The translations under genes and the position numbers were made by a program. From a bacterium (lineage in GTDB: Bacteria > Patescibacteriota > Minisyncoccia > Phycocordibacterales > SBAW01), in NCBI GenBank assembly GCA_037139975.1, contig JBAXFJ010000002.1, positions 90,099-154,098 of the forward strand: a stretch of 64,000 bases of DNA, in the 5' to 3' direction. Positions within the stretch are counted from its first letter, which is position 1, and every line of letters begins with the position of its first letter. This document shows, in pieces, positions 1 through 64,000 of the stretch. Under the pieces are notes generated by a model. The model searched no databases. It was not told where the DNA came from and saw only the letters and a list, made by a program, of their open reading frames with translations.

Positions 1-320
1 TGTCTTTTGATAGAGATTTTTTGAAAGCTGCAGCCGCTCGGGCTGGCCATACCAACTGGCCATTTGCCCACCGTACCATCGATACTCACACGCTGTGCTA
101 TATGCACATGATCAAAAGGGGACTGACTCCCCCTGTTGACCCTGTTAAAAAGCATTCTAGTTTAAACCTCGACGCCGTGCTCAACTATTGCGGAATTCCC
201 AACGAACCGACGCCTCACAACGCTCTAACGGGGGCAAAAAGCCACGCCGAGGTCATATCGCGGCTCTTGTATGACAAAAAGCTCTTGCCCGAGTTTGCCT
301 CATTTGAGATACCTTGGTGA
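1..320 (+). CDS. DnaQ-like 3'-5' exonuclease domain protein, C-terminal fragment (true start upstream of window)
   Basis: Frame is open from position 3, so the TTG at 21 is internal. 'SLNLDAVLNYCGI...HNALTGAKSHAEV' resembles the Exo II/III region of DEDDh exonucleases (cf. DnaQ 'SLDALCxRYxI...HGALLDA'), but the motif III Asp appears replaced (ALTGA). Confidence 0.4.
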   Translation, partial: SFDRDFLKAAAARAGHTNWPFAHRTIDTHTLCYMHMIKRGLTPPVDPVKKHSSLNLDAVLNYCGIPNEPTPHNALTGAKSHAEVISRLLYDKKLLPEFASFEIPW

Positions 321-485
321 GCACAAAAACAGCACATTTTTTACATCTGTACAATCCAAAATAGCCCTATAAATAAGGCTATTTACTCGTCAAGACAATA
401 TCCACAGGAAATGATGGGGTAGTGCTATTTCCTGTCAATACCCCTCTATTGACCCTCGCTCCCAAGACCGATATCCTTTCTTTAT

Positions 486-513
486 CTCCGGCAGTCGAAG
501 CCGGAGCTTTTTC
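486..513 (+). terminator. Rho-independent terminator-like hairpin (CTCCGGC-agtcgaa-GCCGGAG + CTTTTTCG)
   Basis: Perfect 7-bp stem, 7-nt loop and T-tract, read directly. Lies 165 nt downstream of the exonuclease-like ORF and 45 nt upstream of the 558 ORF. Confidence 0.45.
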
Positions 514-557
514 GTTCCCACCCCTATATATAAACACCACAAGCACACATTTAATTT

Positions 558-1010
558 ATGCCCTCAATTACTCTAGGCTTCGCACTCACCCTTTCGTCCC
601 TTGCGCTTGGCCCAAGCACAACAACTGCACCATCTGTGCCAGCGCGTGCACCCCAGGCACAAACGGTCAAAGAGACTGTTGCTGCGTATTTTGCCGACGT
701 ACCAATCATGGTTGCCATTTCTTCGTGCGAGTCACACTTTCGCCAATATGACGTGAGCGGCTCAGTGTATCGTGGGGAACAAAATCACCAAGACGTGGGC
801 GTGATGCAGATCAATGAGCACTATCACTTGGATGTTTCAAAAAAGCTTGGCTACGACATATACACTACAGAGGGCAATATGGCCTATGCGCGCTTTTTGT
901 ATGAACAAGAAGGTGTTGCTCCTTGGATGTCTTCTTCGCCTTGCTGGCAACGCAGCGTTGCAGCCCACAACCTCGAGAACGCAAAAGTTCTTGCAAGTGC
1001 AGTCAAATAA
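558..1010 (+). CDS. small secreted lytic transglycosylase-like (SLT/lysozyme-like) protein
   Basis: Hydrophobic N-terminus. 'SSCESHFRQYD...GVMQINEHYH' matches the SLT-domain catalytic ES...GLMQ pattern. No clear SD. Confidence 0.45.
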   Translation: MPSITLGFALTLSSLALGPSTTTAPSVPARAPQAQTVKETVAAYFADVPIMVAISSCESHFRQYDVSGSVYRGEQNHQDVGVMQINEHYHLDVSKKLGYDIYTTEGNMAYARFLYEQEGVAPWMSSSPCWQRSVAAHNLENAKVLASAVK

Positions 1011-1066
1011 ACCAGATCAACAAAAATTCGCACTTATTTAAAAAACGAAACAACGCGTTGTAAAAA

Positions 1067-1447
1067 TTATTTTACAGCGCGTTGTTTCGTTGGGTTACAA
1101 GAAGCAATAAACAGCAACCCACCAACGATGGCCATGCTTTGCAGAAAAAGCTGCACATGGCTTGGTGTGGCGTTGGTAAATAGCGTGAGCGAAGAGACAA
1201 GTAGGTATGCCACAAGCGCCCATGCAAACGGCTGTGTGCGATAATCAGCAACAAGTGCGATGCCGCCGACGGTCATAACAGTCCCAGCAAACACTGCCAG
1301 AAGTGTTGGTTGGGGTAAGCCAGCGAGCGCCAACATAGAAACTGCAAACGGTAAATTTAAAATTTCTTGAATACCAGTCCAGAGAAAGTAGCCGCCAACA
1401 AGAATGCGGCCAATCAATGGTGCATAAAAAGCGCTTGGACGGTTCAT
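1067..1447 (-). CDS. DoxX family membrane protein
   Basis: 'GRILVGGYFLWTGIQ' DoxX signature; 3-4 TM helices. Start taken at the internal Met (MNRPSAFYAPLIGRIL) of the longer ORF 1067..1522. Confidence 0.6.
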   Translation of the reverse strand: MNRPSAFYAPLIGRILVGGYFLWTGIQEILNLPFAVSMLALAGLPQPTLLAVFAGTVMTVGGIALVADYRTQPFAWALVAYLLVSSLTLFTNATPSHVQLFLQSMAIVGGLLFIASCNPTKQRAVK

Positions 1448-1580
1448 ACATAACAAGTATAGCGCACAAACAGCACTTCGGAAGCTTACATGCACATGCG
1501 ACACAATTCGTATGACTAACATGACGTAAAAGATATATTGTGCGACACACCTATATTCAAACCAATGATAGAATGAGCAA

Positions 1581-2321
1581 ATGGCTCAAGACCCGCGTTT
1601 GTATGCAAAAAAAATAAAAGTACTCCTCTCCCCCACGGAGCGAGCGCTCTTTCAAAAACTTTCTACCCCACACAAGGCGCAAGACTTCCTGGACCACTCC
1701 CCCATAAATTTTCAAGAAAGAGGGGAGGGTATTTTTTCACCCCGAGTGATGCTCAAAAAGAAAAAGCTTCAGTGCATGGAGGGGGCGCTTGTGGCAGCCG
1801 CTACCCTCGCCTATCACGGACGCAGTCCCCTGCTTATGGACTTTCAAACTATCGATGAAGACGAGGACCACGTTATCGCGCTTTTTTTTGAAGAACGTGC
1901 AGATAAAAAAACTGGAAGAAAGATTACGTTGTGGGGCGCGCTAAGCAAGACCAACCACGCGATCCTTCGTTGGCGCGACCCGGTCTACAAGACTCCACGC
2001 GAACTCGCGATGTCCTACTTCCACGAATACTACATGCGTGACGGCCGCAAGAGCTTGCTCACCTATTCAAAACCATTCGACCTGTCGCGCTATGCACCAG
2101 AGCGTTGGGTGACTGCTGAGCCCGGTCAAAATGGAGTATCTGATGGGGAAGACCTCGAGTGGCTCGCGGTGGCGCTCGATGAGTCGCCCCACTTCCCTAT
2201 TTTTCCGGGCGCTACAAAACAGACGCTGCAAAAACTTCGCCGGGCATCACCACTGGAACTCAAACTGCTCGACACAGTCGAGTGGAACGATCCACGCAAA
2301 AAAAGTGAACGGTTAGGATAG
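1581..2321 (+). CDS. hypothetical protein (possible papain/transglutaminase-like Cys-His-Asp fold)
   Basis: 246-aa ORF with coding-like composition. Cys65...His97...Asp spacing is consistent with a cysteine-peptidase-like fold, but no firm motif. Confidence 0.5.
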   Translation: MAQDPRLYAKKIKVLLSPTERALFQKLSTPHKAQDFLDHSPINFQERGEGIFSPRVMLKKKKLQCMEGALVAAATLAYHGRSPLLMDFQTIDEDEDHVIALFFEERADKKTGRKITLWGALSKTNHAILRWRDPVYKTPRELAMSYFHEYYMRDGRKSLLTYSKPFDLSRYAPERWVTAEPGQNGVSDGEDLEWLAVALDESPHFPIFPGATKQTLQKLRRASPLELKLLDTVEWNDPRKKSERLG

Positions 2322-2334
2322 TGGGGATAGGATT

Positions 2335-3108
2335 TTAGCTTTTAAGCCCGGCGCCGGTTTTGAATAGATAGAGAATGATTATTGAAAGGAGGATAGTGAG
2401 CCCAACAAGGAGCGAGAAGCTGATGAAAATTGAGACGTCCGAAACGCCCAAGAAACCATAGCGAAAGGCATTAACCATATAAAGGATAGGGTTAAAAAGC
2501 GAAATTGTTTGCCACAGGGGCGGAAGACGATGAATTGAATAGAAGACGCCACCCAGGTAGGTTAGCGGGGTGAGCACAAAGACCGGTACGATGCTGACCC
2601 CATCAAATGTTTTGGCAAACATCCCATTGAGAAGCCCCGCGAGCGAAAAGAGCACACTCGTGAGCACAACTGCGGCGACAAGAATGGAAAATGAAAAGAT
2701 GGCGAGGTGTGTAAAGAAAAGCGACGTAAGGAGCACTAGCACGCCGATAACCAGCCCACGGAAGACTCCCCCGCTCACAAACCCTAGGACTACTACCCAG
2801 TTGGGCGTGGGCGAGACCATAATCTCTTCAAGATTGCGTTGGAACTTTGCACCAAAAAATGCCGAGACGACATTACTGTATGAATTGGTGATGACTGCCA
2901 TCATCACGAGGCCTGGAACGATGAACTGAATATAGGAAAAGCCGTTGATTGAGGCAATTTGTGAACCGATAAAGCTCCCAAACACGATATAGTAGAGCGA
3001 CATGGTGATCACCGACGGCAAAAATGTTTGCGACCAGATGCGCATCATGCGGATGATTTCCTTGCGTACGATAGTGTAGTAAGCGACTGCAATTCCTTTT
3101 GGTGTCAT
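2335..3108 (-). CDS. ABC-2 type transporter permease
   Basis: Six predicted TM helices and an ABC-2 family-like N-terminus 'YYTIVRKEIIRMMRIWSQTFLPSVITMSLYYIVFG'. Immediately downstream of the ATPase gene. Confidence 0.8.
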   Translation of the reverse strand: MTPKGIAVAYYTIVRKEIIRMMRIWSQTFLPSVITMSLYYIVFGSFIGSQIASINGFSYIQFIVPGLVMMAVITNSYSNVVSAFFGAKFQRNLEEIMVSPTPNWVVVLGFVSGGVFRGLVIGVLVLLTSLFFTHLAIFSFSILVAAVVLTSVLFSLAGLLNGMFAKTFDGVSIVPVFVLTPLTYLGGVFYSIHRLPPLWQTISLFNPILYMVNAFRYGFLGVSDVSIFISFSLLVGLTILLSIIILYLFKTGAGLKS

Positions 3109-3114
3109 ATTATT

Positions 3115-3846
3115 TTATTGCTTTTCTATCAGCTCGACGAATATGTCTTCAAGTTTTTTGTCGCCCGAGCGAGCGCGCAGGCCCGCAACAGACTCATTCA
3201 CAATGATCTCGCCACGATTGATTATCGCCACGTTGCGGCACAGCTGCTCAGCTTCTTCCAGGTAGTGTGTGGTCAAAACGATGGTGGTACCGTTCGCGTT
3301 CATGGTGCGCAAAAAATCCCACATACTGCGCCGCAGTTCAACGTCAACACCCGCGGTTGGCTCGTCAAGTATCAAAAGTTTTGGGTGGTGGATGAGCGCG
3401 CGGGCGATCATGAGCCGGCGTTTCATCCCACCTGAAAGCGTGCGCGCCGCTTCGTTTCTTTTTTCCCACAGCCCAAGCTCGATGAGAATTGGTTCGGCGT
3501 CTTTGAGGGCGATGCTGCGCGGGATGCCATAGTAACCAGCCTGAGTAACCACGATGTCTATCACTTTTTCAAAAATATTGAAGTTAAACTCTTGCGGAAC
3601 AAGGCCGATATAGGTTTTTGCTTTTTCTGTCTCGGTGTCGATAGACGCCCCAAACACACTCGCCTCGCCACTGGTTTTGTTGGTGAGGCCTGCAAGAATA
3701 CTGATAATAGTAGTCTTCCCTGCCCCGTTGGGTCCCAAGAGCGCAAAAAAGTCTCCGGCAGCAACACTCAAAGAGACTTTTTTAAGAGCCACGGTGCCAC
3801 CTTCGTAGACCTTGTAGAGATTTTTTATTGAAATTGCGTCTTGCAT
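3115..3846 (-). CDS. ABC transporter ATP-binding protein
   Basis: Walker A 'GPNGAGKTT', ABC signature 'LSGGMKRRL', Walker B 'LLILDEPT'. Start taken at the internal Met (MQDAISIKNLYKVYEGG). Confidence 0.85.
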   Translation of the reverse strand: MQDAISIKNLYKVYEGGTVALKKVSLSVAAGDFFALLGPNGAGKTTIISILAGLTNKTSGEASVFGASIDTETEKAKTYIGLVPQEFNFNIFEKVIDIVVTQAGYYGIPRSIALKDAEPILIELGLWEKRNEAARTLSGGMKRRLMIARALIHHPKLLILDEPTAGVDVELRRSMWDFLRTMNANGTTIVLTTHYLEEAEQLCRNVAIINRGEIIVNESVAGLRARSGDKKLEDIFVELIEKQ

Positions 3847-3929
3847 GCAGTTTTGTAGTATAGCACACAAGCATAACAAAACCCCAAAACCTTGCGGTTA
3901 CTGGGGTTTTGTATGGGTTCGAGATCTTT

Positions 3930-4160
3930 TTATGCCATGCACACTTTACAGTCTTTTTTGTGTCCAACCACAAGCCACACCGCGGAGAGACCAACAAGCA
4001 CATATACAATACCTTCGAGCTTCATCGAAGAACCAACGACCATGTGTACCACATTCCAATCAGCACCTGTACCGCCCATCAACATACTGGCACCAACCAA
4101 ACCCCAATTTATTCCACCCACGATGGTAAGAATAAACGTAACCATGTGAAGTATTTTCAT
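3930..4160 (-). CDS. DUF378 family small membrane protein
   Basis: 76 aa with the 'VGGINWGLVG' motif characteristic of DUF378 (YuzA-like). Confidence 0.6.
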   Translation of the reverse strand: MKILHMVTFILTIVGGINWGLVGASMLMGGTGADWNVVHMVVGSSMKLEGIVYVLVGLSAVWLVVGHKKDCKVCMA

Positions 4161-4239
4161 TTTATTTTAAAAGAAAAATTCTACTAACGACACGGTCGAC
4201 CAGTCCGTGTATTAAGTATGAGGTTTTTTTGGTACATGT

Positions 4240-5568
4240 CTAGAGGTGTGGTAAGTAGGAAAGTGGATTCAAGTATGCTGAGATATCCCCCACCGGCATG
4301 GTGTAAGTCTTGCCATTACAACTCTTGCTTGCAAACGAGGCGACCTCAGACCCAGAGCTTGCGTACACGCCAAAGTGCAGATGCGGCCCTGTTGCATACC
4401 CTGTAGAGCCAGAATAACCGACCACTTGCCCCACACTCACGCTCTGGCCTTTTGAAACGCTGATCACTGAAAGGTGGGCATACAACGTAGAGAGGCCATT
4501 GTCGTGTTTAATAAAAACCCATTTACCATATGACGCTCCCGGACAAGTGGCGTCGGTGTTGCCTGTTCCTAAAATGACACCGCCGCGAGCAGCCTTCACT
4601 GGTGTACCTGGTGAAGCACCGAAGTCTACTCCGGTGTGCCCGTGACCATTGTAAAGTTGTGCGTTTGCTGTCGCAAATGGAGTGTTGCCAAAATATTGTG
4701 TGATGATTATCCTGCTCAGCGGCCACTGCAGCACGCCGCTCCCAGACGAAGGCACACTGCCCGCAAGAACCTTGAGGTCTAGCTGTGCCTCAAAGTTGAG
4801 CAGGTCTTGTTCGAATTGTGCCTCTTGCGCCTTTTTTTGAGCAATCTGTGCTTGATACACAGATTCTTTATTTTTTGTGGACACCAAGAGGTCGGCCTGA
4901 GTTTGTCGAGCAATAGCAAGACTCTGTTTTTGTTGTGCTAAGTTTTGCTGTAACCCAACAAGATCTTGACGCTTCCCGACAGCGCTCGTTTTGCTGACCT
5001 GTAAGCCAGCTTTAAGTGCGGTAAGTTTTTTTATTTTTTCCCCCAAACTAATGCGCACACTTGCAAGCGTGGTTGCTTCATCAAAAAAAGAAGAAAGAGT
5101 ACTGTTGCTTAAAAGCAAAAAAACTGGCGACTGCGCGTCAAGCATCCCTAACTCATTGAGCGAGCGGCCTACCTCTTGTTGCACCTGACCAATTTCATTG
5201 GTAGTGGTACTAATGTTGCCACTGAGTCGTTTAATCTCCCTGTCTTTTTGGGTGATTTGCACATTGGTAAGCGTAATGCTGGTCGCAAGCTTTTTTATAT
5301 TCAGATCAAGGCTTTTGACAGCGCCTTGCAGTGTTTGTTTTTGTTTGCTAGTAGTGTCGAGTTGCCCTTGTAGCTGTTCAATCTCTTGTTTGAGTTGATT
5401 TATTTGCTGCGCACTTTGATCTATTTGATTTTGCAGTACATCTGCGTTTGGCGCAACAGGCGCCGCAGCGACTGGCACGCTGGTTGTTGCGGTGTCTGCA
5501 TACACAAAAGAACATGGCAATAAAAAAAACAGTAGTAGTGCGCCAACAAAACGCCGAGTAACAAGCAT
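4240..5568 (-). CDS. M23 family metallopeptidase with N-terminal coiled-coil (EnvC-like murein hydrolase activator/LytM)
   Basis: Signal peptide, long Q/L-rich coiled coil, C-terminal 'GHTGVDFGASPGTPV...HLHFGVY' M23 motifs. Confidence 0.85.
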   Translation of the reverse strand: MLVTRRFVGALLLFFLLPCSFVYADTATTSVPVAAAPVAPNADVLQNQIDQSAQQINQLKQEIEQLQGQLDTTSKQKQTLQGAVKSLDLNIKKLATSITLTNVQITQKDREIKRLSGNISTTTNEIGQVQQEVGRSLNELGMLDAQSPVFLLLSNSTLSSFFDEATTLASVRISLGEKIKKLTALKAGLQVSKTSAVGKRQDLVGLQQNLAQQKQSLAIARQTQADLLVSTKNKESVYQAQIAQKKAQEAQFEQDLLNFEAQLDLKVLAGSVPSSGSGVLQWPLSRIIITQYFGNTPFATANAQLYNGHGHTGVDFGASPGTPVKAARGGVILGTGNTDATCPGASYGKWVFIKHDNGLSTLYAHLSVISVSKGQSVSVGQVVGYSGSTGYATGPHLHFGVYASSGSEVASFASKSCNGKTYTMPVGDISAYLNPLSYLPHL

Positions 5569-5577
5569 TGTCCTATT

Positions 5578-6930
5578 CTAAAGCAATTGCAGCGCCCGCT
5601 CAACACGTTCACGCACCTTTTCCCTCCCCAAGAGACCGCACAGCGTAAATGGGTCGGGCGATTTTTCTTTACCCGAGAGCGCAACACGCAGTGGCCACAA
5701 CACACTTGCCCTTCCTTCTTCGGTCGCATACGGAAAAAGTGCCAACCTAACTGTATCAATCGTAAAGTCTTGAGAAAAAATATTGTCCAATAAATCTTGA
5801 ACCATAGCAAGGTGTCGTTTGACCGTGTCGGCATCAGCTTTTGCCCCCTTGAGCAAGAGCTCTGGGGCATAGGTGACGTAAGGCTCCATAAAGCCAAATT
5901 CGCCCTCCAGGAGAGCATTTTGAGCCTCTAGGAGGGTTTCTACCCGCTCCCGAAGCAAGCCCGCAACTTGGGGGAAATAGGCAGGCAGGGCGACCTCTCC
6001 CGCTCCCGAACCACCACTCTTTGAGGCAAACTCGTGCACGCGAGCAATAAACTCATCGTCAGTGAGCCGCTTGATGTGCTCGTGGTTGAACCATTTGAGT
6101 TTTTCAATATCGAAAATAGCGCCTGCTTTATGTACACGTTCAAGCGAAAAAGTACTCACGAGCTCTTCAAGAGTAAAAAGTTCTTGTTCGGTCCCTGGGT
6201 TCCACCCCAGCAATGCCAAGTAATTAATAATCGCTTCGGGTAAAAATCCCTGAGCGCGATAATTTTCAATAGACGCGCCGTGTTTTCGTTTTGAAAGTTT
6301 TGCTCGATCGGGTGCAAGAATAAGGGGGAGGTGCGCATATGTTGGCCGCGCAAATCCAAGCGCTTCGAGGATGAGTATTTGCCGCGGAGTATTAGAGATG
6401 TGCTCCTCGGCACGCAAGACATGGGTGACTCCAGCATCCCCGTCATCTGCCACCACGGCAAAGTGATAGAGCGGATCGTTGAGCGAACGTGCAATAACAA
6501 AGTCTCCCAACTCTGTGGTGTCAAAAACAATCTCGCCGCGTATGAGGTCAGTGAAGGCTACAGCACTGTTGGGATTCTTAAGCCGAACGACTTCCACGGT
6601 TTGTGAAGGATCGTCTTTTTTTGGTTCTTTTGAAACATATGCCTTACCAGATTCCACAAGCGAGTGGAGCAGTTCTATATGCCGTTCCAAATGTTCAGAG
6701 GTGCGGTATTTGGCATCAGGCGGAAGCCCACACCAGGCAAAGTCCTCCCATATCGCATCCACCCACTCTTCTTTATTGCGCTCTTTATCGGTATCTTCAA
6801 TGCGAACAAAATAGCTACCATCATTCTGCTTTGCGAACAGATAGTTAAAAAGCGCGGTGCGGACTGTGCCGATATGCATCTGCCCCGTAGGACTTGGCGC
6901 AATGCGGGTGATGATTTTTTCAGGATTCAT
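5578..6930 (-). CDS. gltX: glutamate--tRNA ligase
   Basis: Class I HIGH motif 'PTGQMHIGTVRTALFNYLFAK', 'KLSKRK' KMSKS-like motif, 450 aa. Confidence 0.9.
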   Translation of the reverse strand: MNPEKIITRIAPSPTGQMHIGTVRTALFNYLFAKQNDGSYFVRIEDTDKERNKEEWVDAIWEDFAWCGLPPDAKYRTSEHLERHIELLHSLVESGKAYVSKEPKKDDPSQTVEVVRLKNPNSAVAFTDLIRGEIVFDTTELGDFVIARSLNDPLYHFAVVADDGDAGVTHVLRAEEHISNTPRQILILEALGFARPTYAHLPLILAPDRAKLSKRKHGASIENYRAQGFLPEAIINYLALLGWNPGTEQELFTLEELVSTFSLERVHKAGAIFDIEKLKWFNHEHIKRLTDDEFIARVHEFASKSGGSGAGEVALPAYFPQVAGLLRERVETLLEAQNALLEGEFGFMEPYVTYAPELLLKGAKADADTVKRHLAMVQDLLDNIFSQDFTIDTVRLALFPYATEEGRASVLWPLRVALSGKEKSPDPFTLCGLLGREKVRERVERALQLL

Positions 6931-6942
6931 GTGTTGCGCAAA

Positions 6943-8085
6943 TTATTTTTCGTGAGAAACAGCAATGTCGAGAAGGGCTGCGGCGATGGTGCGAGCAGCG
7001 TCTGGACGAGAAAAGCCCCTGGCAGCCACACTCATCTTTTGCATGATATCAGAATGATCAAGAATTCGCCCAACTTCAGAAACCAGCACACCGGGCGTGA
7101 AGTTATTTTGCTCAATCACCACTGTGGCCCCACTGCGAGCAAAAGAATAGGCATTGCGTGTTTGGTCGTGAGAAATTGACTGAGGGATGGGCACTACAAT
7201 TGACGGCAACCCCCAGGTTGAAATCTCAAAAATACTTCCCGCCCCTGCACGCGAAACCACAAGTTTAGCTGCTCCAGCAGCCATGCGCATCGCGAGCGCG
7301 TCGAGATACCCAAACGGCTTATACCGGTCCGCATGGGGGCTGTTGCTCAAAATGATTCGTGCGCGACCGGTAACTTCAGTAATGTTGAGTGCCCCCGTTT
7401 GATGAATTATTTGATATTTTTCGAGCAGCGTTGGAAGCGCGCCGAGCACCGTCTCGTTGAGCGCTGTTGCACCTTGCGAACCACCCAGAATCAGGAGAAC
7501 AGGGACTTCTGACTTTAGTTTTAAAAATTCATAAATACCACTACGCACCGGTGTCAAGAGGGCTTTTCTGACTGGGTTTCCTGTGTACGCAACCACGTCT
7601 TTAGGAAAATAGGTTGCCGCTTCAGGAAACGAGATAGCGACCTTTGTTGCAAACTTTCCTGCCCAACGGTTCACACGACTTGGTTCCGCATCGGTCGAAT
7701 AGATGATCACTGGGATGCGCAAAATACGCGCGGCGAGCAGTGTAGGAAAACTCGCATACCCACCCGCGCCCAACACTACGTCTGGGTAAAGAAAGAAGAG
7801 TCTCCAAACTGATTTTATCGTACCCCAGAGTGTCTTGAACAAGTCTATAAAATTAAAAAGGTAGCTCGAGGCAGACGAGTCGCGGCGCAACTTTCCCGCT
7901 GCGGTGGGCAAAAATGTAATGTCGTTCATGAACAACAAGTCAGCATCGTACGGATCCGGCGCTGCATAAAAAAGCTGCGGCTCCACATATTTTTTCTCGC
8001 GCACAAGCTCGTGCACTGCCTCAGCGATGGCAATAATTGGGTAAAAGTGTCCTCCGCTTCCCCCTGTGGTAAATAAAATCTTCAT
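6943..8085 (-). CDS. murG: UDP-GlcNAc--undecaprenyl-PP-MurNAc-pentapeptide GlcNAc transferase
   Basis: 'MKILFTTGGSGGHFYPIIAIA' N-terminal G-loop and 'LGGSQGA' motif. Co-located with ftsW and mraY. Confidence 0.9.
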   Translation of the reverse strand: MKILFTTGGSGGHFYPIIAIAEAVHELVREKKYVEPQLFYAAPDPYDADLLFMNDITFLPTAAGKLRRDSSASSYLFNFIDLFKTLWGTIKSVWRLFFLYPDVVLGAGGYASFPTLLAARILRIPVIIYSTDAEPSRVNRWAGKFATKVAISFPEAATYFPKDVVAYTGNPVRKALLTPVRSGIYEFLKLKSEVPVLLILGGSQGATALNETVLGALPTLLEKYQIIHQTGALNITEVTGRARIILSNSPHADRYKPFGYLDALAMRMAAGAAKLVVSRAGAGSIFEISTWGLPSIVVPIPQSISHDQTRNAYSFARSGATVVIEQNNFTPGVLVSEVGRILDHSDIMQKMSVAARGFSRPDAARTIAAALLDIAVSHEK

Positions 8086-8120
8086 AGTTTATTCAGTGTA
8101 TCAGAAAATAATTAACCTGA

Positions 8121-9218
8121 TCACCCTTTCATGTGGCGGGAGACCGAGAGAATGACGCCGACTTCGGCCAGAGAGAGCGCGAGGGCGGTTCCGCCGTGCG
8201 AGACAAAGATGAGCGGAATACCAACCAAAGGGACAAGACCGATGCTTGAAGCAATGTTGAAGAATGACTGCCCCACTATCATGGTGACAAGTCCCACCAC
8301 AATAAGCCCCCCAAAGGGGTCTGGTGCGCGCGCCGCGATGCGCAGACCCAAAATGCCGAAAATAGCAAACAAGAGCACCAACAATGTTGATCCAACAAAA
8401 CCAAATTCTTCGGCCGCAACTGCAAAAATCGAGTCCCCTGTTGGCTCGGGCAGATAGGAAAACTTTTCAATACTTTGACCGAATCCACGACCAGTGAATT
8501 GCCCCGAACCGACCGCGATGAGTGACTGTTGGATTTGATAGCCTGACCCACGCGGGTCAGCCGATTGATCAAGGAACGTTTCGATGCGCTTTGCCACATA
8601 CGGACGCTCGTATGCAGCAACACCTATCGCCAACACGCCCAACAAAGCCAGGAGTCCCAGGTGCGACACCCGCCCGCCTGCAGCAAACAGCATAGTGACT
8701 GCGGTGATTCCGATAACAATAACCCCAGCGGTGTTTGGTTGCACAAGCAAGATGAACGCTGCACTCCCTGCAACCAGCACCAACGGCACGATGCCACCAC
8801 GCAGAGTGTTCACTGTTTTGTAGCGTGCCGCATAGACCGCAGCAAGAAAGAGGACGGTTGCGAACTTTAAGATTTCTTCAGGCTGAAAAGAAAAACCCCC
8901 CACTCGTATCCAACGCGACGCCCCCTTAAGCGAGAGGCCGATGTGGGGCACAAAAGTAAGGAGTGTGAGAAAAAGAGCACCTCCGAAAAAATAGGGTGTA
9001 TAGGGTTTTAGTTTGCGGTAGTCGAGTCGAGAGAAAAAGATGAGAAGCACGCTCCCGCACAAAAGCCCAAAAAGAAGCTGTGACGCTGCCACTGAAGTAA
9101 AACTTGCACCACCTGGTTTTGCCAACAGCCCAAGCGCCGCCGAAGTGAAGATGAGTAGCCCAAACACTACCAATGTCAGCACGGAGAGCAAAAATGGTGT
9201 GTCGACTCGTCTTTTCAT
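8121..9218 (-). CDS. ftsW: FtsW/RodA/SpoVE family peptidoglycan glycosyltransferase
   Basis: 10-TM SEDS-family topology and conserved C-terminal 'GGTALALSL' region. Sits between mraY and murG. Confidence 0.85.
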   Translation of the reverse strand: MKRRVDTPFLLSVLTLVVFGLLIFTSAALGLLAKPGGASFTSVAASQLLFGLLCGSVLLIFFSRLDYRKLKPYTPYFFGGALFLTLLTFVPHIGLSLKGASRWIRVGGFSFQPEEILKFATVLFLAAVYAARYKTVNTLRGGIVPLVLVAGSAAFILLVQPNTAGVIVIGITAVTMLFAAGGRVSHLGLLALLGVLAIGVAAYERPYVAKRIETFLDQSADPRGSGYQIQQSLIAVGSGQFTGRGFGQSIEKFSYLPEPTGDSIFAVAAEEFGFVGSTLLVLLFAIFGILGLRIAARAPDPFGGLIVVGLVTMIVGQSFFNIASSIGLVPLVGIPLIFVSHGGTALALSLAEVGVILSVSRHMKG

Positions 9219-9219
9219 T

Positions 9220-10275
9220 CTACAGCAATGCCAAAGTCATGCCGATAATCGCAGCCAGAACACTCACCACCCAATAGCGCATCACCACTTTGTATGAAGG
9301 CCAACCAATTGCTTCAAAGTTATGGTGCAGCGGTGCGATGCGAAATATTTTTTTGTGCAACACTTTCTTTCCAAAAATTTGAATAATGTTTGAAAACACG
9401 GTTACAACAAGCGGCAATGCGATGATGGGGAGCACGGCGACGCCCCGACCCCCTTCGTGTGCGTCAGTGAGAAAAGCTATCACCACCAGTGCAAGCGTCA
9501 GGCCCATGGTGCCAGTTTCAGAAAGATAGAAACGTGCAGGAGGAATGTTGAACCATAAGAAGGCAAGAAGGCCGCCCGAAATAGCTGCCGCAAGGGCTGA
9601 AATATCAAACTGATTTTGGAAAAACGCAACCCCTGCATACGCAGCAAAAATAGCCGCAAAAACACCGCCCGCAAGACCATCGATGCCATCTATCACGCCG
9701 CCCGCATAGATGAAAAGCGCTACCAGAACAAAAAACGGGATGAACCAGAAGCCCAGCTGTACTGGCGCTGACACAAAGGGAAAGGAGATGACGGAGACGC
9801 CCAATTTGGCATAAAACCACCATGCACACAAAAATGAAATACCACCCACCACACCAAGTCGCACACGAAGTTTGAGCCCGCCCCTGCCGCGCACCTCAAA
9901 CCAATCATCAAAAAAACCCGCCACCGCACCCGCCACCAGCGCCGCAAGCGGCACCCAGGTTTGTTCACGACTGATGAACGCAAGTGCCCCGAAGGCATGT
10001 GGGTATATTGCAGAAAGAAATGATAGGAGTCCCGCAGTTGTGAGCACGCTCCCCCACACTACAACACCTCCCAAGCGCGGTGTGCCAGTATCAGTGGCCC
10101 CGTGGAGCTGGTTAAACATTGCCGCAGGCGTGCCATCGAGCGCTAATTTGCCAGCTTTAGGCTTCCACATTTTGTATTTGTAGAGCACATGCGATACAAA
10201 CGGCGTGATGCCTACACCAATCAAAAAAGAGATGGTTGCCGGAACAAAGATGCGCAAAATGTTGATGGTTGTCAT
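9220..10275 (-). CDS. mraY: phospho-N-acetylmuramoyl-pentapeptide transferase
   Basis: Polytopic membrane protein with the 'GVIDGIDGLAGG' MraY/glycosyltransferase-4 motif. Context mraY-ftsW-murG. Confidence 0.85.
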   Translation of the reverse strand: MTTINILRIFVPATISFLIGVGITPFVSHVLYKYKMWKPKAGKLALDGTPAAMFNQLHGATDTGTPRLGGVVVWGSVLTTAGLLSFLSAIYPHAFGALAFISREQTWVPLAALVAGAVAGFFDDWFEVRGRGGLKLRVRLGVVGGISFLCAWWFYAKLGVSVISFPFVSAPVQLGFWFIPFFVLVALFIYAGGVIDGIDGLAGGVFAAIFAAYAGVAFFQNQFDISALAAAISGGLLAFLWFNIPPARFYLSETGTMGLTLALVVIAFLTDAHEGGRGVAVLPIIALPLVVTVFSNIIQIFGKKVLHKKIFRIAPLHHNFEAIGWPSYKVVMRYWVVSVLAAIIGMTLALL

Positions 10276-10289
10276 GGCGGTTGTATATA

Positions 10290-10856
10290 TTATGCTTTTT
10301 CGCGATACGTTGTTTCAAACGCAGTGAGTTTTTCGCGCACTGTAGCATAGTCGGGCAAGTCGCCCAGGTGCGTGATCCCGAGTGTTGCAAGCAGCTCGGT
10401 CGTTGGCTCATAGAGGAACGCGCGCGCATCTTTTGGATTTTCTACCCGACGCACGAGCCCGCGCATGGTGAGCGTACGGAGAATCTGCGACGAATTGACC
10501 CCGCGGATGAAGTCTATGTCGCTGCGCGACAGCGGCCCTTTGTAGAGCAGCGCGGCCAGCGTCTCTTGCCCCGCACGCCCGACCTCGCGAGTAAACTCTT
10601 CTTTGCGGATGCGTTCTATTGTCTCGGCTGCCTCGGGCGCTGCACGCAGCTCGAGCATTGTGCCATCATCAACCACAACCACACCAGAACCCGTGCGGGA
10701 GCCCAAAAGCTCCAGCGCGCTCTGGACGCCATCCTCCACAATACCAAGCATCCGGGCCAACTCGGCACGCGCAACAGGCTTTCCCAAAGAAAAAAGTATT
10801 GCTTCGATGTGTTGTGCAATTTGTTCGGTGTTCATATGGTCGTGTCTACTATGCAA
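10290..10856 (-). CDS. scpB: segregation and condensation protein B
   Basis: 'MNTEQIAQHIEAILFSLGKPVARAELARMLGI' ScpB winged-helix N-terminus. Abuts scpA. Confidence 0.85.
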   Translation of the reverse strand: MHSRHDHMNTEQIAQHIEAILFSLGKPVARAELARMLGIVEDGVQSALELLGSRTGSGVVVVDDGTMLELRAAPEAAETIERIRKEEFTREVGRAGQETLAALLYKGPLSRSDIDFIRGVNSSQILRTLTMRGLVRRVENPKDARAFLYEPTTELLATLGITHLGDLPDYATVREKLTAFETTYREKA

Positions 10857-10858
10857 AT

Positions 10859-11608
10859 TTAATACGCCGGCGTCGAGACAGAGTCTGCCTCGAGCACAAT
10901 GTCCCCAAAGTGGTCACTTTGGTTTGCTTTGATTATACCCTGCTTCACCAACTCTAGTAGTGCCAGAAAACTGACGATCATGGTGTGCTTCATCTCCTCT
11001 CTGGTCTGTATGGCTTCTGTGCCGGCAGTTGCCCTGTTAAAATCTTTAAAGGAAAGTTGGAAAGCGCTTGAAACGCGCGCAGCAAGCTGCTCGATCATCT
11101 CCTCAAGCGAAGCGATTTTTTTAACAGCAACTTTAGGCAGCGCAAGCGTCGTCGGGAAACCGTCGATGAGTGCTTTTGCTGCAGCGCGCAGTGAATCAAA
11201 CGTGATGCTCGAGTCAAAAAGATAGAGTGGCTCAGGCGCAGGAGCCGAGCCGTCATATAAATATGCGTGTTCGTGCGCGGCCTGCCGGACACCCTGCGCC
11301 GCATCTTTGATGATTTTATACAGTGCAAGACGATATTCGAGCTGTTGTATGTCGTTTGACTCTTCGTTTGAAAGCGTGAGCGTGGGCAGGAGCGAACGCG
11401 ACTTGATGAGCAAAAGTGTCGCCGCCAGCGAAACAAAGTCGGCCGTCTCCCCCACTGGCATCTCGTCCATCTGACCAATACGCGCGATGTATTCGTCGGT
11501 CACACTCGCAAGCGAAATATCGTTGATTAGGAGCTTTCTCTTTTCTATTAAATCGAGCAGCAAATCAAGCGGCCCTTCATAGACAGATGTTTTGACATTA
11601 ATTGGCAT
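10859..11608 (-). CDS. scpA: segregation and condensation protein A
   Basis: 'YEGPLDLLLDLIEKRKLLINDISLASVTDEY' ScpA kleisin N-terminus. Confidence 0.85.
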   Translation of the reverse strand: MPINVKTSVYEGPLDLLLDLIEKRKLLINDISLASVTDEYIARIGQMDEMPVGETADFVSLAATLLLIKSRSLLPTLTLSNEESNDIQQLEYRLALYKIIKDAAQGVRQAAHEHAYLYDGSAPAPEPLYLFDSSITFDSLRAAAKALIDGFPTTLALPKVAVKKIASLEEMIEQLAARVSSAFQLSFKDFNRATAGTEAIQTREEMKHTMIVSFLALLELVKQGIIKANQSDHFGDIVLEADSVSTPAY

Positions 11609-11731
11609 TGGTCTCAGCGAAAACAGAATAAGGTTGAAGGAGGCTTTCGAGTGCGTCGGCGCGAGAACTGAGAAAATTTATCAGCAAGAAATTTTCGTAC
11701 TCCTGAAGCCTTGATTCTGTTGAAGCTTCTC

Positions 11732-13213
11732 CTATTCTACTCCACTTTCAATAAACGCGAACAAGAAACGCACGGGAGCGCCGGCTGCACCCTTGGCCAA
11801 ATATTCATTAGCGTTGGAGACCATGCGCGGCGCCATGTCGATATGCACCCAAAGACAGTCTAGGTCTTTGGCAAATTCGCGCAGAAACATGCCGCCTGCG
11901 ATGACCCCGCCGTAGCGGCTGTTGCCATCGGTCGAGATGTTGGGCACGTCACCAAAATTGCCTTTGACCATCGCCTCGTACTCTTCCCATGCAGGGAACG
12001 GCCACATATGGTCGCCACTTTTCTCGCCCGCTTGGACAATGTCTAGAATTTTTCCTTCGTCGTTGGTCATGAACGCAGACGCTTCGGTGCCAAGGGCGAT
12101 AAGAGATGCACCAGTTAAAGTAGCAACATCAATCACGGCTTTTGGATTATATTTTTTGGCATAGGTGATGCCATCGGCCAAAATGACGCGCCCCTCGGCG
12201 TCGGTGTTGAGCACTTCAATAGTCTTGCCCGACATCGACTTAAGGATGTCACCGGGGCGCACGGCGTTTTGGCCCGGCATGTTCTCGACTGCGGGCACCA
12301 AACCAACAACATTTGCTTTGAGTTTAAGTTTAGCCGCAAGCGCGAGCGTATGGATGACTGCCGCGCCGCCCGACATGTCCATGTGCATCTCGTACATGTG
12401 GTCGCCTGGCTTCATATTGAGCCCACCAGAGTCAAACGTAACGCCTTTGCCCACCAAAACGACCGGCTTTTCAGATTTTGCTGCACCCCAATATTCCATC
12501 ACAATAAACTGCGGCTCAAGCGCCGAGCCTTTAGCGATTCCCAAGACGCCGCCCATGCCGAGCTTCTCGATTTCTTTCTGACCCAACACTTTTACACTTA
12601 ATTTGGAACCTGCCCCAGCTTCTTTTGCTGCTTTCTTTGCCGCCTCGGCCAAAACCTTTGGCGTCATGTGGCCGCCCGGGGTGTTGGAGAGTTCGCGGCA
12701 CGCGTTGACGCTCTGACCGATCATCTGCCCGCGCTGTGCTGCCCGCTCGATAGAAGGGCTCGATGCACCACACAGCGCGATCTCCTCGACTTCATGCCAA
12801 CCATCTTTTGGTTTGGTCTTAAACGTGTTGTGCTCGTAGCCCGCCATCTCGAACGCCTGTGCTGCACGTGAAGAAATGGCCTCGGGTGTAAGCTTTTGCA
12901 AACTCGCAAACAACTCAGGCGTCCTATCAAACTGAATGGCAATCTTTTTAATTTTCTGTTCCATCGCCGCGCGCACAATAGATCGGCACAGGAGCGTAAA
13001 CTTGCGATGCGCCTTTTCGTCTTGCTTCCCCCCTTTCTTATCTTTATTTGCTGACAGCAAAAATCCCGCACCAATTTCGAGGCTCAAAACCTCGCCGTCC
13101 TTCCCAACTTCACGCACAAACCGCTTCGTACCCCTCGCCTCTTCGGTCAGAACCACCCGCACATAGCCCTTTGGCACGCTTTCTAAAGTTTTATACGCAA
13201 AATTAAATTTCAT
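11732..13213 (-). CDS. pepA: leucyl aminopeptidase (M17 family)
   Basis: 'NTDAEGRVILADG' cytosol aminopeptidase signature, 493 aa. Confidence 0.9.
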   Translation of the reverse strand: MKFNFAYKTLESVPKGYVRVVLTEEARGTKRFVREVGKDGEVLSLEIGAGFLLSANKDKKGGKQDEKAHRKFTLLCRSIVRAAMEQKIKKIAIQFDRTPELFASLQKLTPEAISSRAAQAFEMAGYEHNTFKTKPKDGWHEVEEIALCGASSPSIERAAQRGQMIGQSVNACRELSNTPGGHMTPKVLAEAAKKAAKEAGAGSKLSVKVLGQKEIEKLGMGGVLGIAKGSALEPQFIVMEYWGAAKSEKPVVLVGKGVTFDSGGLNMKPGDHMYEMHMDMSGGAAVIHTLALAAKLKLKANVVGLVPAVENMPGQNAVRPGDILKSMSGKTIEVLNTDAEGRVILADGITYAKKYNPKAVIDVATLTGASLIALGTEASAFMTNDEGKILDIVQAGEKSGDHMWPFPAWEEYEAMVKGNFGDVPNISTDGNSRYGGVIAGGMFLREFAKDLDCLWVHIDMAPRMVSNANEYLAKGAAGAPVRFLFAFIESGVE

Positions 13214-13237
13214 ACTATGTTTTTTATTTTCTATATA

Positions 13238-14590
13238 CTATATTTTTTCGCCATCACCAGAAGAAAGCAGATGGTCGATGCGGTTCATGTCGCGAGGGAA
13301 GAGGGTTGCTTCACGGATGTTTTTGAGCTCGAGGATTTGCATCGTCATGCGCTCGGCGCCAAAGGCAAAGCCGCCTTCGGGTGGCGCGCCATAGCGAAAG
13401 GCTTCGAGGAACATCTCTATCTTCTTTGGGTCCATGTTCCATTCCTCTACATGCTTCATAAGCTGTGCGTAGTCGTTGATGCGGCGGCCGCCCGAGAGCC
13501 ACTCGCGCCCGCGGCACAGGAGGTCGACGCCTTCGTTAAACTCCGGCTTCTCGGGGTTTGGGTAAACATAAAAAGGCTTTTGGCGCGTTGGGTAGCCATA
13601 GACATAGACGAAGTCTGAGCCGGTCTCTGTTTTAATAATCTCGCAAATGTCCTGTTCGTCTTGCGAGCTTAAGTCTTTCTCGCCTATTACTTCACGCCCG
13701 GTCTTTGTTGCGATTTTTTCTTGCGCCTCGGTGAGCGAGAGCGTCGGTGTTTTCTCTATCATCACGGGGAGCGTTGCCTCGAGGAGTAGAAGCTCTTTGC
13801 TGCACTTTTGCTCAAGCTGGCCCAAAATATATCGCACGGTTTCTTCGGACATATTCTTTATGTCCTCCCACGAGTCGATAAAGCCCATCTCGGCGTCGAG
13901 TGAGACAAACTCGGTGATGTGGCGTGTGGTGGCGCTGGGCTCCGCGCGGAAGACTTTGTTGACCGAAAAGACTCGCTCAAACGCGGTCATGACGATTTGT
14001 TTATAGAGCTGGGGCGACTGGGTCAAATAGGCTTTCTTGTCAAAATATTCAACCTCAAACACTTCTGCGCCGCCCTCGGCCGAAGCCGGGGTAATGGCCG
14101 GCGCCTGGAATTCAAAAAAGTCTTGCGATTTCATATACTCGCGAAATGAGTCGATTATGACCGCTTGGACTTTAAAGATTGCTTGGAGGCGCGGGTGGCG
14201 CAGGGTGAGCGCGCGGTGGTCGAGCTCGGTGGTCAAGTCGAGATTGTAACCGCTTTCGGACATATCAAACGGCAGCGGTTCAGCTTTGGCGAGTACCTCT
14301 ATCCCAGTAACTTCAAGCTCGATGTCGCCGTTTTGTACCTTCTCATTTCGATTTTTCTCGGGGCGCTCGTTGACCTTGCCCTCGACCGCCACCACATACT
14401 CGTGGCGGATTTCTTTGGCGGTTTCGATAGCTTCGCTCGCAGGGAGCGTCACGCCTTGCACGCTTCCTGAGCGGTCGCGAAAATCAAAAAACACCATCTT
14501 ACCCTGGTCGCGGCGGACAGACACCCAACCTTTGATTAAGACAGTCTCGCCAACTTTTGCACTCAAATCTTTAATCAGTGTTCGTTGCAT
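13238..14590 (-). CDS. aspS: aspartate--tRNA ligase, short archaeal/eukaryal-type class IIb (possibly non-discriminating)
   Basis: N-terminal OB fold, motif 2 'FRAEPSATTRHITEF', and 'QSPQLYKQ', which matches AspRS (AsnRS has SGQL). 450 aa. Confidence 0.7.
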   Translation of the reverse strand: MQRTLIKDLSAKVGETVLIKGWVSVRRDQGKMVFFDFRDRSGSVQGVTLPASEAIETAKEIRHEYVVAVEGKVNERPEKNRNEKVQNGDIELEVTGIEVLAKAEPLPFDMSESGYNLDLTTELDHRALTLRHPRLQAIFKVQAVIIDSFREYMKSQDFFEFQAPAITPASAEGGAEVFEVEYFDKKAYLTQSPQLYKQIVMTAFERVFSVNKVFRAEPSATTRHITEFVSLDAEMGFIDSWEDIKNMSEETVRYILGQLEQKCSKELLLLEATLPVMIEKTPTLSLTEAQEKIATKTGREVIGEKDLSSQDEQDICEIIKTETGSDFVYVYGYPTRQKPFYVYPNPEKPEFNEGVDLLCRGREWLSGGRRINDYAQLMKHVEEWNMDPKKIEMFLEAFRYGAPPEGGFAFGAERMTMQILELKNIREATLFPRDMNRIDHLLSSGDGEKI

Positions 14591-14602
14591 ATATAAAATA
14601 AA

Positions 14603-15559
14603 TTAGAGTGTTACGCCTACTTTCTTTCGCACCTCCTCCATCTTTTTGGAAGCAATTGCGCGCGCCTTGTCGCTCCCCTCTTTGATAACCCGGACCACCT
14701 CTTCGTCTGTGATTGCTTCGCGCTTTGCGCGCATCGGGCCAATAAATGCCTCCAGATCTTCTATCAACGCTTCTTTCAGATCTTTATATTTGCCCTTCTT
14801 TTCTTCATAGAGCATGTCTAATTCTGCCTCAGGTTTTAAGAGCTTATGAATCGCGTAGACATTCTCGGGGCGCTCGCCCGAAGAGTCCGTCACGATGCTC
14901 ATCACTGCTTTTGTAATCTCCTCTTTGGTTCCAAAGAGCGGGATAATATTGCCGCGACTTTTACTCATTTTGCTACCATCCGTGCCAGGAACTATCGCAA
15001 CGCCCGATTGAATCTTTTCTTTTGGTTCAATAAAAGTCTGACCATAGGTGTTGTTGAACTTCGCTGCGGCTTCACGCGCATACTCCACATGTTGGCGTTG
15101 GTCTTCGCCAACGGGGACGATTACCGTGTCATACAACAAAATATCTGCTGCCATAAGCATCGGGTAGGTAAACAATCCAGCGTTCGCTTCCAAGCCTTTC
15201 GCCACCTTATCTTTGTAGGCGTGACCGAGTTCAAGGAACGGCACGGTCACCAGGCAGTCAAAAACCCAAGCCAGTTCTGTATGCTCTTGTACCTGCGACT
15301 GTTGGAAGATCACCGCCTTAGTTGGATCGACGTCCACGGCCAGGTAGTCGCGCACGGTGTTAAAAATACTTTCGCGCACCAGCTTTGGGTCTTTGAGCGA
15401 AGTGAGCGCATGATAGTCGGCTATCATCAAAAAGCTTTCGTACTCCTGATACAAATCTAAAAAAGGCTTGAGCGCGCCAAAGTAGTTGCCAATATGCAGA
15501 GTCCCGCTTGACTGCAGACCCGTCAAAAGCCGCTTCTTTTCCTGTTCCATAAATCCCAC
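14603..15559 (-). CDS. trpS: tryptophan--tRNA ligase
   Basis: HIGH motif 'GTLHIGNYFGAL', 'KMSKSRGN' KMSKS motif, 318 aa. Confidence 0.9.
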   Translation of the reverse strand: MGFMEQEKKRLLTGLQSSGTLHIGNYFGALKPFLDLYQEYESFLMIADYHALTSLKDPKLVRESIFNTVRDYLAVDVDPTKAVIFQQSQVQEHTELAWVFDCLVTVPFLELGHAYKDKVAKGLEANAGLFTYPMLMAADILLYDTVIVPVGEDQRQHVEYAREAAAKFNNTYGQTFIEPKEKIQSGVAIVPGTDGSKMSKSRGNIIPLFGTKEEITKAVMSIVTDSSGERPENVYAIHKLLKPEAELDMLYEEKKGKYKDLKEALIEDLEAFIGPMRAKREAITDEEVVRVIKEGSDKARAIASKKMEEVRKKVGVTL

Positions 15560-15592
15560 TATAGCAGAAAAGGCTTGTTTTAAAAACTAGTT

Positions 15593-16690
15593 TTATACCC
15601 CCTCTTCTTTGAGTTTTTCTATGAGCGCTTTGGCTGAACGAGAGAGTTTGGTCGGTAGGGTGATTTTGATGCGCACAAACAGGTCGCCGCGCTTGCCGCG
15701 TGCGCTGGGCACGCCGCGTCCGCGGACGCGCAAGAGCTCACCGTGCGTGATACCGGCTGGGACAGAAATTTGTTCATCGCCATCGAGGGTGGCAAGAGTG
15801 TATTCGGCGCCAAGCAACGCATCCGAAAGTTTTATTGAAAGCTCCACAACAAGGTTCATCCCCTCTTTTTTAAATCGTGGGTCAGGGCGAATGTGGACTT
15901 TTACATACAGGTCGCCCGGATTGCCGCCCTGCACTGCCTCACCACCTCCAGCCAGGCGGATCATTTCACCCACCTCAATGCCCGCGGGCACTACAATTTC
16001 CACTTCCTCCTGCTTGCGATAGACGCCATCGCCACGACAAGTATGACATTTTTCTTTTGGTATTTTGCCGCTCGCGTGGCAGTGGCGGCAGGGGCTCTGC
16101 ATCGAAATGTTACCGAAAAACGAATTGCTGGTCTCATGGATTTTGCCCGAGCCGTTGCAGTGCTTGCAGGTCTCGAGTTCGGTTCCAGGCGCCGCGCCCG
16201 AACCGTGGCAGGTGTCGCATTGAGCCACCTTGGCAAGCAACACAGTGCGCGTTACGCCGAAAATTGATTCTTTGAAAGAAAGCTCAAGGTCGATGGACAT
16301 ATCGCGACCACGCGCAGCACGTCCACCAGCCTGGCCCGAGAAGAAGTCACTAAACACATCGCCAAAGTCAAACGAAAATCCATTCCCCTGCTGAAATGCG
16401 TCTTGAAACTGCGAGAAGTCAAAGCCCGCGGCCCCAAAACCACCCGCGCCTTGTGCGCCCGGACCCGCACCTTCGGAAAATACGCGACCATAGGAGTCAT
16501 ACTCGGCGCGCTTTTTGTCGTCAGAGAGGATGCTGTAGGCCTCGCTCGCTTCTTTAAATTTCTCGGCATCGCCGGTGCTTTTGTCGGGGTGGAACTTGTG
16601 AGCAAGTTTATGAAAGGCTTTTTTGATCTCCTCTTTCGAAGCTCCTTTAGCTATCCCCAAGACTTCGTAGTAACTTCTTTTTTCAGCCAT
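15593..16690 (-). CDS. dnaJ: molecular chaperone DnaJ
   Basis: J-domain '[12 protein letters not shown]...HKFHPDK', G/F-rich linker and four CxxCxGxG zinc-finger repeats. Confidence 0.92.
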
Positions 16691-16710
16691 ATCTTATATT
16701 CTATTCTACT

Positions 16711-18540
16711 TCATTCCCCCTGCTCTGCAAGGCCACTCTCATCTGGTTCTGTATCGGCGATGAAACCACCCGCCTGGATGCTCCACAACTTGTGATAGAG
16801 GCCGCCGTGTGCAAGCAGTTCGTCGTGAGTGCCACTTGCTACCACGCGACCACCCTCAAGCACCACAATCCGGTCCATCTTCATAATGGTCGAGAGTCGG
16901 TGTGCAATCACAATCACTGTTTTGCCTTGCATGAGTGTTGCAAGCGCGTCTTGTATGAGTGATTCGGATTCAGAATCGAGGCTAGATGTTGCTTCGTCAA
17001 GCACCAAAATAGGTGAATTTTTAAGAATGGCTCTTGCAATAGCGACCCGCTGTCGCTCGCCACCCGAGAGTTTGATGCCGCGCTCGCCCACAAAAGTCTC
17101 ATAGCCTTCAGCCAAGCCTGAAATAAACTCATGGCAGTGGGCTTTCTTGGCAGCTTCCAAAACTTCAGCATCAGTTGCATCACGTTTGCCATAGCGAATG
17201 TTGTCCATCAGCGTACGGTGGAAAAGCACGGGCTCTTGTGGGACAAAAGAAATGGCATTGCGCAGGCTCTCTTGCGTGACTTTGGCGATATTTTGCCCAT
17301 CGATTTCAATTGCGCCACTCCCCACGTCAAACAGCCTGAGCAAAAGTTTGGTAATCGTTGACTTCCCCGCGCCTGATGGGCCAACCAAGGCAACCCTCTC
17401 GCCACCCACAACCTTCAAATCAAAATGCTCCAAAATTTTCTTTTCTGAGTGAAAATTAAACCCAACATCCCTAAACACAATCTCCCCTGTCGCAACCTTG
17501 AGCTTCTTTGCCTTCGCAACATCTTGAATTTCATGTGGCAATTCAAGAATGGCAACCATTTCACCTCCGTCTGCAAGCGCACTAAAAAATCCTCGCAACT
17601 CACGATTAATAGATATCAGTCGGTCAAAAGTAGTCATCAAATATGCTTGGATCAAGACAAAATCTCCTATCGTGAGCAATCCTAGTTGCCAATAGTGTAT
17701 CGCAATGTACAAAAGGGCGGTTTCTATGACCACCATAAAGAATCCTATTCCTGTCCAGATCCACCCATCAGCAACCCACAGCGCGGCAGTGAGTTTGCGC
17801 CAGTCGTTGACCACGGTGGTAAAAATTTTTCGCTCAAATTCTCCTGCCGCAAAAAGTGCAATCGTAGATTGATTACCAATAGCATCAGCTAATGTTGCAG
17901 TTACTCTAGTATCAGCCTCAGACGCTGCGATGCGATAGTGCTGTCGCCAGCGAGCCATTACAACTTGAAACCAAATAAAAGCGATTGACCCAATCGCAAG
18001 CGCAATTCCAAGAGCGGGATGACGTAGATAAAGGACTACAATAGCACCAAGCACAAACAGAAACGTCGCAAAGAACTGAAAAATCATTGCATCAGCAAGC
18101 CGCTCGAACGAGCGTGAAAACTTGCTAACTTTGTGTGTGATAGAGCCTGCAAAGTTTGATGTAAAAAAATTGTAAGAGTGATCAAGCAAATAATTAAACG
18201 CCGACTCACTCAAGTCACGCATGGCGTACGTTTCAAAACGCATGACTGCCCATTCCTGCAAGCGCCTCATCGCCCACTCAAACAACCAAAGCGCTGTAAC
18301 TACAGCCAATATAGAAATAAGTTTAGATGCGGTTTGAGCGTCGGGCTTACTGACCGCAAGCAAATTGAAAAACTGCTTCAAATATAAAGGCGCAGCAAGC
18401 ATACCCACTTGTATGAGAGCAGATCCAAGAAGAGCCAAAACCAGACTTAAGCGATACTTTTTTGCATGTTGCCAATACACACGTAAAATAGCCCCAGTGC
18501 CGGGCATTTTCTTTTCTTTTTTATCGTTATGCACAGTCAT
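16711..18540 (-). CDS. ABC exporter, fused permease/ATPase (MsbA-like), between dnaK and dnaJ
   Basis: Six N-terminal TM helices, Walker A 'GPSGAGKST', signature 'LSGGERQRVAIARA', Walker B 'ILVLDEATS'. Confidence 0.88.
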   Translation of the reverse strand: MTVHNDKKEKKMPGTGAILRVYWQHAKKYRLSLVLALLGSALIQVGMLAAPLYLKQFFNLLAVSKPDAQTASKLISILAVVTALWLFEWAMRRLQEWAVMRFETYAMRDLSESAFNYLLDHSYNFFTSNFAGSITHKVSKFSRSFERLADAMIFQFFATFLFVLGAIVVLYLRHPALGIALAIGSIAFIWFQVVMARWRQHYRIAASEADTRVTATLADAIGNQSTIALFAAGEFERKIFTTVVNDWRKLTAALWVADGWIWTGIGFFMVVIETALLYIAIHYWQLGLLTIGDFVLIQAYLMTTFDRLISINRELRGFFSALADGGEMVAILELPHEIQDVAKAKKLKVATGEIVFRDVGFNFHSEKKILEHFDLKVVGGERVALVGPSGAGKSTITKLLLRLFDVGSGAIEIDGQNIAKVTQESLRNAISFVPQEPVLFHRTLMDNIRYGKRDATDAEVLEAAKKAHCHEFISGLAEGYETFVGERGIKLSGGERQRVAIARAILKNSPILVLDEATSSLDSESESLIQDALATLMQGKTVIVIAHRLSTIMKMDRIVVLEGGRVVASGTHDELLAHGGLYHKLWSIQAGGFIADTEPDESGLAEQGE

Positions 18541-18743
18541 GTCTTGCTACCATAGCACAAAAGCCCATTGCGTGGTATTTTACGGGCAGCCGCACACGTG
18601 CCGTTTCTAGTCTGTTCTGCAAACCCAGCGGCTAAGGGAGAGAAACGATGTTTCGCATGTTGGTTCTGGCGGCGATACTTGCTTCGCCGTTTGTGTTTAT
18701 TTTGTTGGCGGGTTTGTCGCCCGACATGTCACAAGGAGGATAG

Positions 18744-20666
18744 CTACGCCGTAGGTGGCACTTCGGTCTCCGGCGAAGTCTCGGTTTGTGTATCTGATCC
18801 TGCAGCATCTTGCTGCGGGGTCTCTTTTTTATCTTCTGTTGTTGAGGCGCTTGCTTTCTGTACAGCTTCATACACTTTTGAAAGCTCTTTAGAGAGGTCT
18901 TCGGTCGCGGTTTTTATCTCAGCCGCATTCTCTGAAGCCTTCTTTGCTTCAAGTGCAGTTACTTTTTCTTTAATAGCCATTTCAAGCTCGGCAGGGATTT
19001 TACCCGCGTTGTCGGCAATCGCCTTGTTCGCCGCATACACTGCTTGCTCAGCGAGGTTGCGGGCTTCGACCAACTCGACTTTTTGTTTATCGCTATCAGC
19101 ATTTTCTTCGGCCTCTTTGCGCATGCGTTCAATGTCTTGATCCGAGAGGCCCGAAGACGCCTCTATGCGGATGGACTGTTCCTTGCCTGTTGTTTTTTCT
19201 TTTGCTTTGACTGAGAGGATGCCGTTGGCGTCAACATCAAACGTCACTTCCACTTGCGGAAGCCCACGCGGCGCCGGTGGGATGCCTTCAAGCACAAAGT
19301 TGCCCAAGAGTTTGTTGTCGGCAGCCATCGCACGTTCGCCTTGGGTGATTTTGATATCCACTGACGACTGATTATCTGTTGCGGTCGAGAAAACCTGTGA
19401 GCGGCTGGTGGGAATGGTCGTGTTGCGCTCTATGAGCTTGGTCGCTACGCCGCCCATGGTTTCGATGCCGAGGCTCAACGGGATAACATCAAGCAAAAGC
19501 ACATCGCGGACCTCGCCACTAAGGATGCCACCTTGGATTGCCGCACCAATGGCAACCACCTCGTCGGGGTTCACCGACATGTTAGCCTTCTTGCCAAAGA
19601 ATGCCTCCACCGCAGCCTGGAGCGCAGGCATGCGCGTCTGTCCGCCCACAAGAATGATCTCTTGGATGTCCCCCACCTTGAACGGCGACGCTTCCATCGC
19701 GCGTTTGGTGATGGCCATCGCACGGTCGATAAACTCACTTGAGAGTTCTTCCAATTTTGCGCGCGTCATCTTGAGCAGCAAGTGACGTGGACCCGAAGCG
19801 TCTGAGGTAATGAACGGGATGTTGATTTCGGTCTCCAAGGCAGTCGAGAGTTCTATCTTGGCCTTCTCTGCGGCTTCGTCGAGGCGTTGGCGAGCTAAAG
19901 GGTCTTGGCGCACGTCGATTCCGCTTTCTTTTTGATATTCAGTTGCGATCCAATCAATAATCTTTTGATCAATGTCTTTGCCGCCCAGGTGTGCGTCGCC
20001 ATCGGTAGCGCGCACCTCTATAGAGCCTTCACCTTCAGTCCCCATGGTCACCTCCAAGACCGAGATATCAAAAGTGCCACCACCAAAGTCAAAGACCACC
20101 ACTTTTTCATCTTTTTTCTTGTCGAAACCATAGGCAAGCGCCGCTGCAGTTGGTTCGTTGATGATGCGCTTGACATCAAGCCCCGCTATCTTTCCTGCGT
20201 CCCGTGTTGCCGCTCTTTGGGCATCATTGAAGTATGCAGGCACGGTGATGACTGCTTCGGTAATGGGTTCACCCAGGCGCTTTTCAGCATCAGCTTTGAG
20301 CTTGCCCAGGATCATTGCCGAGACTTCTTCGGAACGGAACCAGGAGTCCCCCATCTGCACCTCAATGCCGCCATTTTGAGACTTGCGCATCTCGAACGGC
20401 ACCGCCGCTTTGTCTTTCTGCACCAACGGCTCATCGAAATTGTGGCCAATGAAGCGCTTTATTTGGTAGATTGTGTTTTTTGGATTAGTCACCCCTTGTC
20501 TGCGAGCAATCAAACCAACCACACGCTCGCCGGTCTTTGAAGTTGCAACAATAGACGGGGTTGTGCGTGCACCTTCGGCGTTTTCAAGAATCTGCGGCTC
20601 ACCGCCACGCATGATGGCTGCTGCCGAGTTTGTGGTGCCCAAATCGATTCCAAGTATCTTTCCCAT
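18744..20666 (-). CDS. dnaK: molecular chaperone DnaK (Hsp70)
   Basis: '[14 protein letters not shown]' and '[13 protein letters not shown]' Hsp70 signatures, 640 aa. Confidence 0.95.
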
Positions 20667-20734
20667 AGTTTTATTTTGTTAGCTTACTAATCTTTTTTAT
20701 ATTTTGCTCGTAAACTCTTTTTTCCTCTTGTATT

Positions 20735-20756
20735 TAATCTAAATAAATTTAGATTA
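20735..20756. promoter_or_regulatory. 22-bp AT-rich palindrome (TAATCTAAAT-AA-ATTTAGATTA) spanning the grpE stop codon, upstream of dnaK
   Basis: Inverted repeat read directly. Not a CIRCE sequence. Possible operator or processing site. Confidence 0.25.
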
Positions 20757-21327
20757 TCACCTGCGCCGGGCGCACAATTTTATCACCAATACTATACCCA
20801 CTGCGCTCGAGACTTTCAATACTGTCTCCCGAACCTTTTTGTGCCAATGCTTCGTGTTTGTAATGATCGAACGCTTCGCCCACTTTTCCAAACTGCTCAA
20901 CGCCCATACGCCTCAGAGAATCAATGAGCTGTTTGTGCACCAATTCAAGCTCTTTGCTTCCTGGTGCGCCTGCCTGCGCAGGCAGGTGTTTAAGCGCCAT
21001 CTCGAACACGTCGAGCGCAGGAAGCAGATTTTCTACGAACTCAGCTTTGCTTCTATCCTCGCGGTCGGCGTTGATGCCCAACTCTTGACGCTTATAGTTG
21101 GCAAACTCAGCGCGTGCCCGCTGCCATCCATCAAGATATTCTTGTTTTTCTTCAACCGTTTTTTGTAGCTTTTCTCGTAGCTTTTTTATTGTCCCTGGCC
21201 CCTGCTCACTTTCCTCTTCATCTACAAACTCACTGTCTTGACCCTCGTCTTCTGCTTTCTCTCCTTCTTCTTTTTGGTTGCCTCTTTTATTGTTTTGTTC
21301 TGCAAACTCTTCTTCCTCCACTTTCAT
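20749..21327 (-). CDS. grpE: nucleotide exchange factor GrpE
   Basis: Acidic N-terminus, coiled-coil 'DGWQRARAEFANYKRQ' and C-terminal beta domain. Confidence 0.9.
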   Translation of the reverse strand: MKVEEEEFAEQNNKRGNQKEEGEKAEDEGQDSEFVDEEESEQGPGTIKKLREKLQKTVEEKQEYLDGWQRARAEFANYKRQELGINADREDRSKAEFVENLLPALDVFEMALKHLPAQAGAPGSKELELVHKQLIDSLRRMGVEQFGKVGEAFDHYKHEALAQKGSGDSIESLERSGYSIGDKIVRPAQVII

Positions 21328-21346
21328 AATATCTATATTCTACATA

Positions 21347-21386
21347 AAAAAACCGCACCGTCAAATTTTGATAGTGCGGTTTTTCT
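21347..21386 (-). terminator. intrinsic terminator hairpin after rpsI (AAAAACCGCAC...GTGCGGTTTTT, A/T tracts on both sides)
   Basis: 10-bp stem flanked by runs on both strands, in the 64-nt gap between rpsI and grpE. Confidence 0.55.
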
Positions 21387-21391
21387 TTTAC

Positions 21392-21832
21392 TTAGCGTTT
21401 AGACCACTGCTTGCGCTTGCGGGCTTTGACGAAGCCGAATTTGCGGCGCTCTTTGGCGCGCGGGTCACGCTTGAGAAAACCTTCTTTTTTAAGGGGACCG
21501 CGCGTGTCTGCATCATATTCAACAAGCGCACGGGAAATCGCGTGGCGCACCGCCACCGCCTGGCCTGCGATGCCACCACCACGAACAATAACGTTGATGA
21601 TGAATTGGGTAGGGAGCGAAACCTTGAGGAACGCCTCAAGCGCAGCAACGCGAAGCGGTTCGGTCTGGAAGTAGTCGTTCAGCTCTTTGCCGTTGATTAA
21701 TACTTCGGTCTTGGAGCCAGGCGTGAGGCGCGCGCGGGCAACTGCTGTTTTGCGGCGACCAACGGTCTCGATATAACGCTCCCCTTTTGGAGCGTCCTTT
21801 GCTGTTTCTTTTGTAATCGTTTTAGTTGCCAT
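21392..21832 (-). CDS. rpsI: 30S ribosomal protein S9
   Basis: 'GRRKTAVARARL' and C-terminal '...KRKQWSKR'. Confidence 0.92.
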   Translation of the reverse strand: MATKTITKETAKDAPKGERYIETVGRRKTAVARARLTPGSKTEVLINGKELNDYFQTEPLRVAALEAFLKVSLPTQFIINVIVRGGGIAGQAVAVRHAISRALVEYDADTRGPLKKEGFLKRDPRAKERRKFGFVKARKRKQWSKR

Positions 21833-21857
21833 ATCTGTTGTTTAATCTTTCTGAAAA

Positions 21858-22199
21858 TTATTTCTCTATCTTGAGCATCAAAATGCGCTTTTGCTGCAAA
21901 CGATTCTTGGGGAGCATGCCCAACACCGCGCGGCGCAAAGCCTCGGTCTCGCCACGGCGCTCAGTGAGCATTTTGTAGCTTTCTTTCTTCTGCCCACCTG
22001 GATAGCCCGAGTAACGGACATACTTTTTGTCGCCAAGCTTTGCGCCCGAGACGCGCACCTTGCCTGCGTTGACGATGGTTACACCATCTTGAGCAACCAC
22101 GTTCTTGGCAAAGTCGGGTGAGTGTTTGCCGAGCAAGGCCTTAGCCGCCGCGCTTGCGACTCGTCCGAGTGTTTGGTCTTTTGCGTCTATAGTAATCAT
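21858..22199 (-). CDS. rplM: 50S ribosomal protein L13 (short, 113 aa)
   Basis: 'LGRVASAAAKALLGKH...YVRYSGYPGG...AVLGMLPKNRL' L13 pattern. Confidence 0.88.
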   Translation of the reverse strand: MITIDAKDQTLGRVASAAAKALLGKHSPDFAKNVVAQDGVTIVNAGKVRVSGAKLGDKKYVRYSGYPGGQKKESYKMLTERRGETEALRRAVLGMLPKNRLQQKRILMLKIEK

Positions 22200-22204
22200 A
22201 TATT

Positions 22205-22552
22205 TTATACAAACTCGATGATGGCCATTGGGCTGGCATCCCCCTTGCGAGGACCCATCTTCACAATGCGCAGGTAGCCGCCTGGGCGCTCTTTGTAACC
22301 CGCTGCGGTTTTGATGAGCTTGTTTACCGTATCAATATCTCCCAAATCTGCAACTAGGAGGCGGCGATTGGCGATGGTTGCTTCTTTGCCGCGGGTAACG
22401 AGCTTTTCAACCAATGGGCGGATTTCTTTTGCTTTTGCTTCGGTGGTGGTGATGTGTCCCTCCAAAACGAGCGAGCGGGCAAGCGACTTGAGCAGTGCGG
22501 TGCGCTGGTTTTTCTCTCTGCCGAATTTTCTGTTTACGTTGCCGTGTCTCAT
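22205..22552 (-). CDS. rplQ: 50S ribosomal protein L17
   Basis: 'MRHGNVNRKFGREKNQRTALLKSLARSL' L17 N-terminus. Internal Met chosen over the longer ORF to 22582. Confidence 0.88.
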   Translation of the reverse strand: MRHGNVNRKFGREKNQRTALLKSLARSLVLEGHITTTEAKAKEIRPLVEKLVTRGKEATIANRRLLVADLGDIDTVNKLIKTAAGYKERPGGYLRIVKMGPRKGDASPMAIIEFV

Positions 22553-22613
22553 GTTTTTAGTGTTTTTACTTTTTCCCCACAAGTCAAACCTGTGGAGTCG
22601 CGTGTATCCTACT

Positions 22614-23582
22614 CTATTTTAGGACAATTCCAAAATTGGCCAATGCGCGTTTGATCTCTTGAATCGCCTTTGGTCCAAGCCCCTCAACCGAAAGCAGGTC
22701 GTTCTCTTTCTTACGAGCAAGACCTCCCACGGTGCGGATGTTTGCCTTTTCGAGTGCAGACACTGCTCGCGACGAGATGTCGAGGTCTTCAATGCGTGTC
22801 TTGAGCGCATCAGCAGATGCCTCACCCGCGCTTGAAGCAGCTGCGGTCTCAGCAACACTTGGCGATACGGCGTCGCTTGCTACCTCTTCCTCACGGAAGC
22901 CGACGATAGCGCGAAGCTGTGTGACCATCACTTCAACCGACTGCTCGAGCGCTGCACGCGGCGAAAGAGTGCCGTCAGTCTCGATGGTGATGCGCAAACG
23001 ATTAAAGTCAGTGCGATCGCCCACACGCATGTTCTCGACTTCATAGTTCACGCGGCGAATAGGCGAGAAAATAGCATCAACAGAAATCTCACCCACATCC
23101 ACACGATCTTTTTTGAGCACTTCGCGTGGCACATAACCCAAACCGCGCTCAAGGTGGAATTCAGCCTCAAAAGAAGCGTCTTTGCTGGTCAACTCACCGA
23201 TATAGGAATTGGGGTTGAGCAAGCGCACTTGACCTGGCAGGGTCAAATCAGAACCCGAGATCTTCTTTGGACCCTTGATTGAAAGTGTTACTGTCTGTGG
23301 TTCACTGGTGATAATCTCGAAGCGAAGTTTTTTGAGATTGAGGAGAATAGTAACAATGTCTTCACGTAGACCTTCTTTGGTTGAAAATTCGTGATCAACA
23401 CCCTCAATCTTGACTGAGGTGATGGCTGCTCCAGGAAGCGAAGAGAGGATAATGCGGCGGAGCGAATTGCCCAGCGTGTGACCATAGCCCGGATAGAGTC
23501 CGTCTATTTCATAGGTTCCTTCATTTTCTTCTTCAGCAACAATGCGTGGCTTACTAGGAAGTGTTATTGAATATTCAACCAT
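22614..23582 (-). CDS. rpoA: DNA-directed RNA polymerase subunit alpha
   Basis: N-terminal dimerisation domain and C-terminal alpha-CTD; 322 aa, within the ribosomal cluster. Confidence 0.9.
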   Translation of the reverse strand: MVEYSITLPSKPRIVAEEENEGTYEIDGLYPGYGHTLGNSLRRIILSSLPGAAITSVKIEGVDHEFSTKEGLREDIVTILLNLKKLRFEIITSEPQTVTLSIKGPKKISGSDLTLPGQVRLLNPNSYIGELTSKDASFEAEFHLERGLGYVPREVLKKDRVDVGEISVDAIFSPIRRVNYEVENMRVGDRTDFNRLRITIETDGTLSPRAALEQSVEVMVTQLRAIVGFREEEVASDAVSPSVAETAAASSAGEASADALKTRIEDLDISSRAVSALEKANIRTVGGLARKKENDLLSVEGLGPKAIQEIKRALANFGIVLK

Positions 23583-23600
23583 ATATATATTAATTAATTG

Positions 23601-24212
23601 TTAACGGCTATAAAATTGGATGATAACTGGCGCATTAAAAGCCAGCTCCGTTTCAACAACTGCGGGAATGCTTTCTATCGTCAAGGAAAGACCGTCTTCA
23701 GAGAGCTTCATCCAGGCTGGAGCTTTGGTTTCTGCCAGCGTGTCTGCGCGATTCATAAAAAGTGGACTGGTGCGGCTTTCAGGACGAATGCTGATGGTGT
23801 CACCTACCTGGACACAGTGTGACGGCACGGTCATACGACGACCATGTACCATAACATGGCCATGGCTCACCAATTGGCGGGCTGCACGACGAGTTTTAAC
23901 GAGCCCTGAACGATACACAACATTGTCGAGGCGTGCTTCAAGGCGTGACACAAGACTGGTGCTCGCTGCGGTGCCGTGCTTTTCCATGGCCTCATGCACA
24001 TAGCGAGAAAATTGACTCTCAGAAAGACCATAGGTAAAGCGTGCTTTCTGCTTCTCGATAAGCTGCAGGCCGAAGTCACCGCCACCGCCACGCTTGCCGC
24101 GCACCTTGCGGGGCGCACGCGCTTCAGCGAGCTGGAACTTTTGCGTCTGGCACTTCTCAAAAACCGATGAGCCGAGACGTTTGCAGATTTTGTATTTTGG
24201 TCCAACTATCAT
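23601..24212 (-). CDS. rpsD: 30S ribosomal protein S4
   Basis: 'GPKYKICKRLG' N-terminus, S4 domain, 203 aa. Confidence 0.9.
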   Translation of the reverse strand: MIVGPKYKICKRLGSSVFEKCQTQKFQLAEARAPRKVRGKRGGGGDFGLQLIEKQKARFTYGLSESQFSRYVHEAMEKHGTAASTSLVSRLEARLDNVVYRSGLVKTRRAARQLVSHGHVMVHGRRMTVPSHCVQVGDTISIRPESRTSPLFMNRADTLAETKAPAWMKLSEDGLSLTIESIPAVVETELAFNAPVIIQFYSR

Positions 24213-24223
24213 AAAAATATATA

Positions 24224-24649
24224 TTATACGCGGCGTGCTTTAGGTGGACGTGGACCGTTGTGTGGTACAGGGGTTGCGTCTTTAATGCCACCAATGTGAA
24301 TACCTTTACCCACAAACGCCCGAATTGCTGACTCGCGACCTGAACCCACACCTGAGACCACAACCGAGATCTCTTTGATACCCATCGCAAGCGCCTTGTC
24401 GGCCAACAGCTCGCCCACCTTTGCTGCAGCAAACGGGGTGCCCTTTTTGGCACCAGCAAAGCCGAGGCTGCCGCTCGAAGACCAGGCAACCACATCGCCT
24501 TTTTTGTCTGCCAAAGAAACCTTGGTGTTGTTATAGGTGGCTTCAACAAAGAGCAGTGCCGAATCGAGCTTGCGCTTGCTTGCGCGCGACGAAGAACCGC
24601 GTGCTGCGTTGTCGTCCCCTCCTTTTTTTACAATTCGTTTCTTACCCAT
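24224..24649 (-). CDS. rpsK: 30S ribosomal protein S11
   Basis: C-terminal '...GGIKDATPVPHNGPRPPKARRV'. Confidence 0.9.
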   Translation of the reverse strand: MGKKRIVKKGGDDNAARGSSSRASKRKLDSALLFVEATYNNTKVSLADKKGDVVAWSSSGSLGFAGAKKGTPFAAAKVGELLADKALAMGIKEISVVVSGVGSGRESAIRAFVGKGIHIGGIKDATPVPHNGPRPPKARRV

Positions 24650-24697
24650 AGGTTATTGTCAGTATTTTGCTTTTATACACTACTATATTGACTTTGA

Positions 24698-25075
24698 CTA
24701 GGTCTTCTCAGTCTTACGGCGACCGGACGTCATGGTCTTGCGCACGTTACCGCGCACGGTGCGCGAATTGGTCTTAGTGCGTTGTCCGCGTGTCGGCATG
24801 TGCCGTGTGTGGCGCGTGCCACGATACGAACCAATATCTTTGAGGCGCTTCACATTGCCCGCAACCTCGCGCTTGAGGTCGCCTTCTATTTTAAAAGCTT
24901 CAACCAATTTACGAATCTCTGCTTCTTCTTCAGCGGTCATGTCGTTCGCACGACGATTCAAATCTATTTTCAAATCAACACATACACCCTCGGCGCGAGA
25001 AAGGCCAATGCCGTACAACGCGGTGAGTGCGTGTGCGATACGCTTGTTGGGGATAGTGATGCCTGAAATTCTCAT
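24698..25075 (-). CDS. rpsM: 30S ribosomal protein S13
   Basis: 'MRISGITIPNKRIAHALTALYGIG'. Internal Met chosen; the longer ORF to 25132 would overlap rpmJ. Confidence 0.88.
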   Translation of the reverse strand: MRISGITIPNKRIAHALTALYGIGLSRAEGVCVDLKIDLNRRANDMTAEEEAEIRKLVEAFKIEGDLKREVAGNVKRLKDIGSYRGTRHTRHMPTRGQRTKTNSRTVRGNVRKTMTSGRRKTEKT

Positions 25076-25082
25076 ACTAAAA

Positions 25083-25196
25083 TTAGCCTTGACGTTGTTT
25101 ATGGCGTGGATTGTCGCAAATGACATACACATACCCCTTGCGGCGGATCATTTTGCACTTGATGCAGCGAGCTTTAAGCGATGATTTGATTTTCAT
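25083..25196 (-). CDS. rpmJ: 50S ribosomal protein L36
   Basis: Manual translation of the minus strand gives 37 aa '[37 protein letters not shown]' with the C-x2-C...C...H zinc ribbon. Not in the supplied ORF track. Confidence 0.85.
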
Positions 25197-25216
25197 ATAC
25201 TTTTTTCACACACACT

Positions 25217-25429
25217 CTACATCCTGCGCGTAATGCGCCCCTTGCCACCATAGGGGTCAAGTTTGACCTGTACCTTGTCGCCCACCAAAACTTTGATACG
25301 GTGGAGACGCATTTTCCCCGCTAAATAAGTCAAAATCACCTCACCGGTCCCGAGAGAAACTCGAAACATGGCATTTGGTAATGCTTCCTCAACGGTGCCC
25401 TGCACCTCACCTGATGTATCTTTCTCCAT
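25217..25429 (-). CDS. infA: translation initiation factor IF-1
   Basis: 'GTVEEALPNAMFRVSL...LAGKMRLHRIKVLVGDKVQVKLDPYGGKGRITRR'. Confidence 0.9.
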   Translation of the reverse strand: MEKDTSGEVQGTVEEALPNAMFRVSLGTGEVILTYLAGKMRLHRIKVLVGDKVQVKLDPYGGKGRITRRM

Positions 25430-25447
25430 TCTTATCTAACATTTTCC

Positions 25448-25476
25448 ACTATAGCAGAATGCCCATTTTGCGTCAA
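25448..25476 (-). promoter_or_regulatory. sigma70-like promoter upstream of infA (minus strand: TTGACG-N17-TATAGT)
   Basis: Read on the minus strand, about 15 nt upstream of the infA ATG. Implies a very short leader. Confidence 0.4.
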
Positions 25477-25534
25477 ATAGAGGGGTGCACATGCCTGTTG
25501 AAAACCAATTTGATCAACTTCTCTTCAAGAGGAG

Positions 25535-26317
25535 CTAATTTTGGTTGTTATTGAGCGAGGGTTGGATAACAGTGACCACAAGCTGGCTTGCATCAGCAGG
25601 AAGGATCAGCTTCCAAAACGGTCGCATAGTGAGGTGCGCTTCGGCGATGCCTGGGCCAAAAGCTTTGACGATTTTGGCGAAGTCCGAGCGGTTTTGTCCC
25701 ACCAACGCTTGTTGAAGCGCTTGTGGGTCAATCTGCCACAGGAGTGTTGTTGAACCAGTCAGTGTGACGAGCATATACCCAAAAGTCGGTGCACTTGTGG
25801 TGACGGAAGCTGCGATAGAAGACCCTTCAGCAAGTGCAACAGGCTCGCCCGCATACCCGGCAACAGTTTGTTGGGCAAGAGCGCGCGCGAGTATTTTTGG
25901 GTCGAGCACCGCCACCTGCCCACCCATAAGCGAGCCCTGCACAAGAATAAAGCCCTGAGGAATTGATTTTACCAGTACACGCGTGTATCCCAGAGAGTTT
26001 TGTGAAGGATTTATTGATGCGGTGATATGTACTGGCAACACAACGGCCTGGCTCTTGAGCGTGACTTTGACATCTGCTTTTTGGAAGAGCGTTGAAAGCA
26101 GGAGGCCGGCCACCGCACAAGCCAAAACAGCAAACAATCCCCACAAGAAAAGTTGGCTTTTGCTTCTTTTGGCGTGTGTGTGTGACGTCTCGCCGTCTTG
26201 GCTATTTTGATGGTTTTGACCAACACCCCTTGTGTGGTGTTCGGATGTGCCACGGTGGTTAGGGAGAACGGGAATATTTCGTATGGAGCGATCCCTTTTG
26301 GTAAACATGTCGGGCAT
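25535..26317 (-). CDS. bitopic membrane protein, PilN/PilO-like (hypothetical)
   Basis: His/basic-rich cytoplasmic N-terminus, single TM 'LFLWGLFAVLACAVAGLLLSTLF', about 190-aa extracytoplasmic domain. Immediately downstream of the PilM-like gene. Confidence 0.35.
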   Translation of the reverse strand: MPDMFTKRDRSIRNIPVLPNHRGTSEHHTRGVGQNHQNSQDGETSHTHAKRSKSQLFLWGLFAVLACAVAGLLLSTLFQKADVKVTLKSQAVVLPVHITASINPSQNSLGYTRVLVKSIPQGFILVQGSLMGGQVAVLDPKILARALAQQTVAGYAGEPVALAEGSSIAASVTTSAPTFGYMLVTLTGSTTLLWQIDPQALQQALVGQNRSDFAKIVKAFGPGIAEAHLTMRPFWKLILPADASQLVVTVIQPSLNNNQN

Positions 26318-26340
26318 ACCTGTAGTATATCGTAAAAATC

Positions 26341-27321
26341 TTAAAATACTTTGTTTGCAAAAAGCGCCTCAACCATGAAGTGCAGGTCAGGGACCGCTGC
26401 GTGTGCAGAGGCGTGAGACACCAGGTGATGGGCGCGTAGCGCGCGCACCGTGCCTCCCTCAGGAAAGAGCGCGGCGACCTGCTCGGAGTTGGCCAGGACG
26501 CTTGCAAACAACTCACCCAATGGCTCGGGGGCGACCACCAACACACTGTGTGCAAAACTTGCATCGTCCGGAAGATTGCCCGCATAGAGCGCCCGAGCGA
26601 CGTCGGCAAAGTCGTCGGCAAAGTGCGTCGCCGAGACCGAAAGCGGTTCGTGCAGCCACTCGGGGCCTGGGTGCACATGCCCCGGCGTGGTGTCAATAAG
26701 ACTGAGCGCTGAGCGCGCGGCGTGCAGCGGCACCCCCGCATGCGTCGAGAGGGTTCGCAGGATGGTATGTGACCCAAACGGTACCGTGGCGCGAGCGATG
26801 ACCGCGTTTTCATATATGTAGAGAATTTCGACGACTTCGCCAGTCACCACACACAGCAGAAATGCCGGGTCATGTTCAAACGCCGCATCAACCGCGTGCG
26901 CGGCCGCGGCGCCGAATGCATGAAAGGAAACAGGCATATCCCCAACCAACCCTCTGATGCTTTTTTGCACGTGCGGCTCAAAATCCCACGCAATCTTGTC
27001 TTGTTTGCCCACACCCCAAGACGGAGCAACCCACGGCGCGCCAAAAAACACTGCGGTGTTTGAAATTCCTGAAGCAGTCCGAGCATGCACCAACACTTCG
27101 TGAGCCGCCCGTTCCACTTCGCGCGCCATACGCGCGCTGCTGAGCCTCTGTTGCACTGGCAGCGACAACCTCTTTTCTGCAAACAAGCGCGGTGCCTGGC
27201 CTGGGGCAAGTTGCACCAGCGCACTGCCAACACTCGCGTTCTCAACGTCGAGCAGCAAAACGGTTTGTTCTTTTTCTGATTTCCCTTTCTCTTTTCCAAA
27301 CAACGAAAACAAAGATGACAT
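26341..27321 (-). CDS. actin-fold ATPase-like protein, PilM/FtsA-like
   Basis: 'LLLDVENASVGSALVQL' and 'FLLCVVTGEVVEILYIYENAVIARATVPFGSHTI' resemble the two RNaseH-like halves of PilM/FtsA. Ala-rich and about 63% GC. Start at the internal Met (MSSLFSLFGKEK); the longer ORF to 27576 would overlap alaS. Confidence 0.4.
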   Translation of the reverse strand: MSSLFSLFGKEKGKSEKEQTVLLLDVENASVGSALVQLAPGQAPRLFAEKRLSLPVQQRLSSARMAREVERAAHEVLVHARTASGISNTAVFFGAPWVAPSWGVGKQDKIAWDFEPHVQKSIRGLVGDMPVSFHAFGAAAAHAVDAAFEHDPAFLLCVVTGEVVEILYIYENAVIARATVPFGSHTILRTLSTHAGVPLHAARSALSLIDTTPGHVHPGPEWLHEPLSVSATHFADDFADVARALYAGNLPDDASFAHSVLVVAPEPLGELFASVLANSEQVAALFPEGGTVRALRAHHLVSHASAHAAVPDLHFMVEALFANKVF

Positions 27322-27367
27322 GCGTTTAGTATATATCAAAAAAAAGAAAAGCTCCGGGACAAAACAA

Positions 27368-29245
27368 TTACTCAAGCACTGCCCGAATGCGGCGCACACC
27401 TGCCGAAACGGCTTCTTCTTTTTGGATTTTGAAATGTTTGTTTTCAGCGGCAAGCTCGCCCGTGTGGGTGACGTGCGGGCCACCACAAAACTCGACAGAG
27501 AAAGCAGAGTTGACCGGGCCAACCGAATAGACCGAAACCATGTCGGGGTACTTGGCACCAAACTCGTGTTCGGCACCCAACTTTTCAGCTTCTTCTTTGG
27601 GCATTTCAGTGCGGATCACCTGAATATCCTCTGTAATCTTTTCGTTCACAATCTGTTCAACTTCTTTGAGTTGCTCGGGCGTCACTTTCTGCCCATACGA
27701 AAAGTCTATTCTGAGTCTTTCTTGCGTAATGTTCGAGCCGCGCTGCTTCACCTCGAGACCCAACACTATTTGCAGCGCTTTGAGCAACAAGTGGTGTGCG
27801 GTGTGCAGCCTGGTTGTCTTTTCTGACGTATCTGCAAGCCCGCCTTTGAACTTTTGCTCACTTCCCGAGCGAGACAAGTCTTGGTGCTGCTTCAGTAATT
27901 CTTTGAAACCCTCCAGGTCGATTTGCTTAATCCCCTTTTCGCCCGCCTCCTCGATGACCAATTCGAGCGGGAAACCATAGGTCGTCACCAGGTGAAAAGC
28001 ATCGTGCGCTGAAAGCGAGCTCTGCCCTGCAAACCGCGCAAGCTCTTTCATGCCGCGGTCGAGCGTGAGGCGAAACTGCTTTTCTTCAGCGTCGATCACG
28101 CTCTCTATTTCAAGTTGTTTTTCTTGTAACTCTGGATAGGGCGCTTTATAGGTGTTCGCAATAGACCCCACAACACCTGCCAGAGTAAATGCGTTGTATC
28201 CAACGCCAAGCTTGTCGAGCTGTTGCACGCTGCGGCGGATGAGCCGGCGCACAAAGTAGCCTTTATCTGTCTTTCCTGGCACGACCCCATCAGCAATCAG
28301 AAAAGTTGCGGCCTTTACATGGTCAGCAATAATACGGAATGCTTTTTTGTTGTCTGCATACATTTTGCCCGTGTTGAGCTCCAGCGCGGTGATTATTTCC
28401 TTGTGGGCAACAAGGAACACGTCGGGTGAGTTTTGCGCCGCAGCCGCAATGCGCTCGAGGCCGCCACCATAGTCGACATTTTGCTTGGGGAGTTTTTCAA
28501 ACCCATCGGCAGTTTTGAGATATTGCATAAACACCGAGTTGCCCAGTTCGATATATCGACCACAGTCACAATTGGGGTGGCAGTGGTCGCCCCACTTTTT
28601 GTCATGCACCACTTCTGGATATAAGTAGAAGACCTCAGTGTCAGGCCCTCCCGGCTCGCCGGGCGGCATCTTGTTTGGGGCGCCCGCTCGACTCCACCAA
28701 TTTTTGTCATCATAGAAAAAGATGCGCCCACCTTGCTCCCCCACTTCATAGCCTCGCTCCTCGCTCCCTATGTCCACCTCTTGCACATTGGCGACATTGG
28801 CCTTAGTAAAAAGATCTTTCCAAATAGCGGCGCTCTCGGTGTCTTTGGGTATATCTGCCGCAGGGTTGCCGATGTAGCAGGTAACAAAAATCCTATTAGG
28901 ATCGAGCTGCACCTCTTTGGTCAAAAATTCAAAGAACCAGGTAATTTGCTCTTGTTTGAAATAGTCACCCAACGACCAGTTGCCGAGCATTTCAAAAAAA
29001 GTCGTGTGGCGATTGTCACCGATCTCTTCTATGTCGCCCGAGCGAAAACATTTTTGAGAATCAACCAAACGCGAACCAGCGGGGTGACTTTTGCCGAGCA
29101 AATATGGGATCAAAGGCTGCATACCCGAACCGGTAAAGAGTGTGGTGGGGTCATTTTGTGGCACCAGGGGCGACGAGGGAATAATCACGTGTCCCCGCTC
29201 CTCAAAAAACTTCAAATATTTCGTCCGAACCTCGTCCAACAGCAT
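27368..29245 (-). CDS. alaS: alanine--tRNA ligase, truncated form (catalytic, tRNA-recognition and editing domains; no C-Ala/DHHA1 domain)
   Basis: N-terminus 'FEERGHVIIPSSPLVPQNDPTTLFTGSGMQP', editing motifs 'TAHHLL' (HxxxH) and 'CGGPHV' (CxxxH). 625 aa versus about 870 typical. Confidence 0.85.
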   Translation of the reverse strand: MLLDEVRTKYLKFFEERGHVIIPSSPLVPQNDPTTLFTGSGMQPLIPYLLGKSHPAGSRLVDSQKCFRSGDIEEIGDNRHTTFFEMLGNWSLGDYFKQEQITWFFEFLTKEVQLDPNRIFVTCYIGNPAADIPKDTESAAIWKDLFTKANVANVQEVDIGSEERGYEVGEQGGRIFFYDDKNWWSRAGAPNKMPPGEPGGPDTEVFYLYPEVVHDKKWGDHCHPNCDCGRYIELGNSVFMQYLKTADGFEKLPKQNVDYGGGLERIAAAAQNSPDVFLVAHKEIITALELNTGKMYADNKKAFRIIADHVKAATFLIADGVVPGKTDKGYFVRRLIRRSVQQLDKLGVGYNAFTLAGVVGSIANTYKAPYPELQEKQLEIESVIDAEEKQFRLTLDRGMKELARFAGQSSLSAHDAFHLVTTYGFPLELVIEEAGEKGIKQIDLEGFKELLKQHQDLSRSGSEQKFKGGLADTSEKTTRLHTAHHLLLKALQIVLGLEVKQRGSNITQERLRIDFSYGQKVTPEQLKEVEQIVNEKITEDIQVIRTEMPKEEAEKLGAEHEFGAKYPDMVSVYSVGPVNSAFSVEFCGGPHVTHTGELAAENKHFKIQKEEAVSAGVRRIRAVLE

Positions 29246-29331
29246 ATATATGAAAGAGTATCGTTAATTTGTGGAAAAGAAAAGAGCCCACATCTTTCGA
29301 TGCAGGCCCTGTTGGAATTTTCAAGAAAGAG

Positions 29332-29634
29332 CTATCCGGCAGCGAGGATCTTCGCCAACACCGCGTCGGGGGCTTTGCTGGGATCCTGCAACTTGTCCTT
29401 CGGATCGTAGATGGTGACACCCTTTTTCGCAGGAATCAGCGTCAGCTTGCCTTGTTCGACAAGTTTCGTGGTGGCGGCAATCGGATCTTCGCCAAAGTAA
29501 TCCCGGAACGCCTTGTTAAACCCACTGATGACCGTGTTAATCCCGAGATAGGGTTTGACCCGCAACCCATGAATTGCCTTCAATGTGAATTCTTCGTGAC
29601 TCAGCTTCGCCTGTGTGGTGGTGGGCTTACTCAT
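29332..29634 (-). CDS. hypothetical protein (100 aa), third gene of an unknown three-gene cassette
   Basis: Canonical SD 'CAGGAGTAACG' before the ATG. Coding-like composition. The opposite-strand ORF looks like GC-rich noise. Confidence 0.55.
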   Translation of the reverse strand: MSKPTTTQAKLSHEEFTLKAIHGLRVKPYLGINTVISGFNKAFRDYFGEDPIAATTKLVEQGKLTLIPAKKGVTIYDPKDKLQDPSKAPDAVLAKILAAG

Positions 29635-29675
29635 AACTCGTTACTCCTGACTGTTGGAACTGCTGTTGAGACTGA

Positions 29676-29924
29676 CTACTGTTCGTCGGTCGGTTTCAGA
29701 AACCGTGCGTACGCCGCTCGCCACCCTGCCCGCTTCCTTGAAAGCTGACCAAGCATAACGAACGACCCTCGTTCGGGAGAGTGTTCCTCTTTCCAAACCT
29801 CTTGGTTAAGCGAAAAGCTGACGCTCAACGCTCTTTCGTCCTCCGACGTGGCGAACGCAAACGGGCCATGACGCCCCTCTGGAACCACACTTTGGACCAC
29901 TGCGCGCAGTAAGTCATCCATCAC
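29676..29924 (-). CDS. hypothetical protein (82 aa), second gene of the cassette
   Basis: 'AAGGGGAAGTGTG-ATG' SD-like sequence. 8-nt gap after gene A. Confidence 0.45.
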   Translation of the reverse strand: MMDDLLRAVVQSVVPEGRHGPFAFATSEDERALSVSFSLNQEVWKEEHSPERGSFVMLGQLSRKRAGWRAAYARFLKPTDEQ

Positions 29925-29932
29925 ACTTCCCC

Positions 29933-30967
29933 TTAACGATTAAGCAGTTGCATGATGGCATCGTACGCCGCCTCGTCTTCTTTTGCCTTTGGGTCTTCCA
30001 ACCCACTGGCGATCGCCGTTATATCACGCTCGAGTGCGCTTTTATGCGCTTCGAGGTGTTCGAGCGTCGACATGACCTCGAGACGCTCTTGCGTGAGATC
30101 AAGCCAGCGCTGGTGGTGAGACCGACGCGACTTCACGCGTTCCGACAAGGCTTCAAATTTCTTCTCGAGCTCTGTCGGTTCGACAACAGGCGTCAGCACG
30201 ACTTCGGCGACATCGGTTTCCACCGACGCCGTTTCGATTCCTTTGGACTTATCCGTCCTCAGTTCAAGAAACTTGTCGGCCGGGATGCGATATCCCCCGC
30301 TAATCTTTTCGAGCACCTTGCGCTGTGTAAATTGATACAAAGCATTAGATGCAGAGTTTCCTGTAGAAGGAAAATTAAACTCCACCCGCAGAACACTGAG
30401 ACAATCAGTGGCTGCGACTTCACCGTTTTGGTTTGCCTTGCTGGCAATTTCCAAAAGAAACAACTCGATATTCTCAGTGTTCCTCATGAGTGTCGCCAGC
30501 GGCCCAGTCCCACGTTTCGCATATAGATCATCTGATGAACCTGACACTGGTGCTGGCACTGACGCGTTCAGTATCTTCGTCAGAACCGCATCTACGTCGG
30601 GATTTCCGTCGTGCATGATCTTCTCCTTTTCTTCTGTTGTGTTTTGGGCTTTCAAAGAGCTCTTGAGAAGTGCGTACAGATCATTGACCTGCATGTCTTT
30701 GCGAACACGGAGCAATACTTTTTTATATTGCCCAGCAGTACTTCTCCATAGAACAGGCACTCCGCGAGCAGTTGGTGAAAATATATGCATCCCAGAAACG
30801 CGAGGCAACTTGCCCTTATGGGCAATGGGAATTAATCTTATATCCCCTAAGAGCCCAGCAGTTTTGCAGAGATGCTCCAACTTACTCGTGAGCTCTTCTG
30901 CGGGTTGTTTGAGACGCCCATTGTCCCCAGCAGCTGTAAAGACTAAACGCAGTGGCGTGTCGGTCAC
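29933..30967 (-). CDS. hypothetical protein (344 aa, GTG start), first gene of the cassette; C-terminal coiled-coil
   Basis: 'AAAAAGGAGTGAGAGA-GTG' SD. No recognisable catalytic motif. C-terminal 80 aa is helical and charged, with 'RVKSRRSHHQRW'. Confidence 0.55.
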   Translation of the reverse strand: MTDTPLRLVFTAAGDNGRLKQPAEELTSKLEHLCKTAGLLGDIRLIPIAHKGKLPRVSGMHIFSPTARGVPVLWRSTAGQYKKVLLRVRKDMQVNDLYALLKSSLKAQNTTEEKEKIMHDGNPDVDAVLTKILNASVPAPVSGSSDDLYAKRGTGPLATLMRNTENIELFLLEIASKANQNGEVAATDCLSVLRVEFNFPSTGNSASNALYQFTQRKVLEKISGGYRIPADKFLELRTDKSKGIETASVETDVAEVVLTPVVEPTELEKKFEALSERVKSRRSHHQRWLDLTQERLEVMSTLEHLEAHKSALERDITAIASGLEDPKAKEDEAAYDAIMQLLNR

Positions 30968-31072
30968 TCTCTCACTCCTTTTTTACTGTTGCGATGCTCC
31001 TAGTCCACGAAAGATATTACCTATACACATGTGATTTGTCAAGTTTTTCTATTTCTTTGTGGTTTGAGTTTT

Positions 31073-31101
31073 TTGACATTTTCTGATAGTATCGTTTTAT
31101 C
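31073..31101 (+). promoter_or_regulatory. possible promoter for the M13 peptidase gene (TTGACA ... TTTTAT)
   Basis: Consensus -35 TTGACA with a weak -10 about 16 nt downstream, in the divergent 150-bp gap. Confidence 0.25.
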
Positions 31102-31117
31102 TAGAGAGACATACAAT

Positions 31118-33106
31118 ATGGCAAAGCAACATTGGGGATTTAATGTCAATAGTATCGATACGGGCGTCCGACCACAGGACGATTTTTATAGCTATGCCAA
31201 CGGCGGCTGGCTCAAGGCAAACACCATACCCCTTGACGAATCGCGTTGGGGTACGTTTACTATGCTCCGCGTCAAGACCGAGCACCAGCTCAAAGAAATT
31301 CTCTCCGATATTTTAAAAAACTTGCCGGCCGGCAAGGTGGGGAAAGCGTATACAAAGGGTTCACCTGAACAACTTATCGGTGATTTTTACCGCTCGGCGG
31401 CAGACATGAAAAAGCGCAACGCGCTGGGGAGCCGCCCACTCGCACCTTGGCTCAAAGAGATCCACGCCATCAAAACCCAAAAAGACCTACAGCGCGTCAT
31501 CGGGCTTTTTCACAGCGTGGGCATCGTCGTGCCGTGGGATTTTTGCATTGACCAAGACTCAAAAAACAGCGGCCGCTACTTGCTGCACTTGATGCAAGAC
31601 GGCATCGGCCTTCCCGAGCGCGAATACTACCTGAGCGACGCACCCGAGCAAAAGCGCGTGCGCGAGGCATACATACAACATATAGAAAGAATCCTCACCC
31701 TCTCGGGCATGAAAAAACCCGATGTGGTAAACGCTGTGTCGGTGGTGATGAAGATTGAAACCATGCTTGCCCGTGCCTCGATGAAAAAAGAGGACACCCG
31801 CGATGCAGAAAAGGTGTACCACAAACGCACCGTGAGCCAGCTCAAAAAAGAAGTGCCCGAAATTGCCTGGGAGCCATATTTCATGCGCATGGGCGCGGGG
31901 CGCATCCACGAGGTCATTGTCGCGCAACCCGAGTTTTTGAAAGTTGTGGGCAAAATGCTCACCACCATCCCCCTTTCAGAGTGGCAGGTCTACCTGGAGT
32001 GGCACATCACCAACAGCTGCTCGTCGCTCCTCTCTGACGCGTTTGGGCGTGCGGCGTTCGACTTCTATGGCAAGGTTTTGACCGGCTCGGGCAAACGTCG
32101 CGCGCCGTGGCGTCGCGCACTGGGCTCAGTCAACGGCAATTTGGGCGAGGCATTGGGCAAACTCTATGTCCAGCACCACTTCCCCCAGGGGGCTAAGCGT
32201 CGCATGGAATTGTTGGTTGCTGACTTGTTTGCGGCATATGAAAAGCGCATCAAAGCGCTCGACTGGATGCTGCCCTCAACAAAAAAGAAAGCCCTGCAAA
32301 AGCTGCGCGCTATGAATAAAAAGATTGGCTACCCAACCAAGTTTGAGAACTACCGCGGTGTCACCATCCGCCCTGACGACTTTTTTGGCAACACATTCCG
32401 CGCGCAGGCGTATGAACACAAAAAAGCGATGCGCCGGTTGCATAAACCCGTTGATAAAAAAGAGTGGCTCATGACTCCACAAACGGTCAATGCCTATTGC
32501 CACTTTAACCTCAACGAGATCGTCTTCCCTGCTGCCATCCTCCAAGCGCCATTTTTCGACAAAGACGCTGACGACGCGGTCAATTATGGGGCCATCGGCG
32601 CAGTCATCGGCCACGAAATCACCCACGGCTTTGACGACCAAGGCTGCAAGTTTGATGGTCGCGGCAACATGAGCCCGTGGTGGTCCAAAAAAGACGCCGA
32701 GCGCTTTGGCACAAAAGCCAAAGTGGTGGTCAAGCAATTTAATGAATATGTCGCAGCGCCGGGCGTGCATGTCAACGGACAACTTACCCTGGGGGAAAAC
32801 ATCGCCGACCTTGGCGGTGCATCCATCGCTTTTGACGCATACCTCGAGCGACTCAAAAAAACAGATCGTGAGGACATTGATGGCTTCACCCCCGAACAGC
32901 GCTTTTTCTTGGGGTTTGCTCAGGCAGAGCGCGAGCTTGCCCGCCCCGAGTTCACCAAGATGCAGGCACTCACCGACCCGCACTCGGTTGCCTACACCCG
33001 CGTCAACGGCCCCCTCTCAAACCTCGAGAGTTTCTACAAAGCCTTTGATGTGAAAAAAGGCGACACACTCTACCGCGAGCCAAACAAGCGCGCCAAGATT
33101 TGGTAA
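31118..33106 (+). CDS. pepO: M13 family zinc metallopeptidase (neprilysin/PepO-like)
   Basis: 'VIGHEITHGFDD' HExxH and 'ENIADLGG' downstream Glu motif. Start at 'MAKQHWGF'; the longer ORF from 31031 is unlikely. Confidence 0.88.
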   Translation: MAKQHWGFNVNSIDTGVRPQDDFYSYANGGWLKANTIPLDESRWGTFTMLRVKTEHQLKEILSDILKNLPAGKVGKAYTKGSPEQLIGDFYRSAADMKKRNALGSRPLAPWLKEIHAIKTQKDLQRVIGLFHSVGIVVPWDFCIDQDSKNSGRYLLHLMQDGIGLPEREYYLSDAPEQKRVREAYIQHIERILTLSGMKKPDVVNAVSVVMKIETMLARASMKKEDTRDAEKVYHKRTVSQLKKEVPEIAWEPYFMRMGAGRIHEVIVAQPEFLKVVGKMLTTIPLSEWQVYLEWHITNSCSSLLSDAFGRAAFDFYGKVLTGSGKRRAPWRRALGSVNGNLGEALGKLYVQHHFPQGAKRRMELLVADLFAAYEKRIKALDWMLPSTKKKALQKLRAMNKKIGYPTKFENYRGVTIRPDDFFGNTFRAQAYEHKKAMRRLHKPVDKKEWLMTPQTVNAYCHFNLNEIVFPAAILQAPFFDKDADDAVNYGAIGAVIGHEITHGFDDQGCKFDGRGNMSPWWSKKDAERFGTKAKVVVKQFNEYVAAPGVHVNGQLTLGENIADLGGASIAFDAYLERLKKTDREDIDGFTPEQRFFLGFAQAERELARPEFTKMQALTDPHSVAYTRVNGPLSNLESFYKAFDVKKGDTLYREPNKRAKIW

Positions 33107-33114
33107 TTAGTTCG

Positions 33115-33477
33115 CTATCGGACCTTTGTGCCCTGATGGAAAACCATTTGCCAGCGATCATCTCGTTCTACCCAAACAGAACTCCTGCGTGTAGACACAG
33201 TTGTTGTGTTATCTGAATCTAACATTGTAGCCGTATAAGTAACGAGCACAACATTTGAAGCAAGTTCTTTTGCATTAAACTCGGATACATCTATTTGCAA
33301 ATCAAATTGTTCTCCTTCTAAGCCATCCAAAGTGTCTTGTTTATTAAAAACACCTCCTGACTTTCCAAATTCCACGAAGTCATCTGCGATTAACTCATCT
33401 ACTCGACCGCGTGAGTTTCTAACTTCTTTTTTATGAAGACTTGTTTCAAGTTCTAAAAATACTTGTTGCTGTTCCAT
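33115..33477 (-). CDS. DUF4440/SnoaL-like (NTF2 fold) domain protein
   Basis: 'LIADDFVEFGKSGGVFNKQDTL' pattern typical of DUF4440. Confidence 0.5.
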   Translation of the reverse strand: MEQQQVFLELETSLHKKEVRNSRGRVDELIADDFVEFGKSGGVFNKQDTLDGLEGEQFDLQIDVSEFNAKELASNVVLVTYTATMLDSDNTTTVSTRRSSVWVERDDRWQMVFHQGTKVR

Positions 33478-33491
33478 AGTCGTATGGTGAT

Positions 33492-33770
33492 TTAAATATG
33501 CAACTCCTCTTCTATTTTAGAAACACGAGCCTCAAGCGCGCTGTGGCGCTCAAAATTTGAGTCGAGCCCGCGCTGAACACCTTCGATTTTGCCATTAGTC
33601 ATTTCAAAATTTTGCATCATTTCTGATCTTAATCCTCCAATCTTACTTTCAAGCTCATTCTCAAGCTCTTCCTTTGTTACAAGCTTAGTCTCTATGTACT
33701 CTTTAATACCGCCTATTATCTCCACCAAGTCGTGGATATCTTGTTTAAATTCCTTAAGGTCGTCTGACAT
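33492..33770 (-). CDS. small coiled-coil protein (hypothetical)
   Basis: 92 aa, heptad-like E/K/L-rich sequence, coding-like. Confidence 0.4.
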   Translation of the reverse strand: MSDDLKEFKQDIHDLVEIIGGIKEYIETKLVTKEELENELESKIGGLRSEMMQNFEMTNGKIEGVQRGLDSNFERHSALEARVSKIEEELHI

Positions 33771-33836
33771 GGCCTAAAGTATACCATAACGGTACTAACG
33801 CCAAAGTTATTCATGACTATCTGTGTATATAAAGTT

Positions 33837-34508
33837 TTATGATAACCAATCTATCGCCTTTTTACCGTTTTTTTCTAAATACTCATTCGCTTTTTTGAAG
33901 TGCCCGCATCCAAAGAAGCCACTATGGGCAGAAAAGGGCGAAGGGTGGGCAGCTTCTAATACCAAATGTTTTGTGCGGTCTATGTGTGCGCCTTTTTGTT
34001 TGGCATAATTGCCCCAGAGCATGAATACTAGATTCTCTCTTTTTTCTGAAAGTGCTTTGACCACTGCGTCGGTAAACTCTTCCCAGCCTTTGTGTTGATG
34101 CGAGCCAGGGCTATGGGCACGCACGGTTAAAGTCGCGTTTAAAAGCAGCACGCCCTGCTTTGCCCAACGCGATAAATCGCCGCTTTTGTTTTGCATTGGC
34201 TCGCCATACTCCTTTTCAATTTCTTTAAAAATATTTTGGAGCGAAGGCGGGAGCACCACCTCCTCGCCCACTGCAAAGCACAGGCCGTTGGCTTGGCCCG
34301 CGCCGTGGTACGGGTCCTGGCCTAAAATTACCACCTCAACTTTTTCAAAGGGGCAGAGCTCGAAGGCGTTAAAAATATTTTTGGGCATTGGATACACCAC
34401 CCCGCTTTTGTATTCTTGTCTTACAAAACTCGCCAATTCCCCAAAATAAGGCTTTTCAAATTCATCGCCTATCTGCTGCTTCCATGACTCATTAATATTC
34501 ACTTCCAT
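33837..34508 (-). CDS. ung: uracil-DNA glycosylase (family 1)
   Basis: 'VVILGQDPYHGAGQANGLCFAV' and 'HPSPFSAHSGF' UDG motifs. Confidence 0.92.
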   Translation of the reverse strand: MEVNINESWKQQIGDEFEKPYFGELASFVRQEYKSGVVYPMPKNIFNAFELCPFEKVEVVILGQDPYHGAGQANGLCFAVGEEVVLPPSLQNIFKEIEKEYGEPMQNKSGDLSRWAKQGVLLLNATLTVRAHSPGSHQHKGWEEFTDAVVKALSEKRENLVFMLWGNYAKQKGAHIDRTKHLVLEAAHPSPFSAHSGFFGCGHFKKANEYLEKNGKKAIDWLS

Positions 34509-34574
34509 GGCCTTAGTATATTCTTATTTTGAGCCACAAAACAGCTATCCACAGGCTTGGTTGTTAGCACTGAC

Positions 34575-34602
34575 TTGACAATAATGTATATAACTGTATA
34601 AT
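34575..34602 (+). promoter_or_regulatory. near-consensus sigma70 promoter on the plus strand (TTGACA-N16-TATAAT, TG adjacent to the -10)
   Basis: Read directly: 'cTTGACAataatgtatataactgTATAATc'. Nothing annotated downstream on the plus strand except the antisense region of ogt. Confidence 0.5.
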
Positions 34603-34609
34603 CTTGCTA

Positions 34610-34874
34610 GATGTGCTGCAGTGAGCAGCGCTGAAACACCCCGAGGAGGGTTAAATGCGTAAATCAAGTTTCGGCCATCACCGTCTCGCCTCCCAAAAAG
34701 AGGCGTACGAGGCGACAAAGCGTCGCCCCATGAACAGGGCGAGGCCGCTGCTTCAGCGACGGCCTGCGAACAAAAAAGCGCCTAGGCGCACAAGGGGCAG
34801 CACCACGGTGCTGCCCCTCAACATTTCTATATATGCACCCCCTCATCTCGCAGCAGTGCGAGTTTTTTGTTTGC
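34610..34874 (+). ncRNA. candidate ~265-nt structured small RNA or short-ORF transcript antisense to the ogt 3' end
   Basis: Bounded by the consensus promoter at 34575-34602 and a plus-strand intrinsic terminator at 34847-34874 (CTCGCAGCAGTGCGAG + TTTTTTGTTTG). Contains GC hairpins GGCGAC..GTCGCC, GCGCCTAGGCGC and GGGGCAGCA..TGCTGCCCC, and an SD 'GAGGAGGG' before an ATG at 34655. Confidence 0.35.
34768..34819 (-). terminator. intrinsic terminator of ogt (minus strand: GGGGCAGCA-loop-TGCTGCCCC then GCGCCTAGGCGC + TTTTTTGTT)
   Basis: Two consecutive perfect hairpins and a U-tract just downstream of the ogt stop. Confidence 0.55.
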
Positions 34875-35210
34875 CCCACCCCGGTTATAGCCAGAGGGTT
34901 TGCCGTCAGAGCGGATGACGCGGTGACACGGCACTGTTGGATTAAAGTTATGAGACATAATCATCCCCACCGCGCGCGCCGCGTTTGGTTTGCCCGCTTT
35001 GCCCGCCACCTGCTTATAGGTCATCGTTTTGCCTTTGGGGATTTTGGCAACGATTGCATACACACGTGCTGCAAACGCACTTTGAAACACTTTTTTCTTG
35101 GGCGCTTTTTCTGGTTTCACCATTCCTGCAGCAGAGCTGCTAGAAAAGTTGACTGGTCGTTTCTGTTGCATCTTTATAGTTTTCTTTCTTAGCAATCTTT
35201 TTTGGCACAA
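34827..35210 (-). CDS. ogt: methylated-DNA--protein-cysteine methyltransferase (DNA-binding/active-site domain only)
   Basis: 'VPCHRVIRSDGKPSGYNRG' active-site PCHRV motif. Basic N-terminal tail. Start ambiguous: 35210, 35171 or 35126; 35210 overlaps the upstream nuclease by 71 nt. Confidence 0.8.
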   Translation of the reverse strand: MCQKRLLRKKTIKMQQKRPVNFSSSSAAGMVKPEKAPKKKVFQSAFAARVYAIVAKIPKGKTMTYKQVAGKAGKPNAARAVGMIMSHNFNPTVPCHRVIRSDGKPSGYNRGGANKKLALLRDEGVHI

Positions 35211-36006
35211 ACGAAGGGGTTGCTTGCTGTTGCGATTGAGTCAACCCTCCCCCGCCCGGGAGCACCGAGGCGACCGCTTCACGGTATTTGCAATAGTCAC
35301 AGTCTCCCCCCGCAGCGGGTAGAGCGCTGCTGTCGAGGCACGCTTTCAGTTGCACCAAGACGCCATCCACCCAGTCGGTTGAGCCTTTGTACGGCACCAG
35401 GGTGAGTTCGAAATCAAGCCGCCCATCGAACACCTCGCGGTCACGGGTCGCATTGGCATAAAACCAATACCCCATGTCGGACACCTTGAAACCGTTCTGG
35501 CGAAGCAGCCATTGGTATATCTCGAGCTGGCGTTTGTAGCCCCGATGCCACTCTTCATCGAGCGACTCTATCTTCCCGTCTTTGCTGGTCGCTTTATAAT
35601 CAATGACAATCAACTCTCCCGCTGTATTGACCCAAATGTCGTCAACGCCTCCGCGCACCATGAGGCCAGTTTCTTTGTGCAGATGCCGCACGCCCTGACT
35701 GAGCGCATTTCGCCACTCGTCCATCTGCGCATGCGCAAGTGGGACGGCATCGAGGCCATAGGCTTTGGCGAGTGGGTGCTGGGTGCCCTGCGCACGGTGT
35801 ACATCAAGCTCTTTTTTGAGCAATGCATCAACCGCACTGTTGAGGTTGAATGGATAGCCCGGTGGCCGCGCCACACCCAACCTGTTGTCAAGATAAAAAC
35901 ACCGAGCACACTCCATGAAGAGGTCTATTTTTGAGCGAGAAAGGGTCCACTTTGCCCCGCCGTAGCTATAATTTGGATTTCTATGTGGTTTGTAATACTG
36001 ACTCAA
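35140..36006 (-). CDS. PD-(D/E)XK nuclease family protein with Fe-S-type cysteines (Cas4/RecB-nuclease-like, stand-alone)
   Basis: 'GGVDDIWVNTAGELIVIDYK' D...D/E-x-K core and 'QLEIYQWLL' QxxxY motif. N-terminal 'ECARC' and C-terminal 'C-x13-C-x2-C' cysteines as in Cas4/AddB nuclease domains. Confidence 0.6.
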   Translation of the reverse strand: MSQYYKPHRNPNYSYGGAKWTLSRSKIDLFMECARCFYLDNRLGVARPPGYPFNLNSAVDALLKKELDVHRAQGTQHPLAKAYGLDAVPLAHAQMDEWRNALSQGVRHLHKETGLMVRGGVDDIWVNTAGELIVIDYKATSKDGKIESLDEEWHRGYKRQLEIYQWLLRQNGFKVSDMGYWFYANATRDREVFDGRLDFELTLVPYKGSTDWVDGVLVQLKACLDSSALPAAGGDCDYCKYREAVASVLPGGGGLTQSQQQATPSFVPKKIAKKENYKDATETTSQLF

Positions 36007-36048
36007 AGTAATAGTAGTGTACCCTATGTGTCCTCTGGTTGGCGAGTG

Positions 36049-36771
36049 TTAGTTGGTTTGGAATGTCGTCAGAAGCACGTTGCCCTGCGCATCTTTAACC
36101 TGTGGGTCGCCATGGAGTGTGAAGACCTTGTCGCCATCATCGACAGACTCACCCACAAAGTAGGTTTGGCCTGCAACAGTTGCACGCAACAGTGGAATTG
36201 TATTGGAATCAACACCCGGCAAAAACAACCCAGTACCAAGCGCGTTGCCCTGCACCCCACCATTGTCTTGATAGACCACAAACCATGTAGGAACAGACAC
36301 CGACACATTCGACACCTGCACCTCTGTGCCCGCAGGTTGAGGAGAAGCAACAGTAATTGGAAGCACACCACTTACGACGACTGGGGCGTTTGCTGCAATT
36401 ATTGCCTTGTCTTCCACACCTCCGCTATTTTTATCTTTCCCTGTATCTGCGTCTGTAGCGAGCGCTGACGAACCCGTGATACTGACAACTCCTTCTGACT
36501 TGTGCCGCAGCGCAACCATGCCCCACACTGCAACAATACAAAGCGCGAAAATACCAATAATTATACTTGCTGTCTTAAAACCACTTTGCGTGACAGGAGC
36601 AGGCATCGTGGTTGATGTTGTCACGATTGGTTGTGCGGTTGGTTGTGCGGTTGGTTTTTGTGATACTGCTGGCTGCGACCAGGTAAGCGTTGGCTTACTG
36701 CTTTGATTATTCTGATTACTCTGGCTACCTTGACCACTCTGACCGTTCTGATTGCTAGGCTTATCTTCCAT
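36049..36771 (-). CDS. membrane-anchored protein with Q/N/S-rich N-terminus (hypothetical)
   Basis: Low-complexity 'SNQNGQSGQGSQSNQNNQ' N-terminus, single TM 'IIIGIFALCIVAVWGMVAL', then an extracytoplasmic domain. Confidence 0.45.
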   Translation of the reverse strand: MEDKPSNQNGQSGQGSQSNQNNQSSKPTLTWSQPAVSQKPTAQPTAQPIVTTSTTMPAPVTQSGFKTASIIIGIFALCIVAVWGMVALRHKSEGVVSITGSSALATDADTGKDKNSGGVEDKAIIAANAPVVVSGVLPITVASPQPAGTEVQVSNVSVSVPTWFVVYQDNGGVQGNALGTGLFLPGVDSNTIPLLRATVAGQTYFVGESVDDGDKVFTLHGDPQVKDAQGNVLLTTFQTN

Positions 36772-36798
36772 ACATCTTGTGCTAAGTAATAAGTCTGA

Positions 36799-37650
36799 TT
36801 ATATATCGTTTCCTGGGACGCACAATGCCTCCACCTCTTGGAGCACCATGTCTGCTTTTTTTCCACGCACCCCAACCCGCGCAAGAGCGTCTGTGTCATG
36901 CGGCAAATCATTGCAAAGCACCTTTTTTTGTTCAAGCAGAGCCGTTTTTTGCTTTTTTGTCAGAGTGGTCAACGCAGTGATGGGGTAGAGCTTTGCGGCG
37001 TCGATGCGGTCGTGCAGATTGCCTTTCTCGGGATATTCCCATCCCAGCAGCTCGAGCCCGCGACAGGTAGCATACTGAATCGCCTTAGTCGTGAACTTGG
37101 TGTTCGTCACCACCAGCCCGCCTATTGTTTCGTGGGGCAGAGTTTTTTGTATATCATCAATGCGCGCCGACACATACAGCACCGTTTTAAGGTCAGTTTT
37201 GAAGCCTGCACTGTTATGAAATTTTGCTTCAACAAATGTTTTGATACCGCCTTTCTGCATGACCACGTCGACTTCATGTTCCACACACGCGCCCTGTACG
37301 ATCTGGTCGATGGTGGCGGTATACCCTTCGCGGCGAAAGAGCTCGGCTAGATAGGCTTCAAATGGAAAGCCCGAAGGCCCAAAGTCGAGTACGGCACGCT
37401 TGAGCGAGTAGCGTGCCGCAACCCCTTGCCGATGCTCGCGCAAGTGTGTAAACGCACGGTGGTAGATCTCGCTGGTGGTGACGCCAGGATACAACTCTCT
37501 TTCTATCTCCTCGCCAATGAGCGCCACCATTTCAGGCGTGGCTCCCACTCGCGCAAGCGAAGCGTGCAACTTGGCTAGGTCAAAAGGCTCTGCTATTCCA
37601 TCGGCCTTGACCACTAATGTTGGCCTGTACACAGTGTTGTTATTTTGCAT
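36799..37650 (-). CDS. ATP-cone domain fused to Mrr-type restriction endonuclease (PD-(D/E)XK) domain
   Basis: N-terminal 'LVVKADGIAEPFDLAKLHASLARVGATPEMV' ATP-cone (NrdR-like). Central 'FEAYLAELFRREGYTATIDQIVQGACVEHEVDVVMQKGGIKTFVEAKFH' matches the Mrr_cat core. Confidence 0.55.
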   Translation of the reverse strand: MQNNNTVYRPTLVVKADGIAEPFDLAKLHASLARVGATPEMVALIGEEIERELYPGVTTSEIYHRAFTHLREHRQGVAARYSLKRAVLDFGPSGFPFEAYLAELFRREGYTATIDQIVQGACVEHEVDVVMQKGGIKTFVEAKFHNSAGFKTDLKTVLYVSARIDDIQKTLPHETIGGLVVTNTKFTTKAIQYATCRGLELLGWEYPEKGNLHDRIDAAKLYPITALTTLTKKQKTALLEQKKVLCNDLPHDTDALARVGVRGKKADMVLQEVEALCVPGNDI

Positions 37651-38173
37651 TTCCTTTTATAACAGAAAACGAAACGGGGGTATCGTTAATAGTGATTCCT
37701 GCAAGTGAAGGTGAGTGAGTCGTAGGGCTCGCATATGATATAAGGAATGGCGTCGTTGAGGTACCTGCATCTGTACATGCACCGTCCGCTGCTTTGGTAA
37801 CACGAAATACCAACGCAAGCGTCACTGAACGTGTGCCGGTTGTTGAGACACCCGTTGAAAACATGTCGCAATTGGGGAGCGCTAATTCGCCTTGGTAGGT
37901 TTCCACACCCTGTTTGGAGCTGTGCTTTATAGTTATCCTGCGCGGCAACACATAGTTTGGGTCGGCTGCTGCAACCGGCTCTGTTTGGCGCAAAAGTGTT
38001 GTAGTGGGGGGTGGCTGTGGCGTCGAAGTGCGAGGCACAAAGACCACAACAAACCACCACAAAACAAGCACCAAGAGCATCAACATAATGAGCAGTAAGG
38101 AGCTTTGGTGTTTATGTGCCCGTTTCAGATGGCGCTGTATATGACGCTTCACACTGAAAGTATACCGCTTCAC
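37640..38173 (-). CDS. membrane-anchored hypothetical protein
   Basis: Basic N-terminus, one TM 'LLLIMLMLLVLVLWWFVVVF', Pro/Thr-rich linker. Overlaps the downstream gene by 11 nt. Confidence 0.4.
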   Translation of the reverse strand: MKRYTFSVKRHIQRHLKRAHKHQSSLLLIMLMLLVLVLWWFVVVFVPRTSTPQPPPTTTLLRQTEPVAAADPNYVLPRRITIKHSSKQGVETYQGELALPNCDMFSTGVSTTGTRSVTLALVFRVTKAADGACTDAGTSTTPFLISYASPTTHSPSLAGITINDTPVSFSVIKGNAK

Positions 38174-38203
38174 CAGCCCCGTGTACGCATACTTATCAAC
38201 ACA

Positions 38204-39289
38204 TCAAAAAAAATCAGTACGCACCACGACACCACCCCCGAGGCACACTTCCCCATTTTTTGTCCCTCGATAGAGAACGAGTGACTGACCAAGGGGGATG
38301 TGGCGTGGCTCAGAGAGAGTTACCACCACCTCTTCGCCCTCACGGGAGATGTGCGCGGGCAGGAGTGTTTGTCGATAGCGAAATCGGGCCAAACATTTCC
38401 CCTCGGGCGCAGCGCCAAGCCAGTTTGTGTCTGCGAGAGATATTTTTGTTTTTGTAACCCCTGTTGGATAGGGACTGCATGAGACCGTAATAGTGTTTTT
38501 TTCTATGTTCTTTCCAATGACATAGTAGGCAGGAGTTTCTGGTGAATGGACCGTAAGGGTAAAGCCGTGTCGCTCGCCGAGTGTATACAAGACCGCGCCT
38601 CGGTGTTCACCTACTACGTCACCATTTTCTGAAAGCACATTCCCTGGCACGGGCGCGAGCTCGTGCTCGAGCATATCTTTAATTGGTATGTTGCCCAAAA
38701 AGCACAAACCCTGACTGTCTTTGCGTCGCGCGTTTGGCAACGCAAACTTCTCTGCAAGCGCTCGCACTTCTGGTTTCTGCATACCGCCCACAGGAAAGAG
38801 CGTGTGCAGCAAGGCCCCTTTGGGCATCATCCACAGAAAATAACTTTGGTCTTTTTCGGTGTCGTTACCCGCATACAGCGCAGGCGCGCCAGAATCTGTA
38901 TTTTCTTTAATCTGCGCATAGTGCCCAGTGGCAACAAAATCGGCGCCGTGCTCTCGGACAAACTCATAAAATCTCCCAAACTTAATTTCTTTGTTGCACA
39001 GCGTATCAGGGTTGGGAGTGTTCCCTTTTCTAAATTCTTCTATCGAAGTCTGAAATACTGTTTTTTGATACTCGTTCGATAAGTCTAATTCTAAAAAAGG
39101 GATTTTTAAGTGCGCAGCCACGCGCATCGCGTCGAGTCTATCCTCACCCGCGGTGCAGGGATAGCCAGGCACCGTGATGCGGATAAACACCCCCGTCACG
39201 TCATACCCCGCCTTTTGCAACAGCGCGGCCGAAACGCCCGAGTCTACCCCGCCCGACAGGCCAACAAACACCACTCCTTTGCTTTTCAT
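38204..39289 (-). CDS. mnmA: tRNA 2-thiouridine(34) synthase
   Basis: PP-loop 'VFVGLSGGVDSGVSAALL', 361 aa. Start at the internal Met (MKSKGVVFVG). Confidence 0.88.
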   Translation of the reverse strand: MKSKGVVFVGLSGGVDSGVSAALLQKAGYDVTGVFIRITVPGYPCTAGEDRLDAMRVAAHLKIPFLELDLSNEYQKTVFQTSIEEFRKGNTPNPDTLCNKEIKFGRFYEFVREHGADFVATGHYAQIKENTDSGAPALYAGNDTEKDQSYFLWMMPKGALLHTLFPVGGMQKPEVRALAEKFALPNARRKDSQGLCFLGNIPIKDMLEHELAPVPGNVLSENGDVVGEHRGAVLYTLGERHGFTLTVHSPETPAYYVIGKNIEKNTITVSCSPYPTGVTKTKISLADTNWLGAAPEGKCLARFRYRQTLLPAHISREGEEVVVTLSEPRHIPLGQSLVLYRGTKNGEVCLGGGVVVRTDFF

Positions 39290-39391
39290 AAGCTTATGGT
39301 ACCTGAATTGCAATCGAGAGTCTAAAAACAACAAAGCCGCGCAACCAATTCACTTGAATGGGAGCGCGGCTCGAGGAATCGTGAGATCCCT

Positions 39392-39895
39392 CTAAACAAA
39401 CTTGGAGAACCCACGGATGGCCCCAGCGGCCAATGTCCAACCCTTACCGGTGAAATGATCGGCCGCATGACGAGCGGCAAACTTAACACCGGAACGAGCC
39501 GCTCTCCGTACTTTAGACTTCGTTTCTTCGTCGAGATTCTGGTACGCAGCGCTCACAGACTTTGTGCCCGCTGCCACGTGTTTGGCAACGATAACAATCG
39601 GCGCTGGACTTCTCCGACGAGCCGTGAGGCTCATGAAGAAGCTTACCCAGATGCTCGCCATCATGACAAGCACCATCGCAAACGTTGCGATCAGGACGGT
39701 CGCGTAGTCATTCCACCCGCCCCAAGTAAGGGCTGCGATGAAACCGATCTCACAGGTGACCAGTATGGCCAGAAAGCTTTTGAGTGCCCTGCTAGCACTC
39801 GCAAGCCCTAAGAATGCGCCGACCAGCGTGAGCAGGATCGGCAGCACGTAGACGATGAAGAGGAAACGGCTCATTGGTTTGTTACTCCTTGACAA
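39392..39895 (-). CDS. membrane protein (hypothetical, 3 TM plus basic cytoplasmic tail)
   Basis: Hydrophobic segments and coding-like composition. Confidence 0.4.
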   Translation of the reverse strand: MSRSNKPMSRFLFIVYVLPILLTLVGAFLGLASASRALKSFLAILVTCEIGFIAALTWGGWNDYATVLIATFAMVLVMMASIWVSFFMSLTARRRSPAPIVIVAKHVAAGTKSVSAAYQNLDEETKSKVRRAARSGVKFAARHAADHFTGKGWTLAAGAIRGFSKFV

Positions 39896-40071
39896 CGTTC
39901 AGTTCAGATTCCATTATACCATGATATGTACATATCTGTCAAGTATCCATAAAAGGCTTTAAAATTTGACTTTTAGTGCTTGTGTTGCGAGCTAATTTTG
40001 TTTTTTTATATATACCAGACTTCTTTATCTTACAGAATTTTATGAAAATAAAAATGTCTAACGCAAAAGCA

Positions 40072-40362
40072 TTAGACTGTGGCCTCCTCTCGAATATGTA
40101 CCCAGGCTTCAAACGCAGCGAGGCCCACTATAACCGCTGGTTTTTCAGCGATAGAAACAGAACGCACAAAAGCACGGATCGCGATAAGCAAATCACGAGG
40201 ACTCGGAGATTCTTCAAGTTCGATATTCCTGATAGAGTAAGGTTCCAACAACTCGCCAGATAGGAATTCATGAATTAACTGACTCCGTTGGCCATCCTCG
40301 TCACACGGGATCATGAACATCCCGAGATGCTTTTTGAGCATTTCACCAATCGTTAACTGCAC
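40072..40362 (-). CDS. hypothetical protein (96 aa)
   Basis: ORF with no recognisable motif. Confidence 0.3.
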   Translation of the reverse strand: MQLTIGEMLKKHLGMFMIPCDEDGQRSQLIHEFLSGELLEPYSIRNIELEESPSPRDLLIAIRAFVRSVSIAEKPAVIVGLAAFEAWVHIREEATV

Positions 40363-40380
40363 AGTCGCTCTCCTCTTGCT

Positions 40381-41118
40381 TTACTTGTTCACCACTCCTT
40401 CTGCACGAAGAGCATCTTCGGGGCTGTTGATCCCGAGAGATTCTTGCGCAGAGACTCCAACCGTCAGGATACGTCGCCCGTCGTTTTTTGCAAGAGCGAT
40501 GATGTCCGTCAGATACAACTCGCCATTGACCGGGTTTGGTTTCACCCGAGCCAAAGCTTCTTCGAGCCACGCCGAGTCGATGCAGTAAAAACCCGGGTTT
40601 ACTTCAGTGATGAGACGTTCATCGTCAGTCGCATTTTTATATTCAACAATTTTTTCGAGCGAGCCACTTTCGTCGCGGACAATGCGACCAAACGAATTAA
40701 ATGCCGCACGCCAGCGGCCAAAATCAGGCACCGATGTCGTGCCCAACACCAGTGCGGGTTTTTCCTGTGTAAACATATCTGCAATGCGAGAGATGCTTTC
40801 TGCGGTGATAAACGGGTTGTCAGCATATAACACAAACACCGCGGTGTGTTCCTGATCTAAAAAAGGCACACAGACACCAACCGCATGGGCCGTGCCCTTT
40901 TGTTCTGCTTGTTCGACATAGCGCTCGTTGGGGAAGCGCTCTTTGATATGTTCCGCACCCCAACCAACCACCACGATCGGCTTATGTGTTCCCGTTTGTT
41001 GAAACGTGTCGAGCAAGCGACCGAGCATTGAGACACCACCAACCTCGGCGAGTGCTTTGGGCATGTCAGAGCGCATCCGGGTACTGCGCCCTGCAGCCAA
41101 GATGATGGGCTGGATCAT
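40381..41118 (-). CDS. sugar-phosphate nucleotidyltransferase (NTP_transferase domain, GlmU N-terminal-like)
   Basis: 'IILAAGRSTRMRSDMPKALAEVGGVSMLGRLL' nucleotidyltransferase signature, 245 aa. No acetyltransferase hexapeptide domain. Confidence 0.8.
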   Translation of the reverse strand: MIQPIILAAGRSTRMRSDMPKALAEVGGVSMLGRLLDTFQQTGTHKPIVVVGWGAEHIKERFPNERYVEQAEQKGTAHAVGVCVPFLDQEHTAVFVLYADNPFITAESISRIADMFTQEKPALVLGTTSVPDFGRWRAAFNSFGRIVRDESGSLEKIVEYKNATDDERLITEVNPGFYCIDSAWLEEALARVKPNPVNGELYLTDIIALAKNDGRRILTVGVSAQESLGINSPEDALRAEGVVNK

Positions 41119-41135
41119 ACGGAGTACAACTTTGT

Positions 41136-41375
41136 TTACAGGATAATAGTTGCACCACCTGGGTGGATCTCAAGGACGCCTGAGGTGACTTCAAAAAATT
41201 GCTGTCCGTCCTGCAAGTCTGCCGCATGTACCGTGATGACACCTGGTTTGAGCGTTGTGACAAACGGTTCGTGGTTGCCAAGCACCGTCATCTCGCCCTC
41301 GGTGGCAGGCACGGTAACCGAGACAGCCTCACCGTCAAAATACACTTGATCAACTTTTGCTATTACTACTTTCAT
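41136..41375 (-). CDS. atpC: F1 ATP synthase subunit epsilon (short)
   Basis: 79-aa beta-sandwich 'VTVPATEGEMTVLGNHEP...VLEIHPGGATIIL'. Terminal gene of the atp operon. Confidence 0.85.
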   Translation of the reverse strand: MKVVIAKVDQVYFDGEAVSVTVPATEGEMTVLGNHEPFVTTLKPGVITVHAADLQDGQQFFEVTSGVLEIHPGGATIIL

Positions 41376-41391
41376 ATTTTATTTTTCCTAC

Positions 41392-41442
41392 GTCCTAAGG
41401 TTAAACCTTAGACCCCAACCTCCTAAGGTTTAACCTTAGGAC
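41392..41442. repeat. two tandem palindromic units (GTCCTAAGGTTAAACCTTAGAC / TCCTAAGGTTTAACCTTAGGA) in the atpD-atpC spacer
   Basis: Each unit is an inverted repeat with about 9-bp arms. The two units are mutually complementary. Lies directly upstream of the atpC SD (AGGAAAAA). Confidence 0.7.
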
Positions 41443-41448
41443 ATGGGA

Positions 41449-42855
<1,407 letters not shown>

Positions 42856-42877
42856 TTAATACTTTGTAGTCTTTCGG

Positions 42878-43807
42878 TTAGGCTGCCATGGCTTCCATGC
42901 CGCCGGTAATCTCGGAGACTTCTCTTGTTATAGCAGCTTGTCGCGCTTTATTAAACTTGAGCCTCAAAAGGTGCTCCATCTCTTCGGCTTTGTCGGACGC
43001 CGACTTCATCGCGACCATGCGTGCCGAGTGCTCGCTAGCCTGGGACTCGAGCAGCGCATGATAGACAAAAATGCTTGCGAGCTTTGGTAAAATAACCAAT
43101 AAGACTTCTTCTTCAGACGGCTCAACGGTGTAGGCGGGCACGCGAGCGGCATCTCGCCCACGCGCATCAACATCTGCAAGAGTGCCTTTTTTTGGAGCAA
43201 TGTCTGCAACTGTTTGTAAAAGCTGCTCAAGGTGAAGCGGAAAGATCTGCCGTACCGTGGCGTGCTGCTCAAATGTTGAGATAAAATTTTGATACGAGAG
43301 CATAACGACATCCACTGCCCCCGCGCTAAAACGGAACGTGGCTTCGCGCACCAGTTCATCAACCAGCTCGCTCGTCACCTTGTCATTGTTGGGGTGGTAC
43401 GCCTCGATAACAAACCCTCGTGTCGTAAAAAAATCGAGAGCTTTTTTACCCACCGCAACAACACGCACGTCTTCTTTTGCGATCCCTGAGGCCAACATCT
43501 CGCTGTAGGTGGAACGAAGCACCGCACTGTTGAGCGCCCCCGCCAAACCCTTGTCACTGGTGATGACAATCCACAACACTTTTTGAACAATAGGGCGCGC
43601 TGCCACGAGCGCGTGGTTTTTGAGCGATGCCGACCCAGACATGCGTGAAAGAATCGAGACAGCCGCGCGTGCATAGGCCCTGCCCCCGAGCGCTGTTTGT
43701 TGCGCCTTGCGCATCTTGGCAGCCGAAACCGCCTCCATCGCTTTGGTCACGGTTTGAGTTTTCTCAACCGAGCGGATTTTCGACTTTATTTGCTTGAGTC
43801 CTGCCAT
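42878..43807 (-). CDS. atpG: F1 ATP synthase subunit gamma
   Basis: 'MAGLKQIKSKIRSVEKTQTVTKAMEAVSAAKMRKAQ' gamma N-terminus, 309 aa. Confidence 0.92.
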   Translation of the reverse strand: MAGLKQIKSKIRSVEKTQTVTKAMEAVSAAKMRKAQQTALGGRAYARAAVSILSRMSGSASLKNHALVAARPIVQKVLWIVITSDKGLAGALNSAVLRSTYSEMLASGIAKEDVRVVAVGKKALDFFTTRGFVIEAYHPNNDKVTSELVDELVREATFRFSAGAVDVVMLSYQNFISTFEQHATVRQIFPLHLEQLLQTVADIAPKKGTLADVDARGRDAARVPAYTVEPSEEEVLLVILPKLASIFVYHALLESQASEHSARMVAMKSASDKAEEMEHLLRLKFNKARQAAITREVSEITGGMEAMAA

Positions 43808-43812
43808 ATAAA

Positions 43813-43860
43813 TTAAGGTGACACCTTAACCCCAGCCCCCTCCAAGGTGCCACCTTGGAC
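43813..43860. repeat. two palindromes (AAGGTGACACCTT and CCAAGGTGCCACCTTGG) inside the atpA 3' end, upstream of the atpG start
   Basis: Perfect 6- and 8-bp-arm inverted repeats sharing the AAGGTG/CACCTT core seen in other elements of this window. Confidence 0.7.
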
Positions 43861-45408
43861 CAAACCAGGGTGTGTTGCTTGGAATTTTTCAAGCGCTGCC
43901 TTCAGACTCGTCTCTGAGCTTTCAGACATCTCACGGGACATAGCAATCGCAGGAAGCAGGTCTGCGCACTCGGCATCAAGGAAGGTCAAGAGTTTCTCTT
44001 CAAACTCGGGAACGCATTCAACTGACACCTTTGCCAGGTAGCCGTTAACTGCTGCATAGATGATGACCGACTGACGTTCAAAGGCGATAGGCGCGCCGTT
44101 CTTTTGCTTGAGCGTTGCCATGAGGCGCTGGCCGGAGTCGATGCGACGCTTCGTGTCGGGGTCGAGGTCTTGGCTGAATTGCATAAACGCCTCGAGTTCG
44201 CGGAACTGCGCCAACTCGAGCTTGATTTTGCCTGAAACACGCTTCATCGCCTTGGTTTGTGCGGCTGAACCCACACGCGACACTGAAAGGCCAGCGTTGA
44301 TGGCAGGGCGCATGCCCTTGTTGAACAAGTCTGTTTCGAGGAAAATCTGCCCGTCGGTGATAGAGATGACGTTGGTGGGAATATAGCCCGACACGTCGCC
44401 TTCTTGGGTCTCAATGACCGGAAGTGCGGTGAGTGAGCCGCCGCCTTTTTCTTTTGATAGTTTTGCCGCGCGCTCGAGCAAGCGTGAGTGCAGGTAGAAA
44501 ACGTCGCCTGGGTATGCCTCGCGCCCTGGTGGGCGGCGGAGCAGGAGCGAGAGTTGGCGGTATGCCACCGCGTGCTTTGAAAGGTCATCGTAGATGATGA
44601 GCGCATCACGGCCAGAGTCCATAAAATATTCACCAATAGCTGCGCCCGCAAAGGGAGCCAAGTATTGCAGCGCAGCGGGTGCTGCGGCGCCCGCATCAAC
44701 CACAATGGTGTACTCGAGTGCGCCACGCTCACGCAAAAGCGACACAAGGCGCGAGGTTTTTGATTCTTTTTGACCGATTGAAACGTAGATACAGATGGGG
44801 CGCGACGCTGCTGGCTCTGACTTTTGGTTCAAAATGGTGTCGATAGCAACAGTGGTCTTACCGGTGTAGCGGTCGCCGATGATGAGCTCGCGTTGTCCGC
44901 GACCAATAGGGATCATCGAGTCAATCGCTTTGATGCCCGTGTGGAGCGGCTGCCCCACCGACTGGCGGTCCATCACACCATAGGCCTCGCGTTCAATGGC
45001 GTTGCGCTGTGTGCTCACAATGCCGCCCAGACCATCGAGCGGCTCACCCAAAGGTGAGACCACGCGCCCAAGCAGCGCGTCTCCCACGGGAATAGACAAC
45101 ACTTGACCGGTCGACTCAACCATCATGCCTTCGGTAATGAGCGACGCATCACCCAAAATAATGGCACGAACGGATTCTTCTTCAAGGTTCAAAACAACAC
45201 CAAAAATATCTTCTGTTTCGAGCGCGTCGACCAGTGGTTTGCGACCAGCAGTAACAAAACGCACCATCTCGGACATGACCGCGCCGGCGAGCCCTTCAAT
45301 CTCAGCAACGCCGTCACCCACGCGCACCACCAGGCCAGCATTGGCGGGACGAGACGTGGGAGTAAACTGCTCGATTTCTTTTTTAAATTGTTCAATAAAG
45401 TTTTGCAT
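43813..45408 (-). CDS. atpA: F1 ATP synthase subunit alpha (with unusual ~20-aa C-terminal tail encoded by palindromes)
   Basis: Walker A 'GDRYTGKT'. The extra tail '...THPGLVQGGTLEGAGVKVSP' overlaps the hairpins at 43813-43860. Confidence 0.95.
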   Translation of the reverse strand: MQNFIEQFKKEIEQFTPTSRPANAGLVVRVGDGVAEIEGLAGAVMSEMVRFVTAGRKPLVDALETEDIFGVVLNLEEESVRAIILGDASLITEGMMVESTGQVLSIPVGDALLGRVVSPLGEPLDGLGGIVSTQRNAIEREAYGVMDRQSVGQPLHTGIKAIDSMIPIGRGQRELIIGDRYTGKTTVAIDTILNQKSEPAASRPICIYVSIGQKESKTSRLVSLLRERGALEYTIVVDAGAAAPAALQYLAPFAGAAIGEYFMDSGRDALIIYDDLSKHAVAYRQLSLLLRRPPGREAYPGDVFYLHSRLLERAAKLSKEKGGGSLTALPVIETQEGDVSGYIPTNVISITDGQIFLETDLFNKGMRPAINAGLSVSRVGSAAQTKAMKRVSGKIKLELAQFRELEAFMQFSQDLDPDTKRRIDSGQRLMATLKQKNGAPIAFERQSVIIYAAVNGYLAKVSVECVPEFEEKLLTFLDAECADLLPAIAMSREMSESSETSLKAALEKFQATHPGLVQGGTLEGAGVKVSP

Positions 45409-45423
45409 GATGTGTTTTTTTTG

Positions 45424-45684
45424 TTACGACGTTGCGACCAGTTTGCGATAGAGCTCGAGCAACACCCGCGTGCGTTCAGATTCTTCGGTCACATGCGTGT
45501 ATTTTTCTGAACGCTTTTTTGTTTCAATAATCTGTTGATATTGAACCAGGATCTGGGGCGCGAGTTTGATGTGACCTTTTTTCTTGAGCGTCTGCATGAG
45601 CCCCGTGAGGTATGTGCGGGAATGTTCTGGCGCCGTGGACACAAGGTCGTGGAGCGCATGTGCGTATTGTTGCTGGAGCGTCAT
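45424..45684 (-). CDS. atpH: putative short ATP synthase delta (OSCP) N-terminal-domain protein
   Basis: Sits between atpF and atpA, where atpH normally is. 86-aa helical protein 'MTLQQQYAHALHDLV...'. Start overlaps the atpF stop. Confidence 0.5.
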   Translation of the reverse strand: MTLQQQYAHALHDLVSTAPEHSRTYLTGLMQTLKKKGHIKLAPQILVQYQQIIETKKRSEKYTHVTEESERTRVLLELYRKLVATS

Positions 45685-45685
45685 A

Positions 45686-46132
45686 TTATTTTGACTGGAG
45701 GCTGGCACGCTCCATACCAAGCACAATGAGTTTTGCTACTTCTTGTTTGCTTTCTACAATGGCGGCGTGCTTCATCTCAGCTGCTCGAGCTTCTGCTTCC
45801 TGCAAAAGCGCCGCAGCAGCAGCCTCGCCTTGAGCGACGATCTGCTGCTGCTTTTCGCCCGCAGAAACACGCGCCTTTGCGACCACTTCATCTGCATCCT
45901 TTCCTGCTTGCGCAAGCAATTCTGCACGAGACTCCTCTATCCGTTTCAGGTGATGTCTTGCCTTGTCTGCATCGCGCACGCCGTCTGCCATTTTCTGGCG
46001 CCGTGCTGCAAGCATGGTGGTAAGCGGCTCATACAAAAAATACCAAAGCGCCAACAACAACAGCGAAAAGTTGATGATATTGATCACCAAGAGCCGCCAG
46101 TCAACACCAAATGCTGCGAATAATTGAGCCAT
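45686..46132 (-). CDS. atpF: Fo ATP synthase subunit b
   Basis: N-terminal TM 'LLVINIINFSLLLLALWYFLY', then a long charged Ala-rich helix. Confidence 0.88.
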   Translation of the reverse strand: MAQLFAAFGVDWRLLVINIINFSLLLLALWYFLYEPLTTMLAARRQKMADGVRDADKARHHLKRIEESRAELLAQAGKDADEVVAKARVSAGEKQQQIVAQGEAAAAALLQEAEARAAEMKHAAIVESKQEVAKLIVLGMERASLQSK

Positions 46133-46149
46133 GCCTCGCTACAAAGTGG

Positions 46150-46407
<258 letters not shown>

Positions 46408-46440
46408 TTACCGCACCCGCGCACCCTGCCGATAATACCC

Positions 46441-47247
46441 TTACTCTACCACAGCGTGGCTCCCACTGCCATGCGCTTCGTTGTGCGCAACACTGTGCGG
46501 CATCGCGATGGCAAGTTTAATGAAAAACAGCGTCAGCATCGCAAACACCCCCGCCTGAACCACGCCAACAAACGTCTCGAACGCCATCAACGGCACCGGC
46601 AGCACATAGGGCATGAAATATGCGACCACAGCGAGCAAGACCTCGCCGGCAAAAATATTGCCAAAAAGACGGAACGAAAACGAGATGAATCGTGACATTT
46701 CAGAGACAAATTCGATAATACCTACGATGAAATTGAGCGGCGAAGAAAAGTTAAAGAACTTTGAGCCATAGCGCCAAAAGCCAACCGCAATAATACCGCT
46801 CACCTCGATGGACAACACCGAAATAATTGCAAGCGCAAGCGTGATGTTGAGGTCGGTGTTGACTGGCCGAAAGAGCGGCACTCCGCCAGCTGGCGGACTC
46901 CCCGCTGGATGAAAAACGACGCTGCCAAAAAACGGCAAGAAATCAAACAGGTTTGATGCGCAAATAAACAGAAAGATGGTCGCAATGAGTGGGAAAAAAC
47001 GCTCGGCCAAGGCACGCGAGCCCAAAATATTTTGCATATAGTCAATAACAAAATCGAACAGCATTTCAAAAAAGTTTTGCACTTTGCCGGGGATGAGCGT
47101 TGGGTTTTTACCTACCACAACAGCAATAAGCACCAAAAAACCCATAACCAACCACTGAGTCACGAGCGTGTTGGTAATGGGCACACCCCACAACGTACCC
47201 AACCGCTCTGCAGCGAGCGTTATATGAAGCCCCGCCTTCTCATTCAT
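46441..47247 (-). CDS. atpB: Fo ATP synthase subunit a
   Basis: Polytopic protein with 'LSFRLFGNIFAGE' a-subunit Arg motif. Start at the internal Met (MNEKAGLH); a -10-like TATAGT lies just upstream. Confidence 0.88.
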   Translation of the reverse strand: MNEKAGLHITLAAERLGTLWGVPITNTLVTQWLVMGFLVLIAVVVGKNPTLIPGKVQNFFEMLFDFVIDYMQNILGSRALAERFFPLIATIFLFICASNLFDFLPFFGSVVFHPAGSPPAGGVPLFRPVNTDLNITLALAIISVLSIEVSGIIAVGFWRYGSKFFNFSSPLNFIVGIIEFVSEMSRFISFSFRLFGNIFAGEVLLAVVAYFMPYVLPVPLMAFETFVGVVQAGVFAMLTLFFIKLAIAMPHSVAHNEAHGSGSHAVVE

Positions 47248-47336
47248 AGATGCGCCCACTATACCACAAAAACGAAAAAATAAGAAAAAGAAAAGACCTT
47301 CTGTGTAAAAGAAGGTCAGAGGGTGCGAAAGATGTA

Positions 47337-47750
47337 TCAGGCTTCCGAAAGGAGACCGCGACGCTCTTCCTTTAGAACAAGACTGAGCGTGCCTCCTTTT
47401 GGCTGAAAGGCCACCCGAAGCGCTTGAAGCCCCGCGCATGGGTTGCACGCACCACACATAAAGACATCGATCGCGGCAAAATTTCGCTCAGGCCAGGTGT
47501 GGATCGAGATATGACTCTCGGCCAAAACAAGCACACCACTGACCCCGCCGTTGAGTGAGAAGTGGTGAAAGTGCCCATGCAAGACGGTTGCCTCAGATGC
47601 GTGAGCCATCTCCCGAAGCGCGCGGTCAATGTATTCTGGATCGCATAAATTGGTCGCTCCCCATACGTCGATCAGCAGGTGCGTGCCCGCGAACACCACC
47701 CCACCCCTTTTGACAAAATAGTCTTTGGGCTCGCCACTTGAACGGTCCAT
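47337..47750 (-). CDS. speH: S-adenosylmethionine decarboxylase proenzyme (small SpeH type)
   Basis: 'GTHLLIDVWG...VLAESHISIHTWPE' including the ES self-cleavage (pyruvoyl) site. SD GGGGGA. Confidence 0.85.
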   Translation of the reverse strand: MDRSSGEPKDYFVKRGGVVFAGTHLLIDVWGATNLCDPEYIDRALREMAHASEATVLHGHFHHFSLNGGVSGVLVLAESHISIHTWPERNFAAIDVFMCGACNPCAGLQALRVAFQPKGGTLSLVLKEERRGLLSEA

Positions 47751-47856
47751 GCATTCCCCCTTTTTTTGCTTCCAAGGTCGAGTATAAGCAAATAGACCAA
47801 AAACACAAACGAGTTGTGCGACTTACGTTTAAATAAAAACACCCGCACTCTTATTA

Positions 47857-47932
47857 TGGTGGACCCTGCCGGACTCGAACCGGCCACCTCCTCATTGCAA
47901 ATGAGGCGCTCTACCAGATGAGCTAAGGGCCC
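47857..47932 (-). tRNA. tRNA-Ala (anticodon UGC), CCA encoded
   Basis: Minus-strand sequence GGGCCCTTAGCTCATCTGGTAGAGCGCCTCATTTGCAATGAGGAGGTGGCCGGTTCGAGTCCGGCAGGGTCCACCA folds as a cloverleaf with anticodon TGC and the G3:U70 alanine identity pair. Confidence 0.92.
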
Positions 47933-47973
47933 TTTTTTCTCTGGTTACGCACAACCACCCAAGCACACGAACT

Positions 47974-48001
47974 ATACTAACATATCACACGAATGTGTAA
48001 A
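47974..48001 (-). promoter_or_regulatory. possible promoter for tRNA-Ala (minus strand: TTTACA-N16-TAGTAT)
   Basis: Read on the minus strand about 45 nt upstream of the tRNA 5' end. Confidence 0.3.
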
Positions 48002-48033
48002 ACCAAACGCAGCACAACCCAAATCAAAACTAA

Positions 48034-48063
48034 CGCTTAATCTGATCTATCTTACTCGCCAAT
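48034..48063. repeat. degenerate ~30-bp duplicate of the pterin dehydratase 3' end (cf. 48116-48145)
   Basis: TGATCTATCTTACTCGCCAATATATCTACG versus TGATCTACCTTGCTTGCCAATATGAAGTCG, about 22/30 identical, located beside the tRNA gene. Confidence 0.4.
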
Positions 48064-48102
48064 ATATCTACGATATATCGTCTTCGCGCGGGACAAATAA
48101 AA

Positions 48103-48462
48103 CTAAAGTTTTATTTGATCTACCTTGCTTGCCAATATGAAGTCGTTCTCGGAGAGGCCCGAGAGCGCATGGGTCGAGAGCTCGATGCCCACCGAACCCC
48201 ATGAAAGGGTCATGTCGGGATGGTGGCCCTCTTCCTCGGCTATGTCTCCTACTTTATTTACAAACGCGAGTGCGTCTTTGAAGTTTTTAAACGTACATTG
48301 ACGCGCGAGAATATGTGCATCATCGATAAGCATCCACTCGGCGTCTATCTGCGACATCAAGGCTTCGGCCTCGTGCGGCAGGAGCGCTTCGGCATTTTTA
48401 TCCTCGCAGGGGATGCATCTTTTTTCTGCAAGGGGGAGCGGCGCTTCGTTTTTATTTTCCAT
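48103..48462 (-). CDS. 4a-hydroxytetrahydrobiopterin dehydratase (PCD/DCoH)
   Basis: 'EEGHHPDMTLSWGSVGIELSTHA' PCD signature. Confidence 0.85.
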   Translation of the reverse strand: MENKNEAPLPLAEKRCIPCEDKNAEALLPHEAEALMSQIDAEWMLIDDAHILARQCTFKNFKDALAFVNKVGDIAEEEGHHPDMTLSWGSVGIELSTHALSGLSENDFILASKVDQIKL

Positions 48463-48485
48463 ATATAAAATTTGGTACCACTAGA

Positions 48486-49463
48486 TTAACGCTTTTGAGG
48501 CTTGAGGGCAAGCTGCACCACGTGGTCGAGAAAGTCAGAAACCCTTGCCCCAACTGCTTCAATCGCTTTTGGAAAGAGCGACTCGCGGGTCATGCCGCAC
48601 GCAGCAGCGCTGTTGACCTCGAGGAAATAGACACCTCGTTTGCTGACGATGAAGTCAGAGCGCGAATAGTGCCCAAGCCCGAGTCCTTCGTGAGCAAGAC
48701 GCGCAGCTTTTGCCATCAGATCTTTTTCTTTTTTTGTGAAGTTGCCTGGAACCCGTTCAGTGGTCTCGCCGCTATACTTAGCATCATAGGAAAAGAAGCC
48801 ATGCTTTTTTGGTGGAATAATTTCGACCGGCAAAAGAGCATACAACTTTTCGCCACGAAAACCATCGATGACACCCAACGTGCCTTCCTTTCCCGCAATA
48901 AACTCCTCAACGAGCACACGCTCACCATGCTCAAACGCCTGCTCAAGACCCGAAAGCAACTCGTGATAGGTGTTGGCAACCGCAACCCCAACCGAAGAAC
49001 CACCCGCAACAGGTTTCACTATTGCTGGATGTGGGAATGACCGAAAAAGCGAAAGCGCCAAAGGCTCAAGGTCGTATGCTTTCTCCACAACAACACCGTG
49101 CGGCACCTTGACGCCAAGCTTTGCCACTACTTCTCGTGTTTGGTGTTTGTTGAACGAAAGCGCCGAGGCAAACGGGTCAGCGCCCGTATAGGGCACGCCC
49201 AGTGAGCCAAGCATTCGTTGCACGCCGCCGTTTTCGCCATAGTCGCCATGCAGCACATTGAAAGCAACATCAACTCCGCGCAAGGCCTTCTCGGGCAGCA
49301 TCACCACTCCGTGCACGTGCCAATCGCCCCCACGCGAGATGAAGATATCGCGCACGTCATATTTTTCGGGATCAAGTTTTTCGAGTACATGCGCACCACT
49401 TTGCAGCGAGATTTCATACTCGCTCGATGGTCCCCCACGAAGCACTCCAACAACGGTTCGCAT
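48486..49463 (-). CDS. ddl: D-alanine--D-alanine ligase
   Basis: ATP-grasp fold, 'VKPVAGGSSVGV' and C-terminal 'FLEVNSAAACGMT', 325 aa. Confidence 0.9.
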   Translation of the reverse strand: MRTVVGVLRGGPSSEYEISLQSGAHVLEKLDPEKYDVRDIFISRGGDWHVHGVVMLPEKALRGVDVAFNVLHGDYGENGGVQRMLGSLGVPYTGADPFASALSFNKHQTREVVAKLGVKVPHGVVVEKAYDLEPLALSLFRSFPHPAIVKPVAGGSSVGVAVANTYHELLSGLEQAFEHGERVLVEEFIAGKEGTLGVIDGFRGEKLYALLPVEIIPPKKHGFFSYDAKYSGETTERVPGNFTKKEKDLMAKAARLAHEGLGLGHYSRSDFIVSKRGVYFLEVNSAAACGMTRESLFPKAIEAVGARVSDFLDHVVQLALKPQKR

Positions 49464-49496
49464 AATACCTAGTATGCCATAGAAAAAAGTTTTTGA

Positions 49497-50300
49497 TTAT
49501 TTATTCTTACGAATTGCATCATTACGCTCAAGGATTGCTTTGAGGAGTGGCGAGTCGAAGCCTGCTTTCTTTGCAGCATCGTAGATCCCGTTTGTGTCTT
49601 TGGGAATACACTTCCCACCAAAACCGCGGTTGTCTGGGTACACGAGCGTGTGCGAGCGACCCACGCGCGCGTCGGCAAGCCATAACTCACGTAGCTCATC
49701 ATAAGAAACGCCAAAGGTTTTTGCTATTTCATAGAACTCATTGCAAAACGTCACCTTGCTCGCGATCCACGCGTTTTCCATATATTTGGTCAGCTCAGCG
49801 GTGGTGGAATCGGTAATGCGATATTCACCAAACGGGCCGCGCACACGGGTGAAAAATGGGAGCACTTTCTCGACTGTCTCTTTTTTGCCACCAAAGATAA
49901 ACGTCTTGTGTAGCTTCATGTCGGTCGGGTGCGGCACGCCTTCCCAGTGCGGCACCGGGTAGCCTCCCTCGCCGATGAATTCGGGCGAAAAAACGAGACG
50001 ATCCTGCAGAGAATATTTTTGAATGAGCCCTTCGGTGGTGCCGGGCGGCACCGTGCTTTTAAGCACAATAAGCGGCGTCATGAGCCACGAAAATGTGTCT
50101 TCAACAATAGAGAGGTCCGCTGCGCCAGCTTCCCCCATCTGCGTTGGGACACAGACCACCGCCAAGTCAGCACTGTTTACTGCCCCCTTGTCGACATGCC
50201 CTTGCGCTGGATCGTATACGACTATCTCAAATTTATTTTTAAAAAATACATCGATGGCTTGCCCCACATACCCATGCCCCACAATTGCTATTTTCTTCAT
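49497..50300 (-). CDS. UDP-glucose/GDP-mannose dehydrogenase family protein, short form (NAD-binding and catalytic domains only)
   Basis: 'KIAIVGHGYVGQ' Rossmann motif and 'GFGGKCIPKD' catalytic Cys motif. 267 aa; no C-terminal UDP-binding domain. Start at the internal Met. Confidence 0.7.
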   Translation of the reverse strand: MKKIAIVGHGYVGQAIDVFFKNKFEIVVYDPAQGHVDKGAVNSADLAVVCVPTQMGEAGAADLSIVEDTFSWLMTPLIVLKSTVPPGTTEGLIQKYSLQDRLVFSPEFIGEGGYPVPHWEGVPHPTDMKLHKTFIFGGKKETVEKVLPFFTRVRGPFGEYRITDSTTAELTKYMENAWIASKVTFCNEFYEIAKTFGVSYDELRELWLADARVGRSHTLVYPDNRGFGGKCIPKDTNGIYDAAKKAGFDSPLLKAILERNDAIRKNK

Positions 50301-50313
50301 ATTTTCTTGAACA

Positions 50314-51618
50314 TTATAACCTATCCCGAAGTTTCTTGCGGTGAAAGCCGATGGCAAAGCGGTGCGCCTCGGCGTTGGCAAGTAAAATTTCTTTTTCTCT
50401 GATTTTGATTATATTCTTGTCGCCTACCTGCGCAGGCAGGCCCTGCAAGGCCCGTGGACGATGTTTTTCATCTTTGGTGACGCCTACAAGAGGGATCTGC
50501 ACGCCAAACTCTTTTAAGATTGTGTGTGCAGCGTTCAGCTGTGCGGTAGAGCCATCAATCACGATCAATTTTGGAAGCGGCCACTCACTGTGTCCGAGCC
50601 GACGAGACAAAATTTCTTTCAGCGCGCCGGGGTCGTCCCCTGCTTTGGTGGCGCGCAGAATAAACTTGCGATACTCAGCGGGGGCGGCCGCACCGTCTTC
50701 CACCACCGTCATCACACCCACTGCTGCGCTCCCACCCAGGTGCGCGGCATCGTACGCCTCTATTCGAAAAGAGGAAATTTCAAAAGGTCTGCGATATTCA
50801 TCTTTAATAAGAGAGACGTCTTGGATGTGCTGGAGCGCGAACATCTGCCCACGCAGGCGCGCCGCTTCTTCAAACGCTTCTTTCTTTGCGGCAATTTTCA
50901 TATCCCGCTCAAGACTCTTCAGCAGCGTGCTTTTTTTGCCTTGGAAGAGCATTACGATGCGCCGGATTATCCTCTCATACTCTGTTTTACTGATTTCGCC
51001 CGAGCAGACGCCGGGACACAGTCCAATGTGCCGGTTGAAACACGGCTTACACCCTACAAAGGTCGCACCTTTGTATAACAAAGGTGCGACCTTTGTATAT
51101 TTACATGGCACACAAGTGTCGCGATAGGGAAAAATCTTGCGGATTATTTTGAGCGCTTCTTTCAGCTGCGCCCCGTGTGGGAAGGGTCCAAAGGTGTGCA
51201 GGCGCGTCTCGGGAGGAAACTCTGCTTCTAAATTTTTACCCCGCACCAGCAAGACTCTCGGGAATCCGCCAGCTGGCGGATCTTCTTTGGTAATAACAAC
51301 ATGATTGAAACTCTTGTCGTCTTTCAGGTCGGTGTTGTGTGGCGGTTTGTGGGTACGGATGAGGCTTGCCTCGAGCAACAGCGCCTCAAGGACCGAGTCG
51401 GTTTGTCGCCAATCTATCGCTTTGGCCTTTTCAACCATCGAGACAATCAGCTGTCCACGTGTTTTGGGCAAATCGCTGGCAAAATAGCTGCGCACGCGGC
51501 TGCGCAGCGAGGTCGCTTTGCCGATATACAAAACCTTCTTTCGCGCATCAAGAAAAAAGTACACCCCCGGCGCATCTGGCAACTTTGCTGCTTTTTTCTT
51601 AAACTCTTCGAGAGTCAT
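50314..51618 (-). CDS. uvrC: excinuclease ABC subunit C (short, 434 aa)
   Basis: GIY-YIG 'GVYFFLDARKKVLYIGKATSLRSRVRSYF', Cys cluster, RNase H-like endonuclease region. Confidence 0.85.
   Translation of the reverse strand: MTLEEFKKKAAKLPDAPGVYFFLDARKKVLYIGKATSLRSRVRSYFASDLPKTRGQLIVSMVEKAKAIDWRQTDSVLEALLLEASLIRTHKPPHNTDLKDDKSFNHVVITKEDPPAGGFPRVLLVRGKNLEAEFPPETRLHTFGPFPHGAQLKEALKIIRKIFPYRDTCVPCKYTKVAPLLYKGATFVGCKPCFNRHIGLCPGVCSGEISKTEYERIIRRIVMLFQGKKSTLLKSLERDMKIAAKKEAFEEAARLRGQMFALQHIQDVSLIKDEYRRPFEISSFRIEAYDAAHLGGSAAVGVMTVVEDGAAAPAEYRKFILRATKAGDDPGALKEILSRRLGHSEWPLPKLIVIDGSTAQLNAAHTILKEFGVQIPLVGVTKDEKHRPRALQGLPAQVGDKNIIKIREKEILLANAEAHRFAIGFHRKKLRDRL
51055..51099. repeat. tandem pair of 22-bp palindromic units (TACAAAGGTCGCACCTTTGTATA / ACAAAGGTGCGACCTTTGTATA) in frame within uvrC
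   Basis: Each unit is an inverted repeat and the second is the reverse complement of the first. Encodes '...KVAPLLYKGATFV...' inside the UvrC cysteine-rich segment. Confidence 0.7.
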
Positions 51619-51624
51619 AGATTT

Positions 51625-54285
51625 TTATTTTCCCTTTAACACTCTCGCCAGATACTTGCCCGTGTGCGAATGTTTGTTGTTGGACACCTCCTCAGGCGTG
51701 CCTTTTGCCACGAGTGTCCCCCCGCCGATGCCGCCTTCTGGTCCAAAGTCGAGCACATAGTCGGCGCTTTTGATGATGTCCATGTTATGTTCAATGAGTA
51801 CCACAGAATTTCCCGCCACCACGAGCCGGTTGAGAATATCGATGAGTTTTTGCACGTCGGCATAGTGCAACCCGACCGTCGGTTCATCGAGCAGATATAT
51901 GGTTTTTTGCAGGTGTGGCCTGTACAATTCAGAGCCAATCTTGACGCGCTGCGCCTCGCCACCGGAGAGCGTGGTGGCGCTTTGACCCAACTGCAAATAC
52001 CCCAAGCCCACTTCGCCAAGCGTGTGCAGGCGGTCGTGGATGGCGGGAATGTCGCCAAAAAAATCGAGCGCTTCTTCGACAGTCATTGAAAGCACTTCTG
52101 AGATATTTTTCTTTTTATACTTCACCTCGAGGGTCTCTTTCATAAACCGTTTGCCGTCGCAGATGTCGCAGGTCACGTAGACTGTGGGTAAAAAGTGCAT
52201 CTCGACGGCGATGGTGCCGTTGCCTTCGCACGCCTCACAGCGCCCACCGCCTTTTTCCTGCTTCACATTGAATGAAAACCTGCTCGATTTCCAACCCCGT
52301 GCCCGCGCCTCGGTTGTCGAGGCAAAGAGCTCGCGGATGAAAATAAACGTACCAGTATAGGTCGCGGGGTTCGAGCGTGGCGTGCGGCCGATGGGACTCT
52401 GGTCAATGAGGATTGCCCGCGAGAGGTTTTCCATCCCCTCAACGGTTGTTGCGTTAAACACTTTGTTTGTTCGGTAGCGCTTGTCGAAACGCGCTTTGAG
52501 GTTTTCATAGAGGATTTCATAGAGGAATGTCGACTTGCCCGAACCCGAGACACCTGTCACCGCAACCAACTTGCCCAGCGGCACGTCCACCGAGAGATTG
52601 TGAATGTTGAACGCGCGGCCGCCGCGGATCTTGATTGTCCCCTTGTCTTTGTCGCGTCTGTTTTCTGGCACAGGCACTTCCATCTCGCCGCGCAGGTAGG
52701 CGAGCGTCAGCGAACCACTGTCATTCTTTTTAGCGGTGAGCAACTTGTCGAGGTCACCCGCCACCACCACTTCCCCGCCGTGGACGCCAGCGCCGGGGCC
52801 GATGTCGACGATGTAGTCGCTTGAATAAATCGTGTCTTCGTCGTGTTCAACCACAATGATGGTGTTGCCCAGGTCGCGCAGGTTGACCAGCGTCTTGATG
52901 AGTCGCTCGTTGTCGCGACTGTGCAGACCAATGGTTGGTTCATCGAGCACATAGAGCGCACCCACAAGTCCCGAACCCAGCTGTGACGCCAGGCGGATGC
53001 GTTGTGCCTCACCACCCGAGAGCGTGTTGGCACGCCGGTCGAGCGTCAGGTAGTCCAAACCAACATCGAGCATGAACTTGAGCCGTGAAGAGATTTCTTT
53101 AATCACTGTTTTTGAAATCTCTTGATCTTTTTTGGAAAGCTCCAACTCTTTAAAGAATTCATATGCATCTTTGACCGACAGATTGGTCAAATCTACTATA
53201 TTCTTTCTGTTGGACAACAAAGGTGACTCCTTAGCTTTGGAAGGTGTCTCCTTGGTTGTCCTCAAAAAAACATGCAGGGCTTCGGAGCGCAGGCGCGCGC
53301 CGTGACAGACGGGGCACTCTTCGTCGCTAAAGAAGTGTTTGGTTCCGAGGCCATTGCAGGCGGGACATGCACCGTAGGGAGAGTTAAACGAAAAGAGGCG
53401 CGGCTCTACTTCAGGGAACGAGAATCCGTCGTAGGCGCACATAAACTTTGCCGACACGAGTCGCTCGCCCACTGAGTCTTCGACTTTAACCAAGCCACCC
53501 GACTCTTCAAGCGCGCGCTCAACCGCTTCAGAAAGGCGTTCGAGCGCCGCAGGCTTGGTGCGCGCGAAGTCAGCTATCAAAATCTCATCAACAAGCGCAT
53601 CGATGTCGTGCTTTTTGTTTTTTGAGAGGATAATCTGCTCGCGCAAGCTCATCACCACGCCATCAACCTTGACCTTTTCATAGCCCTTGCCGAGCAAGTC
53701 GTAGAGCAGTTGGTAGTATTCGCCCTTGCGGCCTACCACCACCGGCGCAAAGATCTTGACGGTGGCAGTGCTAATTGTGATGTCGAACACCTGTATATCA
53801 CTTTTTTGCTTGCCCTGCGTAGCCTTGCGCGAAGTAGGGGGCATGTGGCTCTCGACGCCTTCGATGATGCTTTGCACAATTTCTTCGTTGCTGTGCTTTT
53901 TGATCTCGCGACTACACACGGGGCAGTGCGGCTTGCCCACGCGCGCAAACAAAATGCGCAAGTAGTCATAAATTTCAGTAATCGTTGCCACCGTGGAGCG
54001 TGGATTGTTTGAACGCGACTTTTGATCAATAGAAATTGCCGGAGAGAGACCGGTGATTTCTTCAACGTCGGGCTTTTGCATCTGACGCAAGAACTGCCGC
54101 GCGTATGCAGAAAGACTCTCCATATAGCGGCGCTGCCCTTCTGCAAAAATAGTATCAAACGCGAGCGACGACTTCCCGCTCCCCGAGAGACCAGTAAAAA
54201 CCACCATTTTATTTCTGGGAATGGACAGCGAAATATTCTTGAGGTTGTGCGTCTTTGCGCCCTTTATGGTGATTTTGTCTTCCAT
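51625..54285 (-). CDS. uvrA: excinuclease ABC subunit A
   Basis: Two ABC ATPase modules (Walker A 'GLSGSGKSSL' and 'GVSGSGKST'), zinc-finger cysteines, 886 aa. Confidence 0.95.
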   Translation of the reverse strand: MEDKITIKGAKTHNLKNISLSIPRNKMVVFTGLSGSGKSSLAFDTIFAEGQRRYMESLSAYARQFLRQMQKPDVEEITGLSPAISIDQKSRSNNPRSTVATITEIYDYLRILFARVGKPHCPVCSREIKKHSNEEIVQSIIEGVESHMPPTSRKATQGKQKSDIQVFDITISTATVKIFAPVVVGRKGEYYQLLYDLLGKGYEKVKVDGVVMSLREQIILSKNKKHDIDALVDEILIADFARTKPAALERLSEAVERALEESGGLVKVEDSVGERLVSAKFMCAYDGFSFPEVEPRLFSFNSPYGACPACNGLGTKHFFSDEECPVCHGARLRSEALHVFLRTTKETPSKAKESPLLSNRKNIVDLTNLSVKDAYEFFKELELSKKDQEISKTVIKEISSRLKFMLDVGLDYLTLDRRANTLSGGEAQRIRLASQLGSGLVGALYVLDEPTIGLHSRDNERLIKTLVNLRDLGNTIIVVEHDEDTIYSSDYIVDIGPGAGVHGGEVVVAGDLDKLLTAKKNDSGSLTLAYLRGEMEVPVPENRRDKDKGTIKIRGGRAFNIHNLSVDVPLGKLVAVTGVSGSGKSTFLYEILYENLKARFDKRYRTNKVFNATTVEGMENLSRAILIDQSPIGRTPRSNPATYTGTFIFIRELFASTTEARARGWKSSRFSFNVKQEKGGGRCEACEGNGTIAVEMHFLPTVYVTCDICDGKRFMKETLEVKYKKKNISEVLSMTVEEALDFFGDIPAIHDRLHTLGEVGLGYLQLGQSATTLSGGEAQRVKIGSELYRPHLQKTIYLLDEPTVGLHYADVQKLIDILNRLVVAGNSVVLIEHNMDIIKSADYVLDFGPEGGIGGGTLVAKGTPEEVSNNKHSHTGKYLARVLKGK
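53221..53253. repeat. 33-bp imperfect palindromic element AGGTGACTCCTTAGCTTTGGAAGGTGTCTCCTT, in frame within uvrA (copy 1)
   Basis: Near-identical copy at 57531-57563 in tgt. On the coding strand it encodes 'KETPSKAKESP' and carries two AAGGAG motifs. Confidence 0.75.
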
Positions 54286-54394
54286 AGAAAATTTTCAGAT
54301 AACACAACGGCCCCGAGGACCGCTCCTAGGGGTTGCGTATGTGCAGAAAGAGTATAGCACTTTGCTCAAAAACCCGATACAGTGGAACCTTTTT

Positions 54395-56482
54395 TTATTT
54401 CTTATGGTTCTTTTGTTTGATTGGCTTGTTGCCGCCCTCGAGCACTGCTATTTCATCGCGCAAAATTGCCGCGGTTTCAAAGTCGAGTTCTTTGACCGCC
54501 GCTTCCATCTGGCTCCGCTTTTCTTTGATAAACTTTTTTGGGTTTTGGGCATAGAGACTCTTGTCGATATCGAGCAGCACGTTGACCGCCTTGCCATGCT
54601 CGCTGCGCAATGCTTCAGTAATATCTTTAATCGCTTTGATGATAGTTTTGGGTGTGATGCCGTGTTTTGTGTTGTAGGCAATCTGCACTGCGCGGCGCCG
54701 GTTCGTTTCGCCAATCGCTTTTTCAAGCGAATTGGTCATCTGGTCGGCATAGAGAATGACGCGGCCATGCACATTGCGCGCGGCGCGACCAATGGTTTGG
54801 ATGAGCGAGACTTCAGAGCGCAAGAACCCTTCTTTGTCGGCATCGAGAATAGCCACCAGCTCAACTTCGGGCAAGTCGAGCCCTTCGCGCAGCAAATTGA
54901 CCCCCACCAACACATCGTAAACGCCCTTGCGAAACTCGGTGAGCGTTGTTATGCGGTCCATCGTGAGCACGTCGCTGTGGATATAGGCTGCTTTAAACTT
55001 TCGGTCTTTCAAAAACTCTGAAAGATCTTCAGCCATCTTTTTGGTAAGTGTCGTAACGAGGATTCTCCCGCCATGCTTAATCACCTTTTCTGCTTCGTCT
55101 AAAAAGTCTTGCACTTGGCCCCGAGCGTTATTTAAGGGAAGTCCGACTTCACTAGTAACTAGTGAAGTCGGACTTCCCTTTTCACCGGTTACTGGTCGGA
55201 TAATAATTTCAGGATCAATAAGGCCGGTGGGGCGAATGATTTGCTCGACCATCTCGCCCGACTTTTCTTTTTCATAGGGCCCGGGGGTCGCCGAAGTGTA
55301 AACAGTCTGCCCCACCCGCTCCTCAAACTCTTCAAACGTCAGCGGCCTGTTGTCGATAGCCGAAGGGAGGCGAAAGCCGTAGTCGACCAAGTTTTTCTTG
55401 CGCGCTTGGTCGCCCGCATACATGGCCCCGATTTGCGGCACCGTCACATGCGACTCGTCTATCACGGTCAAGAAATCAGGCTTGCCGTCTTTGGTGTGGG
55501 GGAAATATTCAAGAAGAGAGAATGGCGGCTGCCCTGGTTTGCGCCCATCAAAGTGCCTTGAGTAGTTCTCGATGCCCGAGCAGTAGCCAATCTCACGGAT
55601 CATAGCCAAGTCGTGGTTTGTTCTCCTTTTCAATCGCTCTGCCTCAAGCAGCTTGCCTGAGCGTTCAAATACCTTGAGCTGTTCTTTAAGCTCAAATTTA
55701 ATTTCTTCAATCGCTCGGCCGCGCTCTGCCTCGGGGGTCACGTAGTGCTTGGCAGGAAAGAGAAAGAGCGAGCTGGGGCTTTCTTTTTCTGCGCGAGTGA
55801 TGGCGTCTATGATGCGCACTTTTCCTATTTTCTCGCCATCAAATTCAACACGATAGAGCACCCGCTCGCCGGTCGGCATAATCTCGACCGAGTTGCCCAG
55901 CGCGCGAAATTTGCCAGGAGTCAAATCAGCCGGTGTGCGCTCAAAATAAATGTGTATCAATTCGCGAATCAGCTCTGCCCGATTTTTCTTAGTGCCCGGC
56001 GTCAATTCGACATGCACTTTTTTATATTCTTCTGGACTGCCGAGCGCATAGATGCACGAAACAGAGGCAACGATAATCACGTCATCGCGGGTGAGCAGTG
56101 CCTGGGTCGAGGCGTGGCGAAGCCTGTCTATCTCTTCGTTTATCTGCGCCTCTTTTTCAATGTATGTGTCCGAGTGCGGGATGTATGCTTCGGGCTGGTA
56201 GTAGTCGTAGTAGGAGACGAAATAGTGCACCGCGTTGTTTGGAAAAAATTCTTTGTACTCTTGGGCGAGTTGAGCCGCCAGAGTTTTGTTGTGGGCTATC
56301 ACCAACGTGGGCTTTTGTATCTGGTTGATGATGTTTGCCACGGTAAACGTCTTGCCCGATCCGGTAACGCCCAAAAGAGTCTGGTCGCGCTTGCCGGCTT
56401 TGAGCCCCTTCACCAATGCCTCAATAGCCTTGGGCTGGTCCCCAGCTGGTTGGTATTCGGATGCGAGTTTAAATCCTGACAT
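54395..56482 (-). CDS. uvrB: excinuclease ABC subunit B
   Basis: Helicase motifs 'GVTGSGKT' and 'DESH', C-terminal UVR domain, 695 aa. Confidence 0.95.
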   Translation of the reverse strand: MSGFKLASEYQPAGDQPKAIEALVKGLKAGKRDQTLLGVTGSGKTFTVANIINQIQKPTLVIAHNKTLAAQLAQEYKEFFPNNAVHYFVSYYDYYQPEAYIPHSDTYIEKEAQINEEIDRLRHASTQALLTRDDVIIVASVSCIYALGSPEEYKKVHVELTPGTKKNRAELIRELIHIYFERTPADLTPGKFRALGNSVEIMPTGERVLYRVEFDGEKIGKVRIIDAITRAEKESPSSLFLFPAKHYVTPEAERGRAIEEIKFELKEQLKVFERSGKLLEAERLKRRTNHDLAMIREIGYCSGIENYSRHFDGRKPGQPPFSLLEYFPHTKDGKPDFLTVIDESHVTVPQIGAMYAGDQARKKNLVDYGFRLPSAIDNRPLTFEEFEERVGQTVYTSATPGPYEKEKSGEMVEQIIRPTGLIDPEIIIRPVTGEKGSPTSLVTSEVGLPLNNARGQVQDFLDEAEKVIKHGGRILVTTLTKKMAEDLSEFLKDRKFKAAYIHSDVLTMDRITTLTEFRKGVYDVLVGVNLLREGLDLPEVELVAILDADKEGFLRSEVSLIQTIGRAARNVHGRVILYADQMTNSLEKAIGETNRRRAVQIAYNTKHGITPKTIIKAIKDITEALRSEHGKAVNVLLDIDKSLYAQNPKKFIKEKRSQMEAAVKELDFETAAILRDEIAVLEGGNKPIKQKNHKK
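55134..55180. repeat. perfect 47-bp palindrome (23-bp arms, AAGGGAAGTCCGACTTCACTAGT-A-ACTAGTGAAGTCGGACTTCCCTT) inserted in frame in uvrB
   Basis: Relative to the E. coli UvrB segment '...IEVRPVATQVDDLL...', the protein here carries an extra ~22 aa, 'GEKGSPTSLVTSEVGLPLNNAR', encoded by the palindrome and its flanks. Confidence 0.75.
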
Positions 56483-56647
56483 GTAGACACTCTACCACAT
56501 TTGTGTGGTTACTCTATAAAAAGCAAAAGAGGGACGGACTTAATATTATAAGCCGTCCCTCCACCAAATGATATTCCCTCTTCTGAGGACACACTTGGCT
56601 TAGTCTCTTGGTCTGTTAAAGACATTGCTCTGTTTCAAGATAGTATG

Positions 56648-57946
56648 TCAAGAGCGTTTGTATTTCGCTAAAAACTCATCTCGAAACTGCTCAAAATTAC
56701 CTTGGAGAATAGATTCGCGGATTTGGGAGACCAAGTTTGCGAGAAAGAAGATATTGTGCTGGCTGGCGAGCATCGGGGCGAGCATCTCTTTAGTGCGAAA
56801 GAGGTGGTGGATGTAAGCGCGGGTAAATTGGAAACCGGTTTCTCCATTTTGGGCGCAGACAGGGCAGGCGCACTCGGGGTCGAGGGGACCTAGATCGTCT
56901 TTGTATTGTGCGTTCTCTATGTTCAGCTTTCCCGCATGGGTAAAGAGCGTACCCGTGCGGCCGTTGCGCGTGGGGATGACGCAGTCAAAGGTGTCGACTC
57001 CATAGGCCGCGCCCAAAAATAAATCTTCGGGCTCCCCCACCCCGAGCCCGTGCACCGGCATGTCGGGCGGGAGAAATTGGAGCATGTTGAGTGCCGACTG
57101 CAAAGAATTTTCCCCATATTTTTTACTAAACGAGCCACCGAGGCCAAAGCCGTCAAAGCCCATGTTGCCTATTGTTTTTGCACTTTCGGCCCTCAGGTCG
57201 TCGAACTGTCCGCCTTGGGCTATGCCGTAGACAGCTTGTTTGTTATTTGCCTCGATGTTTTGCCGATGCGCGGCGAGTGAGCGTTTTGCCCAACGGTGGG
57301 TGCGTTCCATTGCCTCTTTTTGATATTCGTAGGGGGCGGTGGGCTCGGTGCATTCATCGAACGCAAAGAAGATATCCGCGCCGAGCTTGTGTTGGATCTC
57401 AACCGAGCGCTCGGGAGTAAAGCGATGCAAGGTGCCGTCGAGGTGGCTGGTAAACGACACGCCATCTTCATCAACGATAGCGAGCTTGCCGTGACTCGTG
57501 GCAAGTTCTTCATTATATACTGCTGCTTCAGTCGGTTGAGGTGACTCCTTAGCCCTGGAAGGTGTCTCCTCGAGCGACTGAAATTTTGAAACTTTTTTGC
57601 CAAATCCAACCCCCAGTGAAAACACTTGGAAGCCGCCCGAGTCAGTCATGGTTGGGCCATTCCAGCCCATAAACTTGCCCACGCCACCTGCTTTTTCTAC
57701 CAGATCTTCCCCCGGCGAAAGGTAGAGGTGATAGGTGTTGGCTATGACTGTTTGTAAACCCAAATTTTTAAAATCCAGACTCGAAACGCCTTTGATGGTT
57801 GCCTTGGTCGCCACCCCAACGAACGCAGGCGTTTGAATGTCGCCATGCGGGGTCGACAAAACCCCCGCTCGAGCGAGCGAGGGCTTGTTTTGCTTTTCTA
57901 TTTTAAACGTTACTGGCCGCATCCCGAAAGGCCCCACGTAGGGCAA
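56648..57946 (-). CDS. tgt: queuine tRNA-ribosyltransferase
   Basis: 'DCVIPTRNGRTG' region and 'CACPVC' zinc site, 432 aa. Carries the inserted peptide '...LEETPSRAKESPQPTE...'. Confidence 0.9.
   Translation of the reverse strand: MPYVGPFGMRPVTFKIEKQNKPSLARAGVLSTPHGDIQTPAFVGVATKATIKGVSSLDFKNLGLQTVIANTYHLYLSPGEDLVEKAGGVGKFMGWNGPTMTDSGGFQVFSLGVGFGKKVSKFQSLEETPSRAKESPQPTEAAVYNEELATSHGKLAIVDEDGVSFTSHLDGTLHRFTPERSVEIQHKLGADIFFAFDECTEPTAPYEYQKEAMERTHRWAKRSLAAHRQNIEANNKQAVYGIAQGGQFDDLRAESAKTIGNMGFDGFGLGGSFSKKYGENSLQSALNMLQFLPPDMPVHGLGVGEPEDLFLGAAYGVDTFDCVIPTRNGRTGTLFTHAGKLNIENAQYKDDLGPLDPECACPVCAQNGETGFQFTRAYIHHLFRTKEMLAPMLASQHNIFFLANLVSQIRESILQGNFEQFRDEFLAKYKRS
57531..57563. repeat. 33-bp imperfect palindromic element AGGTGACTCCTTAGCCCTGGAAGGTGTCTCCTC, in frame within tgt (copy 2)
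   Basis: 31/33 identical to the uvrA copy. Encodes 'EETPSRAKESP'. Confidence 0.75.
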
Positions 57947-57976
57947 TTTGACTCTACACTAATTGCTTAGATTTGA

Positions 57977-58486
57977 TTAGTTAGCATTTGCGCCTTCAGG
58001 AACAACGGTGTTGCTTGTTGAACCAGTTTGCCCCACCTTCACTAGTTCAACCTGAAAAATGAGTGTTGCGTTTGGGGGGATTGGGCCTGAACCACTTGCG
58101 CCATACGCAAGCGCTGGTGGGATGATGAGCAAGCGTTTGCCACCTACTTTCATACCCTGGAGGCCTTGGTCCCAACCGGGAATAACCCGACCCACACCGA
58201 TCTGGAACGAAACACCGTTTGCACTATCAAACACAGTGCCGTCTTGCAGCTTGCCAACATAATTAACCACGATTGTGTCACCTGGCTGCACCGTAGCACC
58301 CGTGCCGACTTCCTGGTCTTGCACCACCAGCCCCGCACCCCCCTGTTGGTTTGCTTGTTGATTTACTTGTTGGCTCGCCTCACCCGACGGCCGCGCAAAC
58401 AACGATCCGCCGAACACAAAGAAGAGCGCAACGACCGCGAGACTTACCACAACCGCAACACTTGTATATAAATGGTTTTTATTCAT
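57977..58486 (-). CDS. FKBP-type peptidyl-prolyl cis-trans isomerase, membrane-anchored or secreted
   Basis: '[20 protein letters not shown]...[33 protein letters not shown]' FKBP domain. N-terminal TM/signal. Start at the internal Met ([10 protein letters not shown]). Confidence 0.85.
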
Positions 58487-58650
58487 ACCAAAACGATACT
58501 CCAGCCAGCACATTCCAGCAAGCAACCTATCCCCAAGAACTATTGGATACAAGCTAGAAACCTTCTTGCGTGTGACGTGTTATAGAAAGTGTAGTCATAA
58601 ATACTTACACATAGAGTATGAAAAAAATGCGTTAGGCCAGCGCGGCTTCC

Positions 58651-59175
58651 TCACCACAACGAGGCAGCCGCGCTGGCCATTTGCGCATGCTGAGCAACAG
58701 TACCAGCAAGCAGGCCGTGCGTGTTGCTATACACAAACAAAAGTGCAAGCACCGCAACCAACACTCCACCCAGCAGCATATTTTTGGATTGTATCTGGAT
58801 GTGGACAAAAAACGTGATCAATACCGCCAAGAAAAGCATACCCGCAATGGCCTCAAGCAGAGCGTTTACAACCCGCGAGTCGCCCAAAAAACGAGCAATC
58901 TGCCGCACAGTTGTTTGCACAAGCCCTGCAGGGTTTGAGGCATTACTTGCGCCCGCAGTCATGGGGGTAGTGCCCGCAACAACAGCCCCTGCAAAAAATG
59001 CTTGATTTGATTGCTGACTGATCAGGCTGGTCATCAAAAAACCCTCAACACCAAGCATTAGCGCGAGAAAAAACATGAGCCACGAACGATGCAGCACGCG
59101 TGGTCGATAGGCATTTCTGTATGACGGAATAAATAAATGACGAAATGCATACCACAAATCAAAAAAACTATGCAT
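58651..59175 (-). CDS. membrane protein (hypothetical)
   Basis: Multiple hydrophobic helices, Ala-rich loop. Confidence 0.35.
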   Translation of the reverse strand: MHSFFDLWYAFRHLFIPSYRNAYRPRVLHRSWLMFFLALMLGVEGFLMTSLISQQSNQAFFAGAVVAGTTPMTAGASNASNPAGLVQTTVRQIARFLGDSRVVNALLEAIAGMLFLAVLITFFVHIQIQSKNMLLGGVLVAVLALLFVYSNTHGLLAGTVAQHAQMASAAASLW

Positions 59176-59242
59176 GACTGTTATAGTAGCATGAAAAAAA
59201 TGTTATATACTCAGAAACAGGTATACTTGATTAGAAAGTAAC

Positions 59243-60100
59243 GTGATGAGATACATGCAAAAAAGTATTTTTGGTTTACTTGTTGGCGCAGCCGCTGCGC
59301 TTGCCCCTCTTTCTGTATATGCTATTGGCTTTGCGCCGCAGCAATCGCTATTTTTATCAAAAAACTCAGTGACTGAAGGCGATACCGTCATAATCCACAC
59401 CACAGTCAACAATGACGGTTCAAATGCGTTTGTGGGCAGCATGAAGTTTACCGATGGTACAAACAGCATCGGCAGCACCGCGGTGTCGCTCAAGGCAGGC
59501 GAAGCAGGAACCATTTCCATATCATGGGAACCGCTCGCGGGAACACATCAAGTCACCGCCGAGCTCGTTTCGGGTACTGGGACACTTGTCGGCACCGAGA
59601 CTGAGTCGTTTATCATCAATCAAAAACCTCAACCAGCGACACCCCCCATACCAGACACTCCAAGCAACACACCCATCCCCCTCACCCCTGTTACCTCGTC
59701 GGCAGGAATTCAAAATAGCATTGCAAACATCTCACCCGCTGCAGCACACCTCTCGGCACCCGTGTTTGGCACAATAGACTCGGGCCGCAAGGCAGCAGCA
59801 GGAGCGCTTGACGGCGGCATTAATTGGTCAAAAAACCAACTCGTGCAGACCAAAACAACAACCAAGAAGCCAAATACATCTGCATTCAAAACCACCGCAG
59901 ACACCAACACAACCTCAAACACCAACCAACCGAGCATCCTTACGACACTTTGGACCATTTGCGCAACGGTAATACTTTTTGTCCTCTCAGCATTACGCTA
60001 CCTTGTGGGCAATGCAGGAATATTTTATCCTTTTTTACTTATTATATTTTTCTTCTTCCTCTGGCGACTTTTCCGCGGCATGCGCCGCTCGAGGTATTAA
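59243..60100 (+). CDS. secreted/surface protein with CARDB-like beta-sandwich domain and C-terminal TM anchor
   Basis: Signal peptide 'SIFGLLVGAAAALAPLSVYA'. 'VTEGDTVIIHTTVNNDGSNAFVGSMKF...VSLKAGEAGTISISW' resembles CARDB. T/P-rich linker and C-terminal TM. Confidence 0.5.
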   Translation: MMRYMQKSIFGLLVGAAAALAPLSVYAIGFAPQQSLFLSKNSVTEGDTVIIHTTVNNDGSNAFVGSMKFTDGTNSIGSTAVSLKAGEAGTISISWEPLAGTHQVTAELVSGTGTLVGTETESFIINQKPQPATPPIPDTPSNTPIPLTPVTSSAGIQNSIANISPAAAHLSAPVFGTIDSGRKAAAGALDGGINWSKNQLVQTKTTTKKPNTSAFKTTADTNTTSNTNQPSILTTLWTICATVILFVLSALRYLVGNAGIFYPFLLIIFFFFLWRLFRGMRRSRY

Positions 60101-60136
60101 ACCATCTGCGTGAAGTTTAACTTCACGCACCAGGTA

Positions 60137-60568
60137 TTAGACTTTTGCGGTGCGGAAATGCCAGACCGTGAGACCAAATAACACCAGTGTAGTGAGCGCC
60201 GAGATAGCGCAATACATACACAAAGCACCAATGACAAAAAATTGGAAGAGCTCAAAACCAATTGAACAGAGCAAGCCAATGGTGGTGTAGACAAGCGCCC
60301 CCAACTGCAGACCCTTTGACGTGGGATCATAGGCGAGCAGGGTGGCGAGCCCAAGCAGGTATACATAGAAGGCAAGGCCGATGTAGGCAAGCGGTACACC
60401 GAACGCGCTTGCATAGGGGCTGGTGAGGACCTTCTCGCATCCGTCGAGGATGGCGCACCCCGGAACGATGCCGAGCAGGTGGTAGTACGAAAGGTAGAGT
60501 GTGTCGCCGAGGCCCACAAAGCTCGCGGCGATGATATAAAAGGGTGCGAGATAGACTTTTGGTTGCAT
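60137..60568 (-). CDS. vitamin K epoxide reductase (VKOR) family protein (DsbB-like thiol oxidoreductase)
   Basis: Loop Cys pair 'PGCAILDGC' and TM CXXC 'LCMYC', about 4-5 TM helices. Confidence 0.7.
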   Translation of the reverse strand: MQPKVYLAPFYIIAASFVGLGDTLYLSYYHLLGIVPGCAILDGCEKVLTSPYASAFGVPLAYIGLAFYVYLLGLATLLAYDPTSKGLQLGALVYTTIGLLCSIGFELFQFFVIGALCMYCAISALTTLVLFGLTVWHFRTAKV

Positions 60569-60585
60569 GGTTTTATCTTACTACG

Positions 60586-61146
60586 CTATTTGAGCAAACG
60601 TTTAAACTTCTCCCCCGTCTTTTCAACCTTGGGTGCGATGACCAGCTGACAGTAGCCAGCAGACTTATTCTTTTCAAAATAATTTTTATGATAGTCCTCG
60701 GCTTGATAAAAAGCTGCAAGCGGCTCGACCCGAGTCACAATCGGCGCCATCCCCGTATTAGTCGAGCTTTTATTCAACACGTCAATGTAGTGCTGGGCTT
60801 TTTCTTGTTGGCGCGGCGTTGTATAAAAAATCACTGACGCGTATTGTGGCCCCACATCGGCACCCTGCCTGTTGAGTGTTGTGGCATCATGGCTGGCAAA
60901 AAAAACTTGCAGAATTTCTTCAAACGCGAGCTGGTTAGGATCATAGACCACCTCTATGGTCTCGACATAAGGACTCGTACCCGTGCTCACCTCTTCATAA
61001 GTCGGCGCGTCTGAGGAATAGGGCCCCGCGTAGCCTGGAGCCACCGACGCAACCCCTCGCAACATCAAAAAGACCGCCTCGGTGCACCAAAAGCACCCAC
61101 TACCCAATACTATTGTTTCAGTATCTCTCCCCACATCATCCTGCAT
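60586..61146 (-). CDS. msrA: peptide methionine sulfoxide reductase A
   Basis: 'VLGSGCFWCTEAVF' MsrA active-site motif. Confidence 0.9.
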   Translation of the reverse strand: MQDDVGRDTETIVLGSGCFWCTEAVFLMLRGVASVAPGYAGPYSSDAPTYEEVSTGTSPYVETIEVVYDPNQLAFEEILQVFFASHDATTLNRQGADVGPQYASVIFYTTPRQQEKAQHYIDVLNKSSTNTGMAPIVTRVEPLAAFYQAEDYHKNYFEKNKSAGYCQLVIAPKVEKTGEKFKRLLK

Positions 61147-61197
61147 GCCTCAACTATAACACTTTTGGCTATCCCCAACGCTTCGCGACCATAAACC

Positions 61198-61225
61198 TTG
61201 ACAGGTGTGTCAAATCTGTTATGAT
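61198..61225 (+). promoter_or_regulatory. strong sigma70-like promoter (TTGACA-N16-TATGAT) for the small protein gene at 61292
   Basis: Read directly, in the divergent msrA/small-ORF spacer. Confidence 0.45.
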
Positions 61226-61291
61226 GTGCTTGGATGCCGCAGATCCTGGGCATTTGTTCACCCTTGTTGGGTGCGAAAACAGGAGCAAACC

Positions 61292-61522
61292 ATGCCAGTT
61301 GCGCTTGCAATGAAAGACCCTAGCGACACTGTCGTCGCTGAAAAATTTAGACTACAAACCGTCTACACTATCACGCGGTATGAACAAGACCGCGTCATCT
61401 GCGGTGGGCCGAACGGGGAACAAATCTCCAGTCCACTCGCGTGCCTCGTCAAGCTAACAGTCGGAACCCAGTTCCGCCTCGTCGAGGCAGCTAGTCTCGA
61501 GGGAGGTCTTCGAATCCTCTGA
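61292..61522 (+). CDS. small hypothetical protein (76 aa)
   Basis: 'AGGAG' SD 7 nt before the ATG, promoter upstream, intrinsic terminator downstream. No known motif. Confidence 0.55.
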   Translation: MPVALAMKDPSDTVVAEKFRLQTVYTITRYEQDRVICGGPNGEQISSPLACLVKLTVGTQFRLVEAASLEGGLRIL

Positions 61523-61528
61523 CCACCA

Positions 61529-61575
61529 CCGCCCTTCTTTTGCGCATCAGCGCGAGAGAAGGGCGGTTTTTATTT
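61529..61575 (+). terminator. intrinsic terminator (CCGCCCTTCT..GCGC-atca-GCGC..AGAAGGGCGG + TTTTTATTT)
   Basis: Long GC stem followed by a T-tract immediately after the small ORF. Overlaps the rarA stop region. Confidence 0.6.
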
Positions 61576-62754
61576 CAAATATTTTTTATTTTTCAACTTT
61601 TCGGGCAAATAACTTTCTGTATCATATTTTTCATACCCCTTGCCGTAGCCCACATTTCTCATCAACTTGGTTGGCGCATTACGGACTTTCATCGGGATGG
61701 GTAGGTTGCCCAGTTTTTTGACATCTTCGAGCGCTTCAAAATAGGCGTCATGTGAGTTCCGACTCTTTTTACATTCAGCCAAATACGCGACCCCGTGCGC
61801 GAGGTTGATCTGCGCTTCGGGATAGCCTATTGTTTGGCACGCGCGAAAAACCGCGTTGGCGACCACCAGCGCAGTCGGCACCGCGAGGCCAATGTCTTCG
61901 CTGGCAAAAATCACCATTCGCCGCGCAATGAAGAGCGGGTCTTCGCCCGCAGCGACCATACGCGCTAAATAATACAAAGCGGCATCAGGCTGCGAGGCGC
62001 GCATGCTTTTGATGAACGCCGAAATGGTGTTGTAGTGCTCCTCGCCTTTTTTGTCATAGCGCAGATGTTGGGACTGGACCGTTTCTTTGAGCGCTTCAAG
62101 TGTGACCACACCATAGAGCTTGTGCGTATTTTCAAGCACAGTGATGGCTTGTCGCGCGTCGCCCGCAGCCACACGAACGAGCCACTCTTTTGCGTCTTTT
62201 TTAATTTTTGCACCAAGCGCTTTAGCCGCTTGCACAACAATCTGCCCCATCTCATCTTCGCTCAATTCATTCAAGACAAACACCCGCGCACGCGAAAGAA
62301 GCGCGGGGATGACCTCAAAGCTTGGGTTCTCGGTCGTAGCGCCAACCAAAGTGAGTGCTCCGCGTTCAACAAACGGCAATAAAAAATCTTGCTGGGCTTT
62401 GTTAAATCGGTGAATTTCATCGATAAATAACACCTTTGGCTTGTTTGAAAAATCGAGTTTACCTTTTTGAATAACATTTTTAATATCCTCTTTGCCCGAA
62501 TCAACCGCCGAGAGTTCAAAAAATTCTGCTTCAAGCGCGTTCGCATATATCCGCGCGAGCGTTGTCTTGCCGCTCCCCGGCGGACCCCATAACAAAAAAG
62601 AGAAGAGGTGTTTACCCACAATGGCTTCATACAGCGGCCCGCCCGAACGAGCAGGCTCGCCTGGTCGGGCAGGCGCACCCTTTGCAACCAAGTGCGCTTG
62701 ACCAACAAACTCACCTAAACTCTTGGGCCGTATTTTTGATGCGAGGGGTTCCAT
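61570..62754 (-). CDS. rarA: replication-associated recombination protein A (AAA+ ATPase)
   Basis: 'WGPPGSGKTTLARI' Walker A, 'LFIDEIHRFNKAQQD' Walker B/sensor, C-terminal MgsA domain. Extra Pro/Gly-rich segment 'GAPARPGEPARSGGPL' near the N-terminus. Confidence 0.9.
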   Translation of the reverse strand: MEPLASKIRPKSLGEFVGQAHLVAKGAPARPGEPARSGGPLYEAIVGKHLFSFLLWGPPGSGKTTLARIYANALEAEFFELSAVDSGKEDIKNVIQKGKLDFSNKPKVLFIDEIHRFNKAQQDFLLPFVERGALTLVGATTENPSFEVIPALLSRARVFVLNELSEDEMGQIVVQAAKALGAKIKKDAKEWLVRVAAGDARQAITVLENTHKLYGVVTLEALKETVQSQHLRYDKKGEEHYNTISAFIKSMRASQPDAALYYLARMVAAGEDPLFIARRMVIFASEDIGLAVPTALVVANAVFRACQTIGYPEAQINLAHGVAYLAECKKSRNSHDAYFEALEDVKKLGNLPIPMKVRNAPTKLMRNVGYGKGYEKYDTESYLPEKLKNKKYLK

Positions 62755-62796
62755 ACGGCAAGTATACCCTTTGCACCCACAGAAAAAAATTTACTT

Positions 62797-64000
62797 TTAC
62801 TGCACCACTACATTGCGTGTTGCATACCCAATGTTGCCTGCCTGGTCCATGGCGCTATAGAGGATGGTGTGTGAGCCAGGAGCGCTGGTGTCGATGTGGA
62901 CCTGATCGGGCGAGGTGGTTGCCGCGCTGTCCACCGAGACCGAGTAACCCAGGTTTTGGGTGACGTTGTCGGTAACGGAGACACCCAGGTCGACATAGGA
63001 GTCACCCACGGTAAGGTTTGCAGGGTTTGCTCCATTGGGGGTCAAGACGGGAGCCTCGGTGTCGGGGGTGGTGGTGGCAGAAGAACCACCGCTGGAGCCG
63101 CCCGACATGCTTTGACCAACACTCGCCAAGATTGACGCAAGTTGGTCACCGGTGATGCACACAGGTGTGCCATCCATCTTTGCAACACACACCTGCTTGG
63201 TCGTGATCGACTGCGCAAACCCGGCCACCGCAGCAGCCAGCGCGTCCACCTTGTGCGACAGCGTTTGCAACGCAGCAATAATTGGTGAGATCAGCTCCAT
63301 GTAGTTGACCTGGAACGTGCCACCCGGCGTAAGAGTGGTTGCGCTTGTTTTGGTCACCACTGTTGGGAAGACAGTTTGCACTTCTTGGGCAACAAGGCCA
63401 AGTTGTTGATCGGTCGAGCCGATGCCCGAAGTTGGGAGCGTTGGGTCCTTCCAATAGAAAGAAACAGGGTTGAGTTGGTTAATCGCATCAAGCGCGGTTT
63501 GCCCATTGATCGGGGTGATATTTTGTTTAAGCCTCTGATCAGACGCCGTACAACCCACAACACCACTCGCGTTGGTGGTCAGGCCCGTACAACCGTTGTA
63601 GGTGACGGTGTTGAAGGTGATAGGACCCGAATTAGAGACAGAGAAGAGTGTGGTGGTTGCGCTTGCAGTCGAACTTGCGATTGCAAAAAGCGTGGTGTTG
63701 GTGTCGCCGTTATCGGCATGTATCGCAAATTGTGCGAACGGAGTGGTGGTTCCAATACCAAGGTTACCTTGAGGAGAATTGATACCGCGTGCATTGTTTG
63801 CTCCCGTATTGAGATTAGTGCCAAAAATAATGTTTCCGATATTGAGCAGATTGCTGCTTCCGGCTGCGGGAACATCTACATTACCAACTTGATTGTTTCC
63901 GCCTGCACCTATGAGAATATTGCCACTACCCGTAGTAAGCGTCGGACCCGTTCGATATCCCAAAAGCGTGTTGTAGCTGCCGCTCGTCATATTAAGACCG
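62797..64000 (-). CDS. tail-fiber-like surface protein with peptidase S74 (intramolecular chaperone) domain and C-terminal Ig-like domain; N-terminus beyond window end
   Basis: 'DQRLKQNITPI...LNPVSFYWKD...GLVAQEVQTVFP' matches the S74/endosialidase-chaperone auto-processing domain. Repetitive Gly/Asn/Thr-rich N-terminal region. ORF is open to the window edge. Confidence 0.6.
   Translation of the reverse strand, partial: GLNMTSGSYNTLLGYRTGPTLTTGSGNILIGAGGNNQVGNVDVPAAGSSNLLNIGNIIFGTNLNTGANNARGINSPQGNLGIGTTTPFAQFAIHADNGDTNTTLFAIASSTASATTTLFSVSNSGPITFNTVTYNGCTGLTTNASGVVGCTASDQRLKQNITPINGQTALDAINQLNPVSFYWKDPTLPTSGIGSTDQQLGLVAQEVQTVFPTVVTKTSATTLTPGGTFQVNYMELISPIIAALQTLSHKVDALAAAVAGFAQSITTKQVCVAKMDGTPVCITGDQLASILASVGQSMSGGSSGGSSATTTPDTEAPVLTPNGANPANLTVGDSYVDLGVSVTDNVTQNLGYSVSVDSAATTSPDQVHIDTSAPGSHTILYSAMDQAGNIGYATRNVVVQ

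Follow-up and report, generated by a model that had tools for sequence, protein, structure and literature searches.

A consensus promoter and a putative antisense RNA in the ogt-ung spacer of an uncultured member of the Patescibacteria

Does the DNA between ogt and ung in an uncultured bacterium specify an RNA of its own, and would such an RNA act on ogt? The question arises from a preliminary description of a 64-kb window (the whole stretch of DNA analyzed here), which proposed that a promoter and a terminator on the plus strand bracket a structured transcript antisense to the 3′ end of ogt. The source organism belongs to the Patescibacteria (Paceibacteria) and is of the Adlerbacteria/Kaiserbacteria type; in a species-representative genome collection, the best matches to its Ung protein share 66 to 77% identity and are named Adlerbacteria or Kaiserbacteria. 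A discrete cis-antisense small RNA (sRNA) of 265 nt is a reasonable hypothesis on the available sequence. The reading that we favor, tentatively and at a level somewhat short of probable, is that the spacer is a young, species-specific noncoding insert at an insertion hot spot, with a promoter that probably gives rise to a plus-strand RNA converging on ogt.

The locus and its promoter

The window contains a conserved block of minus-strand genes encoding a PD-(D/E)XK nuclease (35140-36006), Ogt (34827-35210), and Ung (33837-34508). The spacer between ogt and ung spans 34509-34826 (318 nt), and the element studied here consists of this spacer together with the last 48 nt of ogt. The 127-aa Ogt protein matches Pfam PF01035 (E value of 1.9e-29) over the C-terminal methyltransferase DNA-binding/active-site domain only; its PCHR motif is intact, its N-terminal tail is lysine rich, and, as in relatives, it lacks the usual N-terminal domain. 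The spacer core has a GC content of 0.59, the highest among the intergenic regions of the window (0.21 to 0.56 for the others), and the strongest fold z-score of them all. As we picture it, the insert would be made up of three parts: a divergent promoter region, in which a −10 element beside the ung ATG is paired with an opposite-facing consensus sigma-70 promoter; ~160 nt of GC-rich, palindrome-rich DNA; and the strong intrinsic terminator of ogt, which acts on the minus strand.

The near-textbook sigma-70 promoter reported in the preliminary description stands up well. On the plus strand, TTGACA-N16-TATAAT (34575-34602; −35 element at 34575-34580, −10 element at 34597-34602) matches the consensus at 12 of 12 positions. 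When both strands of the 64 kb are searched for TTGACA-N16-18-TATAAT, two perfect sites are found, compared to 0.01 expected from shuffled sequences. The TG said to lie upstream of the −10 element is present and directly adjoins it (TGTATAAT); the intervening base of TGn is absent, and the site is therefore not a canonical TGnTATAAT extended −10 element, nor did the promoter scan count it as one. Transcription is predicted to start at A34609 or G34610. The second perfect site, on the minus strand at 39913-39942, is followed by AAGGAG and by the ATG that opens the gene of a 160-aa membrane protein; like an 11/12 match at 61198, it is intergenic and placed ahead of an SD-ORF unit. Since these other top-scoring sites precede real genes, such promoters are probably used in the organism, and by its sequence the promoter at 34575-34602 is very probably genuine. 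It is the sole strong feature of the element.

The two units behind the other top-scoring sites have features of their own. In the second perfect promoter (window positions 39872-39942, minus strand), the N18 spacer holds a 12-bp palindrome, ATATGTACATAT, a possible operator; the membrane protein behind it is encoded at 39392-39874. The small transcription unit at 61198-61572 (plus strand) combines TTGACA-N16-TATGAT, AGGAG, and a 76-aa ORF (61292-61522), ends in a strong hairpin/U-tract terminator (61529-61572), and is wedged between minus-strand msrA and rarA-like ATPase.

On the other side of the spacer, a −10-like TATACT (34515-34520, minus strand) lies 6 nt upstream of the ung ATG (34508). 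The same arrangement, with TATACT or TATAGT 6 to 8 nt before the ung ATG and no clear SD, is seen in the window and in three relatives (L161, L007, and L001), which suggests a separate promoter for ung and an mRNA without a leader.

Terminators, folding, and coding potential

Downstream of the promoter, the putative plus-strand transcript was described as overlapping the last ~50 nt of ogt and the ogt terminator. The measured overlap agrees, taking in the terminator and 48 coding nucleotides. As far as sequence can tell, two traits of a cis-antisense RNA, a promoter of its own on the opposite strand and overlap with its target, are both found here. A clean terminator was also claimed ~265 nt downstream of the promoter. 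A GC-rich stem-loop followed directly by a U-tract is indeed located at 34847-34874 (plus strand), where CTCGCA-GCAG-TGCGAG (stem-loop at 34847-34862) precedes TTTTTTGTTTG; the stem has 6 bp, including four G-C pairs, the loop has 4 nt, the U-tract reads U6GUUUG, and the feature lies ~264 nt from the predicted start. However, the hairpin is weak (−8.6 kcal/mol, z-score of −1.8, with 11 of 200 shuffled sequences folding equally well) and appears to be largely a by-product of the ogt codons. Hairpin and U-tract together sit within the codons for ANKKLALLRD. When the Ogt tail was resampled synonymously with the codon usage of the genome, such a site arose in 16% of cases for stems of at least 5 bp and in 6% for stems of at least 6 bp. 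A terminator-like antisense site is present at the same position in 2 of 86 other ogt orthologues, and the surrounding 2.5 kb contains 4 terminator-like patterns versus 3.3 expected, which is chance level.

The intrinsic terminator of ogt itself (34766-34818, minus strand) is composed of an 11-bp GC hairpin (34793-34818; −23.8 kcal/mol, z-score of −6.3), the palindrome GCGCCTAGGCGC at 34778-34789, and a UUUUUUGUUCGC tract at 34766-34777. In style, it resembles the terminator of tgt (56483-56647, minus strand); the z-score of −5.3 for that tgt-uvrB spacer comes from a 14-bp hairpin/U-tract terminator typical of the genome. The U-tracts at 34766-34777 and 34863-34874 (TTTTTTGTTCGC and TTTTTTGTTTGC) are near-identical 12-mers in inverted orientation, a resemblance that may be accidental or convergent or may stem from a small inverted duplication of the end of ogt.

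The full putative transcript (34609-34874, plus strand; 266 nt) folds with −113 kcal/mol and a z-score of −5.4. Most of this signal comes from the terminator of ogt. The GC-rich transcript with three perfect hairpins that had been noted is present in the sequence (34793-34818, 34778-34789, and 34847-34862, plus shorter stems of 5 to 6 bp), but the best of these hairpins belong to the ogt terminator on the minus strand. Elsewhere in the element, a 5′ hairpin of the putative transcript occupies 34613-34631 (plus strand; 7 bp including one U.G pair, −11.9 kcal/mol, z-score of −2.4), and a cluster of GC-rich palindromes or hairpins fills the spacer core at 34670-34765, with no strand assigned.

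With the ogt terminator removed, the plus strand of 34609-34768 folds with −63 kcal/mol (z-score of −2.7) and a poorly defined centroid, versus −72 kcal/mol (z-score of −4.0) for the minus strand. The latter forms a four-way junction in a well-defined ensemble, with a centroid near the MFE structure and helices lengthened by ~8 G.U pairs, each replaced on the plus strand by an A.C mismatch. These properties speak for a functional minus strand, that is, for a structured element located in the ogt 3′ UTR or between the ogt and ung cistrons and serving, for example, as a stabilizer, a processing site, or a regulatory leader. We nevertheless consider a minus-strand element quite unlikely. Its four-way fold shifts upon trimming of the ends, and for 34678-34770 the two strands tie, with z-scores of −2.9 and −2.8. 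By GC skew, the minus strand is the leading strand, and leading-strand mutation pressure can also produce a G.U bias; the G.U pairs, which favor the minus strand, were therefore set aside as a strand call that is both trimming-sensitive and confounded. No Rfam cis-regulatory family matched. Furthermore, the core lies downstream of the strong ogt terminator and upstream of the ung −10 element, and a promoter scan found no promoter-like site on the minus strand of the spacer. This position between the ogt terminator and the ung promoter favors the plus strand, the bearer of the perfect promoter.

If the plus strand is transcribed, its RNA might also be translated. The strong SD with an ATG that had been pointed out is present at 34643-34657 (plus strand): GAGGAGGG at 34643-34650 is followed 4 nt later (5 nt after the GGAGG core) by the ATG at 34655, which opens an 87-codon ORF (34655-34918). 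The ORF could specify a strongly basic orphan protein of 87 aa, or else some shorter peptide, with the transcript acting as an mRNA or a dual-function RNA. In support of such a product, the SD-like motif lies ~46 nt past a perfect promoter, the gene caller of a public collection predicted the ORF, and the window has other small orphan genes with strong promoters. The combination of SD and ATG is unremarkable, however, because GAGG is present five times in this G-rich sequence. The codon-usage log-odds of the ORF (−0.07) falls below 99% of real-gene windows and inside the wrong-frame distribution. No homologue turned up among 5.8 billion protein clusters; when 1.84 billion representatives were scanned exhaustively with HMMER, the ORF itself and one low-complexity sequence were the only hits; and Pfam gave no match. 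The frame runs without a stop through both the −24 kcal/mol hairpin of the ogt terminator and the downstream hairpin/U-tract and is antisense to 92 nt of ogt before it ends at 34918. Homologues, native codon usage, and a stop ahead of the terminator, by which a small protein would be recognized, are all lacking. The preliminary description had likewise rated a protein as less plausible than an antisense sRNA, a short-peptide gene, or a dual-function RNA; the ORF is not a credible protein gene, and we regard the coding interpretation as very improbable.

A second, shorter frame of seven codons (34611-34634, plus strand; ATG TGC TGC AGT GAG CAG CGC TGA, encoding MCCSEQR) begins 1 to 2 nt past the predicted start. 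It would be nearly leaderless, overlaps the 5′ hairpin, and is probably a chance feature.

Conservation and insertion at the ogt-ung junction

Conservation in relatives had been set beforehand as a test of the proposed RNA. For this comparison, 80 genome loci and 80 metagenome loci were collected via Ung and supplemented with the contigs of the closest proteins from a large protein collection (85 to 87% and 100% identity), giving 165 loci in total. One of these, L165, comes from the same genome, as 0 differences over 6666 nt show, and was the sole match to the spacer; setting it aside left 164 related loci comprising 878 kb. The order PDDEXK-ogt-ung is widely kept across the loci. The 318-nt spacer, on the other hand, is missing from the 164 related loci, and the expectation of conservation failed. 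Neither blastn, nhmmer, nor tblastx detected similarity to the spacer core in these loci, including relatives with 83 to 87% Ung identity, and a covariance model built from the 160-nt core as its single sequence retrieved nothing from the window and the 164 loci. Homologues with covarying base pairs, the mark of a conserved noncoding RNA, were not found across the related loci. The pattern is one of presence or absence of a whole insert rather than decay of motifs inside a homologous spacer.

Inspection of the junction in other genomes provides a setting for this pattern. Among 89 loci in which ogt lies upstream of ung, the two genes are adjacent in ~54, with less than 100 nt between them, and ~35 have the junction filled by an inserted ORF. 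The inserted ORFs are mutually unrelated, occur in either orientation, and encode NUDIX, P-loop kinase-like, membrane, and coiled-coil proteins. The window alone among the 89 has a long spacer (at least 200 nt) without a filling ORF. In the closest relatives, ogt abuts ung (L164, Ung identity of 85%, and L081, 83%), a NUDIX gene abuts ung (L162 and L163, both 87%), or a divergent 112-aa orphan gene without a Pfam hit lies between a NUDIX gene and ung (L161, 86%; positions 162-587 of that locus). This last gene is preceded by TTGACA-N17-TAACTT as its promoter and followed by a clean terminator. A common origin of its promoter region with that of the window was considered and not adopted; beyond the hexamers, similarity is just ~60% over ~40 nt and is not decisive. 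The distribution of inserts marks the site between ogt and ung as a hot spot for insertion in the Paceibacteria lineage.

These observations bear directly on the main competitor of our favored reading, namely, that the spacer is the neutral relic of a lost gene cassette that faced away from ung, as in L161. The promoter, SD, and ATG would then be survivors of a gene whose coding part has been deleted or scrambled, the hairpins would be the ogt terminator plus decaying palindromes, and any transcript would be spurious. The frequency of unrelated inserted ORFs at this junction, the divergent promoter, ORF, and terminator in the same slot of L161, and the status of the window as the one long spacer without an ORF are all consistent with a relic. 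So are the restriction of the element to one genome, the promoter-SD-ATG arrangement, which is like that of real genes in the window, and the G.U excess on the minus (leading) strand, which fits C-to-T decay of palindromes. Against this, tblastx shows no trace of a known cassette protein, and descent from the NUDIX, kinase-like, or other cassette genes of the relatives was rejected on that ground; an unused promoter with a perfect 12/12 match would be expected to decay; and, next to the AT-rich spacers found elsewhere in the genome, both GC content and fold z-score are higher than is usual for junk. We judge a relic possible but doubtful.

As a further alternative, the element might be a known structured RNA in divergent form (a housekeeping RNA such as RNase P, SRP, 6S, or tmRNA, or else a ribozyme or riboswitch) or an RNA or DNA structure belonging to a mobile element, in either case one that the available models overlook. 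A strong promoter and a GC-rich, structured body would suit such an RNA, and the RNAs of candidate-phyla bacteria are often atypical. The preliminary description had found no match to SRP RNA, tmRNA, or RNase P RNA, and database searches bear this out: at the gathering score, Rfam 15 identified tRNA-Ala alone in the whole window; at an E value of up to 10, a 600-nt slice (34400-35000) gave chance-level matches only; and ARAGORN detected no tmRNA. A housekeeping RNA would also be expected to show sequence conservation in relatives with ~85% protein identity, even if its locus differed. As for mobile elements, neither a second copy nor terminal repeats of the spacer, as expected of a REP or MITE, were found in the 64-kb window, and homologues were absent from the 878 kb of related loci. 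Phage and plasmid collections contained no match to the spacer, and viral contigs yielded only a chance 19-nt hairpin match with dissimilar flanks. In all, we consider a missed known RNA or mobile element extremely improbable.

Several smaller motifs were examined and rejected. A GTTAAAT core-like site suggested an integron attC, but no RYYYAAC partner was apparent by eye, and the cassettes of the relatives occur in both orientations. A hammerhead-like core, UGAUG...GAAAC (~34668-34685, minus strand), leaves no space for stem II and has no Rfam hit. A DnaA box at 34545-34553 is at chance level, with 16 near-matches in the window versus 10.6 expected, and the promoter spacer does not contain the CTGT-N8-ACAG of an SOS box.

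Candidate mechanism and relation to known systems

Under the favored reading of a young noncoding insert, the consensus promoter most likely fires and would yield a noncoding plus-strand RNA convergent to ogt that crosses the back of the ogt terminator hairpin. Its 3′ end could fall at that hairpin (~210 nt) or at the weak hairpin/U-tract in the last ogt codons (~265 nt). Any effect would be exerted through a 3′ overlap of 50 to 110 nt with the ogt mRNA. One candidate mechanism is the formation of an RNA duplex followed by cleavage by a double-strand-specific RNase; alternatively, converging polymerases might collide. Either route would lower or shape the expression of ogt. The element is evolutionarily young and may have little or no selected function. 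In a stronger version, which we think unlikely, a recently acquired, strongly transcribed, structured noncoding RNA would tune expression of ogt, the gene of a suicide repair enzyme, by way of its 3′ end.

At present, the element is a single-genome orphan with one strong signal, the promoter, and others that are weak or otherwise explained. Should it prove to be transcribed and to have a function, it would count as a rare candidate for a regulatory RNA in the Patescibacteria, a largely unstudied group for which a full-text literature search found no sRNA work, and it would show a new noncoding gene arising where relatives place small protein genes. If it does tune ogt, it would be one of the earliest sRNAs put forward as regulators in this group and would illustrate the birth of an sRNA at a gene-insertion hot spot. 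Its main value is one of caution: antisense "terminators" can arise from codons, and "perfect hairpins" may be the terminator of a neighbor.

If real, the RNA would be an orphan representative of a well-known kind, either a convergent cis-antisense RNA or an intergenic sRNA. Convergent (3′-overlapping) cis-antisense RNAs of bacteria form tail-to-tail transcript overlaps, which RNase III can process. Like them, the putative RNA has its own promoter opposite a protein gene, no credible coding capacity, and a predicted 3′ end inside the 3′ end or terminator of that gene. Unlike them, it is not conserved, overlaps its target only briefly (the terminator and 48 nt within the coding sequence), and would have most of its length (~210 nt) outside the target. 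With orphan intergenic sRNA genes, it shares a consensus promoter, a GC-rich structured body of a few hundred nucleotides, a hairpin/U-tract, and a lineage-restricted distribution, but it differs in that its terminator is weak and embedded in the codons of a neighbor, no seed or target can be named, and no homologue was found. Finally, the element recalls the cassettes inserted between ogt and ung in other Paceibacteria, in particular the 112-aa gene of L161: it occupies the same slot and has a divergent TTGACA promoter near the ung −10 element, followed by an SD and an ATG. In contrast to those cassettes, its frame is not protein-like, contains no stop before the terminators, and has no sequence similarity to any of them.

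Follow-up and report, generated by a model that had tools for sequence, protein, structure and literature searches.

Four neighbouring genes in a stretch of 64,000 nucleotides, hereafter called the window, raise the question whether they work together. An earlier note on this DNA had read a Cas4-like nuclease, an ATP-cone/Mrr endonuclease fusion and two membrane proteins as a nucleotide-sensing defence or DNA-processing module. The four co-directional open reading frames do exist, all on the minus strand, and ogt and ung adjoin them as described. The locus is composed as follows, in the direction of transcription.

38204..39334, minus strand: mnmA (tRNA 2-thiouridylase), with Pfam support
37640-38173, minus strand: second membrane protein ORF, 177 aa, called as 148 aa
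36799-37650, minus strand: ATP-cone/Mrr_cat/AF1548-like-C nuclease ORF (the fusion), 283 aa from ATG 37650 or 271 aa from GTG 37614
36049-36771, minus strand: Q/N-rich membrane protein ORF, 240 aa
35140-36006, minus strand: Cas4-like PD-(D/E)XK nuclease ORF, 288 aa
34827..35210, minus strand: ogt, a minimal O6-alkylguanine-DNA alkyltransferase (PF01035, 101.8 bits; PCHRV active site)
34772..34817, minus strand: likely intrinsic terminator, two G+C-rich hairpins followed by T6
33837..34508, minus strand: ung (uracil-DNA glycosylase; PF03167, 62.4 bits)

The hairpin pair and T6 after ogt (folding z about -5) likely close the gene string as an intrinsic terminator. The 11-nt overlap claimed for the fusion and the 177-aa frame holds only with the ATG at 37650; gene callers choose the GTG at 37614, which leaves a 25-nt gap and no overlap. 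The window also carries uvrA/uvrC, the ATP synthase operon, ribosomal protein genes, rpoA, dnaK/J and tRNA synthetase genes. It is part of the core of a Patescibacteria (Paceibacteria-like) genome, and the four genes are part of a vertically conserved synteny block. Neither a CRISPR array nor cas genes were found in the window, in agreement with the earlier note.

Three domains were located in the fusion.

37396..37617, minus strand: ATP-cone domain, residues 12-85 (PF03477, 32.2 bits vs cutoff 25.8)
37048..37371, minus strand: PD-(D/E)XK Mrr_cat catalytic domain, residues 94-201 (PF04471, 34.8 bits vs cutoff 21)
36823..36987, minus strand: AF1548-like C-terminal helical domain, residues 222-276 (PF22357, 18.8 bits, under the cutoff of 23.9)

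The ATP-cone and Mrr_cat assignments made earlier are both above the Pfam cutoffs, and of the 120 closest relatives nearly all carry a precomputed PF03477 match. PF22357 (AF1548-like_C) is sub-threshold in this protein and above cutoff in relatives. In the AF2 model (pLDDT 88, pTM 0.81) the C-terminal domain is helical, and it was aligned to PDB 1Y88 up to residue 274. This structure, AF1548 of Archaeoglobus fulgidus, is a direct homologue (phmmer E=2e-28 over fusion residues 97-274; Foldseek E=4e-15, 35% identity, TM 0.78 on target). The deposited chain of 199 aa has no ATP-cone; one is present in the natural protein at its full length (P0391, 265 aa, 99% identical). The D/E/K catalytic residues of the fusion match those predicted for AF1548, 38D, 51E and 53K (PMC1821046). 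Among 37 sequences of 35-57% identity, E98, E126, D128, E141 and K143 are invariant, and the catalytic triad D128/E141/K143 (D...ExK) is intact in the fusion. Besides 1Y88 and the NrdR cone, Foldseek matches to the model include NucS (2vld) and EndoMS (5gke), both over about 112 residues.

The cone shares the PF03477 family, the fold and the Lys/Glu/Phe/Lys contact spacing with NrdR and with the N-terminal activity sites of ribonucleotide reductases (RNR). K15/E21/F23/K27 are spaced like the ATP-contacting residues K50/E56/F58/K62 of Streptomyces coelicolor NrdR, and they are conserved in 36 (K15), 25 (E21), 37 (F23, as F/Y) and 36 (K27) of the same 37 sequences. The model superposes on the Escherichia coli NrdR cone (9fxk) with an rmsd of 1.7 A over 81 residues, and cones of NrdA, NrdD and NrdB were also matched. 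In contrast to RNR cones, in which the residue after the first lysine is usually Arg, the fusion family has Ala or Ser there. The output domain is a nuclease and not a Zn-ribbon or a reductase. Since the catalytic triad is intact and the nucleotide-contact residues of the NrdR cone are kept, a predicted nucleotide-gated nuclease is a reasonable reading of the fusion; the earlier suggestion of such an enzyme is thus plausible from sequence and model.

The likeness to Mrr-type (type IV) restriction endonucleases is limited to the Mrr_cat core with its D...ExK motif. The fusion lacks an N-terminal winged-helix/modified-DNA reader and a restriction-modification context, and its gene is core, syntenic and highly conserved, whereas Mrr-type genes are patchy. 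An assignment as type IV restriction system was rejected, given the ATP-cone as N-terminal domain, the core and syntenic gene and the near lack of mobile copies. With Can2, Card1 and Cdn1 the fusion shares the logic of a nucleotide sensor joined to a minimal PD-(D/E)XK nuclease. Its sensor is an ATP-cone and not a CARF domain, and a CRISPR or CBASS neighbourhood is missing; what they have in common is the design and not the family.

The 288-aa protein matches PDDEXK_1 with 56.1 bits (cutoff 22). It shares with Cas4, AddB, AdnA, Dna2 and Exo5 this domain, the conserved D123, D136-x-K138 and Q160xxxY164 motifs, and N- and C-terminal cysteines that clamp the domain. The QxxxY motif and the terminal cysteines are as the earlier note described them, but the proposed Cas4/AddB arrangement is not: the conserved cysteines C33-x2-C36 and C236-x2-C239 form a 2+2 pattern (CxxC...CxxC), in contrast to 1+3 (C...CxxC...C) in Cas4 and AddB, and C223 is conserved in only 74%. 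All Cas4 models stayed below cutoff, including the equivalog TIGR00372 (29.1 bits vs 65), and the PADLOC Cas4 models matched weakly (E=2e-7 to 6e-4). With these scores, the 2+2 cysteines, no cas1/cas2 or array, and the coupling to ogt, we rejected an assignment as Cas4. Foldseek searches with the model, which is of moderate confidence (pLDDT 67), returned AdnA, Cas4 (8d3l, 4ic1), MGME1, Dna2 and Exo5. Relatives are 72-86% identical across Paceibacterota. The protein ends in a Lys-rich disordered tail with a terminal QLF.

Gene order was then compared across loci. Across the class, the genes recur in the order mnmA–fusion–(membrane protein/MgtC)–PDDEXK–ogt–ung. Within Patescibacteria, no gene neighbours the fusion more constantly than mnmA, which lies directly upstream in 52 of 56 loci, including those whose fusion protein is down to 42% identical. 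The PD-(D/E)XK gene follows the fusion in 11/11 close loci and in 20/40 distant Patescibacteria loci. In 24/25 loci ogt abuts or overlaps PDDEXK, with its stop 223-317 nt beyond the PDDEXK stop. In the window, the probable ogt start is ATG 35171 or 35123, so that ogt abuts or overlaps the stop of the nuclease gene; ung lies downstream of ogt in close relatives. In 30 loci, an MgtC gene has been inserted between fusion and PDDEXK. The 240-aa membrane protein occupies this position in only 20 of 51 Patescibacteria loci, often adjoined by MgtC, and upstream of the fusion the 177-aa protein could be detected in no more than 5 of 56. The cluster splits into two, mnmA–fusion and PDDEXK–ogt, and the membrane genes between them vary. 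The coupling of the PD-(D/E)XK gene is with ogt and not with the fusion. In streamlined CPR genomes, a conserved gene order may be owed to descent and not to function.

The fusion itself is a member of a large, ancient and already annotated single-gene family. More than 4374 sequence clusters are homologous to it, 423 clusters (50% identity) match it at full length with E<1e-30, and at least 597 species genomes carry the family. It is spread over Patescibacteria, Bacteroidota, Chlamydiota and many Archaea, and archaeal members keep all three domains, including full-length AF1548. At the loci outside Patescibacteria (Bacteroidota, Chlamydiota, Archaea) the fusion never lies beside the PD-(D/E)XK gene. 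In three distant lineages it was found in operons with an AMP/thymidine-phosphorylase-family gene, together with either a beta-CASP nuclease plus a Prs-like gene or a gene resembling ribose-1,5-bisphosphate isomerase. Pontibacter, Criblamydia and two further loci (L038, L050) have the order ATP-cone nuclease, beta-CASP/RMMBL nuclease, thymidine-phosphorylase family, Prs-like; operons with the last two genes occur in Bacteroidota and Chlamydiota. Five Bathyarchaeia-type loci have the order IF-2B-like, 514-aa thymidine-phosphorylase family (about 500 aa in these relatives), ATP-cone nuclease. These partners recall the AMP phosphorylase / ribose-1,5-bisphosphate isomerase pathway, which occurs in Archaea and has been reported in CPR with form II/III RuBisCO. 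The phosphorylase link is a minority pattern, seen in 4/19 loci of bacteria outside CPR and in 6/61 archaeal-centred ones. Phosphorylase-family, Prs-like and IF-2B-like genes are absent from the window and from every Patescibacteria locus examined. Further archaeal contexts are heterogeneous and include DJ-1/PfpI, CorA, a permease-Usp fusion and a DHH phosphoesterase. The MBL/Prs/TP trio is microoxia-induced in Bradyrhizobium (PMC6515984).

Based on these observations, the explanation we favour, with a probability of roughly 0.55, is that the interval is a stretch within a long series of co-directional core genes and holds two separately conserved units, not a dedicated four-gene system. The fusion would be an adenine-nucleotide-gated nuclease in the turnover and salvage of nucleic acids, and the PD-(D/E)XK protein a housekeeping enzyme with ogt and ung. 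The first unit would comprise mnmA and a cytoplasmic nuclease built of ATP-cone, minimal PD-(D/E)XK and AF1548-type helical nucleic-acid-binding domain. This nuclease is presumably active and would be controlled by adenine nucleotides, either through ATP versus dATP or through the ATP level. By analogy to ribonucleotide reductases and NrdR, the switch is probably nucleotide-dependent oligomerisation. Because distant lineages have operons with AMP/thymidine-phosphorylase-family genes and the family is common in CPR and DPANN, controlled nucleic-acid breakdown feeding nucleotide salvage or catabolism appears the likeliest role; we infer this link to a nucleotide-catabolic pathway through guilt by association from other lineages. 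The second unit would consist of the RecB/Cas4-like nuclease with its four-cysteine CxxC...CxxC site, of ogt, to which it is coupled in translation, and of ung downstream; most probably this nuclease has a housekeeping role in DNA repair or end processing. The constant neighbour mnmA lies outside what the salvage explanation accounts for.

In an alternative explanation, the four genes form an abortive-infection-like anti-phage module, in which the cone detects that (d)NTPs are depleted or altered during infection and sets the Mrr-type nuclease free to act, with the Cas4-like and membrane proteins as partners. Defence proteins often join a sensor domain to a PD-(D/E)XK nuclease, the Can2/Card1/Cdn1, MspJI and Avs3 effector domains align with the nuclease domain in Foldseek, and PADLOC-DB v2 gave one match to the fusion, weak and generic, to the ZorD nuclease domain (E=1e-4). 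Several observations make this explanation very improbable. PADLOC-DB v2 yielded no system-level match for the fusion, and the cluster was rejected as a known anti-phage system, only the ZorD match and the weak Cas4 matches having been obtained. The fusion gene lies amid core genes with synteny conserved across a bacterial class, and across Paceibacteria it was largely seen to be nearly universal, in single copy and in the same chromosomal position. Identity is 60-70% among many genomes, unlike that of fast-evolving defence genes. Phage relatives and full-length viral fold matches were not found, and the only two plasmid copies reside on megaplasmids, both in metabolic operons. The neighbourhood of the gene is free of methyltransferases, CRISPR arrays and mobile elements, and the supposed partners are co-inherited with the gene only in close relatives. 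Core synteny, the lack of a PADLOC system and the variable genes between the nucleases speak against the single module proposed earlier. Likewise, the Cas4-like nuclease does not hold up as partner of the fusion, as the two are never neighbours outside Patescibacteria and the former is coupled to ogt.

A role of the fusion as housekeeping repair or recombination endonuclease is possible, though we regard it as doubtful. It would be structure-specific, NucS/EndoMS-like or Hjc-like, with the cone tying activity to the dNTP pool, and would form a repair cluster with the PD-(D/E)XK exonuclease, Ogt and Ung. All loci of close relatives (11/11) keep the order fusion-PDDEXK-ogt-ung, uvrA and uvrC are found some 10 kb upstream, NucS and EndoMS match the fold at 2.7-2.9 A, and DNA binding would suit the C-terminal helical domain. 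JGI annotators have named relatives 'Holliday junction resolvase', but Geoglobus has a separate Hjc three genes from the fusion. The PDDEXK/ogt link also falls to half of the distant Patescibacteria loci and is missing from Bacteroidota, Chlamydiota and Archaea, unrelated inserted genes separate the two nucleases, and the recurrent partners outside CPR are nucleotide-catabolic or stress genes, not repair genes. The earlier note had named a consistent setting of homologues in unrelated operons, such as DNA repair operons, or a failure of the domain assignments, as speaking against its proposal. Such a setting was found in part, for the Cas4-like half, because it adjoins the repair genes ogt and ung, whereas the domain assignments are supported. 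Rather unlikely is that the fusion works on RNA, in tRNA/rRNA turnover under ATP control, a reading that overlaps with the favoured explanation, which leaves the substrate open. It draws on the constancy of mnmA, a tRNA thiolation gene, on the beta-CASP protein with an RNA-specificity RMMBL domain directly downstream in 8 of 19 loci of other bacteria, and on the AMP phosphorylase pathways (archaeal pentose-bisphosphate pathway), which use up ribonucleoside monophosphates. However, no RNA-binding domain was detected in the fusion, DNA is the substrate of Mrr_cat/AF1548/NucS-type relatives where the substrate is known, and the linkage to mnmA may be inherited gene order.

In the favoured explanation of two separate units, the two membrane proteins would be lineage-specific fillers bearing extracytoplasmic domains. 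No PADLOC match was obtained for either, no known family for the 177-aa protein, and the 240-aa protein is probably outside any nuclease system. Each has one strong hydrophobic segment and is read as a single-pass protein, which bears out the membrane anchoring described earlier. The 240-aa protein is indeed Q/N-rich, with 25% Q+N in its N-terminus, and its C-terminal part shows a weak DUF7282-like extracytoplasmic domain (E=0.004, under cutoff).

All four co-directional ORFs described in the earlier note were found on the minus strand. The run is preceded by mnmA and directly followed by ogt and ung (Pfam).

35140-36006, minus strand: ORF for a 288-aa PD-(D/E)XK protein (PDDEXK_1, 56 bits against a Pfam cutoff of 22)
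36049-36771, minus strand: ORF for a 240-aa membrane protein with one strong hydrophobic segment, an N-terminus rich in Q/N and a C-terminal domain weakly like DUF7282
36799-37650, minus strand: ORF for the 283-aa fusion, with three Pfam domain matches
37640-38173, minus strand: ORF for a 177-aa membrane protein with one strong hydrophobic segment

Within the fusion, the ATP-cone (residues 12-85, 32.2 bits, cutoff 25.8) and Mrr_cat (residues 94-201, 34.8 bits, cutoff 21) scored above their Pfam cutoffs. The AF1548-like C-terminal domain stayed under its cutoff (18.8 bits, cutoff 23.9). The ATP-cone, Mrr and PD-(D/E)XK assignments of the earlier note were thus borne out, as were its two membrane proteins. 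The 11-nt overlap that it gave between the 177-aa gene and the fusion holds with the ATG at 37650; with the GTG at 37614 chosen by the gene callers, a 25-nt gap results.

Gene order was compared in 65 Patescibacteria loci, and neighbours were scored for close and for more distant relatives of the fusion.

Neighbours of the fusion in Patescibacteria loci
mnmA directly upstream: close relatives 14/14, distant 38/42
PD-(D/E)XK gene downstream: close 11/11, distant 20/40
ogt nearby: close 10/11, distant 17/40
240-aa membrane protein gene nearby: close 11/11, distant 9/40
177-aa membrane protein gene nearby: close 5/14, distant 0/42

Of the 25 loci that carry both the PD-(D/E)XK gene and ogt, 24 have the two genes abutting or overlapping; in the window, ogt starts either 16 nt past the PD-(D/E)XK stop or 32 nt ahead of it. 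Among 19 Bacteroidota/Chlamydiota and 84 archaeal-centred loci, the PD-(D/E)XK gene and mnmA were never neighbours of the fusion, and ung was found in none. The sole ogt-like match in these loci was weak and lay about 5.9 kb off on the opposite strand (locus L125). The neighbour counts, the coupling of the PD-(D/E)XK gene to ogt and the absence of these neighbours outside Patescibacteria therefore show two conserved pairs, mnmA with the fusion and the PD-(D/E)XK gene with ogt (ung often next), separated by membrane protein genes that vary. On these statistics, the four genes were rejected as one operon acting as a functional unit. Both pairs sit in a vertically inherited gene string.

The 288-aa protein carries the RecB-family motifs D123, D136-x-K138 and Q160xxxY164. 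Its model, of moderate confidence (pLDDT 67), matches the folds of AdnA, Cas4, MGME1, Dna2 and Exo5. Membership in the Cas4 family was rejected, and the cysteine pattern is not the Cas4/AddB-like one of the earlier note: TIGR00372 scored 29 against a cutoff of 65, the cysteines are arranged as CxxC...CxxC and not 1+3, and cas genes and a CRISPR array are missing from the window, as the earlier note had itself stated. All PD-(D/E)XK relatives among the matches listed were more than 71% identical. Very high conservation of the protein, together with its coupling to ogt and ung, speaks for a housekeeping role in DNA repair or end processing. A Lys-rich tail, predicted to be disordered (35140-35270), ends in Q-L-F in the window protein; an x-L-F-COOH end recurs in most close homologues and in roughly half of the diverse ones. 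One may speculate that this tail is a docking motif, perhaps of the clamp type. The ogt product (34827-35123) is a minimal alkyltransferase of 98-127 aa, with the DNA_binding_1 domain only and an intact PCHRV active site.

The fusion has homologues in more than 4374 clusters at 90% identity, the best 120 of which are 60-100% identical to it, and 423 clusters at 50% identity match over the full length (E<1e-30). Carriers comprise at least 597 species genomes, including Patescibacteria, Parachlamydiales and Bacteroidota (Owenweeksia, Chitinophaga, Roseivirga, Fluviicola, Flavobacteriaceae). Database entries name family members 'ATP cone domain-containing protein' or 'restriction endonuclease', and the locus is a further copy of a family already annotated, without assigned function. 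In 37 homologues of 35-57% identity, E98, E126, D128, E141 and K143 are invariant. Since the PD-(D/E)XK triad is among the invariant positions, the nuclease seems able to catalyse. Within the cone, K15 is kept in 36/37, E21 in 25/37, F23 in 37/37 (F or Y) and K27 in 36/37, at a spacing identical to that of K50, E56, F58 and K62 in S. coelicolor NrdR. These NrdR residues bind phosphates and select adenine (PMC9110341). With cone and catalytic residues conserved, the (d)NTP-regulated nuclease suggested by the earlier note is plausible, the regulation being a prediction from sequence.

The AlphaFold model of the fusion (pLDDT 88, pTM 0.81) was compared with known structures by Foldseek. Over 81 residues, its N-terminal domain fits the NrdR cone with a deviation of 1.7 A, its C-terminal two-thirds match AF1548 (1Y88, E=4e-15), and its nuclease core resembles NucS/EndoMS, MspJI and Can2/Card1/Cdn1. 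A cone-region profile run against PDB sequences returned mostly designed helical repeats, with NrdR at about 18 bits. The crystallised AF1548 (PDB 1Y88, 199 aa) is without an N-terminal ATP-cone. The natural protein P0391 (265 aa), 99% identical to the AF1548 fragment, has ATP-cone, Mrr_cat and AF1548_C, so that 1Y88 is truncated, probably owing to a mis-annotated start. The same three domains are laid out in Archaeoglobi, Geoglobus, Ferroglobus, Bathyarchaeia, Korarchaeota, Aenigmarchaeota and Nanoarchaeota, and all archaeal relatives have the cone. Because this layout is shared across archaeal lineages, the architecture is, as judged from the proteins, ancient. The sole discussion of AF1548 that we found, in the GOS paper, predicts a restriction-endonuclease fold (PMC1821046). 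A search of full-text literature, which largely excludes subscription journals, returned no functional study of the family or of an ATP-cone fused to an Mrr/nuclease domain.

Outside Patescibacteria, two gene orders link the fusion to phosphorylase genes.

ATP-cone nuclease, beta-CASP/RMMBL metallo-hydrolase, thymidine phosphorylase (TP)-family protein of about 500 aa, ribose-phosphate-pyrophosphokinase (Prs)-like: Pontibacter actiniarum, Criblamydia sequanensis and two Bacteroidota MAGs (loci L087 1972-6597, L088 7995-12602, L038 and L050)
IF-2B-like protein of the ribose-1,5-bisphosphate isomerase family, 514-aa TP-family protein, ATP-cone nuclease overlapping the 3' end of the TP gene: five Bathyarchaeia-type contigs (loci L094 2463-5873, L095, L096, L099 and L101)

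The fusion proteins of the second order are 48-100% identical to the Bathyarchaeia homologue P0490, which served as query, and in one further archaeal locus a TP gene lies beside the fusion on the other strand. Because the gene orders differ, the associations of the nuclease with AMP- or thymidine-phosphorylase-type genes are independent of one another. They are a minority (4/19 bacterial and 6/61 archaeal-centred loci), and phosphorylase genes occurred in none of the Patescibacteria loci examined. Other archaeal neighbours are mixed (CorA, a permease-Usp fusion, DJ-1/PfpI, DHH phosphoesterase). Genes often met near the fusion outside Patescibacteria encode universal stress proteins in tandem, Crp-type regulators, PAS kinases and P-type ATPases. 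The conserved operon of Bacteroidota and Chlamydiota often adjoins Usp genes in tandem and genes for phosphoketolase, acetate kinase and a P-type ATPase, surroundings that suggest a locus for low oxygen or dormancy. Microoxia induces the MBL/Prs/TP trio in Bradyrhizobium, in transcripts as well as in proteins (PMC6515984).

MgtC lies directly downstream of the fusion in 30/65 Patescibacteria loci (including L003 7589-8068 and L005 7491-7973) and is absent in the window. In Ferroglobus placidus, CorA overlaps the fusion start (L092 3958-5001). The recurrence of Mg2+-related genes beside the fusion possibly reflects a link to ATP/Mg2+ homeostasis.

Work on ATP-cones has concerned ribonucleotide reductases and NrdR. 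The most likely role of the family, as inferred here, is that of a nuclease gated by adenine nucleotides which provides nucleotides for salvage or catabolism. By analogy with the cones of ribonucleotide reductases and NrdR, the switch would probably be nucleotide-dependent oligomerisation. More tentatively, with a probability of roughly 0.3, we propose that the AF1548-type ATP-cone nucleases form a metabolic class that is widespread but has gone unrecognised. The cone would sense the pool of adenine nucleotides (the ATP level or the ratio of ATP to dATP) and turn on the breakdown of own, damaged or imported nucleic acid. The products would then enter salvage or an AMP-phosphorylase/pentose-bisphosphate route. 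CPR bacteria and DPANN archaea are largely without nucleotide synthesis and depend on scavenged nucleotides, and the abundance of the family in these groups fits a salvage role. The constant mnmA neighbour in Patescibacteria is left unaccounted for by the salvage proposal. A serious rival, rather doubtful in our estimate, is an endonuclease of repair or recombination whose activity follows the dNTP pool. It is also possible that the fusion acts on RNA; RMMBL is the RNA-specificity domain of the beta-CASP protein, whose gene alone lies directly after the fusion in 8/19 loci.

A nucleotide sensor joined to a nuclease also recalls defence systems, and the earlier note had suggested that the four genes could form such a module. 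We consider this very improbable. PADLOC reported no system; its only matches were a generic, weak one to the nuclease domain of ZorD (E=1e-4) and weak ones to Cas4. With tblastn, no copy of the fusion was found in phages, and the plasmid matches were two megaplasmids only, both with metabolic operons. A BFVD fold search gave single-domain matches and no full-length structural relative, and the window holds no CRISPR array. The defence module was rejected on these results, and the neighbour statistics and synteny also stand against it. Conservation is high across many genomes (fusion 60-70% identity, PD-(D/E)XK protein 72-86%), and with the fixed chromosomal position this is the opposite of defence islands. 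A sensor-nuclease combination should thus not be taken for defence before conservation and context are checked.

The locus in itself is ordinary, a core-genome copy of an annotated family with a truncated solved structure. The wider interest lies in a cone on an apparently active nuclease, as predicted, in thousands of genomes, especially of ultra-small CPR and DPANN organisms. If the nuclease activity depends on ATP or dATP, the family could show a new form of nucleotide-pool control, with the first ATP-cone-controlled nuclease. On the metabolic proposal, the economy of CPR bacteria and DPANN archaea, unable to make nucleotides, would depend centrally on the family, and in other bacteria it would be part of low-oxygen or dormancy programmes.

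The closest named relatives of the window proteins are in Patescibacteria (Paceibacterota, Adlerbacteria). The other genes are housekeeping (uvrA, uvrC, ddl, the ATP synthase operon, ribosomal proteins, rpoA, grpE-dnaK-dnaJ, several tRNA synthetases, scpAB), one tRNA was the only Rfam match, and no mobile elements or defence genes were seen across the window. Upstream of mnmA, the ATP synthase operon replaces leuS-sigma-DUF8128-yceG, and the mnmA-fusion adjacency is retained. A sigma-70-like promoter match (12/12, extended -10 TG) lies at 39913-39942 on the minus strand, upstream of a gene for a 167-aa multi-pass membrane protein (39392-39895). From this putative promoter, a transcript may extend over mnmA and the nuclease genes and end behind ogt, where two hairpins and T6 (34772-34817) likely form a terminator.

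The ogt-ung spacer (34509-34826) is strongly structured on both strands (z about -5). A conserved RNA was rejected for it, since no Rfam match reached the threshold and its sequence is not conserved in related loci. On the plus strand, a perfect TTGACA-16-TATAAT (34575-34602) is directed antisense into ogt, and there a gene caller placed an 87-aa ORF at 34655-34918.

Follow-up and report, generated by a model that had tools for sequence, protein, structure and literature searches.

In yeast mitochondria, protein-coding genes of a reduced genome contain GC-cluster palindromes and 'byp' inserts, which are very short, mobile and able to form hairpins; the 'byp' inserts break the reading frame and the ribosome bypasses them. 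Bacterial REP/BIME repeats are imperfect hairpins of 20–40 nt with conserved irregularities, which occur in tens of copies per genome and form subfamilies. They lie outside genes, have a conserved GTAG on the 5′ side and bracket the cognate RAYT gene. MITEs such as Correia/CREE, ERIC and BOX are short non-autonomous elements with inverted-repeat ends, which form stable hairpins in transcripts and are occasionally intragenic (PMC10969869); they typically measure 100–500 bp, derive from insertion sequences (IS) and show target-site duplications. Rickettsia palindromic elements (RPE-1 to RPE-10), with a unit of about 150 bp, are non-coding palindromes that have entered many unrelated housekeeping genes of a reduced-genome bacterium in frame, and translation turns them into additional peptides at the surface or in loops; they also occur between genes and have no known transposase (PMC10969869).

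Here, we analysed a 64-kb stretch of DNA (hereafter the window) in which an earlier note had described a 33-bp palindromic element in both uvrA and tgt and had likened it to RPEs. The likeness holds in that the element is a dispersed repeat sitting in frame in unrelated essential genes, and the hairpin family to which it belongs shares the RPE features listed above apart from unit length, including in-frame insertion in unrelated genes that is compatible with protein function. Membership among the RPEs was rejected because size and host differ (30–55 nt in CPR bacteria against about 100–150 bp in Rickettsia only) and because the family uses five reading frames in both orientations, whereas each RPE family has a fixed frame and a single conserved peptide; size, host and frame use are the traits on which this separation was drawn. 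Two 11-nt boxes, a variable loop, variable outer stems, nesting and arm duplication further set the hairpin family apart from RPEs. With REP/BIME repeats it has in common the size, the imperfect hairpin, the copy number, the subfamilies and the presence of Y1 genes in the same genomes, and with MITEs the non-autonomous character, inverted-repeat ends, transcript hairpins and intragenic copies, although its members stay below 55 nt and have no known parent IS. Unlike the yeast 'byp' inserts, the family keeps the reading frame, which is most simply read as translation straight through the insert.

Two hairpins in uvrA and tgt

The uvrA gene (51625–54285, minus strand; 886 aa) encodes a protein 100% identical to a MAG excinuclease ABC subunit UvrA at NCBI (best PDB match, E = 3.6e-299). 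The tgt gene (56648–57946, minus strand; listed as an ORF of 432 aa) encodes a protein 100% identical to a MAG Tgt with Pfam domain PF01702 (best PDB match, E = 1e-96), the database copy of which begins 8 residues downstream of the listed ORF start. The host is an ultra-small CPR bacterium, and the host proteins share 70–100% identity with proteins from CPR/Parcubacteria MAGs (Adlerbacteria, Paceibacterota).

A pattern search for the 32-nt core AGGTGACTCCTTAGCYYTGGAAGGTGTCTCCT matched the plus strand of the window at exactly two places, 53221–53252 in uvrA and 57539–57570 in tgt, against none in 100 shuffles, confirming that both genes hold a related palindromic core. The start in uvrA is the one given in the earlier note, while the tgt copy lies 8 nt away from the position reported there (57531–57563). 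The cores agree at 30 of 32 positions (30 of 33 if the next base is counted, instead of the reported 31 of 33), and both differences fall in the loop (TT vs CC). Read on the plus strand, box 1, AGGTGACTCCT, and box 2, AGGTGTCTCCT, occupy 53221–53231 and 53242–53252 in the uvrA copy and 57539–57549 and 57560–57570 in the tgt copy, both of which are read from the minus strand within their genes. These 11-nt arms had been described as an imperfect inverted repeat, which is correct at 9 of 11 positions; they additionally form a direct repeat at 10 of 11 positions and, as a helix, contain two T·T mismatches (A·A on the mRNA strand). A third, loose match at 62976–63007 was rejected because it shows no fold (z = +0.5) and lies inside an Ig-like domain.

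The 33-bp element of the earlier note is the middle of a 50–52-nt hairpin, whose outer stems are unlike between the two copies yet complementary within each. The complete uvrA hairpin (50 nt; 53212–53261, minus strand) consists of the outer stem GGACAAC/GTTGTCC, the two boxes, the inner stem CCTT/AAGG and an 8-nt loop, and, when one further base is included, codes for RTTKETPSKAKESPLLS (UvrA residues 342–358). The complete tgt hairpin (52 nt; 57529–57580, minus strand) combines the outer stem CAGTCG/CGACTG with the common core and encodes QSLEETPSRAKESPQPTE (Tgt residues 123–140). On the mRNA strand, the minimum free energies are −23.3 kcal/mol (z = −4.8) for uvrA and −20.6 kcal/mol (z = −2.8) for tgt; the plus strand of the tgt hairpin reaches −29.2 kcal/mol (z = −5.45). 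Orientation and reading frame are identical in both copies, and our translations agree with the peptides KETPSKAKESP (UvrA) and EETPSRAKESP (Tgt) of the earlier note. Where two AAGGAG motifs per copy had been noted, the mRNA strand carries AAGGAG or GAGGAG, plus AAGGAG. An Rfam search of the whole window at the gathering threshold matched a single tRNA and yielded no family for the hairpins.

Alignment with orthologues identified both copies as in-frame insertions. A 17-residue gap lies exactly opposite the hairpin block of UvrA in the alignment to PDB 9gxk, and this block is missing from all 119 non-identical orthologues in a set of 120, as it is from solved UvrA structures. The Tgt copy lies within a segment that stays unaligned against Zymomonas TGT, at a site that is hypervariable among 120 orthologues and is spanned by a loop of 8–10 residues in the minimal ones. 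In the structure model it falls inside loop 107–153 (pLDDT < 50), for which disorder is predicted. The peptide is absent from every orthologue compared, in line with the earlier note. Both sites are insertion hot spots, at which other genomes carry different, unrelated hairpin inserts.

A hairpin family in CPR genomes

To find further copies, a genome collection of 596 Gb was scanned with the pattern AGGTGWCTCCTN{6,14}AGGTGWCTCCT. The scan returned at least 118 loci, where we calculate that about 2–3 matches would be expected by chance. Among the matches listed, at least 103 hairpin-type copies were found at 93 loci in about 35 CPR MAGs, whereas about 25 non-CPR loci are tandem direct repeats; copies with exact boxes number about 24 in JAUSGQ01 and 13 in JBAZRE01. 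The window copies are neither the only ones nor carriers of an ancestral conserved peptide, the two outcomes that the earlier note had set against its own reading. Viral contigs gave no family match, and the literature searched contained no paper with the box sequences in a relevant context. Some depositor taxon labels (e.g. 'Saccharibacteria') look doubtful, the sequences in question showing 74–81% nucleotide identity to Parcubacteria-type loci.

The family signature reads C-R-AGGTGACTCCT-(variable inner stem and loop, 6–14 nt)-AGGTGTCTCCT-Y-G, with the boxes, whose invariance in this sample is imposed by the search pattern, pairing around two T·T mismatches (A·A on the opposite strand). The core measures 28–36 nt and the unit about 30–55 nt; it is flanked by 1–9 bp of further complementary sequence, mostly site-specific, with CG..CG flanks in 47 copies and CA..TG in 25. 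Double changes were observed at all nine pairs of the outer helix, of whose cells 83.4% are paired, compared with 71.3% after shuffling (observed value reached in 0 of 500 shuffles) and 34–58% in slid controls. The central box pair alternates between A-T and T-A (91:13), 66 of 104 copies have outer stems that are unique yet complementary, and outer stem length is equal for in-gene and intergenic copies. Sister families show compensatory changes in the boxes themselves, e.g. AGGTGAGACCT/AGGTCTCACCT and AGGTGAGTCCT/AGGTCTCTCCT, and a subfamily with one and the same core can recur several times within a genome, each time in an unrelated context.

Among the 103 listed copies, 56 lie inside ORFs (about 32 of them in ORFs of 250 aa or more), another 36 fall between genes, and gene edges account for 11. 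Host genes include those for UvrA, UvrB, DnaE, AtpD, TsaD, RecG, GatB, Dus and a P-type ATPase, among others. In-gene copies use five of the six reading frames in both orientations, and every intragenic copy preserves the frame of its host.

Empty sites, decay and template switching

Empty and filled versions of a site could be compared at L082/L105, at L094/L065 and in DnaE (L111 vs L016, L023 and L003). A MITE-type target-site duplication, which the earlier note had proposed to look for, was evident neither at these sites nor at those of the window; the flanks in these four comparisons are only 75–85% identical, which leaves the exact insertion boundaries uncertain. Copies nest, decay (truncated forms occur too) and recur at the same protein loops, and their presence or absence varies between related genomes. 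Some are kept at orthologous positions across species (L080/L100, L003/L027, L077/L108/L118 and a subfamily close to mreB or immediately upstream of it). At the uvrA site, the syntenic relative L121 has an apparent decayed copy (its score was reached by 3 of 2000 shuffles), whereas the window copy is intact. This intactness and the retention across species could reflect constraint or homogenisation instead of pure selfishness.

At least four further in-frame palindromes, which the earlier note had not connected with the element, lie in uvrB, uvrC, tgt, atpB and grpE of the window, again with preserved reading frame, and L121 provides clean empty sites for other palindromes of the window. The one in uvrB (55134–55180) is a perfect palindrome of 47 nt. 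Its left arm (KGSPTSLV) is homologous to KGSSQKPTSVL of L121, and its right arm is an exact inverted copy; judged from this alignment, it demonstrably arose by inverted duplication of local, pre-existing coding sequence. Quasipalindrome template-switch mutations likewise combine one ancestral arm with a new inverted copy and have their arms homogenised and extended (PMC8794818, PMC13100816, PMC5941160), and there is published precedent for arm homogenisation and expansion of hairpins (PMC8794818, PMC13100816). For the outer stems in uvrA and tgt, comparison with relatives at 70–85% amino-acid identity did not tell an ancestral arm from a copied one. Template switching alone would yield locus-specific palindromes and leaves a 32-nt core at more than 100 sites in many genomes unexplained.

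Origin and nature of the family

We consider it likely that both copies belong to a multi-copy CPR/Patescibacteria family of very short, non-coding hairpin repeats, found mainly in Parcubacteria-type MAGs, which is selfish or neutral and resembles both RPEs and REPs while belonging to neither.

A more specific form of this mobile-element reading, in which a RAYT/IS200-type Y1 (HUH) transposase would mobilise a REP-like element by way of its folded single strand, appears unlikely. The REP-like size, the imperfect hairpin with conserved mismatches and the multiple copies would fit, and 6 of the 93 loci with elements contain Y1_Tnp genes (PF01797, E = 4e-8), with at least three in the most element-rich MAG. 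However, these six Y1 genes are each bracketed by their own unrelated hairpin, e.g. GTAGCAAGGGTTACCCTTGCTAC, and none of 80 additional CPR-type Y1 loci (223 kb) contains the twin boxes with one mismatch allowed per box, so that the arrangement of REPs around their cognate RAYT gene was seen in none of the 86 loci examined. The flanks follow CG/CA...TG/CG instead of a conserved GTAG-type 5′ tetranucleotide, and over half of the listed copies (56 of 103) are intragenic, unlike REPs.

Slightly less probable still is a functional cis-element, in which the twin boxes form a binding site or a structured RNA/DNA signal under selection (for instance a regulatory hairpin, an element that governs RNA stability or a site recognised by a CPR-specific protein) and in-gene copies are tolerated or exploited. 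Consistent with such a role, the 11-nt boxes are identical in MAGs of many studies, stem changes are compensatory, and the uvrA copy is intact in the window and apparently decayed in L121. In addition, several genomes have a T..A subfamily (stem GGACA/TGTCC) at or near the 5′ end of an mreB-like gene; it adjoins or overlaps the gene in L032, L034 and L078 and lies about 160 nt upstream of it in L088. Against it, the copies favour neither strand with respect to transcription, either in genes (35:21, near the 3:2 expectation from open frames) or between same-strand genes (8:9, our count). The copies use five reading frames in unrelated housekeeping proteins, differ in presence between related genomes and are in many cases decayed, truncated or nested. 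Intergenic copies occur in divergent, convergent and tandem contexts, so they are not simply terminators, and no Rfam family covers them.

In a purely local event, one gene would have gained the segment and its neighbour, 4.3 kb away, would have received it through gene conversion or illegitimate recombination, or else the two would have converged. Such an event would account for the only two copies in the 64-kb window lying near each other, sharing orientation and frame, and differing at two loop bases. It is nevertheless very improbable, and as a complete explanation it is refuted by the genome-collection scan: about 100 further members occur in other genomes and genes, an identical 32-mer with TTAGCTTTGGAA is present in L031, L043, L056 and L091 (with one change in L011). 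The two window copies also have flanking stems that bear no relation to each other. Even so, the close similarity of these two copies could still be due to local conversion. Even less credible is a selected peptide module, a linker (K/E)ETPS(K/R)AKESP with a function at the protein level. The window copies do share their frame and nearly the same peptide, but the same DNA reads RGDT.., RRHL..RSHL, GDS..GVS or KVTP..VSP in other hosts, and use of five different frames means that there is no conserved peptide module; one third of the copies are intergenic, and disorder is predicted for the Tgt segment. Finally, an assembly or amplification artefact, conceivable in that all sequences are MAGs and chimeric reads can create palindromes, is highly implausible given many studies with several assembly pipelines (k141_, k99_, k127_, NODE_ and scaffold contig names), preserved reading frames in every intragenic copy and in the five other window palindromes, and orthologous copies that recur across independent MAGs.

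The copies described above show that a core common to different genomes is copied to new genomic places and lands in both orientations, in genes and between genes. Within genes, only stop-free, frame-keeping copies survive, in tolerant and often disordered loops, where the element is most simply read as translated into a loop extension; such survival explains why the same UvrA, UvrB, DnaE and Tgt loops are hit repeatedly by different palindromes. The stems probably grow by template switching: intra-strand events (quasipalindrome correction or inverted flank duplication) would extend the hairpin and keep it paired, and would explain the unique outer stems as well as arms that are nested or duplicated in part. 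Copying of the core itself could be due to a hairpin-specific enzyme acting in trans or to ectopic template switching; no mobilising enzyme and no autonomous parent element for the family was found in the element-bearing loci or in the 80 further CPR-type RAYT loci. The inserts in uvrA and tgt belong to a large family of miniature hairpin repeats, absent from the literature searched, whose members lie in frame in protein loops across the CPR group.

Twin-box hairpins in uvrA and tgt

The 32-nt core AGGTGACTCCTTAGCYYTGGAAGGTGTCTCCT, made up of two 11-nt boxes with an inner stem and loop between them, was found exactly twice in the window by pattern search, at 53221-53252 and 57539-57570 on the + strand, and in 0 of 100 shuffled windows. 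Its hosts are uvrA (51625-54285, minus strand; product 100% identical to an NCBI MAG UvrA) and tgt (56648-57946, minus strand; PF01702). Folding showed both copies to be the centres of longer hairpins whose outer-stem sequences differ between the two genes: GGACAAC/GTTGTCC at 53212-53261 in uvrA (−23.3 kcal/mol, z = −4.8) and CAGTCG/CGACTG at 57529-57580 in tgt (−20.6 kcal/mol, z = −2.8). The boxes AGGTGACTCCT and AGGTGTCTCCT are simultaneously a 10/11 direct and a 9/11 inverted repeat, and their helix contains two T.T mismatches, seen as A.A in the mRNA. A resemblance of these arms to Shine-Dalgarno and anti-Shine-Dalgarno sequences (AAGGAG and TCACCTT) is speculation. The earlier note had placed the tgt copy 8 nt too low and put the identity at 31/33 rather than the actual 30/32, with both mismatches in the loop; its common orientation and reading frame (KETPSKAKESP and EETPSRAKESP) were borne out by translation. 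A looser third match from a relaxed search (62976-63007, 4 mismatches) was not counted because it does not fold and lies inside a bacterial Ig-like domain. Rfam gave nothing at either site at gathering thresholds.

That both copies are in-frame insertions, as the earlier note had proposed, holds against orthologues. In UvrA, alignment to the solved structure 9gxk leaves a 17-residue gap exactly opposite RTTKETPSKAKESPLLS; as 17 residues equal 51 nt, the insertion corresponds to the whole hairpin, outer stem included. About one third of the 120 closest UvrA orthologues (77-85% identity) show the minimal state VFLG-DKKNIVD, and among these 120 the insert peptide is found solely in the identical database copy. 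In Tgt, residues 113-157, which contain the element, stand in place of 4 residues in Zymomonas TGT, and minimal CPR orthologues have only 8-10 residues at the site, for example SGEVAVEEGV in L121, the syntenic Adlerbacteria MAG. The Tgt insert is predicted to occupy a poorly ordered loop, since the AlphaFold model (mean pLDDT 85.9) falls below 50 over most of residues 107-153 (107-122, 127-139, 144-153).

Both sites are hypervariable, with unrelated inserts of 10-80 residues in other orthologues. The two Tgt-site inserts whose DNA was inspected (relatives' loci L119 and L120) are themselves long hairpins. At the uvrA site L121 holds GAGAACCCTTCGACAAGCTCAGG, whose alignment to the window element was equalled or beaten by just 3 of 2000 shuffles. 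The site may have been filled before the L121 and window lineages split, yet the window copy is intact, which may reflect re-insertion, conversion from another copy, or constraint. Elsewhere in the window UvrA, ~115 residues are missing relative to 9gxk chain residues 305-419 (insertion domain region), the query passing directly from residue 315 to 316. Near residue 160 it carries an 11-residue insert, ATQGKQKSDIQ, in a loop that has twin-box elements in relatives L013, L080 and L100.

A dispersed hairpin family in CPR genomes

We scanned a collection of one genome per species (596 Gb) with the pattern AGGTGWCTCCTN{6,14}AGGTGWCTCCT, which yielded at least 118 loci against ~2-3 expected by chance according to our calculation. 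Among the matches listed, ~25 non-CPR loci are tandem direct repeats unrelated to the hairpin family, and at least 103 hairpin-type copies lie in at least 93 loci of ~35 CPR MAGs, so the window pair is not an isolated two-copy case. Depositors label these MAGs as Kaiser-, Lloyd-, Harrison- and Nomurabacteria, Paceibacterota, Minisyncoccia, 'Patescibacteria group', unclassified 'bacterium' and some Saccharibacteria; the richest among the matches listed are JAUSGQ01 (~24 copies) and JBAZRE01 (13). Four relatives' loci (L031, L043, L056, L091) share the exact window-type core, with inner TTAGCTTTGGAA, in entirely different flanks. An assembly artefact is excluded, as contig names point to several pipelines and many studies. 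In the full-text literature, searches on the box sequences and on palindromic or in-frame elements of CPR bacteria brought up nothing beyond general CPR papers and unrelated primer matches. In four MAGs labelled 'Candidatus Saccharibacteria' (CAYHST01, CAZXAN01, CAYIHD01, CAZSPA01), dnaE/uvrA DNA is 74-81% identical to that of Parcubacteria-type MAGs in the set, so these labels are probably mistaken and the family may not extend beyond Parcubacteria-like lineages.

The family consensus is C-R-AGGTGACTCCT-inner stem/loop of 6-14 nt-AGGTGTCTCCT-Y-G, in which the invariance of the boxes among matches is imposed by the search pattern. At the central box pair, 91 copies have A..T and 13 have T..A, and an unpaired state is essentially never seen. 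Inner-sequence subfamilies (TTGGCATTTGCAA, TCACC-N-GGGGA, CGCCGCG and TTAGCTTTGGAA) are common to several genomes and repeated within a genome. Outside the boxes, complementarity at positions 1-9 is 97, 78, 79, 63, 65, 57, 47, 41 and 35%, with background levels beyond. Across 104 copies, double changes occur at 9/9 outer pairs, and 83.4% of outer-helix cells are paired compared with 71.3% after shuffling (reached in 0 of 500 shuffles) and 34-58% in slid controls. A degenerate (A)ATTCCCG/CGGGAAT(T) outer stem is common to 33/104 copies and GGACA/TGTCC to 5, which probably reflects longer master copies and softens any statement that every outer stem is unique. The remaining 66/104, both window copies included, have unrelated, site-specific, yet complementary outer stems. 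The idea that outer stems are pre-existing terminator hairpins was rejected, because their length within genes matches that between genes (mean 5.7 and 6.5 bp, respectively).

Allowing box mismatches uncovered sister families with compensatory box changes: AGGTGAGACCT/AGGTCTCACCT form a perfect pair, AGGTGAGTCCT/AGGTCTCTCCT have a central pair flipped with the T.T mismatches retained, and AGGTGTCACCT/AGGTGACACCT have both mismatches resolved. Only AGG...CCT is constant across them. In one sister family, AGGTGAGACCT-TGGGAGTGACTCTTTA-AGGTCTCACCT, the arms form a perfect inverted repeat and the 16-nt loop is conserved. Sister copies (in L018, L029, L064, L066, L089, L094, L116 and other loci) often lie ~100 nt or less from twin-box copies.

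Of the at least 103 copies listed, 56 are inside ORFs, ~32 of them in reading frames of 250 aa or more; a further 36 are intergenic and 11 lie at gene edges. Hosts include UvrA (three other genomes, second site), DnaE (three genomes, same site), UvrB, AtpD, TsaD, RecG, GatB, Dus, a P-type ATPase and an AMP-binding enzyme. A selected peptide module is rejected by the frame distribution, since five of the six frames are translated (EETP..ESP, RGDT.., RRHL..RSHL, GDS..GVS, KVTP..VSP). In-gene copies are oriented 35:21 relative to their hosts, the ratio predicted from the stop-codon content of the boxes (3 open frames versus 2), and intergenic copies in tandem contexts 8:9. Intergenic contexts are divergent (7), convergent (5) and tandem (~16), and the copies lack a T-tract. 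Orientation and context thus give no pointer to a strand-specific RNA role, and a terminator role was rejected. A T..A subfamily, GGACA-AGGTGTCTCCTCA..GC..GGAGGTGACTCCT-TGTCC, sits at or near the 5' end of an mreB-like gene, adjoining or overlapping it in L032, L034 and L078 and ~160 nt upstream in L088. The subfamily (L032, L034, L078, L088; also L018, L087, L037, L066) is found elsewhere in the same genomes too; a regulatory role for the mreB-linked copies is possible.

Gain, decay and nesting of palindromes

Empty and filled sites were recovered in pairs: L082 is longer than L105 by 44 nt at a stop codon, and L094 exceeds L065 by 59 nt. The DnaE site is empty in L111 and filled in L016, L023 and L003, the L003 copy being decayed and broken by another small palindrome. 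Other palindrome families are nested within twin-box loops in L066 and L078, and arms are tandemly duplicated in L012, L042 and L114. Copies are also retained at orthologous positions across species (L080/L100, L003/L027, L077/L108/L118 and the subfamily near or just upstream of mreB).

The window carries further in-frame palindromic insertions in uvrC, tgt and uvrB relative to L121, which shares the order tgt-uvrB-uvrA-uvrC (70, 84, 85 and 68% amino acid identity, respectively). In uvrB (54395-56482, minus strand), 55134-55180 is a perfect 47-nt palindrome with 23-nt arms around a single spacer nucleotide; its RNA fold has z = −10.9, and it is translated in frame as KGSPTSLVTSEVGLPL. Its left arm (KGSPTSLV) is homologous to the non-palindromic KGSSQKPTSVL of L121 and its right arm is an exact inverted copy, a signature of fold-back/template-switch synthesis; the comparison indicates that coding sequence was duplicated de novo in inverted form. 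In L012 this UvrB loop is occupied by twin-box elements, and in L080 and L100 by other inserts. A perfect 43-nt palindrome in uvrC (gene 50314-51618; 51055-51097, z = −8.3), within a 48-nt in-frame insertion relative to L121, consists of two copies of a smaller one, ACAAAGGT-CGC-ACCTTTGT; a similar 21-mer is present in L088.

A second dispersed family, TCCGCCAGCTGGCGGA, is found in uvrC (51265-51280), as a clean 15-nt in-frame insertion CCGCCAGCTGGCGGA (PPAGG) relative to L121, and at 46882-46897 in the ATP synthase subunit a gene (atpB, 46441-47457). Another 14 sites with this 16-mer lie in 12 CPR loci, and here too the flanks are complementary and site-specific; in L078 a copy is nested within a twin-box element, and in L117 a copy adjoins one. 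A third family, CCTGCCTGCGCAGGCAGG, encodes LPAQxG in frame in grpE (20969-20986) and uvrC (50423-50440), with a related sequence at 62659-62679 in an mgsA-like gene. Compared with L121, the copy in uvrC is an insertion of 18 nt (CCTGCCTGCGCAGG type), both of its junctions carrying CAGG; a related palindrome is nested in the L066 twin-box loop. In tgt, the 12-nt palindrome GAAACCGGTTTC (56831-56842) lies within a 21-nt in-frame insertion (QNGETGF) that adjoins the Cys cluster and is absent from L121 and Zymomonas TGT. Long intergenic hairpins at 1044-1091 (between convergent genes), 41386-41448 and 58635-58678, with stems of 18-26 bp, resemble terminators, and their sequences have no relation to the twin-box family.

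Mechanism, relation to known repeats and significance

The twin-box hairpins make up a dispersed family that varies in copy number. Only frame-preserving insertions that fall in permissive loops are tolerated; copies decay, nest and recur, and local inverted duplication is active in the window genome. Inverted repeats are known to arise, become homogenised and expand through fold-back/template-switch synthesis (PMC8794818, PMC13100816, PMC5941160). Intra-strand template switching at a stalled hairpin is the proposed source of the site-specific outer stems and of their maintained pairing, and the core could possibly spread by ectopic template switching with another copy as donor, making a dedicated enzyme unnecessary. 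Our confidence in this mechanism is moderate to low. Mobilisation by a RAYT/IS200-type Y1 enzyme is unsupported. Six element loci contain Y1_Tnp (PF01797) genes, each with its own, different REP-like hairpin, on both sides in L042, L086, L107 and L116 (for example GTAGCAAGGGTTACCCTTGCTAC or TGAGATGACATCTCA) and only downstream in L006 and L099; twin boxes were absent from all 80 further CPR-type Y1 loci from metagenomes (L122-L201, 223 kb). Given the many Y1 genes in CPR genomes and these hairpins beside them in the six loci, REP/RAYT systems appear to be common in CPR and unrelated to the twin-box element. Phage carriage is likewise unsupported, with no match among 2.9 million viral contigs.

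The earlier note had likened the element to Rickettsia palindromic elements (RPEs). The likeness stands for behaviour, namely in-frame insertion in essential genes, and fails for membership: RPEs are ~150-bp elements of Rickettsia with a fixed-frame peptide (PMC10969869), whereas the twin-box element is a CPR repeat of 30-55 nt translated in five frames. REPs are similar in size and hairpin irregularity but are extragenic, carry a GTAG motif and are linked to a cognate RAYT, whereas over half of the twin-box copies listed are intragenic, and GTAG and RAYT linkage are absent from the loci covered. MITEs have target-site duplications and IS parentage; for the twin-box element, no duplications were evident (the flanks compared being 75-85% identical) and there is no known parent IS.

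We class the twin boxes as a CPR-specific hairpin repeat family and conclude with high confidence that the element is real, dispersed and largely selfish or neutral. A broader reading would unite AGG-N5-CCT twin boxes, TCCGCCAGCTGGCGGA, CCTGCCTGCGCAGGCAGG and others in a CPR superfamily of ultra-short hairpin elements. These would spread in a hairpin-directed manner by an undescribed mechanism, with a preference for sites at or within existing hairpins, would lengthen through template switching and would be a principal source of loop insertions and length variation in CPR housekeeping proteins. Taken as a whole this reading is tentative, and we lean somewhat against it; if true, the elements would still be generating new protein segments in genomes that are among the smallest known.

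Repeats are expected to be purged from reduced genomes, yet here translated hairpin inserts persist in essential repair, replication, translation and ATP-synthase genes. The family offers a concrete source for many lineage-specific CPR loop insertions, calls for caution in the annotation, alignment and structure prediction of CPR proteins, and provides markers for strain typing and insertion dating. Its conserved core with site-specific complementary flanks is a natural system for template-switch mutagenesis in uncultivated bacteria. If mobile, the family would rank with the shortest dispersed repeats that are known to invade coding sequence, and the 'protein-coding palindrome' phenomenon of Rickettsia would reach a second bacterial radiation, a very large one.
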